A DNA stretch of 64,000 nt from Haplodiscus bocki (lineage: Eukaryota): assembly GCA_965655095.1 (NCBI GenBank), contig OZ296658.1, positions 18,662,001-18,726,000 of the forward strand. Reading direction: 5' to 3'. This document shows, in pieces, positions 1 through 64,000 of the stretch. Every line of letters starts with the position of its first letter. The stretch's first letter is position 1. Made by a program: the position numbers and the translations under genes. The notes beneath the pieces were generated by a model, which did no database searches, had not been told where the DNA came from, and was given only the letters and a program-made list of their open reading frames with translations.

Positions 1-2650
1 TTGACGGTGCTATGATTGCTGTTCCTCCGATTTTCTGAAATTTCACTATTGTTTTTCTTGCAGGTGCTCTACTTTAATCCGCTTCTTTGATACTCTTTCT
101 ATTCAACTTCCTTCTAGAATGAATGGTTGTTATTGTTCTTTATCTTCTTGTTTTCATTGATGCTAAAAATCACCAAGGCAGAAACTCAAAGTCCCGATGC
201 TATTTAGTCTCCCGGTCATGTCATGCATGGTCAGCGGAAGCATCCAGGGGATCAGACTCATATGTTGCACAACTGAGTCGAGTACGAAACAACCGCAAAA
301 ACAGTTATCAACAAATTTGAAATTGAAATTATGCTGACGATACTGCAAGGTTGAGACAAAATGAAGAAAGCGTTCTCAAAGCTTCTGTTTCTGTGGGCAT
401 GAAATATGAGAAGATGTTGGCTCTGGTGGCCTGATCTGCATTTGAGAGGATGCTTTGCTTTACTTTTTAACAAACTACCTCTTTGAGAGCGTGTTCCAAT
501 TTAAAAAGTTATCGAAGATTGTATAAGGATGCAAGAGGCCATTTCTCAAGAAACAACACATGAAATCCTTTTGTCTCCAGTGTTTGGAAAAGACTGGCTC
601 CGGAAGGTTGAAATTTTCAGATGTTGTGAACAACTTGGAACTAAGATAGAGATAATTGGCTTTAAAGACACAAAGACAGCTCCTCAGACAGCTAAGCCAT
701 TTTTCCAAATTTCAATGACATATAAACTACGTGGAAGTGTTAGAACAGCTTCTAGTTCATCATGAACAACTTAGCTTCGGAAATCTTGTTCGCTGGTTCA
801 TGAACCAAGTATTTAGTCACAACAAGAGGACAGGTACTTGATCTGTGGAATAAACAAGCTGTTTTTAGAGAAAATGTGCCAGAAAAAGGTTTTCACATTC
901 ATTTTGCTGTGGAAACCATTACTGCATCCCAGCATTTCCATTGTTTTGAGAACTTTTGAACTTTTTGGTGTGTGCCACGGAACTTTCTACCATCGCAGTA
1001 ACAGAAATTTAATTAAAAGTAGATTTCACTCCGTATGCGACTCGTAAACTAGAACAAAGCCTCTGCAAACGGAAAGGGACCCAAAGAAACTCCCTCTTGA
1101 ACGCCAGACGAACTCTCAATGGAATCAAGCACGGACGGTTTTCCATAACAGACGTTTATTCAGCTGAAATTTTCAAGACGTTGATCCCCGAAAGGTGTTG
1201 AAAAAACGTTCTTCGTCCAGCCATAATAATAACATTCGTTTGATCCATTAAAGCAAGCACCATTGAGACATTGTTTTGATATCTTTCAAAAACTGCTCTC
1301 CTTGCAATAACCACAGATTCACAAGCTTTTATGATAGCAACGTTGACTTATCCATTAAGCAGTCTATCCCGGCATTTTCGGAAAGACATGTGCTAACATC
1401 TTCGATAAAATTCTTCCCAAAAAATCGCCACTCAATTTTCGTTCTTTTCCAGAGTTATAGGTATCGCTCCCGAATATTTTCCGAAGAATTGATTGTGCTG
1501 AGATTGTTAACAGAACTTTTACAAACTCAATGAGAGTTAAGTGCATTGTCTCCGAAAGCTGAGTCAAGACAGTGGGAGGCAACCTTGAAATGCTGAAAGC
1601 GCAAAGACGTTTTTCCTGGCGCAGTGGCTTTTATAAAACAATAGAACAGTTCACCAAATAGCCCTGATAGTTGCAATCAAGATTTTTTCAGAAGCAGAAC
1701 AGCAAGTTTTTTTGAATGTGTTTTTTCAAGAAACTGAGCACTTCATCTTCTTGTGGTTCAATTTCAGAGGTCAGAAAAGACTGTGCTGCTTTTTCTAGTT
1801 TACTTTCTGGTGCCAGCATAACGCACCTTTGAGTGTTTTTTTCTTTCGAAGATTCGGTCCAATGTTTTGGAGTTTTTGTCAATTTTGAAACACTGCTGCA
1901 CTTATTTTTGGGTCTGTCCTTTCAACAATTCAAGAAAACCATAGTAGAATGCAACAACGATTTTTTACTGTCTCATTCCCAAGCAGGAACAGAGGAGTAG
2001 TAAAATTCGCAGCTTGAAAGTTTGTTCTCTATTTTGCCGCTGGCAGACGTACCTGCAAGTGGAAATCACAAGTTTTGCCCAGAGACCGCGTCAAGCACGC
2101 ATAATACTTCCAATGACAGTGTATCTGACTGACTGATTATCTTCCAAAGAGCGAAGCTCATAAAAGTTGGTCGAAGGAGAAGTCTTGTTTCGCATTGGTG
2201 GGCTGCTGGACAAATTTGTTCTGTGATACATCTTTATTTGGACAATGAATGCACTCCAAGATTATGTGACCGTCATAGCAATTTGATTCTTTCGATATAC
2301 TGATAATGTAAGTTTTAGAAAGAAAATCTACCGTGATCAAAGAAGATTGAAGGGTGATTAAGGAACAAAAGGTCAGGCGTTAATCTTCAATGTTGGGCGA
2401 CATGCTTAGAAAAAACTTCTCAGGATTTGAAATATTCACATTCGCACATCCCGACTGGAAGTTTGAGAAAACCATTAAAGATACCTTGAAGTAAAAATCA
2501 TGGGTTTGATAGTGGCAACAAGATGTTTGGTGGGAGGCGCTGGAGTTTTTGCAGAATTTCAATTTGATTAGAAGTGATGGATGCTTTTTGTGGAACAACT
2601 TTTATGCCATCTGCAAAACACTTTTAAAGGAGTGGTGAAACATGATGTAG
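1..2650 (-). mobile_element. Highly degenerate BEL/Pao-type LTR retrotransposon gag-pol remnant
   Basis: Frame-broken minus-strand fragments occur in BEL pol order: EALF*F (cf. DIEAMFLQ, ~1040), KSSQNNGNAGMQ (cf. KSSPxxANYALQ, ~940), NLEKWLS (cf. NLTKWxS, ~700), FLRNGLLHPYTI (cf. FDPLGLLAPFTI, ~540), plus a Cys/His gag-like stretch at ~2200-2300. Boundaries approximate. Confidence 0.5.
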
Positions 2651-2899
2651 CACACGTCTTATAAAAACTGTGGAATGAAACAATCTTTTTCCTTAGTAGA
2701 CGCCGTCTATTTGCTCCGGAGACCGTTCTCGATTTCTTCTTTTACTCTTTAGTTCCCTACCGGGTACCGGAAGCTCATTTCCGTCAACTTTTTTTCGGAA
2801 GAGTGTCAGTTGCTCCAAGGCTGACCAACAGTACGTCTTGGTTTACTTCAGTTATGGACGTTCGCTGTTTTTTCAAGTACGCAATTGAGCACAATTAAG

Positions 2900-5000
2900 A
2901 TTAAAGACGTAAAAAACCGTGGTGACGGGGGATTTGTGCTGTCATCTTAGAGACAGCCCAAGGTAAATAGATCAATTGCTTTCCCTTCTGCATTGCATTT
3001 ATCAGTCTTTTCTTTCGTTTCATTCTGTCTTTTCTGGCGGAACGAGAAATATAGAACCAACTAAATGAGCCAAAATCAATTCAGATTGTTTCTGGAAGCT
3101 GGCTGGTAAAAGATGATCAAGTGATTTTTTAAGCGAACGCTGTCACCAAGACAAATTATGTGCTATAGTTTGAATTCATCGATAAGGCAGTTGATTATTC
3201 TAACTTTGTTAAACTTTTGTTTGCTTTCAGGGTTGTATAAGATATAAGTCTACAGAAAGTAAGGATCCCACCAAGAAGAGGGTGCAGTTACCATGGCAAA
3301 AACTTTGGGGGTGACACGTTGGTTTCCGTGGAATTTTTTTCGCATAAATGACAATCATCCAATACGTTTAAAGGAAATTACTTTCCGTCTTTTCAGTGGA
3401 AACCGCGAAGGTGCATTTTTCAGTGAATGGGTGATACGTTGTTTACACGCTAATCCTTTTGGCATCAAGAAATGGATTTACTGAACTGTGTCTGGGTATT
3501 TAAAACCCCATTAAAATTTTTCTGACGTCGTTGGTGAAACAACGAAGCAAGCAAGTAGGTGCGAAAACAGGCCATGGAAAAAAACTAGAAATAAATGAGC
3601 GATGTTGCGTCGGCAATGGCCAGACGACGACGACGTCGAATGAAGATAGTGAGTGATTGTGAATAAACATCCACCTACCTTCAATCATTTTTTCAGCGAG
3701 TTAACAAACAGTGACTACCAAGCCAAAAAGAATTTGAAACATTTAGGGCAGATCGAGAAATTAGTCCAACGACCTGGCAAATAGGTTTGTTAGTATTCAA
3801 AAAGTATTAGCGGTTATGGTTGGGGACTGAAAGAATTCAATAGCATCTTCCCACAGTAAGCTCTGAAAGTAATGGAGATTCCCGTTGTTAATTTTTTGCT
3901 GAAATGAAGGGTTGTAAGTGGTTTTTCAAAGAAGTGTTGAATTCTTTGAATTGGTCATTGTTGCCTTTGAGTGTTCGTATTGGTGTATGTGAGAACTGAA
4001 TAATTGCGTAAGTAACTTATGTTCATTTGGAAATGTGGCGATAGCGTTTAAAATAGGGTGTTACTTTTCTACCACTTCTCGCGTCGATGAAGAGATAAAT
4101 CGTCTGACGTGGCCTTGGTATGAAAATTCGTCGTCGGTTCCCGCAAGTGTGATGGGTTATCATTTCTTGCTCATTGTCCTAGAGGCTACTGTCAGAAGGC
4201 CGAGGAAAGACTGGTTGCGCAAAAGGTCGGGCAAGACTGGTACCTTCCACTGGCGAAAAGTTTGGCCGTTGAGCAGTGGACATTTTATGAATCAACTGAG
4301 CCAATTTCCTAGCTGTTTAATCAGGGGAGAAAAACCTAGCTCATCAGCTTGTCGATTTTGTCTTTAGTTACGAAGCATGCATTATATTCAATACTAACGT
4401 CGTCCGTGTGGGCGCTTGTGATGAGGTTGCTTTCAGCACTATTGTTTTCACTCTTGTTGATACTGGTAACTTTTTCGTATTTACTTCCGTTTTTTTCTTC
4501 TTGGACTGTTTAAGAAGCTAGCATAGAAGTTTTAAGACTAGAACTGGTTTTCAGATGAAGTTAAGTGAAATTTTAATGTGGTGTAGAATGCCATTTGAAT
4601 TACGGCTAAGTGCAGGAAAGGTGAATTTGTCGAAGACAAGATCAATGAGTGTAGTCCCTATGAGGTTCTGTTAAACGTGATACTGCTGTACCAGCGAGTG
4701 TTTCTAGTTCTGGTGATTGAGGAAAATTTGCGTCGGTTTTCAGTGGACCTGCTTGGTGGCGTGATCGATGTTCCGACGCAATTAAAACTTTTGGCGAGAT
4801 GTCATTTGTTCGTAAGTTGCCGTGCTCATTAACTAATTAAGGTGCCATGGCAAATCCACATCAACTCTGGTGGCTTTGGTCATGCAATGAGATATTTGTG
4901 CAAAAATAGCGCAAAAATGCATAAACTCAAAAAAAATTAAGCACATATAAATTACAACACCAAATCCCGTGAAAAAATTGCATGGGGTTGGGTGCTCGGT
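2900..5000 (-). mobile_element. Degenerate Gypsy/Ty3 pol remnant (RT-RNaseH-integrase)
   Basis: Minus-strand FNRTS*GLHS (RT, ~4660), LARP..SDSS (RNase H, ~4200), FDVVVVWPLP..FPWP (integrase DxxGPLP, ~3620) and NVSPPKFL (TGxSPAEL, ~3310), in RT-RH-INT order. Boundaries approximate. Confidence 0.45.
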
Positions 5001-8000
5001 AGTTGTACACATTTTACTCCTCTCAGTATTGTTGAGGCTTTGCACTGTGGTAACTCCAGATGTTTTTTCATCCAAAATCATCATTTTGCTCGCCTATTTT
5101 ATTCTGGTGCGCTGCTGTTGTGATGCTAGTTAGTGTTTCCGAAAAAAAGCAATATTGATGCATCTCAGTTACTTCATTATACCTAGTGTCGTTTGGCCAA
5201 TAGGCTTTCAAAATGAAATTTTGCAGTGCACTTGTTTAAATTTGACGATTTTCTCCATTAACATCTAAGCTCGGGTTGTGGTTCTCATACGTTGGATGAG
5301 AACTGATGAGGTTTCAAACATCTCAGAAATGTCAGTCTGTGTGGTTTTCTCATCCTTCGGATGAAAAGCAGTGAACTGAAAAAGAAATGTAGCCTTGAAA
5401 ATGGAAGATTTTCATCACATCGATTGAAACCAATGAATTTTAAATCTATTGCTACGTCACTGTAAGTAGTGTACGCCGCTCAGATGCAAACCAACGTGAT
5501 TCGTTTTGAACATTAGCCTCTGTCATAACTATGATTATTCTGTCATAGTTTAAATGTTAATGAGTGTTCTTTGTTCAGTGAGAGTAAAGTTTTCTGCTGT
5601 ACAGACTAGAATAATTGTGTGAAGACATCAAACACTTGCTTAACGATCGAAATGCATCCCGAATCAGTTATGGTTGTCTCTATCGGGCCTCCACCGGGGG
5701 CACTTGTAGTGGCGTTTAATGTTCGGAACGGAACTGACCATGGTCGTTTTGGTTTCTGATAGTATTTTTGCACCTTCGTCGGTATATTTCATTTTCATGG
5801 ATATGTTTCAGCCCTTCAGTGTTTGATGGATGAAGATACCTAATTAAACTCAGCAGTACTTTCTAGAAAATGAAAATGGTTGTTTAAAAATTACAGAGTC
5901 TCGTTCTTACCAGGAGAAGGGAGGTAGTAGTATATAGTTGCAATGATACGTTTATGCAATTTTTGACTGCAGGATTTCCATTGGCAGCCTGGTATTACTT
6001 GTAGTTTCATATTTATGTACGATAACGCAATTATGACAAATGTAGATGTCTCTTTTTTCCCTCACGCGGACGAGACAAATTTGTCAATGGTCTCCCAATC
6101 TCAAAACTTATCTAATATCCAATATGTAAAGGTTGTGTGTTACGCTCCCTTATTTCTACTTGTGAAATATTTGTTGAATTAATTTAACATTTCTAAAGCG
6201 TTTGAAATATAGTATTGTACAAACAAACCATTGAGGGTGAGCTGAGGAGAAAACATTTTTCTCTGAGTTTTCTGGGAAACCGATATAACTGTTCGAAAAC
6301 GCCATCTTTCACGTTTAGAAAAATTTCGGTTCGGAATGTTGAAAAGACGCTCGATTATGTCTTCGAAGCTCAGTTCTCATTGTATGCCAAAATCATGCTA
6401 ATTTCGAAATCAGTTTTGGAAATCAATTGGTCTCGTTGGCAAATCCTCCAGTAGCACCGGGTTCACCAGTGTGAGGAGCCTCGTCTGGATCTGAATCAAT
6501 TGAAAGATGGGACCGATAGACTGAGGATCCCACTCCAGGACGAGAAACTTTCCAGGATTGATCCCATTTGGTTCCAGGCTTTCTACGTCTGTGTTCCGGA
6601 AAGTTCCGGAACGGTTCCGACTTGTGTCAGTACCTGTGGGTTCAAGAGAAATTTGTCTGGTTTTGATAGAGAAGCCTCAATGCGGGACTCTGCCCAGCTG
6701 AATTCCTGGGAATTTTCTTAGTGACCTTGCCTTTAATCTGCTCGAAAACCTGTGTTATATTTTCGTCATTGATTCCATGAACGGACTTGTTTCGAGACTG
6801 GCCGCTCCTAGGATGTTCCTCTTGCGTTTTTCTTATAACGGCTGCCGACTTTCAATTGCTTCTCAATGTTGCCATCTTTTGAAAGGGAAATTGCTCAGCA
6901 GTAGCAAAGGCAGAATTTTTCTAACCAAACTCGAGAGGAAGAAAAATGTGATTCTTCTTTTGTTAACTATAAACCATATTGACAGTCAACTGATTAACAT
7001 AAATGATAATAAAACTCCTCAGAAATAGTACTTTCGTTTTCTTATACCTTTTCCTTTGCTGGAAACATAACTGTTTACACGCCGAATCAAGGTACAGATA
7101 GGGAAAAGTTCTTCAATTATATTATCTGTAAAGAAAAAAGACCAACTCTGGCGAGAAATAAACATTTTTCCATCCATTTTGCCCCATATGTGGCCTCTTT
7201 TGAATCTCTCGACGAAAAATGTACGGGCCTAATCAGTCAGAATTGGACATCAAAAGGTTTTTTTCCCGCGCTGACACAAAAAATATTATAATAAACAAAA
7301 AATCAAACGGATTTTCCATAAGTGGAAAATACTAATGAAATTCATTCGATAATATATTACAATTTGAAGAAAACTCAAAGTATCTTGTTTAAAGGTACAT
7401 TTCAGCTTCCTGTGCTTCATTCAAAATGGAAATTAGACTGGAAATAGGAGTGTTCCTAGTCCGTTCCCCATTTCTACTGCTCTGTTCCTCGTTTCTACTA
7501 GGCCGTTCCTGAACGGTTGCGTATTCGCTTGTAGCACTGTTTGTAGAAATGCTGCTGAACTAATGAAATGACTGAAAACGGAACTGTTCCTTAATCGGCC
7601 AAACCGGCACAGCAACATAGCACAGCATTTTGAATGTTTCTAGTGACGTCACCGGATTGGTAGCGACGGAACACGTACGGCACAAATATTGATTTTCAAG
7701 TCACTCAATCTACTCTACAGTTGCAATTAACCGAGCTCATTGGCAGCGTCAATTTAACTAAATTATTGCACTCAAGTTTTTCATATGGTGGATTTACGTT
7801 ACATAATTTAATATTACATAAATTAATATAAATATGGCACTTTTTTAAATTCTAAGTGAACTACTTTGTGAATATCCGTTTGTTCCTGATCGGTTTTGAC
7901 ACAATCTGCATAAATAAACTAGCATCAAGCGTATATACTACGGATCAGTTTCATGACATCAAAATAATGTAGACATAAAACGTAAAGTGCATTGTTTTTT

Positions 8001-8299
8001 TTTCAGTTTTAGTTAATCACTTGACAACCCGGGGATGTTCCTTTCCTTTGGCAGCACTTGCCCGCAGGCTTCGCAGAAATGCAACGAGAGATAATTCAGT
8101 ACGATATAGCTGTGGGCGCAGCTCTCTCAGAGATAAAACGAACTGTAAGAACTTGTTAAGAATGCTCCAGTCTACAGATGGAACGTAGTAAGATACTTGT
8201 TACCTCTGGGTCCATTCCTGTTTTACTAAGGTTTTACTACGATCAAATGGGCGGTTACCCTGTAAGTTTGAGCTCAGTTGAAGCAATACAGCAAAATTG

Positions 8300-10150
8300 C
8301 GAAGCGTTTTCCTGGAGTTTTTTCGGAAAATGCCAAAAAAAAAACATTTTTCCGATGTTTTTTGGCCAAAAACGTAAGTTTTATTTGTAGCAAGGCAACT
8401 CTGGTAGCTAGAACCGCTCATTGCGTTCAAACCAACCATTGCAACATTGTTGTACTTGATGCAGCTGTGCTTCGTTGAGGTGTTCGTCCATTTAGCCGAC
8501 GCGCATTTATGCCGACTGTGATTAATAGCGATTTCAAATCTGATTGGATAACGACTTTCGGAATTGAATTCCAAATGAGAATAGGCACTTCAGTTAAATC
8601 CAGCAATTTAGACGCTAGTAGCCTATTTGATTGTTTGAATTAATGCTATTCAAGGTTCTGATAATGACGGTCGGCATAAATATTGGACAGCATAATCTCG
8701 ATCTCCCTCTGATGAGGCCTTGATGAATCTTATAATCTTCTGATTTTCATCTTTTTTTCTTCATTTAGGCTTCTCAGGCCTTGGAGCATTGTTCATCATG
8801 GAGAACTAACTCTTTTGAAAAAGCGAATAAAGATAGGTTCAAGTACTGCATGTATGCCTTTTACCAATTAATGGTCTTTTTCTGGCTCTGGATGCCTCCC
8901 ATATTCGCTGACTAATCCTAATGTGAAAGTATGGCTACTTTGCGCCATAGAAGGTAATGTTCTCGCTCATAGTTTGTTCAACGTTGTTGAGTGCTCCAAA
9001 TTTTTCACTTCTCTTTCCCAGTAAGTTGCACGCCACCAGTCTAATAACCTTTTGCTGTATTTCTTTAAGCTTGCCTGAGTTTCTCTCGTTTCTCCGTCGA
9101 ATAACCAGGCCATTCGTCTCAGCTGGTTCTATCACTTTCCTAATTCCTCTGTCTAATATCTCCTTCACGTTTTCATTGCTGAATAATCCGGTAACATTCC
9201 CTTTCTGTGTGCTAACCTTCAGATAGATCCAAAAAACTAGTGAGTCTCGTATCACCGCTATCGGATACCTCCTAGGGTCGTATCAAGTCACTGTCTTGTA
9301 AGGTGTCCTGGCATGTTTTTTTCTCAAATTTCTGTTATCTATACCGTTTTCGTTGATTCACTCAATATGAATCAGAACTTTCTCGAATCTTATGCTTCCT
9401 CGTTGGATTACGATTCCGTCAGCGGGATTGTAAGGTTGTCCGTCAGCTCTCCTTATCGGGGACACTTTTCTCATGCTAAATGTCACCTCCTACTCCTGAA
9501 GCTCTCAGATGACTGAGACCCGACTACTCTTTCTCTGCTTGTTTTTCTTTTTTTAAAATCTTTCTGGTCCTTTTTCTTTTCCGGCTTCTTTTTCTCTATT
9601 TTTGCTCAATTGATTTTCCGCGTCATGACTTTTTTTACAATCTTTTGTAACAAGTGTTCCAATTGCCGAAAATTTGACAATATTTCTGAATGCTTCGCCG
9701 GTCTTTGCTGCGGCCGGTTTTCTTCTATTAAAGCAGGATTCTACGTTTTGAAAGAACGGGACAATCCAATTGATTCAAAATAGCTCCATTTATCAACTAT
9801 CCTCTGATAATTTCCTGGATAATTTCATTGATGATTTCTATCTCAAAATCTTCTTCAGTCTGAACAATTTTGGTGATTTTAGTCCAGATTCCGGCTAATA
9901 TCGAGAAAAACGCTCGACTATGAAGAATTGAACAATTGAAAACTGTAATTATAAATGAACCGCGATATGCAAATCCGTCTAACTAAGTGATAGGATGCCT
10001 TGTTTACATAGTAAACATACCAAAGCATAAAATAGATTTTTAAAACGTGAATATAACGTGGAATGGTTGCGAGCAAGATCGAAATTAACAAATGATGGCC
10101 AAAAATAAGTAGGTGGTCGTAAAACACTCCAAAAACACAATATGCAAGAT
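8300..10150 (-). mobile_element. Degenerate Gypsy-like retrotransposon remnant (RT region)
   Basis: Minus-strand SKLLDLTE/AYSHLEFNSESR at ~8555-8615 resembles RT motif FSKLDLxxAYxQLxLxxxS; flanking purine-rich coding-like sequence has many stops. Confidence 0.4.
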
Positions 10151-10617
10151 AAATAGAAAGTAGTCAAAATATGCTGAAATATGGTTCAATAAACTTTAGT
10201 GGCATTCACTCGAATCAGATAAAAAAATACCAGAAAGTTTTAGTTGCCAAAACACATAATGTACGTGGTAGAGGCATAAACGATGATTCGAGAGGTACAA
10301 AAGGTACAGGAAATGACAAATCACGCTATGAACACTAAATTTAACCAAGAACACTTCTGAACAAGAATCAAACTTTGTGATTAAAAAAATAGTGAATATT
10401 TAAGGCACCGCCATAATGAATGTCAGTGTGTAAAAATGTCAGTGAAAATCAGAACAAGACGGCCGGCTAGCACAGCATATTTTTCGCCCAAATAGAAATA
10501 TTTTGATCAACTTTTGCAAACGGTTAAAAACAAGACTACTGTTTTGGTATTAGTTTTCAAAGAGTTTTTACCAACATCAATTTGACCACTGATTTCTGTA
10601 TTTTATGCAAAAAGGTA

Positions 10618-11310
10618 TCACGATTTTCCGTCAATTTTTTTTGTCTCACAATACCGAAAAACTCTTTGGGAACTCTTTGGTGTTTCACAAATTTCGGGTA
10701 TCGAAAAATTTTATGCTTCATAGGGTTATGTCACGATTTTTGTTTTTCTGTCGAAATTTTTTTGTCTCACAACACCGAAAAACTCTTTGGGAACTCTTTG
10801 GTGTTTCACAAATTTCGGGTATCGAAAAATTTTATGCTTCATAGGGTTATGTCACGATTTTTGTTTTTCTGTCGAAATTTTTTTGTCTCACAGTGCCGAA
10901 ACATTTCGTAGGGGAATCCTTTACTGTTGCAGTAATTTCGGGTACCGGAAAAATTTGAATAAGAAGGGGGAGAGTATCAAGATTTTCCGTCGAAAATTTT
11001 TTGTCTTTCAGTGCCGAAAATTTTCGTAGGGGAATCCTTTACTGTGGCATTAATTTCGGGTATCGAAAAAGTTTGGATAAGAGGGGGGAGTATCAAGAAT
11101 TTCTGTCGAAAATTTTTTGTCTCACGGTGCCGAAAATTTCCGTAGGGGAATCCTTTATTGTTGCATTAATTTCCGGTAGCGAAAAAGTTTGGATAGGAGG
11201 GAGGGGGAGTATCAAGATATTCCATCGAAAATTTTTTGTCTCACAGTCCCGAAAAAGTTCGTAGCTGAATCCTTTAGTAATTCAATAAATTCGGGTATCG
11301 AAAAATGTTA
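10618..11310. repeat. Tandem array of ~116-121 bp monomers (6 units)
   Basis: TTGTCTCACA-type anchor recurs at 10641, 10762, 10883, 11001, 11117 and 11236; the first two periods are nearly identical 121-mers. Confidence 0.9.
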
Positions 11311-11331
11311 GGGATAAATCGTAAAAATATT

Positions 11332-11400
11332 TGGCACGACAGAGACTCGAACCGCAAACCTACTGCTTGAGAACGCTGTTGTCCTAACCCTACTGCTGTC
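11332..11400 (-). pseudogene. tRNA-Glu(CTC)-derived segment inside repeat element
   Basis: Reverse complement GACAGCAGTAGGGTTAGGACAACAGCGTTCTCAAGCAGTAGGTTTGCGGTTCGAGTCTCTGTCGTGCCA contains D-loop-like GGTTAGGA, TCTCA anticodon loop and B-box GGTTCGAG at near-tRNA spacing; cloverleaf imperfect. Confidence 0.6.
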
Positions 11401-14400
11401 ATTTATTTTTGAATAAAAGGAGTTGGCAGATTTCCACTGAAAAAAAAAGGAACTTGACCCCCACTGTACACTGTACTGAATGAATAATTTGTCTTGCATA
11501 TTACATATGCGGCGAAAAATAATAAAAACCATACGTGTTAAGTAGACCTAGACGACTGAGACTATGAGTGAGTTGTAATACAACAACGTATATGAAGTAA
11601 TGCTCTAGCAACCTACAGAGCTGAGATTCTCTACTGCTAAGAGTGTTGAAGGGGCTATCGTGGAGATTTGAAAAGGTCAATCACCTTTAATATAAGAAAG
11701 TTCTTCGTTAAAAGCACCCAATGGAAACTCTCATTTGAAAGAGATCGTTAAACGGGATGAACAAATATCTTTCGATTCGACTTAAAACTGCCATGTTACT
11801 TGGTTTAGGATTGAGCTGGGGTCTCTACCGCGTCGTTAGCCGAGCTGACAAGTAAATGTCGTTTTATAGCACCTCGAAATTCAAAATTGGTCAGAGTTTG
11901 GGGCATATCAAAAGTTGGGGAACTTTGCTCTTGAAAGTGGCTATGATAAAGTTTTATGCGGACAAGCGATGCAAAGATGACCTTCAGAGGCATTGATAAA
12001 TATAATAAGTGTTTAATAAAAGTTTGTGACAATCATAGAAAAAAACTAAATTTTACGGTTTTTTGTTTCTCTGGCGAGAAACAACGATCTCAAGGTTTTT
12101 ATGGAAACGTACAACTCCATAAATTTTACGGTTTACAGTTTTTGAAAGTATTTTCATAAAATTTTGTTTTTAAAACAAATGACTTTAAATTGCTGTCGGA
12201 TTCTCTGTGATGGCTGTGATGACAAGCGTTTGTATTTTCCTGCGTTTTTGCCGGACCACAATGTAAGAAGTGCTAAAGTAAAACCCTTTTAAAGATAAGA
12301 AGAGCTGTATATCCATTGAAACAGGTCTTGTGTCCACAGCTCTCATGTAAACATTGCTCTACGAAGTTCTAGTTTACACACTTTTTTCATGCGATCACAA
12401 GCTCTCAAATATATATTGGCTCGATTAGAAACCGAAGTTTCAATCAAATAATCATCCAACACCCGACTAGTCTAGCTTCCAAAGCAATCTTGTGGAATAT
12501 GTGTTCAAGAAACAATCAAGAGGGACCGTCTCAAGTGGGTTTAGTCATGATCTTCAAGTAGCACTGTACGCCATCAATATAAGAGAGGGCGCGATTGAAA
12601 CGGTAGAAGTGGCCTGGGTTTTGAAAACGGCCTATGGTGTTTGTGGCAGATGACAGTTTTGCTCTGATTTCTAATTCTGACAAAATTGTTGTTTTTCAAT
12701 TCTATTAAATGTATAGTCGTGTAAAAAACAGACCGAACAAGCGCCAACATGTTAAAAGCGGCCTAAAGGTGAGAATAACCATGGCACTTTTCCTCTGAAA
12801 AATTTTTGCATTTCTAACAAAAAAAAATAATGTATCCGTTTTGCTTGAGGATAGAAGAGCCTGCAAATTTTATGGTTTGATGAAACCTACCTTGACGATC
12901 ATTTATAAACGGAACGAGAAACCAAGGTGATTTTATTTTCTTATTTCTAATAGTTTGATCTTCGAATTCCTGCTAACATTAATTGCCAAAATTTTGGTAA
13001 GAAATCAAACATTTTGGGAACAATTCCAAAAAAATTACGACATTGTGGTGAAAACCGAGACTCCGAGCACTATGTCTTTATTTTTTAAGTGTTAACAATT
13101 ATCTCTATATGTGGCTGCTAAAAATGTTAGAACCTGAAAATGAAAGACGAAATTGAAAGCCCTTTGCATTCAAGTGAAACTATCGGATATATCGGTCCTC
13201 TATCCTGAGTTGCAAAGCCATTGTTCACCGAATCTCCTCGTTCAAAGATATACTTTCAATCATTCGGACAAGCTCAAAATTGCTGGGTATATTTTTTTGA
13301 CTGAGACTTCGTCGGGGATCCAATATGAACGCAACATTCCCTTTCATACAAAGTGGGCGCTCTACTGCAAATGTAAGCAATTTGTGGCTCCATGTTTTAG
13401 TCTAAATTCAATGCAAATCGAAAATTCTGCTGTTGACTCAAAACCTAATTGTCATGGCATTGACCTGGTACACAAATCTAACCACAGAGCTTGCGAAAGC
13501 TGATAGTCCAAAAGGACATATTATATTGATAACTTGAAACCACGTTAAAGCAGATTACACAAAAACCAAAAATGACTCCCCAAAAGAACCAGAAGCGTTT
13601 GTCAATACCTTTTTAATAAATTGGCAATTTGACGCGGAATAAAAAAAATATAGACACTAACGAGTCCTAGTGCTAGACTCACGGCAAAAGTTTCACAGAA
13701 GAAATAACAAGAAAAACATGCTCTACTTTCAACTCGAAACATCATATCTCAAAGATTATATATCAAGCTTATAATATTGGTTTTAACAAAACGTCTTCAT
13801 TCTCTTTTTGCACAAAAAAAACCTAAAGAGAACACTTCCCGGCAATCAAGATAAAGTATATAATACATTATAGTCTCTTTGCTCTTTTTTGTTAGGACTT
13901 TGAAAATTAAGGGTGTATTTCAGACTCCGCGTTTAGAACACTTGATAAAAATCTGAGATTTCTCTACAAGAGTCAAAAAAACACACTTTTCGAATATTTC
14001 TCTGCAAGAAAAAACATCCCTATTGCAACCAACAAGCAGCAGGTAACACCGAGATATGGATTTGAAAACATTGCTAGTGTTCGGATTTATCCACGACGAA
14101 AAATGATTGAAATTGAAAAAAAAATCAATCAAAAAATCATTTTATCATTTCCATCGCCAAAAGACATCAAACTTATTTGACAGCAAAATTTTTCAGCATA
14201 CAAGAGACAGAGGTCAATCATGTATGTCTTTGGTTGTTTTCAAAGTCATATTTGAGCAAATAGGATTAAAATTGGACAAAATGAACAAAAAAACAACTTT
14301 CAGTTTTGTTTCGCATCTTACAAAAAAGCATTTTTCTGATTGCCATAAAAATACAGTGTGTAAACTATGGTGATCTCCTAGTTATGCGCCTGGAAAATCT

Positions 14401-15410
14401 TTGTTTTTGCGGACTTAACTTCAAAGATAAAGCACTAAGGTTTTAAAAAACGTTTTATAAACGTGGATTATCATGTTTCGTTCACAAAATAAACCAATTG
14501 AAATCCCCCTCAGGCAAACCAAAACTTAATGAGAGAAAATGGTGGCTTGCGGAGTCTCTTTATACCACTTCAAAAGTTTACCTTTTGTGGACATTAATAG
14601 AGGACTAGAAGTTTCCAAATTACCTTTGAAATGAATAAAATTAAAGCTTTTTTCGCAAAAAACATCAAAAATTGTCTGGCAGCCATTAAAATATACTTTA
14701 AGATACATTGGAGTGCTCTAGTTATACTAATACCTGTTTGAAGTAGTTCGATGACCTTGCTGCCAAAAAAACTGAATAGAAAAAAGTCCTCGAAGTACCC
14801 GAAAATTGCTTGACTTTCAGGTTCATTTCTTCAAAAAATCTATGGACAATTTTTTACCCCTGAGCTAAGTGATTGATTAAGCAGAGTCTCCTCGTTAAGT
14901 TTGTGCAAAATCTACTTAATTAGGAGGCCTTCATTTGAAAATAAAACTATTTCTTGAGAGACAAATTTAGTCCAGCGATCCAAAAACAGCTTGATTTTCA
15001 ACTTTTTCAGTAAGAAATTCATCAAGAAAGTGTCGCACCGGAAAAAATATCAAATATCATTCTAGGTGATAGATTGGTGTTTTGCCGTGGCGTTTCCGCA
15101 TAAAAAAAGTAGATATTTTCGTCACATAGGTAGGTCTTAGCCAGAATCTATGTTTTTGAGATCATGTAGGGCAGCAAAACGCTAGAGATTTCGATTTTTG
15201 AGTTTTGGATTTTTATATGGAATTCTACAAGTTTAAGGTAACATTTTTACGAAAAAAAGGCTGAAAAATTCGAAAGCGGAAGCGAGTAAAACAAGCACTT
15301 GTTATTTCTTGCCGTATATGTAATATACAAGAAAAAATATTCATTCAGTGGAGTCGTTTTTCTTTTTTTTTCAGACCAAAATTGCCGAATCTTTTTATTC
15401 AAAACTAAAT

Positions 15411-15479
15411 GACAGCGGTAGGCTTAGGACAACAAAGTTCTCAAGCAGTAGGTTCGAGGTTCGAGTCACTGCCCTGCCA
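15411..15479 (+). pseudogene. tRNA-Glu-derived segment inside repeat element
   Basis: GACAGCGGTAGGCTTAGGACAACAAAGTTCTCAAGCAGTAGGTTCGAGGTTCGAGTCACTGCCCTGCCA, homologous to 11332-11400. Confidence 0.55.
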
Positions 15480-15610
15480 AAAACTTTTACGATTTATCCC
15501 TAGCATTTTTCGATACCCAAAATTAGTAAAACACTAAGGGGTACCCCTACGAAAATTTTCGGCACTGTGAGACAAAAAATTTTTGACAGAAAATCGTGAT
15601 ACTCCCTCGC

Positions 15611-15690
15611 TCCTCCTCCTCCTCCTCCTCCTCCTCCTCCTCCTCCTCCTCCTCCTCCTCCTCCTCCTCCTCCTCCTGCCCCCCCCCCCC
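15611..15690. repeat. (TCC)~22 microsatellite followed by poly-C
   Basis: Directly visible; sits inside the first monomer of the family A element. Confidence 0.97.
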
Positions 15691-16965
15691 TCTTTTCCAT
15701 AAAGTTTTGCGATACCTGAAACTTTGTGAAACAGAGAAGGGTTCCCCTACGAAGTTTTTCGGTACTGTGAGACAACAATAGAAAATCGTGATATTTCCCT
15801 CATAAGCATAAAATTTTTGGATACCCGAAATTATGAATCACTGAAGGGTTCCCCTTCGAAACTTTTCGGCACTGTGAGAAAAAAAGTTTTCGACGGAAAA
15901 TCTTGATACCCCCCCCCCTCTCTTATCCCTTACATTTTTCGATAACAGAAATTTTCTGAAACACAGAAGGGTTCCTCTACGAAATTTTTTGGCACTGTGA
16001 GACAAAAATTTTTCAACGGAAAATCGTGATAACCTTTTGCATAAAGTACAGAAATCAGTGGTGGAATTGAAGTTTGTAAAAACTCTTTGAAAACTAAATT
16101 CAAACAGTAGTTTTGTTTTTAACCGTTTGCAAAAATTGATCAAAATATTTGTAATGGGGCGAAAAATATGCCGGTGCTAGCCGGCCGTCTTGTTAATAAT
16201 TCATTCATTAATTAATGCGAGTTACGGCCACAAGAAAGCAGGACGCCTTGCCAGCTTAATAACAAACTGTAACTACGAAACTAAGATGGCACGGTCTGGC
16301 GACGGAACATCGAATGATGTCACTTTCAAATGAGTTGCGTCATGTGAGGCAACCATGGAAGACAAATACTGTACCTCCTTCTATTCAAAAAAATTTCTAT
16401 CTATGAAAATATTGGCAATTGATGCCTGATTGACAGACCAATCTCGATAAAATTTTAACTGCAATGCGTTCTGATCTTTATGGTTTCTGAAAAAAAGTTG
16501 GAAATTGGTTTTGGACGACCTGTGACAATTTACGGCCCCTCAAACTGGAGATTGAATTGGTGGTCTACAATCTTTATGTTCAAACTCTTGGAACGAGAAC
16601 AACGGCTAAACAAGCGCTGTTTTATTTTAGGCAGCGCTTTACTCCAGAAAACAGCCGACTACAACAGTGACTTACTTTTTGAAAGCTGAAAGGTGTCGTA
16701 AGTTCGAAAGTGAACTTGTTCTGCTGGTGCAGAGGGTAGCAAAGCCAGATGAACGGGTTCGACACGCCACAAATTCCAAAAATGTTATACCTTGGAAAAC
16801 TTTCAAAACTATCTCACCTCCCGCAAAAAATTCTTTCCCATAACCAATAATTTTTGATGACCCCTAAATTTTTTTCTGATACCGCCTCAGAATATTTTGA
16901 CCCGAGTTGAGGTCTCAGAAGCATGCAGCGCTCATCAGCTCCGTGACAAAAATTGTCGACACCGA

Positions 16966-17287
16966 CCAGGGTTGTTTTAGTTCTGATTCAGCGCTGTATT
17001 TTACCTGAAAATCTCAACAGCGCTCTAACAACACAATTTTTAAGAGCCAAAATCAGCGCTGAGCAGCGCTATATTTTTCTGAAATGGTGCTAAACGATGC
17101 TGATTTTTATTGGATTAAGGATGCCAATTTATCACTGAATTTTCAATTATTCAAATTATTTCGAGGTGCAGAGCTCAAAAACTGATTTTCAGAGCTAATA
17201 AAAACAGCGGTGATCAGCGCTAATATTTTCCACCTGCTCTGAAACAGAGCTGATCAGCCATGATTTGCTCTAAGACTTCCACCCTGG
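16966..17287. mobile_element. MITE-like element with CCAGGGT...ACCCTGG termini (hAT-like ends) and repeated CAGCGCT motifs
   Basis: Terminal inverted 7-mer; AGCGCT repeated at ~16991, 17019, 17055, 17065 and 17216; no TSD recognised. Confidence 0.5.
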
Positions 17288-18076
17288 AAATTTCACGAGT
17301 AACACCTTCTTCAGATTTTCTTCAAGAATGTATTCGGAAACTATTGCAAATATTTTGATTTTTTTTCTGAAATATGCGGATTGAGAGAATGTCAAACTTT
17401 GGTGTTGCTCAAAAAGTTAAATTTTGAATGACTTTAATGAAACTTGATTCTTTTAATCTTTTTCATGTTTTTATTTAATAGACAAAACGCAGTTCATCAT
17501 CCTACACTTTTTGTGCCATTTTTTTCTGAAAACTGCCCTTCAAAAAGTCACTCTTGTGGACCCAACACCTTTTCCTTAACTTTTAAACACGCCCATTACT
17601 TTTCACCGTGTTAGTTGAATTAGTTAGTCAACTTAGTTAATGCTCTTGTTAGTCCGTTTTTTCTGTGGCGCCTTTAATTGGTATGAAAAGTGAATGACAT
17701 TGCAGCTCACAATAGAGGCCATGAATTAATTCTTGTGTTATCGCTTCCTGTCACAGCCCGTCAATTTTCGGGTCTACGAACTGGAGGAAAGCAGAGGCCA
17801 TTAATTGTCAAACATGGGGCCCAAATTGCACTTGCAGTCGACCAGAAATGATTGATAATCTCAAAATTTCCTCTAGAATCTGTCACTCTTTCTACAGTGA
17901 GTGCTGCTGAAAGAACTAACCAATTCACTGGTTGCTCAAGTACTGAGAAAGTACCAATTAATGGCAAAGTCCAGTGCTCCAGATACTGCAAAGGCCGGAA
18001 TAATCAATAATGTTTCCAGAAAAAGGTCTATTATAAATGCTCCAAAATTTTACTTTCAAGACTTACAAGTTTGTTT

Positions 18077-18310
18077 AAGGGATCTGGGATCTTTTGTGTG
18101 ACCCCCCCTACTGATTTACCTAATCCCCACATCATATAAGATATGCGAAATAATGAGCGGCGTAATGGTTTAATTCCCGCGCAAGTGAATTTTAGCCAAT
18201 CAGAAAAGACTTCGCTTCCCCGTTGGGATGGGAGTTAGTTAAAATAATTCTCGTTACTACTCGTGGGAGGGGGAGGAGGAGGGGTTGTTAACACAAAAGA
18301 TGACCTTCTT
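18077..18310. mobile_element. MITE, copy 1 of 3
   Basis: Inverted ends ATCTTTTGTGT / ACACAAAAGAT; core GGCGTAATGGTTTA..TTTTAGCCAATCAGA shared with 19141-19317 and, more diverged, 38355-38546. Confidence 0.7.
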
Positions 18311-19140
18311 TAGGAAATCGCTAAGATAAACGGAAGTAGTTTCATGTCTGAAAGTTAACTTGAAAAAAAATGTCTTTTAATTCCACGATAATCATTCTTT
18401 GGTCATGCCATGATCATGCCATGGTGAGTAAGAAACACCAGGACCATATGGTGCCATTCCATGGTCGTCAAATTTGACCATAGTCGTAAACCTGGGAAGT
18501 CATTTTCTCATGTTCATGTTCAAAAGGTTGATTTTTGACGATAGCTGCACAACACAATTTTACAAATAAATTAAATTTATCAGAACAATTATTTTTGTTG
18601 AAGAAAAAGAAAAAAATGTGCAAGCGTTTTATTCACTTCTTTCCATAGATTCCACAAAGGATATCTTTTAGCAAAAAAATCAATGCTGCGTCAGGTACGT
18701 CATCGCAGAAGCAGCGTTTCATGTGGTTGAAGTTCAACAAGCCGAAAATTGTTGTAACCGAGCGTTCTCTCGAGGGAACGTTCTTCACATTGGGGGAAGG
18801 GAATCGCAAAATTTTGAGGTAATAATTGCATGATTGAAATTTTTCACATTCGCTCAGTCAATAAAATTGAAAAACATTTAGCGTTTCTGCATTTTTCACG
18901 TTCGTCTAAAATATTGCGCGGCTACAGTAAATTTGAATCGTCCAGAGACTTTTCGTAGAATCTTGGAAAGCCTAATTGGTTCATCAGACGTCTGCTTGTC
19001 AAGCTGGCAGACATCTACTGTCTCCAAAAATTATTTCATTGCATCTGAAATCAATTTTTTAACTTAATAGGTTTAAACGAAAGATCAGGGCCAGATTTAT
19101 TCAATTCGAAGTACCTTTAAAAGCAGGAAATTACAGAAAA

Positions 19141-19317
19141 AGGGTGGGATCTTTTCTGTTACCCCCCCCCCCCACCACCAACCACTGATTTAACTCATCC
19201 GCAAACCATAATGAATCAACAAAATAATAAGTGGCGTAATGGTTTATTTAACTCAAGCGTGAGTAAATTTTAGCCAATCAGAGAAGCGGTGGGGGAGGTA
19301 ACAAAAAAGAGGTGGTT
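19141..19317. mobile_element. MITE, copy 2 of 3 (internally deleted)
   Basis: GGGATCTTTTCTGTTACCCC...GGGGAGGTAACAAAAAAGA ends and the same core as 18077-18310. Confidence 0.7.
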
Positions 19318-19630
19318 TTCATATAAATCTCAAGGCTTCACTTTGGATAATTTAAGATGAAGGGATTTGAGGGCTGTCATTTTGTAAAATTTGGGCATTT
19401 TGAACTTGAACAGACAATATAAAAACAAAATTTCCCATCCGCTATGAAAATTAAAGTTCACTTGAAAAGTGTTTCAGAAGAAAAAACAGACAAAAATGGC
19501 AGAAAAAACTTACCAATAGAGTTCCAGCAAGTATTTGACCAGCGTACCTACTGGAAGCATATTCGAGCTCGTTGTAGCAAGAAAGAGGAATTTTTCAAGT
19601 TGAAATTGTGAACAAGTTAAGTTACAGTAC

Positions 19631-20128
19631 TTTTCATTTTCCGCCCATATATATTTAGAAAATTGAAGGAAAATCATCTACACAACGCGGTACGATTTTT
19701 CACGTTTACTTGCCAATTATCCAGTCAAAATGACCGCAGGACGATGATGAATTTGATTTTTTTTACACCAAGTAATAGCAAACTTGCCGTCGAATTCGAC
19801 TGAAATACAAAGATTTCTCAAATACCAGCGAAAAGTGGGTTTTTAGAAATTTTATTAGAAGAAAAACCTGATTTCTTCTTCAAAATCGGTAAAGGTGGCA
19901 AAATTGTCGTAGAATGCGTACCAAATGATATTCATTTCTTAAAAAATTATCTTCCACCTTAAGTGAGGAGTTTTTATTAGACAATTTTAATTAGAAAAAA
20001 AAAGGACATTTTTTAAATTTGCAAAAATTACAAAATTTGATGATGAGTTTTTTTTGAAGAAAAAAACGCTTTCATCCTTTTAAAATTTGTGTGCTAAAAA
20101 TATGCCGGTGGCAGCCGGCTGTCTTGTT
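19631..20128 (+). mobile_element. Helentron/DINE-like element (family B)
   Basis: 5' ATTTTCCGCC, body with AAAGGTGGCAAAATTG..GAATGCGTA, 3' hairpin GCCGGTGGCAGCCGGC plus TGTCTTGTT; body shared with the 41550, 46294 and 50309 copies. Confidence 0.7.
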
Positions 20129-22639
20129 TTAAAGCGTCTTTGCTCAAAAAACGATAACAGCCAAAAATTTCAGAAGTTTTTTGGGCGCTTAGCATCTTCA
20201 TTTACAGAATCGAAAAGAATGTAAACCGGTAAGTGTCAGTGGCAGTTGTAATTTTTTTGTACAAATTTAACGAACTTCGAACTTCAGTGCTTTTAAACAG
20301 GTTGCAACAGCTGGTTTTATTTTGATTAATTCGTATGGAAAAATGATCGCCCTTCATGTTGACCGCAAAAAGAAACACTAAACGAACCGGTCAAAATTTT
20401 CAAGGTACTTAGAAAAAAAACCTACATGGCCATGAAATCTGCAGTAAAAAGTAAATACTCCGTAAAAACAGAAAAAAACTTGCAATCCCACATTTATTGC
20501 ATTTTTCATCATTTTCCGTCTTAAGTTTAGGTTACGTCGAAAACTAAGTATGATGCCGCAAAAATGGGTCTGCTTTTCGCAAAAAATGAACTTTTGGGTA
20601 ACTTGCTGAATCTCAACCAAGATTCATCCATGACATTCTGGAAAACATGGAATGCAAACAGAATGGCATAGTTGTGATGAGTGTATGTTTGTGAACAGCA
20701 ACAAACCGTCTAGTTCCAAATGATGTCACACAACAACTGCTGGTAAACTAATACCAAATATAATGAGGCAATTTTCAGAACTCAATTTATCTGATAATAA
20801 TAGAGGGTTAATTCTAACGGTTTCAACAAATGCTTCATGAAATGATAAGTCACAGACCTGCTCATACGTTGGTAATGAAGACAGCTGTTAAATGCAAAAA
20901 CACATTGATAGCAGGTATGTAGAAACGATGACGATGCACCAGGAAAACAGCATTATTTCAATCCAACAAACTTTTTGATTATAAGCGGGCCCACAATGAC
21001 ATTCAGTCTTGTAACTTGTCACCGTGGATCAACAAAACTGGAGCATGATTGCTGCTTTCAAACGTGTCATAGAACACACAAAAGTGGAATGATCCCTTGA
21101 CGTTGTAGCATTAAAAAATATGAAATTACAGTCTCGAGAAATTTGGAAGATGTTGTTGTTGAGAAAACAATTCTCAAACATGCAGTAGTTCCAGGAAAGA
21201 GAAAACAAATGGAGTAAGTTTTCTACTTGCTTTTTGAGCAACTTTTTTGAAATACAAATTAGTAAAGACTTCATCAAGCGTTGCAGTCATTAACGGCTGG
21301 GTTTGGGAGTTATCCACACTAAAACGAAGAGATATTTTGAATCGGCAACTATTTATTCTAAATTTACCGGCAATTTTCGGTTACGCGAGCAATTTTACTA
21401 AACGGTGTGTTTTCAGAAAATTACTTATCTCGAACGTGCTTTTCATAGCAAAAAAAGTTTACGAAAATCGTTGGAAATTCCCCTAATCTGCCACGTGCAA
21501 CTAAGCAAGCTGTCACATCCGTAATTGACTCTCAGCGTGCTTTTACCCATTCGGCAGAAAAATCGTTTGTGCAGTGAGTTGGAGGGCAGAGAATGGCCAC
21601 AATTTGGACCCCACGACGAGGGAAAACGTTTCATTTCTTCTGGAGCTGCAAGTAACTGAAAAAGTTGAGCAGTTTCTTACTTTTGACTCCAGTCCCTTAT
21701 TTCAAAGGAGAATTCTAAAATTTGCAATGGAGAAAATGGGCCTAATTCAACACAGGTCAGAATGGCACTCACTTGGAAAAAAAAAGATAACGGTGTAATT
21801 TATCAAGTGTGAACCACCTACTCAAGTTTGAAAGGCCATAGAAACCTACAATTCATGTTTCGCAGAAGTTTAAAAAGGTAGAATTTTAATTTTGAGTTTT
21901 CATTGCGCTGAAAAACTTCAAATCTTATATAACCAGGAGTCAGGTTCTATCGGACCTGGGATTCGTTGTAATCAACGGCTTCAAAAGAGCGTTTCCCGAT
22001 GTGTCAAAATCAAAAGTTGCTTTTTCTACTTTGCTCAGGTTGTTTACCAAAAAGTAAAAGGACATGACTTGTAGACACGTTGTCTTGAAGGTCACCAGAC
22101 TAGGAAAACTATTATGCACTTACTGGATCTGGCGCGTAACCCATACAATCTGGAGACCGTTTCCCCTGAAATAATTTAATATTTGAGAAACCCTATTTCG
22201 CATTAACTGGTCGCCTAGTCCGCTAATCAATGTCAATTTTAGACCGTGAAATACTGAAATTTTTTACCAAAACGGCGATGGCAGCTGCGGGGGACAAAGA
22301 CAATCCCCGTGTTTGGAAAGGTGCCACCTGGTTCTCCAGAATGGAATGAGATTCGCACACCCAAATTCTGGAAAGTTCTTGCTATTTTGCTTCAAGAACA
22401 AAATTGGACGCACGCTAAAACTGCAACAATTGCAGAAGCAAGAGGCGAAGCAAGGACTCCCATTGTGCTCAAAGCAACTATATTTTACAAGTCATTTCGA
22501 TAGGTTATCAAAACAAGAAGCCCAGAAACGCTGCAACATATTCCGTTGACTGTAAGTCAGAACTGATTCAGAAATCGAAATGAAATTGCTGAAAACTTCA
22601 AAAAATAAACATAAGTACCCTAGGGTGAGGTTAGAGAAG

Positions 22640-23130
22640 ACTTGTTCTTAGCTCAGTGGGTACAATTTTTTGACAAAAACTAGTATTCTCAAAACTGATT
22701 TTCAGAGGAACATTATGAGCGATTTTTCCGAAAAAAATTTGAAATTTTAGATTTTTTTTCGGGCTTAGAGCAAAAAAAAACTTTTGGTTGGTGTTCTCAA
22801 AAGTGATTGCTATGTGTTTAGGGGAACATTTCGGGCGGAAACAAACTGTTTCAAAAAATTTACGAGTTTATAATTTTTTTCAGACTTTGAGTGAACAATT
22901 TTCGGCTACTGTAGTCAAAACTGCAGTTACGTGTGTTGAAGATCACTTGAGGGATTTTTTTTTAAAAAAATTAAATTTATATGTTTTTTGAACTCTAAGC
23001 GAAAACGTTTCGGACATCGAGCTAAACTTTTCGGCGGAGTTGTCAAAACAGGATACTACCTACGTGTCTATAGGAACTTTTTCGAGCTTAAAATTTTGTC
23101 ATACGTCATCATGTTGACGCGGAATTTGCA
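22640..23130. repeat. Diverged interspersed repeat with ~110-125 bp internal periodicity
   Basis: Recurrent (T/G)TCAAAA(C/G)TG...(G)GAACAT-like motifs at ~22690, 22795, 22915 and 23042. Confidence 0.45.
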
Positions 23131-24128
23131 AATGATAAATATTTAATATGAAATTTTTCTACTTAGTCAAACGTGAGCCTCTTCGTTTCCTAGTTTCCCA
23201 ATGCAGTCCGTTTCTTATCATTTAACCCCCTCCCTCAGTAGTCAAACTACCTCTAGCTTTTATGAAACGTTACGTTTTTAAAGTACGAAAGGGCCTCCAG
23301 GGTTTTTAGTGTCAACATTTATCAAAACCACTAGACCCAGACGAAGGGGGAATTGTTTTCTTGTTCAGATCCTAGATCGCTTAGAAATCTTTCGTGTCAA
23401 GGACCTTACCCCAAAAAGTGTTAGCACTTCTCTCTGCCGACTAATTGAGCCCAAAAGGAACTATTGACTCAGCGATTGTTATGTCTTGGTATGAAAACTC
23501 ATCATCAAAATCAGATGAATGGAACAAAAATTAAAAGTTTTATTTCAACACTTATATTAAAAAATAATAATGTTTTTTGAAGTAAAAAGAACCAATTATC
23601 GTTGATGATGTGATGTGTTTGAAAAAATCAGATACTCCAGATTTTTTCATCTATATTTTTGAAATTTGATTTTTTACTGATTCCGAAAAAAGCTGTTGAC
23701 AAAGGAAGAATTTTTCAAAAACTTTTGGCCACTTAATTGGATAAGAGGAGCAGATACTGAGAAGAGATGAAGCAAAAAAATTTGAAAACTTGTAATTTTT
23801 TCTCAAGTTTTTACATTCTCTGAGCCTTTTAACTTGCTCAGTCTGAGGTTTGGAAATGACCTTTCTTTCGATGCCACCATGATGAATTGTCACTGAATGT
23901 CCTTCCGAAAAAAATCAATCATGATTTTTAATCTAATTTTCTTTTGTTGTAAATTTTTGATGGTGTAATTTGTTTCTTTTTTCCCTTGAATGCGCTTAAA
24001 AATAAAAAAAATAGCAAGGTCAATGAAAGAATCCGCGCATTTCAAAAAACTGCTTTTGCAGAGGTTTTCCTAGTTTTCTTCATTTTTACATGACGGATGT
24101 TATGCTTGGATAATCATTTCCGATTTAA

Positions 24129-24131
<3 letters not shown>

Positions 24132-24162
<31 letters not shown>
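24132..24162. repeat. (TC)n microsatellite
   Basis: Directly visible. Confidence 0.97.
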
Positions 24163-24163
<1 letters not shown>

Positions 24164-26719
24164 AACACCAACTTTTAACAAGAGTTTTTTTTTCTTCTTT
24201 TCAGCAACCTTGCTGTTACCGAGAGTCTCTTAGTTGAACTAGGCGAAAGTTGAAACAATACGAAAATTATCAAAAGAAAAAAATTTTCTTTTTAAATTTT
24301 GTTGTACCTCTACCGAAATTCGAATTATTTAAAAACATGTAGTCGGTTAAAATTAATTAAGAAAAAAAATAAAGTTATACTCATCTGTTTTTACCGTAAA
24401 ATAGAACATGGCGCAGAAACAAAGAATAATTTACATAATTTGAAAAACCTCACAAAATGCAATGAAATCAAAAAATCATTGCCGAAGAGAAGAAACACTT
24501 TCAATGCTATGACGAGAAAAGAACAGATGGCAAGAAATTTTATGTTCCACGACAAAAGCTGGAAAATTTCAGACATACTATTAAAAGAGGCGCAGTCGCG
24601 GGGTGATATTATCTGACGAAGGTGCGTAGAAATGATTGATCAAACATTCAGAAACATTCATCATCAACTTTTCACTGAAAAAAAGTTGTCGAAAGAGATT
24701 TTTTTGGGGAAAATTCAAGCCCAGAGCTTCAAAAAATGGTGAGTTCGAAAAAGAAACAGAAAAATGATTTCAGTTTTTGGCATGCATTTTGACCAATTTC
24801 AAAATGTCTGCTGCTTGCTAAAAATTGAGGAAATTCCTATAAAAGATCTTATAATAAAAAGAAAGCTGTCAATCAAAACCTTGATGTAGGAAGTCAAGCC
24901 AAAAGTTATGTGAGCAAATCTTATTTTTACCATCGGGTTTCATCAGAAGGTTTATCAGTTTTCGCCTCTTTGGACTAACATGATTCCAACGCAAGGATCA
25001 ATAATCATATTTTCTTTTGAATAGTGCTTTTCAAGTATAGAGCTGCTGTCAATTGATCCACCGATGAAAAAATTCAAGCCGGTAGCTTAAAAGAACTATG
25101 TGTTTGAGAACAAATGTCTATACTTCTGAATAACACTTTTGGCATCTCCAGCTTCTCAAGATGCAGACGCAGATAAAAAACTGACGGAATCCAAATTTTC
25201 ATCCACCGGTACAAAAACTGTTAATTGAGACTTTTGCCAGGAGATTGAGGCCAGCCGTATTGGAAATGAATGAACATCGAGATATGTCAAATTTATCAGC
25301 AACTTTTGGCACCTTCCGAGAACCCGGAAACCAAAAGAGGGGAAACACCCGATAAATGTTTTTATTCGAAATCTTCTGCTGATTGATACCTTGATGGAAA
25401 ATACCAGGCTAATTGTTCTAGGGAAAATTGAGTATGCGTATAGTGATATATCAAAACTCAAAGCAGCTTTTGCAGTCTGCGCTATCAACATTCCGATTGA
25501 TGGAGCAATTTTAATTACGTTTTCGTGCTTGACTTCCACGGGTTGAAAGCCGCCGATAGAGGTTTTGATGGAACATTTAACGCGGGTATTTTTGTAGCAT
25601 GTCGGGTTTGAAAACTTAGACCTGTATGTAATAATAACAATTTTCATGTTTTCAGACTGACAGGATTCAGACGCCAAGAGGAAAGGTGAAATTCCAAAAG
25701 CTTTTCATGAGTTAAAAAAAGCTCGTTGAGACTTTTGCAAGGTGAGTGAAGCAGGTGGGGCTAGGAAAAATTAATGTCATTCTCGAGATATGTCAGAATT
25801 TTCAGCTTTTTCCCGCCTTTTCCGAGTGTTAGGATCTTGACAGAAAGAAAAGTCAATAGTTTTCAAAGTCAGAGTCCTATACATGCCAAAGGTTTCTGGT
25901 CTAGTTGCTGATGGAAGCACTGAAGTCAATACTTCCTGAGATATATAATTTGGACCATTGAGTTGCGTCAAAAATGACAGTACATCTTTCAGCTCACGCA
26001 ATATCATGAAGATTCCGAGGAAAGTAACAAAATCTATCATTTTTGTTTTGCATAGTCCTCTGCTAGAAGCCTACTGAGTGACTCCTTCATGCAAGAAGTC
26101 AAGCTGGCAGTTTTGGACGAATATGTGTTCGAATTTCGTGTCATGTAGTTTCGGTAGCTTTTTTGTCATTTTCAGCCTGACAGGAATCCGAAGTTTATAA
26201 GAAATGGTGATTTTTTGAAACAATCTCATCCAGCAAGGGATGGTGAATGACACCCTGATGAAAGAACTGAATTACGCACTTTCGGGAAGAAATAAAATTC
26301 AAAGTCCCTCAAAATTAATGTATTTTGTTCTTTCTAACATGCAAGGATAAAAGAACAAGGTGTTGAATCGCAAAATGTTTTCGGAAACCTTTATGTTATT
26401 TTGTTTTCCGAGAAGCCAGAACATTGACGATTTTGTTACCGAGAGACGGAACCAGCTCGAAAAATTTTATATCTATTTACCTCTTCAAAATGGCATTTCA
26501 AGTTCTTCGGGCAAATCTAATTTCGTATAAAATTTCAAACTTTCATAATTTTTTCCAATTTTTGAGCAAAAACATTGCGGACTTTCAGCGTACCAAATAC
26601 TGCAATGTTGACAAAACTGCAAACTAGGTTCTCAGGTTTTCATTTTCAGCCTTTTTTTCAAAAATTTAGGCAGATGGCGCAAGCAGCGTCGGCAGACCTC
26701 GAGTTGAATAGTCTTATAT

Positions 26720-28900
26720 ACTGACAGAACAGTTTTATTTTTGTAGAAGATTCCGACGCAAGAAAGCTAGAGTTCGATTAATTCTGGAGTAGTCTGAAAG
26801 TCGAAAACAAAATGAACACAAATCAAGGTCGATGAAAGCATTGAATTTATGGCTTCTTGCAATGCAACACAGAGCGAATGTCGCACCATAGTTATCGGAA
26901 GGAACATATGGTATGAGGCAACTCGACATTTTGACAAGGAGAAAAACGAAAGGATAAAGGGATTGAAGACAGGGAATGGGAGAAACAATTTTTAAAAAAA
27001 ATAAAGAAACCTATCACACGAAAACCTTGCCTTGTACCTTTAGCCAGCGATCCGGTTGAAACAGTAACTCAGAAGCCAGCAGAACCGGGGTTACACTTTG
27101 GCAAAACTTTAAAACGTCACGACCCGTAGGCTTTGCACATACTTCAAGGCAGCACAAAACAATGACATGATTGGAGAAATAGATTTCCTCGCGGTAGTAT
27201 GAAATTGGGAAGATTTTGTTTTTTCAATACTGATAGCTTGTATCCTTAAGCTGACTACTAAGCATTACGAAAACTGACAGAACTGGGTGAGCAGAGAGTT
27301 TAGCACTAGGTTAGAAAGATGGCTTGATAGCCTATGACACTTCGGTATATCAAAAATGGCAACCCAAGCAAAAGTTTCAACTATGCCCAATACTTAAATT
27401 TACACCCAATAGGGAAAACACCAACCCAGGAAACATATGAACAAAGACTTCTAAAAGTTATTACTCGGAGATCTATAAAATCAATGGGCCTCGCGGCAAA
27501 CGTTGGACACGGAAAGAAAAAAATGATCAAACGGAAGCATTACTTTAATCAATCGACCAGTCACAAGTAAGCAACAACACAAATCCAAAAAGCGCAATTT
27601 ACAGGTTATATACGGACAGATAATATCACAAACTAACCGTAACACTCACAATTAGTAATCAAAATTTGTGATCAAAAACTCTTATGGTGGTTAAATTACA
27701 CTCCAACGCATCAAAACTGAAAACAATATCCAAAATATCTTTGAGAACAGAAAACAAGTTGAACTTCGAATGGCTCCACTTGAGTCCGAACTACAGTTAG
27801 GGGAACGTCATGAAAGCCGAAAGCATATTTGCTGGAATTATTTGAGTAGTTGGGAAAGGAACCAATAACAAAACCAAGAAACATTCGGTTCAGAACAGAG
27901 ATATGTACGAGACGGAAAGTGTGTGTACCAAGAAGGCCTGGCGAAAAAGGGAGATACTATGTTGCGGAATTTAACGTAGAACTGATTTTTGGAGACAGCA
28001 ACTCCAACAACTGGGAAAGTGGACTTTTTGAAAGAAACACGGACATAAAGAAAACAACCAAATAATGGAAAAATCTTGGAAAAATTTCGGATTATGAAGA
28101 GAGTAAGGTGGTTGAAACCAACAATATTACGAATGTTGCTTTAAAAAAGACGACATTGTGGCAAATTCCATCTGCAATCTCGAATTGTTCGAGAAATAGA
28201 CATCCCAAAAACGAGAAACACAAAACTCGAAAAGAAGCATTGATGAACTGACTTCAAGTTCATAACGGAATTTAAGACTTCTACACTGAAATTTTGTTTG
28301 ATACGAAGTTGTCACAAGCTAGAGCGCTCTGAAAACGATAACGAAGACTGAATTCTAGGGAAAATTATATGGTGATCAAAAAGTTGTAAGTAATACGGGG
28401 CCTGTTTTTTGTCTTCGACAAAATGGTAACCCTACAATATTTTCTAAAACAAAAACTCGACGATCTTCAATCTAGTCACACGGTTTTGACGAAAACTACT
28501 TCAGAGGAAGAGAAGTTTGATGGAATAACATCGTGGAAATAAAAACAAACAAGTGCACAGCCTCATTGAAAAGTCTGTGACCGACCACCTATTGAAACGA
28601 GCTCACGAAAATAACCAAGTTTTTTCAAGGATTTCAAAAAGATGTTTGCGGGACATCAAACAACATAATTTTTACAGGAAAAGCGTATATTTTTTTCGGA
28701 ATGTATAGATTAGGATGGAGGTGGCACCACTTTTGTATCTATCGAGCCAAGAAAAGTAAAGAAGATTCCCGTATAGTTTTGTAATTAAAACGGTTAACCC
28801 GAAGAATGAAAACAACCGCAACAGCTCTACCATTTGTGCCAAAAAAGGGAGATTTTGGAAAAAGAAAACCTGAAATGGTGCTCAGTTTCGCAAGAATTAC
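26720..28900 (+). mobile_element. Degenerate Gypsy pol remnant, copy 1 (RT end, RNase H, integrase Zn finger)
   Basis: KPCLVPLASDPVETVT/EASRTG (cf. PCLAHFxxDRxxIVTTDASxTG, ~27020), TRLERWLDSL (~27310), DLQSSHTVLTK (cf. LHxGHPGxTKM, ~28465). Confidence 0.6.
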
Positions 28901-31700
28901 ATTCTACAAAACTTGCAGAGATCCGCAGAATTGAAACACTTAAAATGTTGATAAAACTAGACGTATGCAACTAAATCAAATTCACTGAAAGTGTGAACAT
29001 AGTATTAAAAGTAAAGAGATTCACGGTACATGCCAGTCTTTGCAAATTTTCCTGAGTGCGATCCTCCATAAACTAAAGTTTCTGCTAAATAAATCAGACT
29101 AAACTATTGGACTCAGGCTATTCTTGAGAGACAGCAAACACAGAAAAGATAAAGAACATGGGAACGAATTGACTTTTTTTGAAATGAATATTTGATGCTC
29201 ACACAACTCAATGCGAAACTCAATGCGTCACCCAATTTGACCAAGACCGAGATTTTTTGTTGACTACAGACCCAAGGGAAACCAGGCTGGTAAAAATAAA
29301 ATGGAAGGAACAAGATAATCAATCGTTCGATCATAAACTTTTGCCAGTAAAAAAATGCTTCAAATAAAGAATACACCATTCGCCCGGTAAACACCAATAA
29401 CTTGAGCTGTTTTATGAACGGAAATATTTCGTTTTGACTCAAATCTAATGATAGTATCTTTAGCTTCTGACCACTTAGCGCTCGAACAATATATTAAACG
29501 TTTCCCAATTTTAAACAAAATAGTGATAATTTAAGAAGATGGCTTGATAGAAAATCTTATTTTGACATATCAGTCAATCAGACCGCCGGCATTCTCAAAT
29601 GCAGACCCTAGTCCAACTGACACACGGTAGAGGAAGCCAACACCAAAGAAGCATACGAAGAAGTTTTATTCAACAGCAACTCGGACTTTTGAAAAAAATC
29701 ATACGGGGTAATATTTGGACGGGTACGAGATTTAATATGCGAACAACCGACTAATCAGAATCAAGCCCCAACAGGAAACCAAAATTGACATATCAGTTTT
29801 TACCGTCATGCAAACAAGCACCGAAAACAAAAGTTTGCACACAAAAAGAAATTAAAAGAATCAAGTCAAAATTTATTCGCGTTTCGAATTCACATAAAAA
29901 ATCCAGTGGAGCAAACAAACGTTAAACATTACTTGTTGGAAGTTAAACAAAGTTTTTGCTTGAATATTTCCATAAAGGGTGCAAACTGGAAAGTTAAGGA
30001 ATTTTCCGATCCGAAAACAGAAGTCCCGAAACTCTAACGTTGTTGGAAAACATCGATAGGATAATATGTGGGACGAAAGATTGAGTGCCCAGAAAAGCAG
30101 ACAAATTCAGGTGAAGCAAAACGTTCAACAAACAGACAACAAATTACTATCACGAAGTAGTGAAACAAACAGATGGAGGGGACAAAAAACAAAAGAAAAC
30201 AGAAACATACAAAAGTGAACAAAGAAAGGAATCTGAAAAAAAAGATACGTGGAAAAACTAGATGGCTACAGTGTACAACTTTGCAATTGTACAGCTTTGC
30301 GATCACGATAAAACTTAAAAATTGATCCAACACATGCAGATCAATCAAATAAGAGGTAGCCCAGAGAAAAAAACGCCGAAACAGAAGAAAAACTAACGAA
30401 AGCCGACTTCAACAATTTGATGGACCTAAACACTTTAATGTAAAAACTCCGGTTTCGCTAAAGCCACAAAATTTTCCCAAAATCAGAAAACCGTGTTCTG
30501 CGAAGTGTATCTGACAAAATTGTAATCAGACCGAACGTCAAGAGCATGTTACTGACCATCACTTCAGCCACACTGGATTGACTAAAATGTTAGCCGAGAG
30601 AAAAAAATTTTGGCGGTTCACCAAGAAGAACTTCAGAGACACCTACGACAAATGGGCAGCCAGCATACCTAAGTTACACATTTAAAAACAAAACAACGGC
30701 CTCGAGAGGAGCGGGCTCAAAAATTAGCCGAAATGAGTCAAAACTTCAAACTGTTTTTTCCGCAAAAAAATCAAATAGTGAACAAAAATGGGGTAGAATC
30801 TTGTTTTAAAACAAACTGACAGACTCCTCAAATGACCAACTGTGAAAATTTGCGAGTCACAATTGGTCACATAAGCAGTTATCAATCATTTGGACAGTTT
30901 CATAAATCCACACGGAGTAGCAGTGTAAAAAAAGATACCGAGGTAGCACTTTTATATTGAGCGATCATAGCATTTCCCGGCAAGATTACATACCTGTGCA
31001 AACGTTTTTTTAAAAGTGCAAAACAAACAATCAAAAACTTGATTAAAGCTAAATTCAGATTAACCCAAAGTGTGAATGAAGCTTCAAAAATTTTAAGTTC
31101 AGGGTACATACCGGACTAAGAAATCTTCCTTTCCTTTCAACTATATCACGGGTGGAAACTGAGAACCAAACTTCCGAAAAGTAAAAGGTGTGGAAGTTTT
31201 TTTATCGAGCTGGGACAATTTGGCAAGGTCAGTCAGTCATGAAACCGATACCGATATACCAATCTACGACGGTACAAATAGAAGGGGAGATGTCACTGAA
31301 CAATTGGCCACTGCTAAGGAAAGAAAAGACATATTTTGTTCGAAGACAATATAGCCAAAATGCATCTGTTTATGTCAATTAGTAACGAATGTCCGTATCA
31401 AACTTACAAAAAAACCCACAAAAAGTCATTGAAATCAATATTTCATGAATTTTTGCTAGCTGCAATTTCAAGTAAGAAACACACGGTTATCATATTTTAA
31501 GAAAAATTGTACTGAAAAGTTGTTCCAAACCCTGCAACGTTTCAGAAGTTGAGACCCAAGTTTCGGCTATTTCACCTAACAAGCACAAAGGCTGAGGAGC
31601 AGATTGGATTACGGAAGTGCTAACGCTAGAGAATTGAAACCGTGGAAAATCAGTGAAAAAAATTGGCCAAAAAAGAGCAACTTTGATCGTTATATTCAAT
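28900..31700 (+). mobile_element. Degenerate Gypsy pol remnant, copy 2 (RNase H, integrase)
   Basis: CVTQFDQDRDFLLTTD (~29225), SDHLALEQYIKR (~29466), LRRWLDRKSYFDISVNQTAG (~29531), HFSHTGLTKMLAERKKFW (~30560). Confidence 0.7.
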
Positions 31701-34700
31701 CTGATTGAAAACCAATTAACGTAGATCTTTAGAAAGACATCTAAGCGAACAAGTTAATCTTAAACATATTGTTACTGTCCGGAAAATCAAAAGAGTCCGA
31801 AATCAGCAATAGCTGTGAGCCGAGAACAATACTTGAACTTTTTGAATTGCGGAGGTCGCCCCGGTATAAGCGTAAATTATCAGAAAGATGGGATAGCATA
31901 CCATTTTCCCATGAAAGGCAATAAAAAAACCTAATCAAAATTCTCGTGTAGCCCGTGCTAATCACATTGTCAAGAGATGGTGCTACGGACAGAAGCGCCC
32001 AAGTCACGTTTACTTTACTTCAAATTTTCCATAGTATGTGATTCAAAATGTCGCATTGTGCGCATTTTAGAGAATTCCATCTTACAAAATAGTTGACCTA
32101 GCAAAAATAGACAACAAACTTAGGTGGTAAAACATTTCTGCCGATTGTTTTTGTGGAATTCATTAAAAAAACGCAAAAAGTCAAAAAAATTCTCACTTTA
32201 GTACAATATATGGGCACTTAAACGTTTATAAAGATAGTCAAAAAAGGAACGCCTTCAAATAAAATGGAGTTTTTGCCACAGCTCAAACTGAAAATGAATT
32301 TCCGTTTTCTGGAACTCAACCTCTGCCTAAATTGAAATTGAGGATGAAAAGTCAAGTTTCATGACCTGGAAGCTTCCACGTACCACGTTTACGCTCCGTT
32401 CACGTCGTGTAACTGACCTCAAACTCAGAACATTCGAGGGAAAACCAAAACTGTTTTACCACCGCCCGTCCTGTGGCAGCTGGAATTTTTTAAAGATCTT
32501 AAACGAATGGTCAACTTCCAAGTCATTTGTTCAAAATGTGAGTGTCCCGGAAACGAGAGTGGCTAGTTGTTAGAATTTGAGATTTTTCATCAACACAGGT
32601 CTCCCCTTGACCGTTTATAAAGAATTCATAAAATAATTTAATAAAAGTATTTTGAGAACAAAGAAAACAATAAACGAATTGATCATGCTGATTTCAAATT
32701 CTAACTGACATTTGCTTTTGCAGCACTTTTTTGCGAAACCGTTTGAAAAAAGCTCTTAGAATCAATTCAATTTTTGACTAAACAATCGAAAAAACAAATA
32801 AATTTGTCAACTTTCCAGGAAGCATTTGAGCTAATTCTCATTGTGTTCTGAGATTCAGGGCAATGGTATTGAACAGAAATCTTCAATACTCTCACAAGGA
32901 TTTAAGTTGATCCGCAAATTAATAACATGGGATAAAAAAGCTCTGAGTATAGGGATTGACGGACCAGAATAGGCCAAAAAGTCTCCGCCCTCTGTAAATT
33001 TATGTTGGTGCTTATGCAAAAAAGCAATACACTGTTAAGATGCGCTACATCTTGTGAAAATGCCAAATTTTGCAGAGCCTTGTTCCGTTCTTTGCTAATC
33101 ACAGCTTTTCATGTCCGCTTTTCATTTAGCATATTTTATCGGAAAATGTTAAGCCACACGTTTGTAGATTGAGAGCAAAAATAGAGATTTAAGGGTTGTA
33201 ATATTTGAAATTTCAAAGTTCTTTTTCAATTTAATAATTATTATTATTTATTAATTTATTAATTCTCAATTATTATTATTTTTTTACTAATTAGTAATAA
33301 TTTTTTGACCTCAAAGTTTTGATTTATGCTCAAACTTATCAAAAATTGAAGAATGATGTAAATGGAACCCGTACTGAAACTGCAGTGCAGTTCACTGGTG
33401 GTCATAGCATTCTCAGGGGCCCATCGATTACCTGCGATGATTTAGCGATGGTCCAGGGCTGGCCAGGGGCCAAACCATCGATGGGATTGTCATGACCAGC
33501 GATGGTCTCAGATGATGTCTCAGGGCAGGAAGCCTATTCATTTGAATTGTTTTTTTACTCCAATTTTGGACTGGAAAGATTTTGCCCAATTCGTTCAAAC
33601 ACTTCTATTTCAATTCAATTTAGTAGAAGTTCCTTAACCCATAATCAATTAAATTATACAAATCTTTTTATAATAAATCCGAGACATTTTTGCAATTTTC
33701 ACAAAAATGAATTGATTTCGGATAATTATAATTACATTTTCTTGTAATGATGAAAAACAACATTGTTTATAAAATAAAAAAAATTATTGATTCCGGTCAA
33801 AAAACAATCTTAAATTGTGTGCACAATTACGTAACAAAGCTTTGAGGGAAAACACGGAAATTTCTATTTCGAAATAAGCTCATTTTAAGTTGTACGAAAG
33901 GTCTTGTGTGATGTGAATATCCTGATAAATGACCCCTTTTACTGAATTTTCCTGCCAATTTGACCTCTTGCAAAAATCTTGTTTGCTCTAAAAAGCTTCC
34001 TGGATAAAATCCGTCCCTCAGTTGTTTGCTCTGCCACGTGACTCGATCACGAAAATTGATCAAGTGACTTGTTGCCTTAATCGAGTTTTGATTGAAACAT
34101 AATACCAATTTGGGAGTAGCATTTAATAGAATTTACCTTTTCATCGATGAGCTTTTCCCCGCGTCTGTTTGGGAATAATCCATTAAGTTAAGGATGGGAA
34201 CAATTAAGCCCATTAAAGATCTCCCTACTAAAATGGGAAATATTTCTGTAGATGGAAAGAGCTTTTCCTGAAGGAGTTAATCTGCATTAACCGATGAAAT
34301 TGAGACCCATCCACGCGTAATTGAAGTTGGGGGGGGGGGGCTGAACTCCTGCCCTTCAAATCTTTTTGACGATTCTTCTCAACCAAAAGCGTTTTGTTAA
34401 AGCCACTACAAAACGTTTCTTGACATATCTGTAATTTTAATACAGCCTAGATTTATACTATTCCATTCTGTAAAAACAAACTAATTCCTAAAAACATGAA
34501 AACATTTTTTGGCAATGTGAGACAAAAAAATTAAGAGAAAATTGTGATGCCTGTATGAATTTTAGATTTATGGAAGATTTGAAAAACAGCATATTGTGCG
34601 ACTTGAAGCTTGGAAATAGAGCGTAATGAAATTATGTCCTTTAATCATCGCAAGCATACACAGCAGTGAGTCGGAGAGAGCTGAGAATGGCAACGTTTGT

Positions 34701-37032
34701 TAACTAACCCCGATATTTGAAATAAAAATCATAACAATTACTCAAACCAAAGTGAAGTTCAATTTTGTCGACAAAACCAGCCAAAACCAACTCTGCACAA
34801 GGTCTCCAAATCCTCGGTAAAAGACTGAAGAAAAAATTGATAAGTTTCTCTGTTGGGCGAAGTTAATCTAGGTCGGTCGCTAAGTTTAACATTCCTCCGT
34901 CTTTTCAATTTTTTAAGCGCGAGCAACTGTCACCGAATTGAAATTGACTCAACAATTGGTGTTTTGAACCTATATATTAGAAGAAGGAGTCAAGGTCATG
35001 CTGTGGATCGTTAAATTCTGTACCGTTTTAGGGACTGTGCTACAAAGCTTCGGCGGAACTAGAGACGACTAACTTCTCGAGGTGACCCTAGTTGAAGAAA
35101 ACGCAGCTTTCACAGAATTGATATTTTAAGACCATAGGATATTAATTAAGAGTCGAAAATTAGAACTTGTTGGCCAGAAGAAAAAATTTACTTTTGACAT
35201 TGTACGCGTTCGAGCGAATAGACAGATAGTTAGTTGAAATGTCCATTATGCTGGGGTGTATAAAAAAGTGGCAAGGAATACTTTTTAGAACAAGTAACCA
35301 ATTGCTTAACGTTAACAAATGAAAGAACAAATAGAAACTCCGAGGTACTTCAACGACACCTCAGAAGACGGAAAGAGCTACAAACCAACTGAGTCAAGCT
35401 GAGATATGATACTTTTTAGAAATAGACTTCCAACTGCGAAAAGAGGTGGCCGTGAGGAGCAACGTTACCATGTCGCTAGTGCTAGGGACAGTAATCGTGA
35501 GACGCTGAGTTTGGCAAATAGAGTCATCGTGATTTGGCAGCTCAGAAGGTGAAAATATACTGTTTCAGACGTTTCGTCCTACGCCGTTTAAAGAGCTGCT
35601 ACTTCAGCCGTTCACATTTTAAACCACTTCACTTCTTGACCACATGCCATTCAACCGTCGCAAATTCAACCGCTTCAAATGAAGTGTAAATAAAATGTCT
35701 AGAGTAACTAAGTGTAATTACAGCTAATCCTCCTTGAACGTAATATTCAAATATATTTTTGACCAAAAAAAACGTCCTAAATTCTCGAAACAGCATTTAG
35801 CCCATATGAAATTAACGCAGCTCGCGCCTACTCCTTTTAATCGACTATTTGAAATTAAAGAGTTGAACAGAGATGGAAAATTTGCACAGCGGCCACTTAT
35901 CTAACCAGGAATAAACAAATAAAAACTGCATCCATAAGCGCTGCACAAAATAATACAAGTTAAAATGTCCTCCAAGCATTAAAACTAAAAATGTAAGTCC
36001 TTGACATTACTTTTATTCACGGTGCAAGTCCGGCGAATGTAGAGAAGTGGTGAACCCAATTAAAATAAAAACACAACCTTAAACACTAACTGTTGCTGTT
36101 GCCACTGAGAAATGTGAAAGCTCCGAGGACTACCAGCTGAGCCTGGAATGCCCAAAAAAGGCGACCTGTTGACAGCAGTTTCTCCTAAACGACAAATAGA
36201 GACATATTTGCAAGCGCTTATCTCAATTGATTATCAGTTTAGATTCCTCGACGAATTCACCAGAACAACCGTACTAGGAAAAGGAAAAAAACAGCTGAAA
36301 AACATCCGAAAAAGTTTCGAATTTGGAAACGCTGTGCAATAGCTTGCAGCAATAGCAAATATTAGACAAAATACAATATACGCATTTATTGTTTTTTTCT
36401 TCATTTTATTCGTCTTATGAACGAAACTCGCTTTTGGTCGATTTTTCGCGGAGAACAATTCTAGGGCTCTTTCAATTTTCATCATGACGCTTCCTTACTG
36501 CCTACTAGAGTGCGTCCTAGAGCAATAACCTGACTGGCTGAATAATTTAATCCACGAGACACTGTTTTTCTGAGATCGGAAGTACAGTTAGACTGCGGGC
36601 TGCCTAACCCTTCAGAAAAATGTTCAAAGGCGGTGACAAGAAACTGAACTCCCTTGAAATTTTTGGACCTAGTGAGATGCAAATTGCATCTCATTTCTAT
36701 GTGGCAATTTTTGAAAAAAAATAATTCCAAGCGTGGTACCTTAAGTATTTTTCCAATATGACTTTGATCGTTACCAAAGAGTGTCCACCTAATGGCGTTC
36801 CATTGATTCTTTAATATCTTGAACTGTTTTTAAACGTCTTGGAAGAATGGAATAACCTTGAAGCTGACTAAATATGTTGAATATGCAGCTGGTGAAATTT
36901 CAGCGGTTGCAATGACATACGACGAAGTGACATGTAAATGAAATCAACAATTCGCACAAGTCTGTGTTTTTTTACTGAATAGTTAAATGGGCTGAAACGC
37001 TCTCATGATCGGTTACTTGAGAAGAATTCTGC

Positions 37033-37232
37033 NNNNNNNNNNNNNNNNNNNNNNNNNNNNNNNNNNNNNNNNNNNNNNNNNNNNNNNNNNNNNNNNNNNN
37101 NNNNNNNNNNNNNNNNNNNNNNNNNNNNNNNNNNNNNNNNNNNNNNNNNNNNNNNNNNNNNNNNNNNNNNNNNNNNNNNNNNNNNNNNNNNNNNNNNNNN
37201 NNNNNNNNNNNNNNNNNNNNNNNNNNNNNNNN
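37033..37232. other. Assembly gap (200 N)
   Basis: Run of exactly 200 N, typical of a fixed-size scaffolding gap; true length unknown. Confidence 0.99.
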
Positions 37233-38354
37233 TGAAATGTTCGTGAGTCAAGGGGCGATTTGAGGAAAATTTAGCAAGACTAGGCACAATAGCTAGTGAC
37301 TTCCTGCGAGCTGAAGAACTTGGCTGTTAGGTTTAGTTTTTTAAGTTTTTCCTCCACCAAATCTGAACTTTCTACAATACTATCTGTATGGTTTACCTCC
37401 CGATAAACAGGAACCGCTTACTTCAATCTCCGCTCGGTTTGTTGACTGAGACTTCCGTTTTTTGGTTGTTCGTCATTTAGTCAAATGGGTCAACAAATTT
37501 GAATTTCAATGCTATAATTGGCGGGGCGCATTTTTCGTGTTGAAGTTCTTCTGAAATTACGATGTTCTCGAAAAAACATCACGCAGATGCTTTAGGCATG
37601 TCCGCCAGTTTCTTTAGCCTTGATTAGAACCCGTGCTTTGTTTTTTTTAGGGGTTGGTTTGCCTCGAAATGTTTTTCAACTAGGAAACTGGAGTACGGAA
37701 AGAAATCTTGACAACTTCCTTGTAAATGGTTGCATCATTTTCAGATTATCCATGTAGATGGCCAAAATTTAACGCAGTAATTGCACAATAATTGGGTAAA
37801 TTACTCCCAAATCGAGTAATGGCGAACTATTTTCTTATTTGAGCGAACTACATGAAAGTCACTTACTGGGTTCTGTTTCTTGATAAGCCCGGAAATTGGT
37901 GTTAGAGCAAATATTTTGAGTTGCTAATTAGCTCAAAAAATTTATTTTGTTTTCAATTCAGTACAGTTCAAATTCTTGGTATGAGGAAAAAGAGACCGAT
38001 TTCCAAATACCCAAAATCATGTTAACAAAGGAAACTTCATCAAAAATAGAGAAAGGTCGTTGATGAACTAACATGGTTGTAATCAGAAATATTTAATCAA
38101 AAATATGTATGAAAGAAATACAATAATTCTCTTACGCAGATTTATATTTCTATGTTTTCGATGACGGCGAAAGTTGTTCACCTTGGATAAATTTTATGTT
38201 CGATAAAAGTTCTTTCAGTGACATGATTTTGATTTTTTTTGGTTTTACGCTGATGAACACTGGTCAGTCTTAATGGATGTTCAATCATATTTCCATTTGT
38301 ATGTTATGCACAAATATGTAAACAGAAGAATCCTGTTAATTCTGCTTATTCCCA

Positions 38355-38546
38355 GAGATTAAACCCACTGATTCCAGTCCCCTTCACACCATAATGGATA
38401 TGCGAAGTATTAGGCGGCTTAATGGTTTAATTATCGCGCCAGTGAATCTTGAACAATCACAGAAGAGTTTGCTCCCGCCTGAGGCCGATAGGGTTTTTGA
38501 AATTCTCGTTACAACTGCTGGGAGGGAGAGTTCACAGACAAAGTCC
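38355..38546. mobile_element. MITE, copy 3 of 3 (diverged)
   Basis: CCACTGATT..GATATGCGAA..GCGGCTTAATGGTTTAATT..AATTCTCGTTAC..TGGGAGGG aligns with 18105-18275. Confidence 0.6.
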
Positions 38547-38619
38547 GAAAAAATGTCTCCAAAATTTTTATTAGCGGGGGTGGATTTTAAATTTGGCGCC
38601 TCAAAAACACCAAATATTT

Positions 38620-38993
38620 ATTATAAGTCGTAACGTAATTTAACAAATAGTTTCGATTTGTATTACTATTTTCCATTGAGCTACGATCTATCTAGTTGGA
38701 ATTAGTGCTTTACTTGATATTGAAAAAATCATTTTAAGAAATCTAGACATCGGTTAAAAAAATTAGTCCGTTGATTAATATAGAGTTCTTGTAACCATGC
38801 TTCGTTAGATTAGAACTTCATTCGGTGTTCCTCAGTTACGCCATTGGCTGCTTGGTAGACGAAAGTAATTCGTAACCATGTTCCGTGTACGGTAGTGAAC
38901 AACTAATCGTATTCTCGGTTAGTGTCATTTTCGGTGGTCAGTAAGGGCCAATCAATCTCAGTTATTGTCATTTTCGGTGATGACATCACCACA
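38620..38993 (-). repeat. 3' LTR
   Basis: Aligns to 43325-43704 (e.g. TGGAATTAGTGCTTT, CATGTTCCRTGTACGGTAGTGAAC, GTGATGACRTCACCACA); strongly diverged. Confidence 0.85.
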
Positions 38994-41549
38994 TGCCCCA
39001 TAAAGAATAACCAGCCGGGTATCTTTGAGTTCGCAGTAATTTTCGCTTCAGTCTTTCCTAGGTTTTCGGCTACGCAAAGTTCACTTCGATGGCCAGCTGA
39101 TCAAAATTGTCGGAATCAATCAGTATTGGATGCAATTGGACTCCGGTGTCACAATTGGCAATGATCGGTAAACACTTGGTCTTGAAGTCTGCAATATTGG
39201 TATCAGTACAATGGTTCCATCACCTGTAAGACCTGTTCAGTTAGTGTCATGCAGACACTTTGTGCTCCGTCCGCTCCGGATAATATACGACAACTCCCGT
39301 GGTTCATGGTTGAAAGTCCGTTTCACTGGTCTTTTAACTCACATCATGGCATTTTCCTGGCGTACTTCATCTAGCAAATGAAAAGTTTCGGTAACTAAAC
39401 AAAAACTTGTCAATGTAGGTTCCCACAAAATATTCAATGTTCTGATTGAAAAATTTCAATCATTGTTATAAAGTTTGATTGGCCCATTCGGCTGAAACCT
39501 TAATTCTCGATGAATAACACGGTGTATTAGACTTTTTACTACTATGAACTGTCAACCAAGTTTTTAAGTTTTAAGCGACGAGTTTTTTCCTGGTCGGATA
39601 CAAGCACATACGGTATTCCAAAGCGGGAAAAAATTGTAGTCAGCTAACTAAACTTCTTTTTCATCGGTTCCGTCTCGGGAAAGATTCAAGGCTACCAGAT
39701 CCTGCATTGTCAATGAAACGAACAATTCCACAAACGTGCTAGAAGAGGCAGTCCGTATGAACTTTTTCTCACGGTCCGCATCCTTGCTATTTATCGGTGG
39801 AAACTTTCAGTTTCACTTGCTGTTCATTACAACCGGTGCAGTGCTAGAAGATCGGCTCCATGTCAAAACCCATCAACGGGCAACAACCTACATTTTTTAT
39901 GTTACACTTCAAGGCATTAAAGCGTTGATGAGTGTCATTGAAATTTTCGAAAAATTTGTTTTCTGCATGCAAGTGGACTGTACATACGCGAACCATTATA
40001 GGTCAAGTCAAATTGAATTGTAAAGGCGTTCGTCTTTCTCGGAATATTTTTTTATTTTTTGTACAGTTATTCAATATTCTGGTTTGGATGTTTTCTAATA
40101 ATTGTTTGTTGAAGTGATCAGTTGCCATCTCTTTCTGCAAAAACATGATTCTGATGATAGACTTAACGAAAGTAAATGAAACAGTTGCTACGATATCATT
40201 TCGATCTTCATTGAAAAAAAGACGTAACATCGCATCGGCATATCATATCTCCGCTCCGGAACGTATTGTTTATCTTACCTATGCAAAAGTAGAGCGATTG
40301 CTCATCTTGCCAACCGGGCCTACTTTACATTGGGTAGCTGATTGTTCAGACAGAAGATGACCTCCAAACGGTTTATGATCGGTTTCCAGTGTGAACTTTC
40401 TCCCGAGCAAAAATTGTTAGAAAAGGCTCAACGCAAACATAATTGCCAACCCGTGACGCTCAAAAATGTTATGTTTCTGTTTTGGTTCCGATGAGCGCGA
40501 AAGGTGAACTACAGGATGCCCATTCTGTGTCAAACTTCCACAAAAGCTCCTTGAAGGCACCCGTAGTGAGAATTATTATTTGAGCTAATGAAAAAGGCTG
40601 TAACAGCAGCTTGCTAGCAGCTTCATTGATCACTAATTGGAATTCTTGCTGGCACTCATCCGTCTACCCAAGTACTTTGTCTCTCTGTCGGAGTTCAATA
40701 ATGTTCCGTGTTTTCGCTACATAGATGGGTATCTTTCGAATGAAATAGTTAATCAATCCAATAAAAGCCTCAATCTCGTCCACTTTTTTTGTTGATTGGA
40801 ACTGAAAAACTGTGTCGGTGTGTTTCGGGTCGCATTTGCACAATCATCTGAGAAACTGTGTCCCAAGAATGTAAATAGTTGTTGTGAATGAGACACATTT
40901 TTTTACATTTTCGGTGAAATGCTTCCATTGCAGCCGTTGCTTCACGGCAAATCATTTTTTTTGGAGTTCGGCATCATCTAAATCGTAAAGAAAGGTTTCG
41001 TATTGGTGAGCAACGCAACCGGACAAACTTTTCATCTTTTCATCGTTTACTTGTTTATCATTGCTATTACGTTTCTCACTCCCTGCTATGGCCGGGTAAC
41101 TCGGAAAAGACGCGAAGCTGAAATCGCAGTGTGAACTTCTGAAGATTTTTTTGCTCAAAGCAACTTGCCAGTGGACGTTTAACCACCAGTAATTTTTGAG
41201 AAGTTTGTTCCTATGCACAGTAGAAAATTAGTTTCGCTTTTAAATTGGTCATTCACAGGTATTTTCTAGTTGGTACACGTTCGAAGTTTCTGACTGTGTA
41301 AACCCATACAACCGGGTAATTTTCTTCAATACGATCGGTTTCTATAGAAACAAGTACTCCCAAAGATTTTGATCTATCATCGGTTTGATTCAAATTCCGT
41401 TCCAGCGATAGCAGAAATTCTCTAGCTGAGCAAAACTTCGATTAAGCATCGGGTTTCATCCTAATGGCAGTACGAGGAGTTCCAACAACCTGTAATTTAT
41501 CAAGTTATTTGCTTCTGAGCTACCCAAGCATTGATCAACACACATTTTG

Positions 41550-42008
41550 TTTTCTTCATTTCGCGCCATAACATACCATATGGGAGGAAAATCTTACACT
41601 TTACGAGAAATTTTTTCACCCGATGTTTGCTAATTGCGTTTACGATGTCCGTTCAGGTTTCTCAATGTGAACTTTTTTTTCAAAAATTGTAACAAATTTG
41701 CCATAGTACGCAACTGAAAAGAAACGATCTCTCGAAATGTTCAAAAAGCGAACTTTTTGTTCGAATTGTTTTCAAAATTGTCAAAGGTGGCAATTTTAAA
41801 GTAGGATGCGTATCAAATGGTATCTTTTCCCAGAAGAGTCTTTTCTGCCCTTTTAATGAAGTTTTTTATTGCATAAATGAGGAAAGTTTTTAGATTGCAA
41901 AAATAGGAAACAATATGAAGAAAAGTGTTTTTCTAAAACCTTTCCAAGGGCCTTCTTTACAAAAATGAGAAGCCACAAAACATGCCAGTGGTAGCCAGTT
42001 TTCTTGTT
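41550..42008 (+). mobile_element. Helentron/DINE-like family B copy nested in the Gypsy element
   Basis: 5' ATTTCGCGCC (41558), AAAGGTGGCAATTT..GATGCGTATCAAATG body, 3' GCCAGTGGTAGCCAGT plus TTTCTTGTT. Confidence 0.65.
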
Positions 42009-43316
42009 TAGTTCACAAAAACCCAACAAAGCAAAGTTTCTTTCTATCAGCTTTGAAATTTGCTTTTTCAACGCCTCTGGCAATTTATTTTCATAAAGCC
42101 CCTCAGAACAGAGAGTATCAAGAAATTGCATCATCTATTTGTCATTTGTTTCCATTCCGGAAACCGTTGCTTCCATCTTCGCTTCATCATTTTTTTCCCA
42201 AAACTACGGTAAAAATCAGCATCAGTGATGCCCCATTTTACATCGTCATCGGTAATTTTTGGCTACAAAATTAGATTTTTTCATTTCGACTATTCTTAAT
42301 GTAATCATAACATCCAATAAAAAAGGAGTAATTGGATACACCTTCTTCAATTTAGTCAGTTTTTGACACGCTCGCCACAAATTTGGTACATTTTTTTCCT
42401 TTTACCTCACATTTTTGCCAACTGGTTGGGTCTTTTCTAGCTTTTACATTTTTCTAGCCAATTGATAGACATGACGTCAGTTCATGGCTTGTCCAACAAT
42501 TTGAACAAACAGTTGAAGAAACTTGGTTATTGTGTGACCTTTTACCAGTCCAATCATTTTTTTGTCGGCTACCGTTCCGGGCAAAAAAACAGTTTCGGTT
42601 TTGTGGGTTGCTTCTTGACCATTTTAACAGCTTGTTGGCGCTCTTGGATAACCAGTAAAATGTCCCTAAATGTTGCTTTGGGTTTACTTTAGAGATATTC
42701 TTTAAGTTCCAACTTGTGTTCGAAGTTTTGTAATCCAGCAACGAGCCATAATTGGATCATGCGTGTTGTTTGTTCAGCAACGGTGTTCGGTTCTCTAAAC
42801 CCAATAAATCTTGCTGCCGCTCGGAGTCTGCCAAGAAATCAACTGGAAACTCTACGTTCCTTTGTTTGATTGTCATTACATTTGTCTGCGTAGCTAAATC
42901 TTGTCGTTCATGGGGCTGCAGATATTTCTACAAGACAGTCTCACTAGCTTTAAAGGGCATTGTCTCCACTTCCGTCAGTTTAACAAAGGTTTTTACTCTC
43001 ATCAATTCTTCCACCCCGCAACGAAACAAACATTTGATCTGTTACTAACAAAATGGTCAGGTTTGTTCCGTTGGCTTCCACGTCATTTTTCTTTTTGGCT
43101 CTGCATCGGGCTTTAGATGCGTCTGTTTAGGCCAAATCAACTTCTGGCTTTTGGGGATTCGACAGTTTTTTTTCTGCCGAGAACAATTTGTGAACGGTTT
43201 AGTGTGATCGTGAAATTTCAAAAAATGTTTCACAGTTGTTTGATAATTTGGGAGGAATTTCAGAGTTGGCTCTCATTTATGCCTTGATTTTCTAGTTTTT
43301 TTTCGACAATATTTGG

Positions 43317-43704
43317 TGTGGAAAGTGTTTGTCGAAACATGACTCACTGAAAAGTTTCGATTTATAATACTTTTCCCAATAGTTCTGCGATATGTCTATT
43401 TGGAATTAGTGCTTTTATATTATTTGATAAATACACAAAAATACTTCTAGACAACGGTCCAGTTGCTAGTCCGTCTTAGGAATTTAGATTTCTTGTAATC
43501 ATGCGTCGGCAGACTGGGATTTCATTGGGTGTTCCTCGGTTACGTTATTGTTTGTTCAGTAGACGAATGTAATTCGTTTCCATGTTCCATGTACGGTAGT
43601 GAACGGCTAATCGCATTCTCAGTTCTCGGTTATTGTTATTCTCGGCTCTCGGTAATAGCTAACTATTCTTGGTTATTGTTTTTCTTTGTGATGACGTCAC
43701 CACA
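43317..43704 (-). repeat. 5' LTR (TGTGG...CCACA)
   Basis: TG...CA termini with 5-bp inverted ends; direct repeat of 38620-38993. Confidence 0.85.
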
Positions 43705-46293
43705 TTAGCTTACCAATGCAAAAATAGGACACCTGTTTTATAGAAATTTACCGAGCAAAACCTAAAATAGTCAGATACAGCCTCATTTCCGATGTCTTTA
43801 TAGATTGACAAAAGAAATTAATTTTGAGAGGTTCAGCAAACATTTTAACCAACAATGAGGAAATAAAGGCAGAAAATTTATATTTCAACCGGTAGTGCTG
43901 AGGTTTTTCATTTTTGAAAATTTGGAATGAAAAAGTTTTCAGCTAGCTGTATTGTTTTATTGGTAACATTTTTTCTCAATTGAAAGATTTCCATGTTTGA
44001 TCCGACCGGCAATAGGACCTACTTTGTTGGTTTTGGTGCCTTTTAGCAGCTGAAAGAGTAACTATCTTGGACTTTTTATTTCACCTAAAATTCACCCCCT
44101 GTTCTTTAGTATGGTATAGATTTTATCAGTGAAGAACTCTGTTTGATGACGAAAACTTACGGCCACTTGCAAAAATTTCCGTTTTTTGTACTTTTGAAAA
44201 CCAACCAAATTTGATGCCGGCGAAGCTTACATTTTCTAGGCAGTGCATTTGCATTAACTTTACAAAAGTATGAAATTTTTATGAAAAAGTTTTCTTCCAA
44301 CATTTTCATTGAACTATTGAAACTGCATTTCAGGATTGTATTTTCATGAGGCACAGTATAGAATTACGCTATATTTTATCGAATTTGACGCTAAACTTTT
44401 ATGAAATTTCACGTGCATCTTACGCGATTCTTCTAAAAACGTTGACTTCTTTCTGATAACACTGATGAAAATCACGGAGAATGCACCTGCCAAATTTTTT
44501 AGCTGGAATTTTTTTCACGAGCAGCCACAAATTAAAGCCTGCGCTCACAACGTGTCTCTTCCTAGGAGCTTGCTTCTACTTCCAGCCTCGAAAAATTGCA
44601 TTTTTGCCATTATTATCGTCAAGTTAGGCATCTGATACTAAAAGCAAGAAAGTGAATTCAGTGAAAAAACGTAGTTTTATTTTTTTAATGGTTTTCACTC
44701 TGAACTTGTTTAGTTTCAAACCGAAATTGTGTTGAAATTACGATTTGTTTTTTGATATTCATGTCAATTTTGTTACTTTTTAATACGTCAAAAAAAACCC
44801 ATAACATTTTCAGCTTGTAATAATAAAAATATTTTTTGTAAGTATACTCGTTATAATAAGCAAGTATGCTCTTTATAGTAATATTCCTGATTCATCAGAA
44901 AGACGTGCAATGAGTCATACATTGACTACTCCTTGAAAATATATCTATTTTATAATCTCACTAAATTATGTGTTTCATTTGATCAACAGACTGTGAACTC
45001 CACCTTTCTGGGACGGCCCAATGCCCCTCCCCCTCAATTTCCCGACATGAGTACTTTTCACATTTACCTACTTACCTTCACAAGGTTTTGTAACTGTACT
45101 ACTGTTTATTTTTTACAAGGAGGCCTGGACTTAGTTTAAATTGTGTTCTAGGAATTTAGATGACTACCCCATGTGCCGATAGTAATTTTTGTAAATTCTG
45201 ATTCTATGAAAGCTGCGTCAAATTTTAATCCGAAGAGGAATTTAAAATGAGCAAAAGTCTACAGGGATGAAAATTGGCGTCATCATGAAATCTCGAGTCA
45301 TTGAAATTAAACAAAAATGCTCTCTTCTATGAAAATACTTGAAATTTTATTAGCTTTTCCTAGGTTCTCATTGTAACTGCTCTTCCTTGATATAGCTGTT
45401 TCAGGGATAGCGGATTCTGTTAGCGGCATCTTTTTGCAAGAGAAAACATTGACTTTCCAAAAGATGAGGATTACTTTTTGGACTGAAATTGGTAATGATG
45501 AGAATTAAAACTCAGCGTGTGATTCTTGGCTGTTTTTTTTTAAATTTCAAAATGCGGTTACCTACAAGCCAGGAAACTGATCAACCAAGTTAGAACAATT
45601 TCCTAAGTTTTACTGAAAATTTTATACTAATTAAGTTGTTTCTTGTATATTTTAAATCCACTTCAAAACGTCATCTGTTTTTCTTCTTAACGGTATTCAG
45701 AAGCATGATTATCGAATCCATCGGAGTTGTAACTTCGTGGACGAAATCCTCTGTCTTCAATAAATGCTGAGTGGAAGTTGAAGTTTTCGAACATAGACAC
45801 TAGAGTACTAAGCAACGGAAACGAAGGGTAGTAGTTTTAAGTTGAAGTATAAACTTCAAATGAAGTGACAAAACTCAGCGGGTTCGCTACTCCCCAAGTA
45901 ACTAAGCTGACCTAATAAATCCGAAGAAAAATTTGTGCGAAAAATGCTCGAGAGATGACATGCTATTTTCAATATTCATAAATGAAATACAAGTAGCCTT
46001 CCCATTAGGAAATAGAAAAATTGCTTCTATGGTGTGGGTTAAATTTTTTCGGAACATTGTCAAAAATTGCGATGACAAGTTGTGTCGAAAAGTTTTGGAC
46101 GGCCACGCAGAAACGTTTGTTATGAGTTAAGATACTGAACTTTGATAGTTATTGTGTTAATTCAAGCAAAAAAGCTAAGAAAATATCAACTATGTTCGCG
46201 AAGTTATGGAAAATATTTAAACTCAAGTCTTCAAGAGGTTTTTATATATTTTATTCAATTAGATGCAGTTATAAAATAACAAAAAAATCAAAA

Positions 46294-46797
46294 TTATTAA
46301 TACTTTCCGCCCATATTTATAAGGTGGAAGGAAAATCATCTCAAAACGCTCGAATCTCATGTTTTTTTACGTTTACTTGCCAATCGATAATGTCCTCCGC
46401 TCCAAAAGTCAGTGCCGAAAAAATGACGAAAATGACGGTTCTGACAGTGGAAGTCTTTTAACACCATATAAAAGCAAATTTGCCATAGAATGCGACTAAT
46501 TACTTACTAAATTTTCTCAAAAGGTACGAAAGTTGGATTTTTTTTTAAAAAAAAGAATTTTTTAAATCGGTAAAGGTGGCAAATTTGTTGCAGAATGCAT
46601 ATCAAATGATGTTATTTCGTAAAAATGTCTTTTAATTATGAGGTTTATCGGCAAAAAGTTGGAATTTTTTATTGGTAAAAGTAAAAAATAGATGAAGATA
46701 GAAGATTTTTCGGAAAAAAAGTTTTCAACCGTTCAATAGGCATCCTTAATAAAAAAGGAGGACAGAAAACATATTGGTGATAGCCGGCCGTTTGGTT
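46294..46797 (+). mobile_element. Helentron/DINE-like element (family B)
   Basis: TTTCCGCCCATAT..GAAGGAAAATCATCT..ACGTTTACTTGCCAAT..AAATCGGTAAAGGTGGCAAA shared with the 19631 copy; 3' TAGCCGGCCGTTTGGTT. Confidence 0.7.
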
Positions 46798-49119
46798 GTG
46801 TTAGCTTATTAGAAGGACAAAAAACGCTTATAAAACTCGTCTAGTCTCTGCCCGGTGAAACAATCAACCAACAACTTTGAGAGAAAAAAAAAGATGTAAG
46901 CGAAAGAAAATTAGGAGAAAATGGTGATAGCGGAGATAACATAATGTGGCAATTCACTTTGAGTGTACCGTTTACATTAAGGATACCAAAAAAAAGACGA
47001 AGTGCAACGACTAAGCACGGCAGGCTCTGCATTGGTTTGAGAATTTGGGAACGAGAATTTTTCAACGGAACAGGTAATATAATTAATTAATTTTTTTGTA
47101 CAATTTTACGATTTCTCTTGGTCAAAATCTTTTCCAATAATTCAAGCAATCATTTTTTGAGAAAAATGATTTGTTCAGTGAGTGTTAGAATTTTGTAAAT
47201 TGCCGTGTACTGAATCCATGCTAATCAGCTAGTTGAACCCCTTAGGTAGAGTATTTTGTAAATATCTCCATTTATAAACGGTTCTACTGTATTGTATAGG
47301 AAAAAAACTTTGAGCAGATCTACGAGTTTCGTATATGTTTTCATGTGTTTTTTGGTGGAAAAATGATTTCAATTTGTTGAGAATTCGTTGGAAAACTTCA
47401 TAAATATATAGTTGAAGAGCAGTCTGTTTGCTTGATTGCGTGAAAGTTTTTTGAAGGTTGCCATTTTTAGTTATTGATGGAATTACCAAAGTTTGGCGCT
47501 CTTCTTGATGAATGAGGTTTAATTTACTTTTCTAAACACTGTCATATGCCTATATACCGTCTAGCATAACCGAATTTACATAAACTTTGTAAGAAGAAAA
47601 AAATGACTGGAGATAGATCCCTAATTCTATATAATAATCCACAAAACTATTTGGGCTTACAAGTTGCTAAGTTAAAGTACTCATGAACGTTCAATTTTGG
47701 ATCTGAACAACGCTAAATTGTTTCATGTAGATTTATCAATAATTCTTTTGCTCTTAGTTGTTGTTCTTGGTAGTTTTTTCCACTGCCCAACGAGATGCTT
47801 TCACATTTTGATTTGTCTCCAACTTCGCTGTCTGAGGTCTAAATTCAGCAATTATTATTGGCAGTGCTTCTCTATATAATAACTTTTACAATCGGAACTT
47901 TGCTTGGTGCAAATGGATATGTCATCCAAGAGAGTGCTTGGTTGTCTAGGGTCTAGGTGATGAGTCATGGAAAATGTCTGCAATCCACCAGTGTGGCTAA
48001 AAAATTCTTTTATTGACATCCAATCGTGCACGCACAGCAAATCAGACATATTGCATTTCAACAGCATTCACTTCCCTGGTCATTCTTCCAAAAAACAAGG
48101 CTAAAAGACTACGACAGCATCTACAAGATTGTGGAAGTAGAAAGACCCAGTTGCCGTGTCTTTTCCTATTTTTTTGTTTGGCTTTTATTTTGGAATGTTT
48201 TATGCGGAAAACAATGGAAGATTATCCTAAGATGTAGCCGTTAACTTGATTTAACGTGCAACGTTTTTGAAACGTGAAGAAGTTGATAAGTTTTGTTAGC
48301 CCGCCCAAGTGAACAAGTAAGACGCAAGGAGTTAAAAAAATTTACATGTGATTTTCCCCTTCTTATTAACCAAAAATTCCGTCGGAGAAAAATTTCGGAA
48401 CGCTTTGTTCACATAATCCTCAGGGTTTTTTAGGTGAATTTTGGAAGACGAAAGAGGACCTTGGAAGAAGCTAGGAAAAAAACATCCTTAATTACACAAT
48501 TTTTCAGCAATTTTAAGACTTGCACCTTAACTAAAATTGGCATTGCACTTTGATATATTTTTCGCAACACGATAGAAGGGTAGTTCTTTTTCAAAAAAAA
48601 CCAATTATTTCAATTTTTTCTCTTAACCAAAAGACTCCCAAATTCTTTTTAAAAAAAAAGACTTTTCTCCAATTGAGCTAATTTTCCTCAAATTTAAAGA
48701 AAGTGAATGAAGGATAAAGATAAAAACCCCCAAGAATTGATTCTGGGAACAAAGGGCATTTTCTCCACTTCCATCGAAAATTACAATCTCAAATCTCTTC
48801 AATATTAACTAGTGAGACTGTAATTGTGTCTCTGACGTCATAGCTGAAGAACAATTAGAAATACTAATGAATCAAAAATTCAGAAAACGTGTCTTATTGG
48901 TTTTAGAAAGTAGCTAATCGAAGACGTCATTACATTTTTTTGGATCGACTTTTTGCCGACTTGCGATGTCTGGTCTGTTGCTGTTGTATTATCAAAATAC
49001 CGGGGAAATTTATATACAAATGTAAAAATTTTCTAATATTTTGTGGTTCGAAGAACAATTTTTTTCAAGCGTTTGTTCCCTAATTAGGAAGCCCGGTCTG
49101 CCCTCCTAGAGATGAAATT

Positions 49120-49700
49120 TAGCATTCTTAGTAAGATAGAGATAACTTACTACGGCCCCAGAGATGCATCTCTGGGCTCAACTCTGGACCTTAGTAAGTA
49201 ATCTAAGTTTTTTTCGCGTAAAATTACAGATGCAATTTTAGCGCAAGCGCCTGATAATTCATGCAAATTGTGAAGTCATGAATCCGAAGAGTTTAGGGAG
49301 CCGGAATTGAGAAAGCTTGTTCTTTTATGGCAATACTGACGCAAAAATTATTTCAAAATCTTCTAAAGTATGAAATTTTCGTTTTTCAGTAAAAAAAATT
49401 TTTTGATTCATCTTGTCTGGCAATGGGAACAAGACTCAATGATTTTTGCCTGAATAATCTAATGTCGTTCTTTTGGACGTCCAAGGTTCGTTTTTTTCAC
49501 TTTAGTCAGAAAACAAAAGCATCAGCTTTATCTGAAATTGCTAAACAGTTGAGCTTGAAAGAACTTTTGACAAAACAAATGAAATGGGCCCAGAGATACT
49601 AACTTCTTACTACGGTCGAGAGATAACTTACCAAGTTCTTACTACGGTCCAGAGATAACTTACTAAACTCCAGTTATGGGCGACAGCATTCTTAGCAAGA
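49120..49700. repeat. Dispersed and inverted copies of a ~22-bp unit AGAGATAACTTACTACGGTCC, including a perfect 20-bp palindrome
   Basis: Forward units at ~49138, 49592, 49619 and 49651, reverse unit at ~49183-49204; CCCAGAGATGCATCTCTGGG at 49157-49176. Confidence 0.75.
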
Positions 49701-49821
49701 TCTTTCTGTGCGTTTTATCTCTGACAGAGCTGGACCGTAGTGAGCTCTCGGGGGTGGTCAACTTCGGAGGCGAAAAATATCCAGAAGCTTGAGGGGCGTC
49801 TTGTATTTTGTTTTGCTTCAG

Positions 49822-50033
49822 TTCAATGGTTCGCGGGTACCGTGTGTTGCAAGCTGTTGATGTTTCTGCGCCTGTTTCTGTTCCTCAGTGGACCCTACAT
49901 GTTAGTGTGTATTTCCGTGGACAGACTTCTCGCTATAGTATTTCCCCTACAGATGATGGTGACAGGGGACAACATCACTACCATCATGTGTGCCACTGTC
50001 TATTCCGTCTCTGCCGTACTCGCCCTTCCTCAG
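49822..50033 (+). CDS. Internal coding exon (ECL1-TM3-ICL2-TM4) of a GnRH/AKH/corazonin-receptor-like rhodopsin-class GPCR
   Basis: Acceptor TTTTGTTTTGCTTCAG and donor CAG|GTTAGT; 212 nt (phase 1 to phase 0) encode (V)QWFAGTVCCKLLMFLRLFLFLSGPYMLVCISVDRLLAIVFPL...YSVSAVLALPQ, matching the GnRHR-family VQWxAGxxxCK..ISxDR..PL..PQ pattern. The phase-0 intron after PQ matches the vertebrate GnRHR first intron. GC content is higher than the flanks. Confidence 0.88.
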
Positions 50034-50308
50034 GTTAGTATTTTCCACCCATATTTCAGTTTTTTAACAGTAGGAGTTTTTAGGTGTGCTTTCCGATTGC
50101 ACAATTTTGAAAAACGTTCGATTTTTAACATTGTGGCAAAATTGGACGAGTTTGCCTCTGAAAATTTTGTCAACAGCGAAATATAGAAAATTTGCTGTAG
50201 AAACTGATAATTTTCCTTGGAAATGCTTTTTTATACCAAAATTTAGGGTTTTTGAAATTAAAGAGCATTTTTTCCAATGACAACTGTTTCCATCTGGAAT
50301 GCTTTTTG

Positions 50309-50833
50309 AACAAGACACCCGGCTACCACCGGGATATTGTGCGCCCTCCAATTTTGTTAAAGATGCCTTTTAGAAGGATGAAAACGCTTTTTTTAAAAAA
50401 AAATACTTTGTTTCTTCATCATATTTTCTAATTTTTCCAACTGTAATTTTTTTCTGATTTTTAGCCAAAAAGACCTCATATATAAGGTGGAAAGACATTT
50501 TACAAAAATAATACCATTTGAGATGCATTCTAGAAAAAAATTGCCACATTTAGCGATTTTGAGAAATTTCAAGGTTCTTTTTCGAGAAAAAAAACATTTA
50601 TTTTTCCAAAGATTCCCAAAATTTTGAACGTTTCGAGAATTTTTAATATTCCAGTCCCATTCTATGAAAAGTTTGCTACAATTTGGCGAAAAAAATTCAC
50701 GGTCAGAAACGTGAATGAACATCGTTTTACTGTGAACGCAATTGGCAAACATTGAGTAAAAAACCTTCCAATTGAGAGGAAGATTTTGCTTTCATAATTT
50801 CATATTATAAATAATGTGGCGCAAAATAATAAA
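50309..50833 (-). mobile_element. Helentron/DINE-like element (family B), intronic
   Basis: AACAAGACA plus hairpin CCCGGCTACCACCGGG (50318-50333) plus ATTGTGCGCC (50336-50345), pairing with GGCGCAAAAT (50818-50827). Confidence 0.75.
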
Positions 50834-51925
50834 GTTGAAAGGTAGAAGATACCCCTTTGGTAGCAGGCGTTTTAATTAATGCTTAATATCAAGTACTTAA
50901 CATCAAGTTATTACTAAATTAATAACTTGACATCAAGTTAAGAAAACTTCAAAATTCTATCCTCAGAATTCAATCAAATCTTAAAGATCTTTGACAAAAG
51001 TTCTCAAACGCTTTATCAAAGAAAAAACTATATGAGCCAATTTTTATAACCAAGTAACATACTAAAAATCTATATAAAACATTGATCAACTTTATTTACA
51101 TTCGGTACATGGGATTAAGTGCACACTCTGGGAAAATTGCCAGTGGGCATTCAATAAACTGGCATTTTTAAATTAATCTCAGCGTAAAGTGAGAGAATTC
51201 CTTTATACTTCGTCTGTTTTAGCAGGCACTTGGTCAGTGTATTCCCCCAGCATGTGACCAAATTTACAAAAAAACTGTCATCGAATACTGGAAAATAATT
51301 TCGCGGTTAAATTGTATAGTTGTTCTCTCGTGCAGTGACCGGGCTCGAAATATTAAATTTAACTGCAGTTGCTTTCATATTGGTTTGAGGATGAACATAC
51401 GTCTCACGTCAACGCAAGCGGCGATCTTTCGCTCTAGTCACGCCATTAAAAATACTTCAAAACTTTTTACAGAACCAGTGACTGCAGTGAATACACTTCA
51501 AGCAACAATCAATTTTTCTTAAAAAGCCAGTTGATGATTTCAAAGCAAACTTTAAAAAAATCAATTTGGCGCTAGTGCCTTGCGTATCTTTTTGAGCTTC
51601 TGTTTGATGTTCCGGGGAACTAGACCAAGGACCCCGTTCCCTGTCCAACCCATATTACATTAGTGATCTCCTCCTTTACTTTGGTTCGGGTTTAGCAAAC
51701 CTTTTTAGAAGATTACTGTAACTATTGTTTCTAATGTAAAGAACATGTTGAGAATCTCAAGAAAAAAACACGTGAAGAAACAAGAAAAGAATGTAAAAGA
51801 AAATTACGTTCACGATGAACGGAGTCCAAAAGTGTATGAAAATTACAAAATTGTGCAAGTGAGCGTAGCTAGGGGAAATTGTTACAGTGTTTCTGTTGGG
51901 TAAGAAGGATTCCCGGGTTTCCCGA

Positions 51926-52260
51926 CCAGGCTGATCATAGTCTGACCATAGTATAGCGCCATACTAATCATACAAAAATTCGTAAATGATCTTTCTATGG
52001 TCAGCTAGGAAATCATATATGGTCCAGACTATGGTCAGCTTGGAATCGTACACCTGTATGACCCAGACTATGGTCAGCCTGAAGTCATGAATGGTCCAGA
52101 CAATGGTTAACCTGTTATCATAAATGGTCCAGACTATGGTCAGCTTGGAATCGTACACCTGTATGACCCAGACTACGGTCAGCCTGAGTCATGAATGGTT
52201 CAGACAATGGTTAACCTGTTATCATAAATGAAACACACTATAGCCAGCCTGGACTCATGA
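51926..52260. repeat. Minisatellite with 33/39-bp monomers in a ~105-bp higher-order repeat, plus one inverted monomer
   Basis: ATGGTCCAGACTATGGTCAGC-type starts at 52019, 52058, 52091, 52124, 52163, 52195 and 52228; inverted CAGGCTGATCATAGTCTGACCAT at ~51927. Confidence 0.9.
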
Positions 52261-53151
52261 GTAGAAATGTACTAAAGGAAAATGTATTTAGATGCCAAAA
52301 ACTGTACCTGAAAGTAGAACGGGGCTTCTCAGAAGCGGGGTTCTCTCCAATGTTTTTGTTTCAAGAAATCAGGGCAATTAATTAGGAACTTCTGAAGAAA
52401 TATCTTTGGAGAAAATTCTTCCGACTTGATTGTGAGCTGAATTTGAAGGGTACAACTATAAATATTCAGTTTGTCATGGTGAGTTTTAGGAGCTCCCAGT
52501 TTGTGAGTTGCAAGGTCTGACTTAACAGGACCCGCGACAAGAAGAAAACCCTAACAATTCCCAAAAATATCCAGCAAAAAAGACTCCAAATTGCACTGCA
52601 GAAAGGATATAATCACAAAAAATACGCAAATTTTAGGAGGCGTTTGTTCATTTGTTCACATGATACCTTAATAAACTGAGCTGAGTAGTACATAAAAAAG
52701 CATTTGACACCAGGCGCGCAGGCCGTACCAAAAATCAAGTAAAAAATTAATAGAAATTATACTATGTCAATGGGGGTACACAGGAATAAAAAAATAATTT
52801 TGTAAAAATATTTTTCCATTTATGTATCAATGGTGGTACACAGGATTAATAACGTAAAAAACCATTTAATTTTTCCTTTCCACTAAAAAAAATTCATACA
52901 CATTCCACTTTTCCAGCTGCATAATAAAAAATTCGTCTACAAAAATATAGGTCAATGTTCTGGCGACGAACAACTCCCCGATCAAATGTTCTGGCTCAAA
53001 CAAATGGAAATGAAATTGTTCTTTTAAGAAATTATGAGATTATGTTAAATTATAAGATTTCTTTTTATTAGATAGAATTCTATCATAGGATTTAGAAATA
53101 TGTATTCACTAGTAACAATCATTTTTTTGAAATGAACTGGATGAATTATTG

Positions 53152-53454
53152 TTAATCATCCACTTCACGCTCTGCAGAACATTCTATTAGCCAAACTAAT
53201 ATTAGTTTTCTCAACTGAATAAAATCACTTTTTATAACCTCTTCAGCAAATTTAAAATAATTTTCTAATATAGAAATTATTTGACTAAGCACGTTTGACA
53301 GAGCAACCCTATCCTCGATGAAATCAATTTGTCTTTTTTCCAACAAGTGTTTATAAATATTTTCCAATCCCGAAATACCAATATATTTTCCAATATTTTC
53401 AACAATAACATCATCAATAATATTCAAACAAACAGTTAGTGATTTAACCTCCAT
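53152..53454 (-). CDS. Polinton hypothetical protein (100 aa, intact ORF)
   Basis: Open ORF preceded by TATAAATG; no recognisable domain. Confidence 0.55.
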   Translation of the reverse strand: MEVKSLTVCLNIIDDVIVENIGKYIGISGLENIYKHLLEKRQIDFIEDRVALSNVLSQIISILENYFKFAEEVIKSDFIQLRKLILVWLIECSAEREVDD

Positions 53455-53469
53455 TTATAAAGAAAAAAA

Positions 53470-54015
53470 CTAAGTAATTAAATGTCTAAAACAATTTGGA
53501 AGCCAATTATAATCAAAATCTCCGAAGTCTTCTTCAATAAATTTTTTTTCCAGTTTTCTACAAAGCATTGATCTCGGTTGGGTTATATAAAGTGCAAAAT
53601 GTCATATTCTGAAGATCGGATGTAAATGTTATATCAATTTCATCGACTCATTCAGTTTTATTCTTATCAACAGTATCTAGAAACTCAAGTGGTGACACTT
53701 TTATTGCTATTGGTAATTCAATCATGCGAGGCTTAAACAAATGTGGTCTCTCCAGTGTAATTATGCTCGGAACAGAAATCCTTTTTTATAAGTATGTCAT
53801 TTTTCCGCCACGTAACACAGACAGCAAAATTATCGAGCTTTTTTTATGCTTATCATAGAATGGTTGAATGATAACTCTAAAATATCAATTTCTGGGTTTC
53901 TTACAATATATTTATTTATAATCAGGTTTGAAAAATATTTATGTTTCTTTGATCTTTCATGTTTTTTCTCATTTTTGTTTTTTATTTTAGATAGACATAT
54001 ATTACATTCTTCCAT
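53470..54015 (-). pseudogene. Polinton C2H2 (U1/matrin-like) zinc-finger protein, frameshifted
   Basis: MEECNICLSKIKNKNEKKHERSKKH (CxxC..HxxSxxH), continuing through frameshifts to DEIDITFTSDLQNMTF..QPRSMLCRKLE. Confidence 0.6.
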
Positions 54016-54267
54016 TTATATTATAATATTTTTGTGCTTTTCTAAATATTCTATTCTACTAATTTTCATTTTCAATTTTATATCTAAATCTGTTAATGTT
54101 GTACCCAATATATTTATCAATTTTTTAAGAATAACAATTTAAATCAAAGAATCATATCCTGTTTTTGATTGATAATTATAAGGTAATCTATTATATCTGT
54201 CTAACATATTAGTTATTTTAACTCGTACTTGTGGATCTTTTTTAATTACATTTATAAAATCATCCAT
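54016..54267 (-). pseudogene. Polinton small hypothetical protein with one internal stop
   Basis: MDDFINVIKKDPQVRV...EKHKNIII; its TAA abuts the ATG of the next gene (TAAATG). Confidence 0.5.
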
Positions 54268-54328
54268 TTATCATATGGAGAAAATTGGAATCTTAAATAA
54301 ATTTTTTCATGTAATCTTACCTAAATAA

Positions 54329-54487
54329 ATGAATAGTGAAAGTGATAAATATGAAGATATATATTGTGAAGATGATGGAGAATGTAGAGTTTACTGTGAT
54401 GTTTGTGATAAACTATGTATAGAAAGATATTATACAAATCATTTGAAATCAGGAACTCACACAAATAATTTCTATAAAAGACAATGA
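54329..54487 (+). CDS. 52-aa C2H2 zinc-finger protein
   Basis: MNSESDKYEDIYCEDDGECRVYCDVCDKLCIERYYTNHLKSGTHTNNFYKRQ; YCDVC..HLKSxxH motif; TAAATG start. Confidence 0.7.
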   Translation: MNSESDKYEDIYCEDDGECRVYCDVCDKLCIERYYTNHLKSGTHTNNFYKRQ

Positions 54488-54513
54488 TTAAACAATTGTT
54501 TTCTTTAAAGTAA

Positions 54514-54723
54514 ATGTAAGTATTGAATGTTACTGATTATAATAATATGACTAATGATTATAACATTAGTTTATCAACAAATAAGAATTGCACTATAAAT
54601 GGAAACAATATTGATATAACTATACCAACATTTATACTAGCAATACGTTGTGGTCTATCGTTTTTTTGTTTGATGAGTTTGATGGTGTACACATTAATTA
54701 AACATTTATTCAATAATAAATGA
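54514..54723 (+). pseudogene. Small single-pass membrane glycoprotein-like ORF (stop at codon 2)
   Basis: TAAATG-TAA then in-frame VLNVTDYNNMTNDYNISLSTNKNCTI with four NxS/T sequons, followed by a hydrophobic C-terminal segment. Confidence 0.5.
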
Positions 54724-55445
54724 TAACGGAGAAGTTTCTTTACCCAACTCATATCCAGTTAGATGTATCATAAACGGACCTAGCGAATGCGGCAAATCAG
54801 TTTTTCTAACAAATTTAATTTTAAATATTTTTAACAAAAATGATAAAATTTACATATACTCACCCAGTTTACATCAAGATTTATATCGAAAATTGATTTA
54901 ATGTCCCAATAATTATATACCCATTCACATAATCCCAAAGATTTTAAATGAAAAAGATATTGATTTAGTGATCGAAGAGATAGTTAATAAGACTTTGAAA
55001 AATCTCATACTGAAATAGAAACATTTGATAATAAAGATGAAATAAACGTTCCTCAAAAATATGATGGAGGAATTATTATCTTGGACGGTTTAAATGAAAG
55101 AAAAATGAACGATCCTCGGGTTCAAGCGATGTTCAAGAGGTCAAGACACAATATTTGATCTATATTCATAATCAGTCAAGATTACAATGAACTACCAAAG
55201 AGAACTATTCGTGCTAATAGAAATACTTTCACAAATTCAAACCAAACATTTTCAGAGATGTACGAAATCTCTATCAAGACAAAGCTTCTATGGACATGAC
55301 AATAAACGAATTCAAGTACTTAACTACTACTTGTTGGAATGAAAAATGTCAACCTCCTACAATTGACATGACTAAAGACAAATATACAGGTAGATATCGA
55401 TTAGGATTAAATTCAATATTTGTTCCTGATAGCTCTCTTTTTTAA
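54720..55445 (+). pseudogene. A32/FtsK-HerA-like DNA packaging ATPase
   Basis: Walker A CIINGPSECGKS (~54764-54799), Walker B GGIIILDG (D>G), RSRHN, IISQ, TIRAN; several frameshifts and stops. Confidence 0.92.
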
Positions 55446-55624
55446 GAGATGAATACATACAAATATATTCATAACTATACTAGAGATTGATGAATAATTA
55501 TATCAGTATTTGTACATACACAATTATAGTTATATCATCTTCATACAATTATATTTGTACTTATACTAAAGATATACATACAATTATACGAGTATCTATT
55601 CGATGATAATTTCAACCGTTAGAG

Positions 55625-56461
55625 GTGAGTATTTATTCTAATGTAAGTGAACAAGATTTGATCTTTCTACGTAATTTAGCAGAACAACAGAAAAAACAAT
55701 GAACTCTTAAAAGTAACAAAAAATTTAAAACAAACTCTTGATATTCAATTAGCAGAATCTTTATCACCTATCAAAAAAAAATTAGATGAAGTAAAAGAAG
55801 CCACTCACAATTTTGGAGAAGTTATTAAAGAATCACAACCAGAAACACCTCAATTAGCTATAGAAAATACTCCAACTCATCAACCAATTGAAAATAATGA
55901 AGGGGTGGTATATGACGTTGAATTAGAAAATATTTTAAGGAATATGACAGGTAAAACAGGGTTGTTTAAAACAGATAATGATCGTGATCGTGGTTGGATG
56001 TGGAATGGCTGTCCTATTAAAACATCAAGTGGAACAGAAGTAAAAATTAATGGTAGAAAATTTTATATAACTCCAGGTATTCAAAAAGTATTAACTCCAC
56101 ATCTAACATACCTCTGGAAAAATTAAATGATAAAGACAATGAAATTTTTATCAATTTTTGAGAAAGTCTCGATTTTGAGAAATATAAAGCAAAACGTGGT
56201 GAATTTAAATCAGGTAGATACAAACAATCAAAAACCACTTTTAAAAAACATAATGTGAAAGGCCAAGGAATTGAGAAAATCATCATACCCTCTAACATAA
56301 TTGATATCTATACTAGATTAGAAATCCTACTAGAATTAAAACTATCTGTACATACTGATACTCTAACAGAAGCAAGCAACCTAATAGACGAAATATACAA
56401 GAGAGGTGAAATACAATACAAACAACAATATCAAAATGCTCTTTACAAATTTTCTACCTAA
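55625..56461 (+). pseudogene. Conserved Polinton virion-module ORF (possibly PZ-like)
   Basis: C-terminal GQG..IIIPSNIIDIYTRLEILLELKLSVHTDTLTEASNLIDEIYKRGEI resembles the recurrent Polinton motif LPSDPNxLxxRLxLL..GN..ExxxIxDEL; lies just upstream of the penton gene. Confidence 0.6.
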
Positions 56462-56465
56462 TAAA

Positions 56466-56772
56466 ATGGAGCTACCTAGTAAAGTATTACAACAAATAGC
56501 ATTTAAAACAGGACCTAAAATAGAAGAGCATATGTTTGTTGTTTTGGATAAAAGCACTCCCCAAGAACACTTATCTCAACCATTGCAAACTAAAAAAAAC
56601 TTTAAAATACCTGTGACATTTTTAACTGGTTATAATGGTATTTTCATTGTTACAGACAAAAATAATAAATTTTATTTCAAGAAAACAATTACCGACGGAG
56701 ATGGTTTTATCCAGATTACCGTGCCGCCTGGTGCTTACGAAATTCAAAGTCTGAATAATGAAATTAAAATTT
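56466..56772 (+). pseudogene. Minor capsid (penton) protein, N-terminal part only
   Basis: FLTGYNGIFIVTDKNNKFYF..IQITVPPGAYEIQSLNNEIK matches the Polinton penton YNxxxNI..NNxF..IxIPxGxYEIxxLN motif; truncated. Confidence 0.8.
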
Positions 56773-56801
56773 ATTAAAATGAATATTAAAATTAAAATGA
56801 A

Positions 56802-57863
56802 ATTTATTCGTTAATAAATAATGGTTATGCTTTCTGTTTCAAAGAAGCTCGTTTAAGTATTACTATTGGTGGTGATATTGAACATAAAAATCTTTGCGGG
56901 CAAGTAAGTACTATTAAGAATGGTATATCAAATAAAGGTGATGATTTATTATCTCAATTTGATAATATTAACGAAAATGATATTCCTCTTCTTGAGAAAC
57001 TTAACAATTTACCGACCCAAATAAGATCTACACCACATCAGAAAATGTTGATAGATAACCATACTGATGCTAACAAACGTAAAAGAAAAAATATTTGTTT
57101 TTAGAAGATACTTTTGGATTTTGTAAAAGTTTTTAAAAGGTAACTAAAAATCTAGGCCTTCATCTGATGTTGAAAACAAATGATTTACAAGATATTATTT
57201 ATACATCTATGGCTGATGATATAAATGTGACTAATAATAGTTTATACCTATATATACCAAAATTAATTCCATCTGTTGAAGCTCAATTAATGTTTTATGA
57301 AGCTACTCAAAATATTTATAAGAAATCTCTCAACGAAAGGTATACTGAAAGACGAATAATATCAGATTTATTAGTTCAAAAAGATATAGGATCGACGCAA
57401 CAAGTGAATTCTCACAAATATTTGAATGGTCCTCACCCAACAAGTCTTAGAACAACCACTCCTGCAAAAAATGTTAATATAGCAATATTTGATAACCTAG
57501 ATGTTCGAAAAAATTAGGTTGAGATTGACGGTCAAAGATATCCTAGATATAGTGTTCTTATAAAATATGAATAAAATGATTATATTCAACAGTATAAAGA
57601 TTTAAAGTTTTTTTTTGAAAGAATACAATGGAGAACTTTTAATAAATCCTCTTATATCATATCCAGAAATGAAAACAAAATACCCTATCAAAATATTAGA
57701 TTTAAAACATCAAACTCGACATATAACACCCAGAAAAACTCAACAATTTCAAGAATATGGTATTGATCCTGACATTGCTAGATTGTTTGTTATATCAATT
57801 AAACAAAGAGAAATTGAATTATTAAGTGCTGGGAATAAATTAATAGAAGAGAAAGTTATATAA
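56802..57863 (+). pseudogene. Major capsid (double jelly-roll) protein, N-terminally truncated
   Basis: IRLINNGYAFCFKEARLS..DIEH..GQVSTI, LEDTFGFCKSF, LYLYIPKLIPS, VEIDGQRYP, YPIKILDLKHQ, all Polinton MCP-type motifs; multiple frameshifts. Confidence 0.82.
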
Positions 57864-58062
57864 TCACAAACATTCATATATGAATAATAAATATAATCGT
57901 AATTATAATTGTATAAATTTACATATAATTGTAAGTATACCCAAATAAAAACACTCATAAAATTATACTAGAAGTTATTTAGAAATTATGTGACAGATAC
58001 ACTTATACGAGTATTTATACTCGAGTATACAAACACTTATAAGTGATAGTATGTATATAAAA

Positions 58063-58451
58063 ATGAAAATATTAAATTTTAAAGACTTCATGAAAAATTA
58101 TAATTTAAAAAATGATACTATGAATGCATTTGATTTACAGAGAGTTAATAATTATCCTATTTACCCCAGAGATTCTAAAATATTTTCAGATAAAGATTCG
58201 TAAATATTGATAATGGATCTCAACGTGGATCTCACTGGACTTGTTTTATAGTACAAGGTAACAAATCATACTACTTTGACTCTTTTGGCGGTCAGCCAGA
58301 TAAATTTCTACTTAACCATATACCTAAACCATTAATTTATCACAATTATAAAATTCAAGATATAAATTCTAAAATACGTGGTTCATATTGCTTATACTTC
58401 TTCTATTTACTTGAAAGAATGAATTTTTATGATACTATTTTGAAAACGTAA
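58063..58451 (+). pseudogene. Adenain-like cysteine maturation protease
   Basis: VNIDNGSQRGSHWTCF, YYFDSFGG, IQDINSKIRGSYCL; catalytic His and Asp and oxyanion Gln present, catalytic Cys replaced by Arg (CGT); one frameshift at ~58195. Confidence 0.92.
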
Positions 58452-58558
58452 TTTTAAAAAATGTAAACCAAAAGTTCTCACATTTTCTTTTCAGTATGAA
58501 ACCCTCTTTGAAAGTTTGTTGAAGAGAACGTTGATTTGAGTCGATTTTATATTTTTAC

Positions 58559-60026
58559 ATGCCGATAAATGTATTTGGTAATAGTTCTTCCTTATATGAT
58601 AATGGTAATAAAAAGGATAGTTTGTTTGTACAAAAACCTTACTTAAGAACTAATTATTTGGAAAGTAAAATTGAAGAAGATATTGACTTGAAAAATTAAT
58701 TTAGAATTAAAAATTTTTTTGATCCTTTATCCTTACGAGAAGCAGCTCCAAAAATTTATGTCGATCAAGCTAAAACACTTGGTGTAAATGAATCGTTATT
58801 GTTGAGATTACACACTGATGCAATACCAAAACTAGATGAACGAGGTTATACACTTCTTGATTCTACTGTGACTTCACCGCAGACAACAATGGAAATACCT
58901 AATAAAAGTTATGTTGATAATCAATTGAATGATCCTAGCATAATAAAAAAACGCTGATCATGTTGACTTCAATGATAAAAATCTCGACAACGTTAGATTT
59001 GTTAAAATAAACAGCTTGCCAGCAGTTAGAGAACAACTTACGCCAAATTATTATGTTGATCAAGTTTTTTCTTATTGGCTAGATGAAATATCATTGTTAA
59101 GATTAGATCCTGATGTACAATTAAAACTACATGAACAAGATTCTAAAAATCTTAATTCTACTTTAACATCATCGAAGACGATAATAGAAGTACTTACTAA
59201 ATCATATGTTGATAGCTTACTTGGAATCAGTAGAAATAGACGAGATTTGTCATCTGTATCTAACGATAAAGATAATAAATTTGATAATAAGAAATTAACT
59301 AATCTAGATTTTATAACAGTTAATATAGATCCTAGTTTTGATAATGAACTAGCAAACAAAGAGTATATCGATGACTCAATAGGAGAAGGTACAATAGTAA
59401 AATTCAATCAAACACTAGAAAATTATCTCGAAGAATCTGTTGAAAACGACACATAGAACCTAACTAAAATTGATGAAATACAACATACAGTTACAACAAT
59501 TATTAAATATCCAAACACAGGAGGATATTTAATACAGAATTGGGTTCTAAAGTGTAATGAAAAAAAAATTTTTGGTAAAAGACAAAACTTTATAAAATCA
59601 ACAAAAACAAACAGTCCAACTGCTTATTTTGGAGCCGAGTCATTACCTCCTATCGATACTAGTTTTATGTACATTGAGTTATCATCTAATAATCATGGTA
59701 ATTTTGTTTTTGTCTGCTTCAAACGAACAGATACTATTGAAATTACTAATAAAACTGTCTATTATAACAGATAAACAATTTTAACCATTGATTCAATAAA
59801 ATCAATGGCTCGTTTTCTACATCAATTGTTATTAGAAGATAATACATGGAGTCTATGATATAAATAAGCTAAGAATGATCGGCATAGTGATAAATCATCT
59901 CAATGGACAAAATTAAATTTATATTTTAGTGAAGAAAATTATGGCATTAAATTAATATAAGATGAAATAGATACTCCTTATGCTGATATGTGCTTTAGTA
60001 AAACTACATTAACATATTCTGTATAA
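58559..60026 (+). pseudogene. Putative fibre/spike protein with KxYVD repeats
   Basis: Five (K/N)xY(V/I)D motifs, IKNFFDP..REAAPKIYVD and DP..NELANKEYID modules, an internal ~55-aa duplication and a beta-rich C-terminus; stops and frameshifts. Confidence 0.6.
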
Positions 60027-60029
60027 TAA

Positions 60030-60272
60030 ATGAATTATGGAAACTATTTTAAAGATCTGTTCGAATCAAAACCAAATTATAGATAAAAAGTATTATTAAT
60101 ACATCTAATTCAAAATGATGATGATTTATTAAAGGAATGTGGAGTTTTGAAGCGTGACACTATTCGTTTAAATAAAGAATATAAAACTATTTTGATAGAT
60201 CAAAATGAAGAAAACTTAGATCATATTAAAAACGGAGAAGAATCAGTAATTGAAAAGATTTTAAATAGGTAA
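60030..60272 (+). pseudogene. Polinton small hypothetical protein
   Basis: MNYGNYFKDLFESKPNYR*KVLLIHL..IEKILNR; TAAATG at both its start and its end. Confidence 0.5.
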
Positions 60273-60488
60273 ATGGAAGCTTTTCTTGCTGTAATGTTTG
60301 AGGATATTAGACATGAAAGATCATTAATATTATTACTGTCCGTGACAGATCTTGATATATTAAAACAAGCCAAATTCACAGATAGCGAAATGAACTTTAT
60401 ACAAAATTTAGCTTTAGAAAAATTACACAGACAGCGAATACTAAAAGAGGAAGTAGCTATTGCTTTACTCGAAGCGGAACTAGAATAG
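60273..60488 (+). CDS. Polinton small helical hypothetical protein (71 aa)
   Basis: Intact ORF with TAAATG start. Confidence 0.55.
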   Translation: MEAFLAVMFEDIRHERSLILLLSVTDLDILKQAKFTDSEMNFIQNLALEKLHRQRILKEEVAIALLEAELE

Positions 60489-60505
60489 TATTTCTTAAAT
60501 AATAA

Positions 60506-61116
60506 ACAAGTGGATATCCAAAAATAAATGAACCAGAATTGTTAAACATAAAAACAAGAGATGATGAAATTAAAAATCTGAAATATCAAACGGAGAAACA
60601 CGATTATGAGAATTTTTTAAAATCTCCTAAAATTGATAATGAATGTTATAAAAAAATTATAGAAAAAAATTTGAAAAAAAAAATATTGTTATTCATCACT
60701 GAGAAATTGATTGGATTCAGATCAGCAAAAGGTAGTTCAACATTGGGGTTTATCAATCCTGGTGCGGGTATTATTATTTCATCTAGCGCAAGTCTGTTAA
60801 CTAGTATTGTTCTCTTTATCAGAAATGAATACATATCAAAATTAAAGATACGATTTACTAAATTACATGATTGAATTAGTGTAATTACACTGCTAAATGA
60901 GAAAAGTTTAAGAACTTCTTTGGTTGATAAAAAATTGATAAAAAAGAAGCTGAGCAATTGAAAAAGGTTTATAACCATTACCTTGATAAGATAAAAGAAA
61001 TCATGAAAAATACTAGTTTCAAAGTAGAAGGTATTTTTGGTGATATTGTAAGTGAAAATAATTTTAGTCAAGAACAAATAACTAAACATAATAATTTTTT
61101 ATCCAAATTAATGTGA
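60506..61116 (+). pseudogene. Polinton membrane-associated protein (hydrophobic hairpin plus DxxIDxxE motif)
   Basis: Coiled-coil N-terminus, GSSTLGFINPGAGIIISSSASLLTSIVLFI hydrophobic hairpin, SLVDKKIDKKE; start codon decayed, internal stop and frameshift. Confidence 0.55.
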
Positions 61117-61217
61117 ATATAAACATAAATATCAAATATAATTTTTTAAACCTAGACAGAAAAAAATTATTGACTATCAACCGAGTGCTCCAACTGAAAA
61201 AACATTTGTATAGTTAA

Positions 61218-61376
61218 ATAACAAAAACATGGTGTGTTGGAGGAAAACATTTTTCTAATACTAAAAATATAATTGAATAATTAAAAATAAACCCTAAAAC
61301 TGAAAAACTCGCTAAAATTATCAAGCGAACATGTAATATTTGCGGTCGTAATAAATCTCAAATTTTTACTAAGTAA
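61218..61376 (+). pseudogene. Small basic zinc-ribbon protein (DUF5679-like)
   Basis: TKTWCVGGKH..KIIKRTCNICGRNKSQIF; start ATG>ATA, one internal stop. Confidence 0.5.
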
Positions 61377-61538
61377 ATGACTGGAGCAGAAACTTTTATA
61401 GTTATGGCTGTTAGTGCGAAAACTAAAAACCCTAAAGTTGGACAAGCTTCTAGAAATATTTTAAAGAGTAGATCCGGAGGTAAAGTTGTTAGTCTGATCA
61501 ACATCCACGGCAACGGTTTAAGATCAAAAGTTATGTAA
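61377..61538 (+). CDS. 53-aa basic, possibly core (pVII-like) peptide
   Basis: Lys/Arg-rich with SGG and HGNG glycine motifs resembling adenain cleavage sites; TAAATG start. Confidence 0.45.
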   Translation: MTGAETFIVMAVSAKTKNPKVGQASRNILKSRSGGKVVSLINIHGNGLRSKVM

Positions 61539-61567
61539 AATCATTTGAAATAAAGTTTGCTAAGTAA

Positions 61568-62304
61568 ATGAGTAATTGTGTTAAAGACTTATATGATTAT
61601 GATTTGGATTTAAGAAGTTTAAATGTGGAAGTACTCCATTGAAGAGTTATTTTCATAAAAACAAAATTAAAAATGATGGATTTCAACCGCAATGCAAATG
61701 TTGTAGGAAAGAATATTATGAAGGTAGTAAAGATCGATTACTAAACAAACAAAAAAATATAATAAAGACAGTCATGATCAAATGATTGAATATCAGAAAA
61801 AAACTTTATTTAGATATTCGCGATCAAATAACTGAATATCATACAAAATATAAAAAAGAAAACAGAATAAAGATAAGATTTCGTGAAAAAAATAGAAGAG
61901 CTTCAGATTTAAATTTTAAACTAGCTTGTAATTTGAAATCAAGAACTAATAGGGCTTTCAAATCTCAAAATGTTAGAAAGACAAATAAAACATTTGATTG
62001 ACTTAGATGTCCCCTTTCATTTTATCAAAGATGGATTAATCATCAACTATATGGTGAAATGACAATAGAAAACTATGGTTCCGTATGGCAATTCGATCAC
62101 TGTTTACCAATAGCATCATTTAACCCATTGGATTAAAATGATATGAAGAAATGTTTCAATTGGGTTAACTTAAGACCTATGTATTGTAATGAGAACAACT
62201 CGAAACAGGATAAAATTGATATGAGATTGTATCTAATACAAGAAATAACGGCGAATTATTTTATAAAATTAAATGAAGAGGGACATAACAAAGATAGTCC
62301 TTGA
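61568..62304 (+). pseudogene. HNH endonuclease with N-terminal Zn finger (giant-virus/phage-like)
   Basis: KCG..FHKNK..DG..QCKCC, NFKLACNLKSR, EMTIENYGSVWQFDHCLPIASF..CFNWVNLRPMYCNENNSK (DH-N-N); stops and frameshifts. Confidence 0.75.
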
Positions 62305-63128
62305 TAAAATTAACAGTAAAGGTCCTAATAAAAACTTTGAAACTAATAAAACAATACACAATCACCTTGACGAAATCTGGTTTATTGATTCAGCAGATTT
62401 TTCAAATTATAAAACAGCAAATATCAAAGGATATAGATATATATTCATCATAATTGATAATTTCTCTAAGCATTTGTTGGCAATACCACCTAAAAATAAA
62501 AATAGTCAAGCAATAACGCAAGAATTTTCAAATATTCTGACAACATCAAAACGATCTTTTGTTAAAATAGAAAGCGATAGGGGTAAGGAACGGTATAAAT
62601 CTCGTTTTCAGAACCTCCTAAAAATTAAAAATATGCAACATTATTCAAGATTCACAGATAAATGTCCTAGTATAGCAGAACGAGTCATTAGAACTATACG
62701 TAACTTATTAAAGAAGCCTGTATTTGAAAAAGGAAACGCTAATTGGATCTCTGAACTTCAATCTGTTATTAAGAAAAATAATTATACAATTCACCATAGT
62801 ATTAAAATGACTCTACTTCGAGCTAGTACAAAAGGTAAATGAAAAAAAAGTCTATCGAAATCTCCGAGACAAGAGAGTAAAACAAAAACCTATGTTTAAA
62901 TTGGGAAAATTAGTTCGTACAATTGTTATTAAACGAGTCTTCAGCAAGGGAGATAGTACAAACTATAGTTATAAATTATACACAACAAATGAAGTCATAC
63001 ATGACACTTTTCCTAGCTACAGAATTGACTGTCTGCTCGAGAGATATAACGAATATCTATTACTTCCTACTAAACTATCTCTTGAACAAAACAATCAAGT
63101 TATGAAAGAACTAAATTTAATTCAATAA
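62273..63128 (+). pseudogene. Retroviral-like (rve) integrase
   Basis: DDE triad WFIDSAD / IESDRGKE / IAERVIRT, YIFIIIDNFSK, HHSIKMT; frameshift at ~62840, then FKLGKLVR..FSKGDSTNYS. Confidence 0.93.
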
Positions 63129-63143
63129 TATAATAAATAATAA

Positions 63144-63668
63144 ATGAAATTAACAGAAGATGAAAATATACAAAAAAATGGCAAACAATGTGGCCATTGC
63201 TCCCAAAATACACTTCTTCCGTTTGAATATGAATGGACTTGTATCTGATGTGGTTAGAATGTTATTAAAAGAAAGCACGAACTCGCTAAAATTCAACGAT
63301 AGCGAACAAATTTTATCAATCGGTTAAAATATGCAGAGCCCAAAGTCTTTTGTATTTGTGTAGACGCATATAAAATTTATGAAAGTAATGTTTATGATAA
63401 ATTATATGAAGCATTATCCGTAATAAAAAATAAAAAAATGAAAATAAACAAGACCTTAATCGAGAAATATAAACATATGTTAGCGATTCCTGATTTTGGA
63501 AAAATTTACTGGTCGAAAACAGCTAATGGTATATATAAAATTGGACATGATAGTATTAAAATAATGAAATGGATATGTTATTATGATCGATCTTATTATG
63601 AAAATATAAATTATTGTGACATATTGGGATCTGTTTTAAAATTTTTAATTGAAATATCCGAACGGTGA
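63144..63668 (+). pseudogene. Zinc-ribbon-containing Polinton protein
   Basis: KQCGHC..WTCI*CG in frame with the 63438-63668 ORF; three internal stops; TAAATG start. Confidence 0.55.
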
Positions 63669-64000
63669 AGATTATGTAGAAGTAAAAGACAAAAGATATT
63701 TAAATCATCCTATTGAAAATCTAATTTTACGCAAATGAGATCCACCACCATCTCCTAGAATTCAATATCGAGTTGAAAATGAAACACAGATGAGAAAGAA
63801 TCAGAAAGTAATCAAAAATGAATATAATGAACTGATAGTTAAGAATTATCCTAAAATTAAACCGCTAATTATTCAAAAACAAAAATTTAAACCACCAAAT
63901 TGTCCAACTTGTAAACAAAACAATTGGTTAGAATTTCATAAAAGTTATTGTTGTCGAAATTGTGAATATATAATAAACAAACAAAAACATCAGATAGATA
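63667..64000 (+). pseudogene. Zinc-ribbon protein, incomplete at window end
   Basis: FKPPNCPTCKQNNWLEFHKSYCCRNCEYII; one internal stop. Confidence 0.5.

Follow-up and report, generated by a model that had tools for sequence, protein, structure and literature searches.

A Maverick/Polinton family in the genome of Haplodiscus bocki with poxvirus-late-type signals at its gene starts

Described Polintons and virophages

Mavericks/Polintons (adintoviruses, PMC8502044) carry a protein-primed PolB, an rve integrase, an A32-type packaging ATPase, an adenain-like protease and a double-jelly-roll capsid protein between inverted repeats flanked by 6-bp duplications, with lengths of 18-20 kb, and the element family of Haplodiscus bocki described here is similar to them in all these respects. 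It differs in having a poxvirus-late-type promoter signal on nearly all genes and, optionally, a poxvirus Rpo18 gene, and also from a conventional Polinton lineage of the same genome, which has host-like starts. The word "promoter" is absent from the main text of PMC8502044, and none of the titles and abstracts retrieved by searches of the open literature described a Polinton with poxvirus promoters or an Rpo18 gene (supplements and subscription papers aside).

Association of Polinton-like viruses with poxviruses has been proposed before. Entomopoxvirus-associated Polinton-like viruses were suggested to be parasites of poxviruses; one of their lineages forms a new maverick-polinton branch, and a beetle chromosome contains one of the elements in integrated form (Barth et al., 2024, PMC11296320). 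The H. bocki family resembles these elements in being of Polinton type with a proposed poxvirus parasitism. Compared by description only, the two differ in that the poxvirus link of the former consists of occlusion bodies and shared helicase genes, with no rve integrase described (PMC11296320), whereas here it consists of promoter architecture and a polymerase subunit. The words "promoter", "motif" and "transcription" are absent from the main text of that paper, supplements aside.

Promoter motifs common to a virophage and its helper have been described for mavirus and Sputnik (PMC6428243) and for PgVV-14T (bioRxiv 10.1101/2022.07.28.501842). Mavirus also encodes an rve integrase and is described as silent in the host nucleus until helper infection (PMC6428243; bioRxiv 10.1101/2022.07.28.501842). 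These virophages have Mimiviridae-related helpers and protist or algal hosts, unlike the present family with its poxviral motif, its animal host and a helper that was not observed. The element is not assigned to the Lavidaviridae, the virophages in the strict sense, which are defined by a virophage-type capsid and a Mimiviridae helper.

The window copy and its gene starts

The window is the whole analysed stretch of 64,000 nt (H. bocki GCA_965655095.1, contig OZ296658.1, 18,662,001-18,726,000, forward strand). It harbors the following features.

52678-52683 (no strand): 6-bp target-site duplication, left copy; the right copy lies past the window end
52684-52845 (+): left terminal inverted repeat, beginning AGTAGT; identity to the right arm 90%
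52684-64000 (+): decayed Polinton/Maverick copy of ~16.3 kb, with ~5 kb more past the window end
53452-53457 (-): TAAATG at the start of a 100-aa left-end ORF (53152-53454)
54013-54018 (-): TAAATG at the start of a left-end ORF (53830-54015)
54265-54270 (-): TAAATG at the start of a 79-aa family gene, divergent from 54329
54326-54331 (+): TAAATG at the start of a 61-aa family gene
54511-54516 (+): TAAATG at the start of a 65-aa membrane-protein family gene, broken here
54717-55445 (+): TAAATG and A32-type packaging ATPase gene, broken
55625-56461 (+): 280-aa family gene, start codon lost; absent from the preliminary description
56462-56777 (+): A-run motif variant and 5' part of a 261-aa gene, likely a minor capsid protein from its position and size, with no Pfam match
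56796-57863 (+): double-jelly-roll major capsid gene, broken; 5' end and promoter missing
58058-58454 (+): A-run motif variant and adenain-like protease gene, broken
58559-60026 (+): putative fibre-like repeat protein gene with no Pfam match, broken; ATG without the motif in the window copy
60027-60032 (+): TAAATG at the start of an 80-aa family gene
60270-60488 (+): TAAATG and 72-aa family ORF, whose start often adjoins the upstream stop
60503-61195 (+): 204-aa membrane-protein family gene, start codon lost
61215-61373 (+): 52-aa family gene, start codon lost
61374-61538 (+): TAAATG and shortened 142-aa family gene
61565-62298 (+): TAAATG and endonuclease VII/HNH-like gene, broken
62270-63131 (+): TAAATG and rve integrase gene, broken
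63141-63668 (+): TAAATG and 172-aa zinc-ribbon protein gene, broken
63646-64000 (+): 277-aa paralogue with a zinc ribbon, start codon lost; continues past the window end

The element belongs to the Mavericks/Polintons by its PolB, rve integrase, capsid, ATPase, protease, size, repeats and duplications. PF03175 (protein-primed PolB) and PF00665 (rve integrase) were matched in sister copies; in the window copy the integrase lies inside the window and PolB homology begins immediately past its end. Matches to PF04665 (packaging ATPase) and PF21738 (double-jelly-roll capsid) were above the cut-off, the capsid also matched atlas clusters of double-jelly-roll proteins, and the match to PF00770 (adenain-like protease) was weak (E 0.013). 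The window copy has a GC content of ~26%, and the 90% identity of its repeat arms marks it as an older copy.

At least 150 scored copies of the family are present in this genome. Terminal inverted repeats were found in 19 of the 19 elements examined, with lengths of about 16.3-20.3 kb, and 6-bp target-site duplications were readable in many of them. The terminal repeats were near-identical within copies, yet the copies were strongly divergent from one another, which suggests repeated integration from a diverse replicating population. No relatives were found in the viral and metagenome contigs searched, and protein searches with the family proteins matched the family's own copies. No catalytic polymerase subunit or capping enzyme was present among the representative family proteins scanned; the family has no complete transcription apparatus of its own.

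A preliminary description of the window had listed TAAATG at 12 ATGs, and all 12 are present in the sequence. They are true gene starts, as the N-termini of the family proteins map to them exactly, or within ~10 bases for 53454, 54720 and 61377. The longer-A variants listed at 56466 and 58063 likewise fall on homologous first-codon positions, as do the decayed sites without a start codon at 60506 and 61218. The observation was confirmed; among the 20 window genes there were 12 exact motifs and two A-run variants, and the remaining six were decayed, motif-less or missing. Four genes had not been listed, namely, those at 55625 and 63649 (start codon lost), at 58559 (motif-less ATG) and the major capsid gene (5' end missing).

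A two-part signal at the gene starts of the family

Over the window as a whole, TAAATG occurs no more often than expected (85 observed against 77.3 ± 8.6 in shuffles), and 21 of the 33 occurrences in the window element lie away from starts. The signal is thus positional, and its significance rests on sister copies and controls. In 19 other genomic copies, TAAAT was found at or just before the ATG of 307 of 347 gene starts, a sample with an effective size nearer 24 gene families than 347 starts owing to the mutual relatedness of the copies; these 24 families were picked out of 55 clusters after their start contexts were seen. A hold-out set of 29 loci showed TAAAT at 129 of 148 starts, including all 27 ATPase starts, and restriction to the Pfam-named core genes gave 68 of 90.

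The controls behaved differently. Other ORFs of the element had TAAAT at or just before the ATG in 10 of 272 cases and TAA directly before it in 9 of 272; the latter was seen in 6 of 234 flank ORFs and in only 354 of 9229 non-start ATGs inside the element. The unrelated second Polinton lineage of the same genome carried the motif at one of 94 starts. It was absent from all 10 host tubulin starts, every one of which has A at -3. The equal frequency at host starts or at random ATGs of the element that the preliminary description had named as a refutation was thus not observed. Two results from sense coding sequence speak against the poxvirus reading: TAAATG was not depleted there (O/E 0.95), and the splice-donor-like GTRAG was mildly depleted in the element (O/E 0.72, against 0.40-0.64 in controls). 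Avoidance of AATAAA or TTTTTNT was uninformative, the controls being without clear depletion and the copies non-independent.

The motif could alternatively act in translation, either by coupling stops to starts on polycistronic messages or as an A+T-rich context for the start codon. The 72-aa and 142-aa families do mostly adjoin the upstream stop (10/16 and 13/18, respectively). The majority of starts, however, lie >20 nt from the upstream gene's stop or have no such stop, in agreement with the earlier remark that only some sites are TAA-ATG couplings, and the divergent genes, with 61 bp between the ATGs at 54267 and 54329, also carry the motif. Where a stop triplet precedes the ATG it is TAA in 265 of 267 cases (TGA 1, TAG 1), whereas gene ends use TAA 251, TGA 71 and TAG 25 times (n = 347). 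TGA and TAG, though common at real gene ends, are thus not tolerated before the ATG, and TAAATG does not represent stop-start coupling. At starts whose ATG has moved by 2-3 bases, the spacing between TAAAT and the T patch is unchanged, and 8 of 11 displaced polymerase starts retain TAAAT 7-12 nt upstream. Stop-start coupling and host start context were rejected on the stop-triplet bias, the host starts and the spacing at displaced ATGs, and a translation signal of either kind is regarded as highly improbable.

A second component of the signal was found upstream of TAAAT. A T occupied the tenth base upstream in 81% of the 307 TAAAT starts as against 23% of the 354 non-start TAAATG sites, and it was the majority base in 19 of the 24 gene families. 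It was present at 90 of 128 hold-out starts and at 9 of the 12 window sites (read by hand). With a displaced ATG, the T peak shifted along with TAAAT and not with the ATG. In the late consensus of vaccinia, a T is likewise conserved at the tenth nucleotide before TAAAT (PMC11980589). The family signal matches the vaccinia late promoter in both parts, with TAAAT(G/A) over the start codon and, ten bases before it, a conserved T surrounded by Ts that are less conserved (PMC11980589, PMC5294985). It is unlike the vaccinia promoter in being used on all gene classes, polymerase and integrase included.

Rpo18 and the source of the transcription machinery

Sister copies also encode a protein matching the poxvirus polymerase subunit Rpo18. 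PF03293 (poxvirus Rpo18) gave at least 150 scored matches (best E 3e-20), and the protein scored 83 bits against this profile (cut-off 25). Its sole PDB match at E up to 10 was vaccinia rpo18 (6rfl_G), spanning residues 5-108 only, with no match to ASFV or cellular stalk subunits in the PDB; the gene thus appears to resemble vaccinia Rpo18 more than Rpb7-type subunits. Of 18 complete copies, seven have the gene and 11 lack it, as does the window copy. Its median dN/dS of 0.24 (28 pairs) shows purifying selection in the copies that have it. The tenth-base T and the Rpo18 gene point specifically to poxviruses and not to giant viruses in general.

Taken with the start-context controls, these observations support the earlier suggestion of a pox-like polymerase transcribing a virophage-like satellite. 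Poxvirus-late-like starts and Rpo18 in some copies suggest that the element multiplies by borrowing the transcription machinery of a poxvirus-type virus. Nearly all genes of the family are headed by the two-part signal, a T-rich patch centred ten bases upstream followed by TAAAT, mostly fused to the ATG. This signal is probably read by the RNA polymerase and late factors of a co-infecting virus of poxvirus type, and the element would then be a virophage-like parasite of that virus. Transcription would begin within the AAA, and slippage would add a poly(A) leader to the transcripts, placing A, as in host starts, where the template has T at -3. The element may replicate by its own polymerase, be packaged in its own capsid within the helper's cytoplasmic factory and integrate through its own rve integrase. 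The optional Rpo18 might conceivably swap into, or compete for, the helper polymerase stalk, favouring element genes or blunting those of the helper.

It is also conceivable, if unlikely, that host Pol II uses the motif in the nucleus as an initiator peculiar to the element, with the poxvirus likeness being convergent or an ancestral relic. Recruitment by the zinc-ribbon proteins would be one route: the 172-aa and 277-aa proteins are paralogues (hhalign probability 98.7) with TFIIB zinc-ribbon matches below the cut-off (E about 0.001-0.002) followed by helices, and VLTF3 genes are present in some small related viruses. Neither protein, however, matched Pox_VLTF3 (PF04947). A zinc ribbon followed by a cyclin fold would mark a VLTF3/TFIIB-like factor; models of the two proteins, with pLDDT ~45, gave no fold match. 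The second Polinton lineage, with its host-like starts, has also spread in the genome, and no helper was detected in the assembly: insensitive searches, in which the positive controls were also silent, returned nothing for VLTF3, Pox_Rif and G9-A16, and an insensitive cap methyltransferase search found host-type loci only. Host Pol II is disfavoured by the fused motif, which leaves no space for a 5' leader, and by its T at -3, a position where the host starts have A. Coding sequence of the element carries 4.06 sense-strand AATAAA per kb (host genes 0.20, LTR pol 0.83, second Polinton lineage 0.51), a density expected from A+T content (O/E 0.99, controls also near or above 1). A maintained poxvirus Rpo18 and the exact ten-base spacing would be left unexplained.

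A poxvirus-like polymerase might instead come from a non-poxvirus cytoplasmic element, either a pGKL-type linear virus-like element or a sister group of the Poxviridae. The pGKL elements of yeast are likewise A+T-rich, with a TAAAN initiator, slippage poly(A) leaders and a poxvirus-related polymerase (PMC6211774), and an Rpb2 search of the assembly, itself insensitive, found two host loci only and no third polymerase. Unlike the present family, they have their own two-subunit polymerase and capping enzyme, and their upstream motif is related to poxvirus early promoters (PMC6211774). The late-type tenth-base T and a subunit matching only vaccinia Rpo18 render such a source very unlikely here. 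The pGKL elements are not known to have a capsid or an integrase.

Borrowing from a poxvirus-type helper, the preferred reading, bears on the expression of animal Mavericks and on a possible need for a helper virus among them. The family offers an answer at the sequence level for one lineage, with the conventional lineage of the same genome as a control, and predicts that this host has a poxvirus-type virus that has so far gone undetected. Virophage biology would then also take in poxviruses and the germ lines of animals. A bolder and more tentative version is that the family is an endogenous poxvirus virophage with all genes built for poxvirus late transcription, which captured Rpo18 to redirect or poison it; its copies could then be an inducible anti-poxvirus defence and the record of an undiscovered poxvirus lineage. 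TAAAT with the tenth-base T may serve as a simple screen sorting the Mavericks of any genome into helper-dependent and host-transcribed ones, and the captured Rpo18 is a candidate for modulating poxvirus transcription in nature.

Window copy and its Polinton family

The preliminary description had claimed that TAAATG heads almost all ORFs of a Polinton and had proposed pox-like transcription. All 12 exact sites that it named are present in the window sequence, and the starts claimed agree with the family N-termini mapped onto the window, by which 4 missed genes were added. Among the 20 genes of the window copy, 12 carry exact TAAATG, 2 longer A runs and 1 a motif-less ATG, 4 have lost the start codon, and the capsid gene is without its 5' end. 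TAAATG is not enriched over the whole window (85 occurrences versus 77.3 ± 8.6 in shuffles), and 21 of the 33 occurrences inside the element are not at starts. Since one decayed copy cannot settle the motif question, sister copies elsewhere in the genome were examined. The features concerned are as follows.

49860-50186: ORF resembling, by its motif, a rhodopsin-family receptor and taken as a host exon, ~2.5 kb from the left end of the element
52,684 to ~5 kb past the window end: element of 16.3 kb in total, with a 6-bp target duplication, terminal repeats 90% alike, and a GC content of ~26% versus ~36% in the flank
63144-64000: putative zinc-ribbon paralogues

The identification of the host as an animal rests on the preliminary description and the receptor-like ORF at 49,860.

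The family is Maverick/Polinton: sister copies measure 18-20 kb, have terminal repeats of 95-99.7% identity and code for A32 ATPase, double-jelly-roll capsid, rve integrase and pPolB, together with a weak match to adenain. Searches of the 1.5 Gb genome gave at least 150 scored matches each for integrase and ATPase and 126 for capsid, each from thousands of candidates, figures that do not represent copy number. Among copies that share structural genes, pPolB comes in two distinct types (loci L014:1479-5255 and L016:2547-5813), and one of these includes an endonuclease VII domain; this amounts to module swapping within one family. Gene blocks are inverted relative to the family order in some copies (L017 6801-7892; L047:604-1176), and their genes still start with TAAATG. 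Internal repeats make the fibre-like gene vary in length between ~270 and 530 aa, and in some copies it is tandemly duplicated (L029:5589-7586; L021/L022). Around an Rpo18-like gene at the left ends (L115-L142), small orphan ORFs of ~70-190 aa form a variable cluster that occupies both strands, most of them having TAAATG starts.

Motif at gene starts and in controls

In 19 copies picked from integrase hits, ORFs were clustered by N-terminal homology, and 24 of 55 clusters were kept as genes, the others being antisense frames or internal fragments; this choice was made with start contexts already seen and is therefore partly circular. The 347 starts included 265 with TAA, 27 with TAAATA and 15 with TAAAT directly before ATG, the TAAAT core totaling 307. 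The core was found at 68 of 90 starts of Pfam-named core genes alone, and was weakest in the protease (7/14) and the two polymerase types (7/21); for displaced starts of one polymerase type, TAAAT lay 7-12 nt upstream in 8 of 11. In a hold-out set, for which 29 loci were selected on their Pfam scores, the core stood at 129 of 148 starts (ATPase, 27/27).

Under the same first-ATG rule, other element ORFs showed TAA before ATG in 9 of 272 cases (core, 10/272), and flank ORFs in 6 of 234. Of 9229 non-start ATGs, 354 were preceded by TAA. Host starts are also unlike those of the element: 10 tubulin starts had A at -3 in all and TAA in none, three further pattern hits that were not tubulin starts being left out. 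A second, unrelated Polinton lineage in the same genome (41% GC; ATPase, protease and integrase encoded) had the motif at 1 of 94 starts in 13 of 21 clusters, 7 minus-strand clusters and 1 overlapping short ORF having been dropped. As this lineage is less A+T-rich, the same-composition controls within the element weigh more. This second superfamily (at least 150 scored ATPase matches; L173, L174, L189-L208) has host-like start contexts and stronger splice-donor avoidance (O/E 0.49).

Architecture of the putative promoter

That TAAATG is a translation signal is very improbable: TAA is nearly the sole stop triplet directly before ATG (TAA 265, TGA 1, TAG 1), whereas real gene ends also use TGA and TAG (TAA 251, TGA 71, TAG 25). 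Only two gene families usually abut an upstream stop. Among copies of 11 families, conservation was 95-99% at -1 to -3, 81-88% at -12 to -14 and ~55-63% at -17 to -30. In the upstream patch, T is most frequent ten bases ahead of TAAAT, where it stands in 81% of the 307 starts and in the majority in 19 of 24 families, against 23% of the 354 non-start TAAATG; at the fourth base upstream the figure is 16 of 24 families. In the few families with a 2- or 3-base displacement of ATG, the peak of T shifts from -13 to ~-15/-16 and -15/-17. Judged from these patterns, the TAAAT motif is predicted to be a promoter rather than a translation signal. In vaccinia, late promoters contain TAAAT, which usually runs into the G of the start codon (PMC11980589); the tenth nucleotide upstream is a conserved T amid less-conserved Ts, a feature that intermediate promoters are without (PMC11980589; cf. 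PMC5294985). In contigs of other copies, the variable sequence upstream of the capsid gene gives way to that of the reference ~15 bases ahead of the ATG (L015:4326-4340), consistent with a promoter that may be only ~15-17 bp long.

Between integrase and polymerase lie two adjacent paralogous proteins (L014:871-1386, L016:1376-2212), each combining a putative TFIIB-like zinc ribbon with a helical domain. They are candidate transcription regulators; fold searches and models gave no informative fold. Host Pol II might read the motif with these paralogues, which we regard as unlikely. AATAAA occurs at 4.06 per kb of element coding sequence, compared with 0.20-0.83 for LTR pol, the second lineage and host genes, a density awkward for nuclear Pol II messages yet accounted for by base composition, and so weak evidence against that reading.

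Rpo18-like gene and proposed helper

With PF03293, 456 candidates yielded at least 150 scored matches, the best at E 3e-20. The Rpo18-like ORFs (~145 aa) lie among the left-end genes, and 14 of 16 start at the TAAAT core. Searched by sequence and by profile, the PDB gave vaccinia rpo18 as the sole match within E 10 (E 7.8e-15 and 1.9e-19; residues 5-108), with no cellular or ASFV stalk subunit scoring at that threshold. Rpo18 is described as the Rpb7-equivalent stalk subunit (PMC10881513). Of 18 complete copies, 7 have the gene, some of them as a partial match; the window copy does not. Across 28 pairs drawn from 8 loci, median dN/dS was 0.24; the loci were top Pfam hits and hence biased to intact genes. 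Synonymous differences between copies are mostly 0.3-0.6 and the terminal repeats of each copy nearly identical, which suggests that copies had diverged under selection by the time they integrated. In P0409, a 292-aa database protein, Rpo18-like sequence is joined to the neighbouring 190-aa family; this fusion may come from reading through a copy that has decayed.

Expression of the element probably depends on the late transcription machinery that a poxvirus-type helper would bring; what the sequence itself shows of this proposal is the motif and the presence of the Rpo18 gene. Against it stand the optional Rpo18, the TAAATG not avoided within genes (O/E 0.95) and the splice-donor-like words mildly avoided (O/E 0.72). 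Searches of the assembly for helper virus genes, insensitive ones, found none, which also counts against it. That a non-poxvirus cytoplasmic element supplies a poxvirus-like polymerase is regarded as very unlikely. Poxvirus-tied Polinton-like viruses are reported from entomopoxvirus occlusion bodies (PMC11296320, the main text of which contains no promoter analysis), and searches of the openly accessible literature listed no account of a Maverick with Rpo18 or with poxvirus late promoters.

Late promoters are reported as common to mavirus, Sputnik and their giant viruses, integrated mavirus being silent until the helper arrives (PMC6428243); this promoter sharing is the model for the proposed poxvirus-type dependence. 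Poly(A) leaders arise by slippage at TAAAT-type initiators (PMC6211774), and element transcripts would initiate at TAAAT with such a leader. Lavidavirus status is not claimed: the element is a Maverick by membership and would be virophage-like by lifestyle, with a helper virus, virions of its own and a role for Rpo18.
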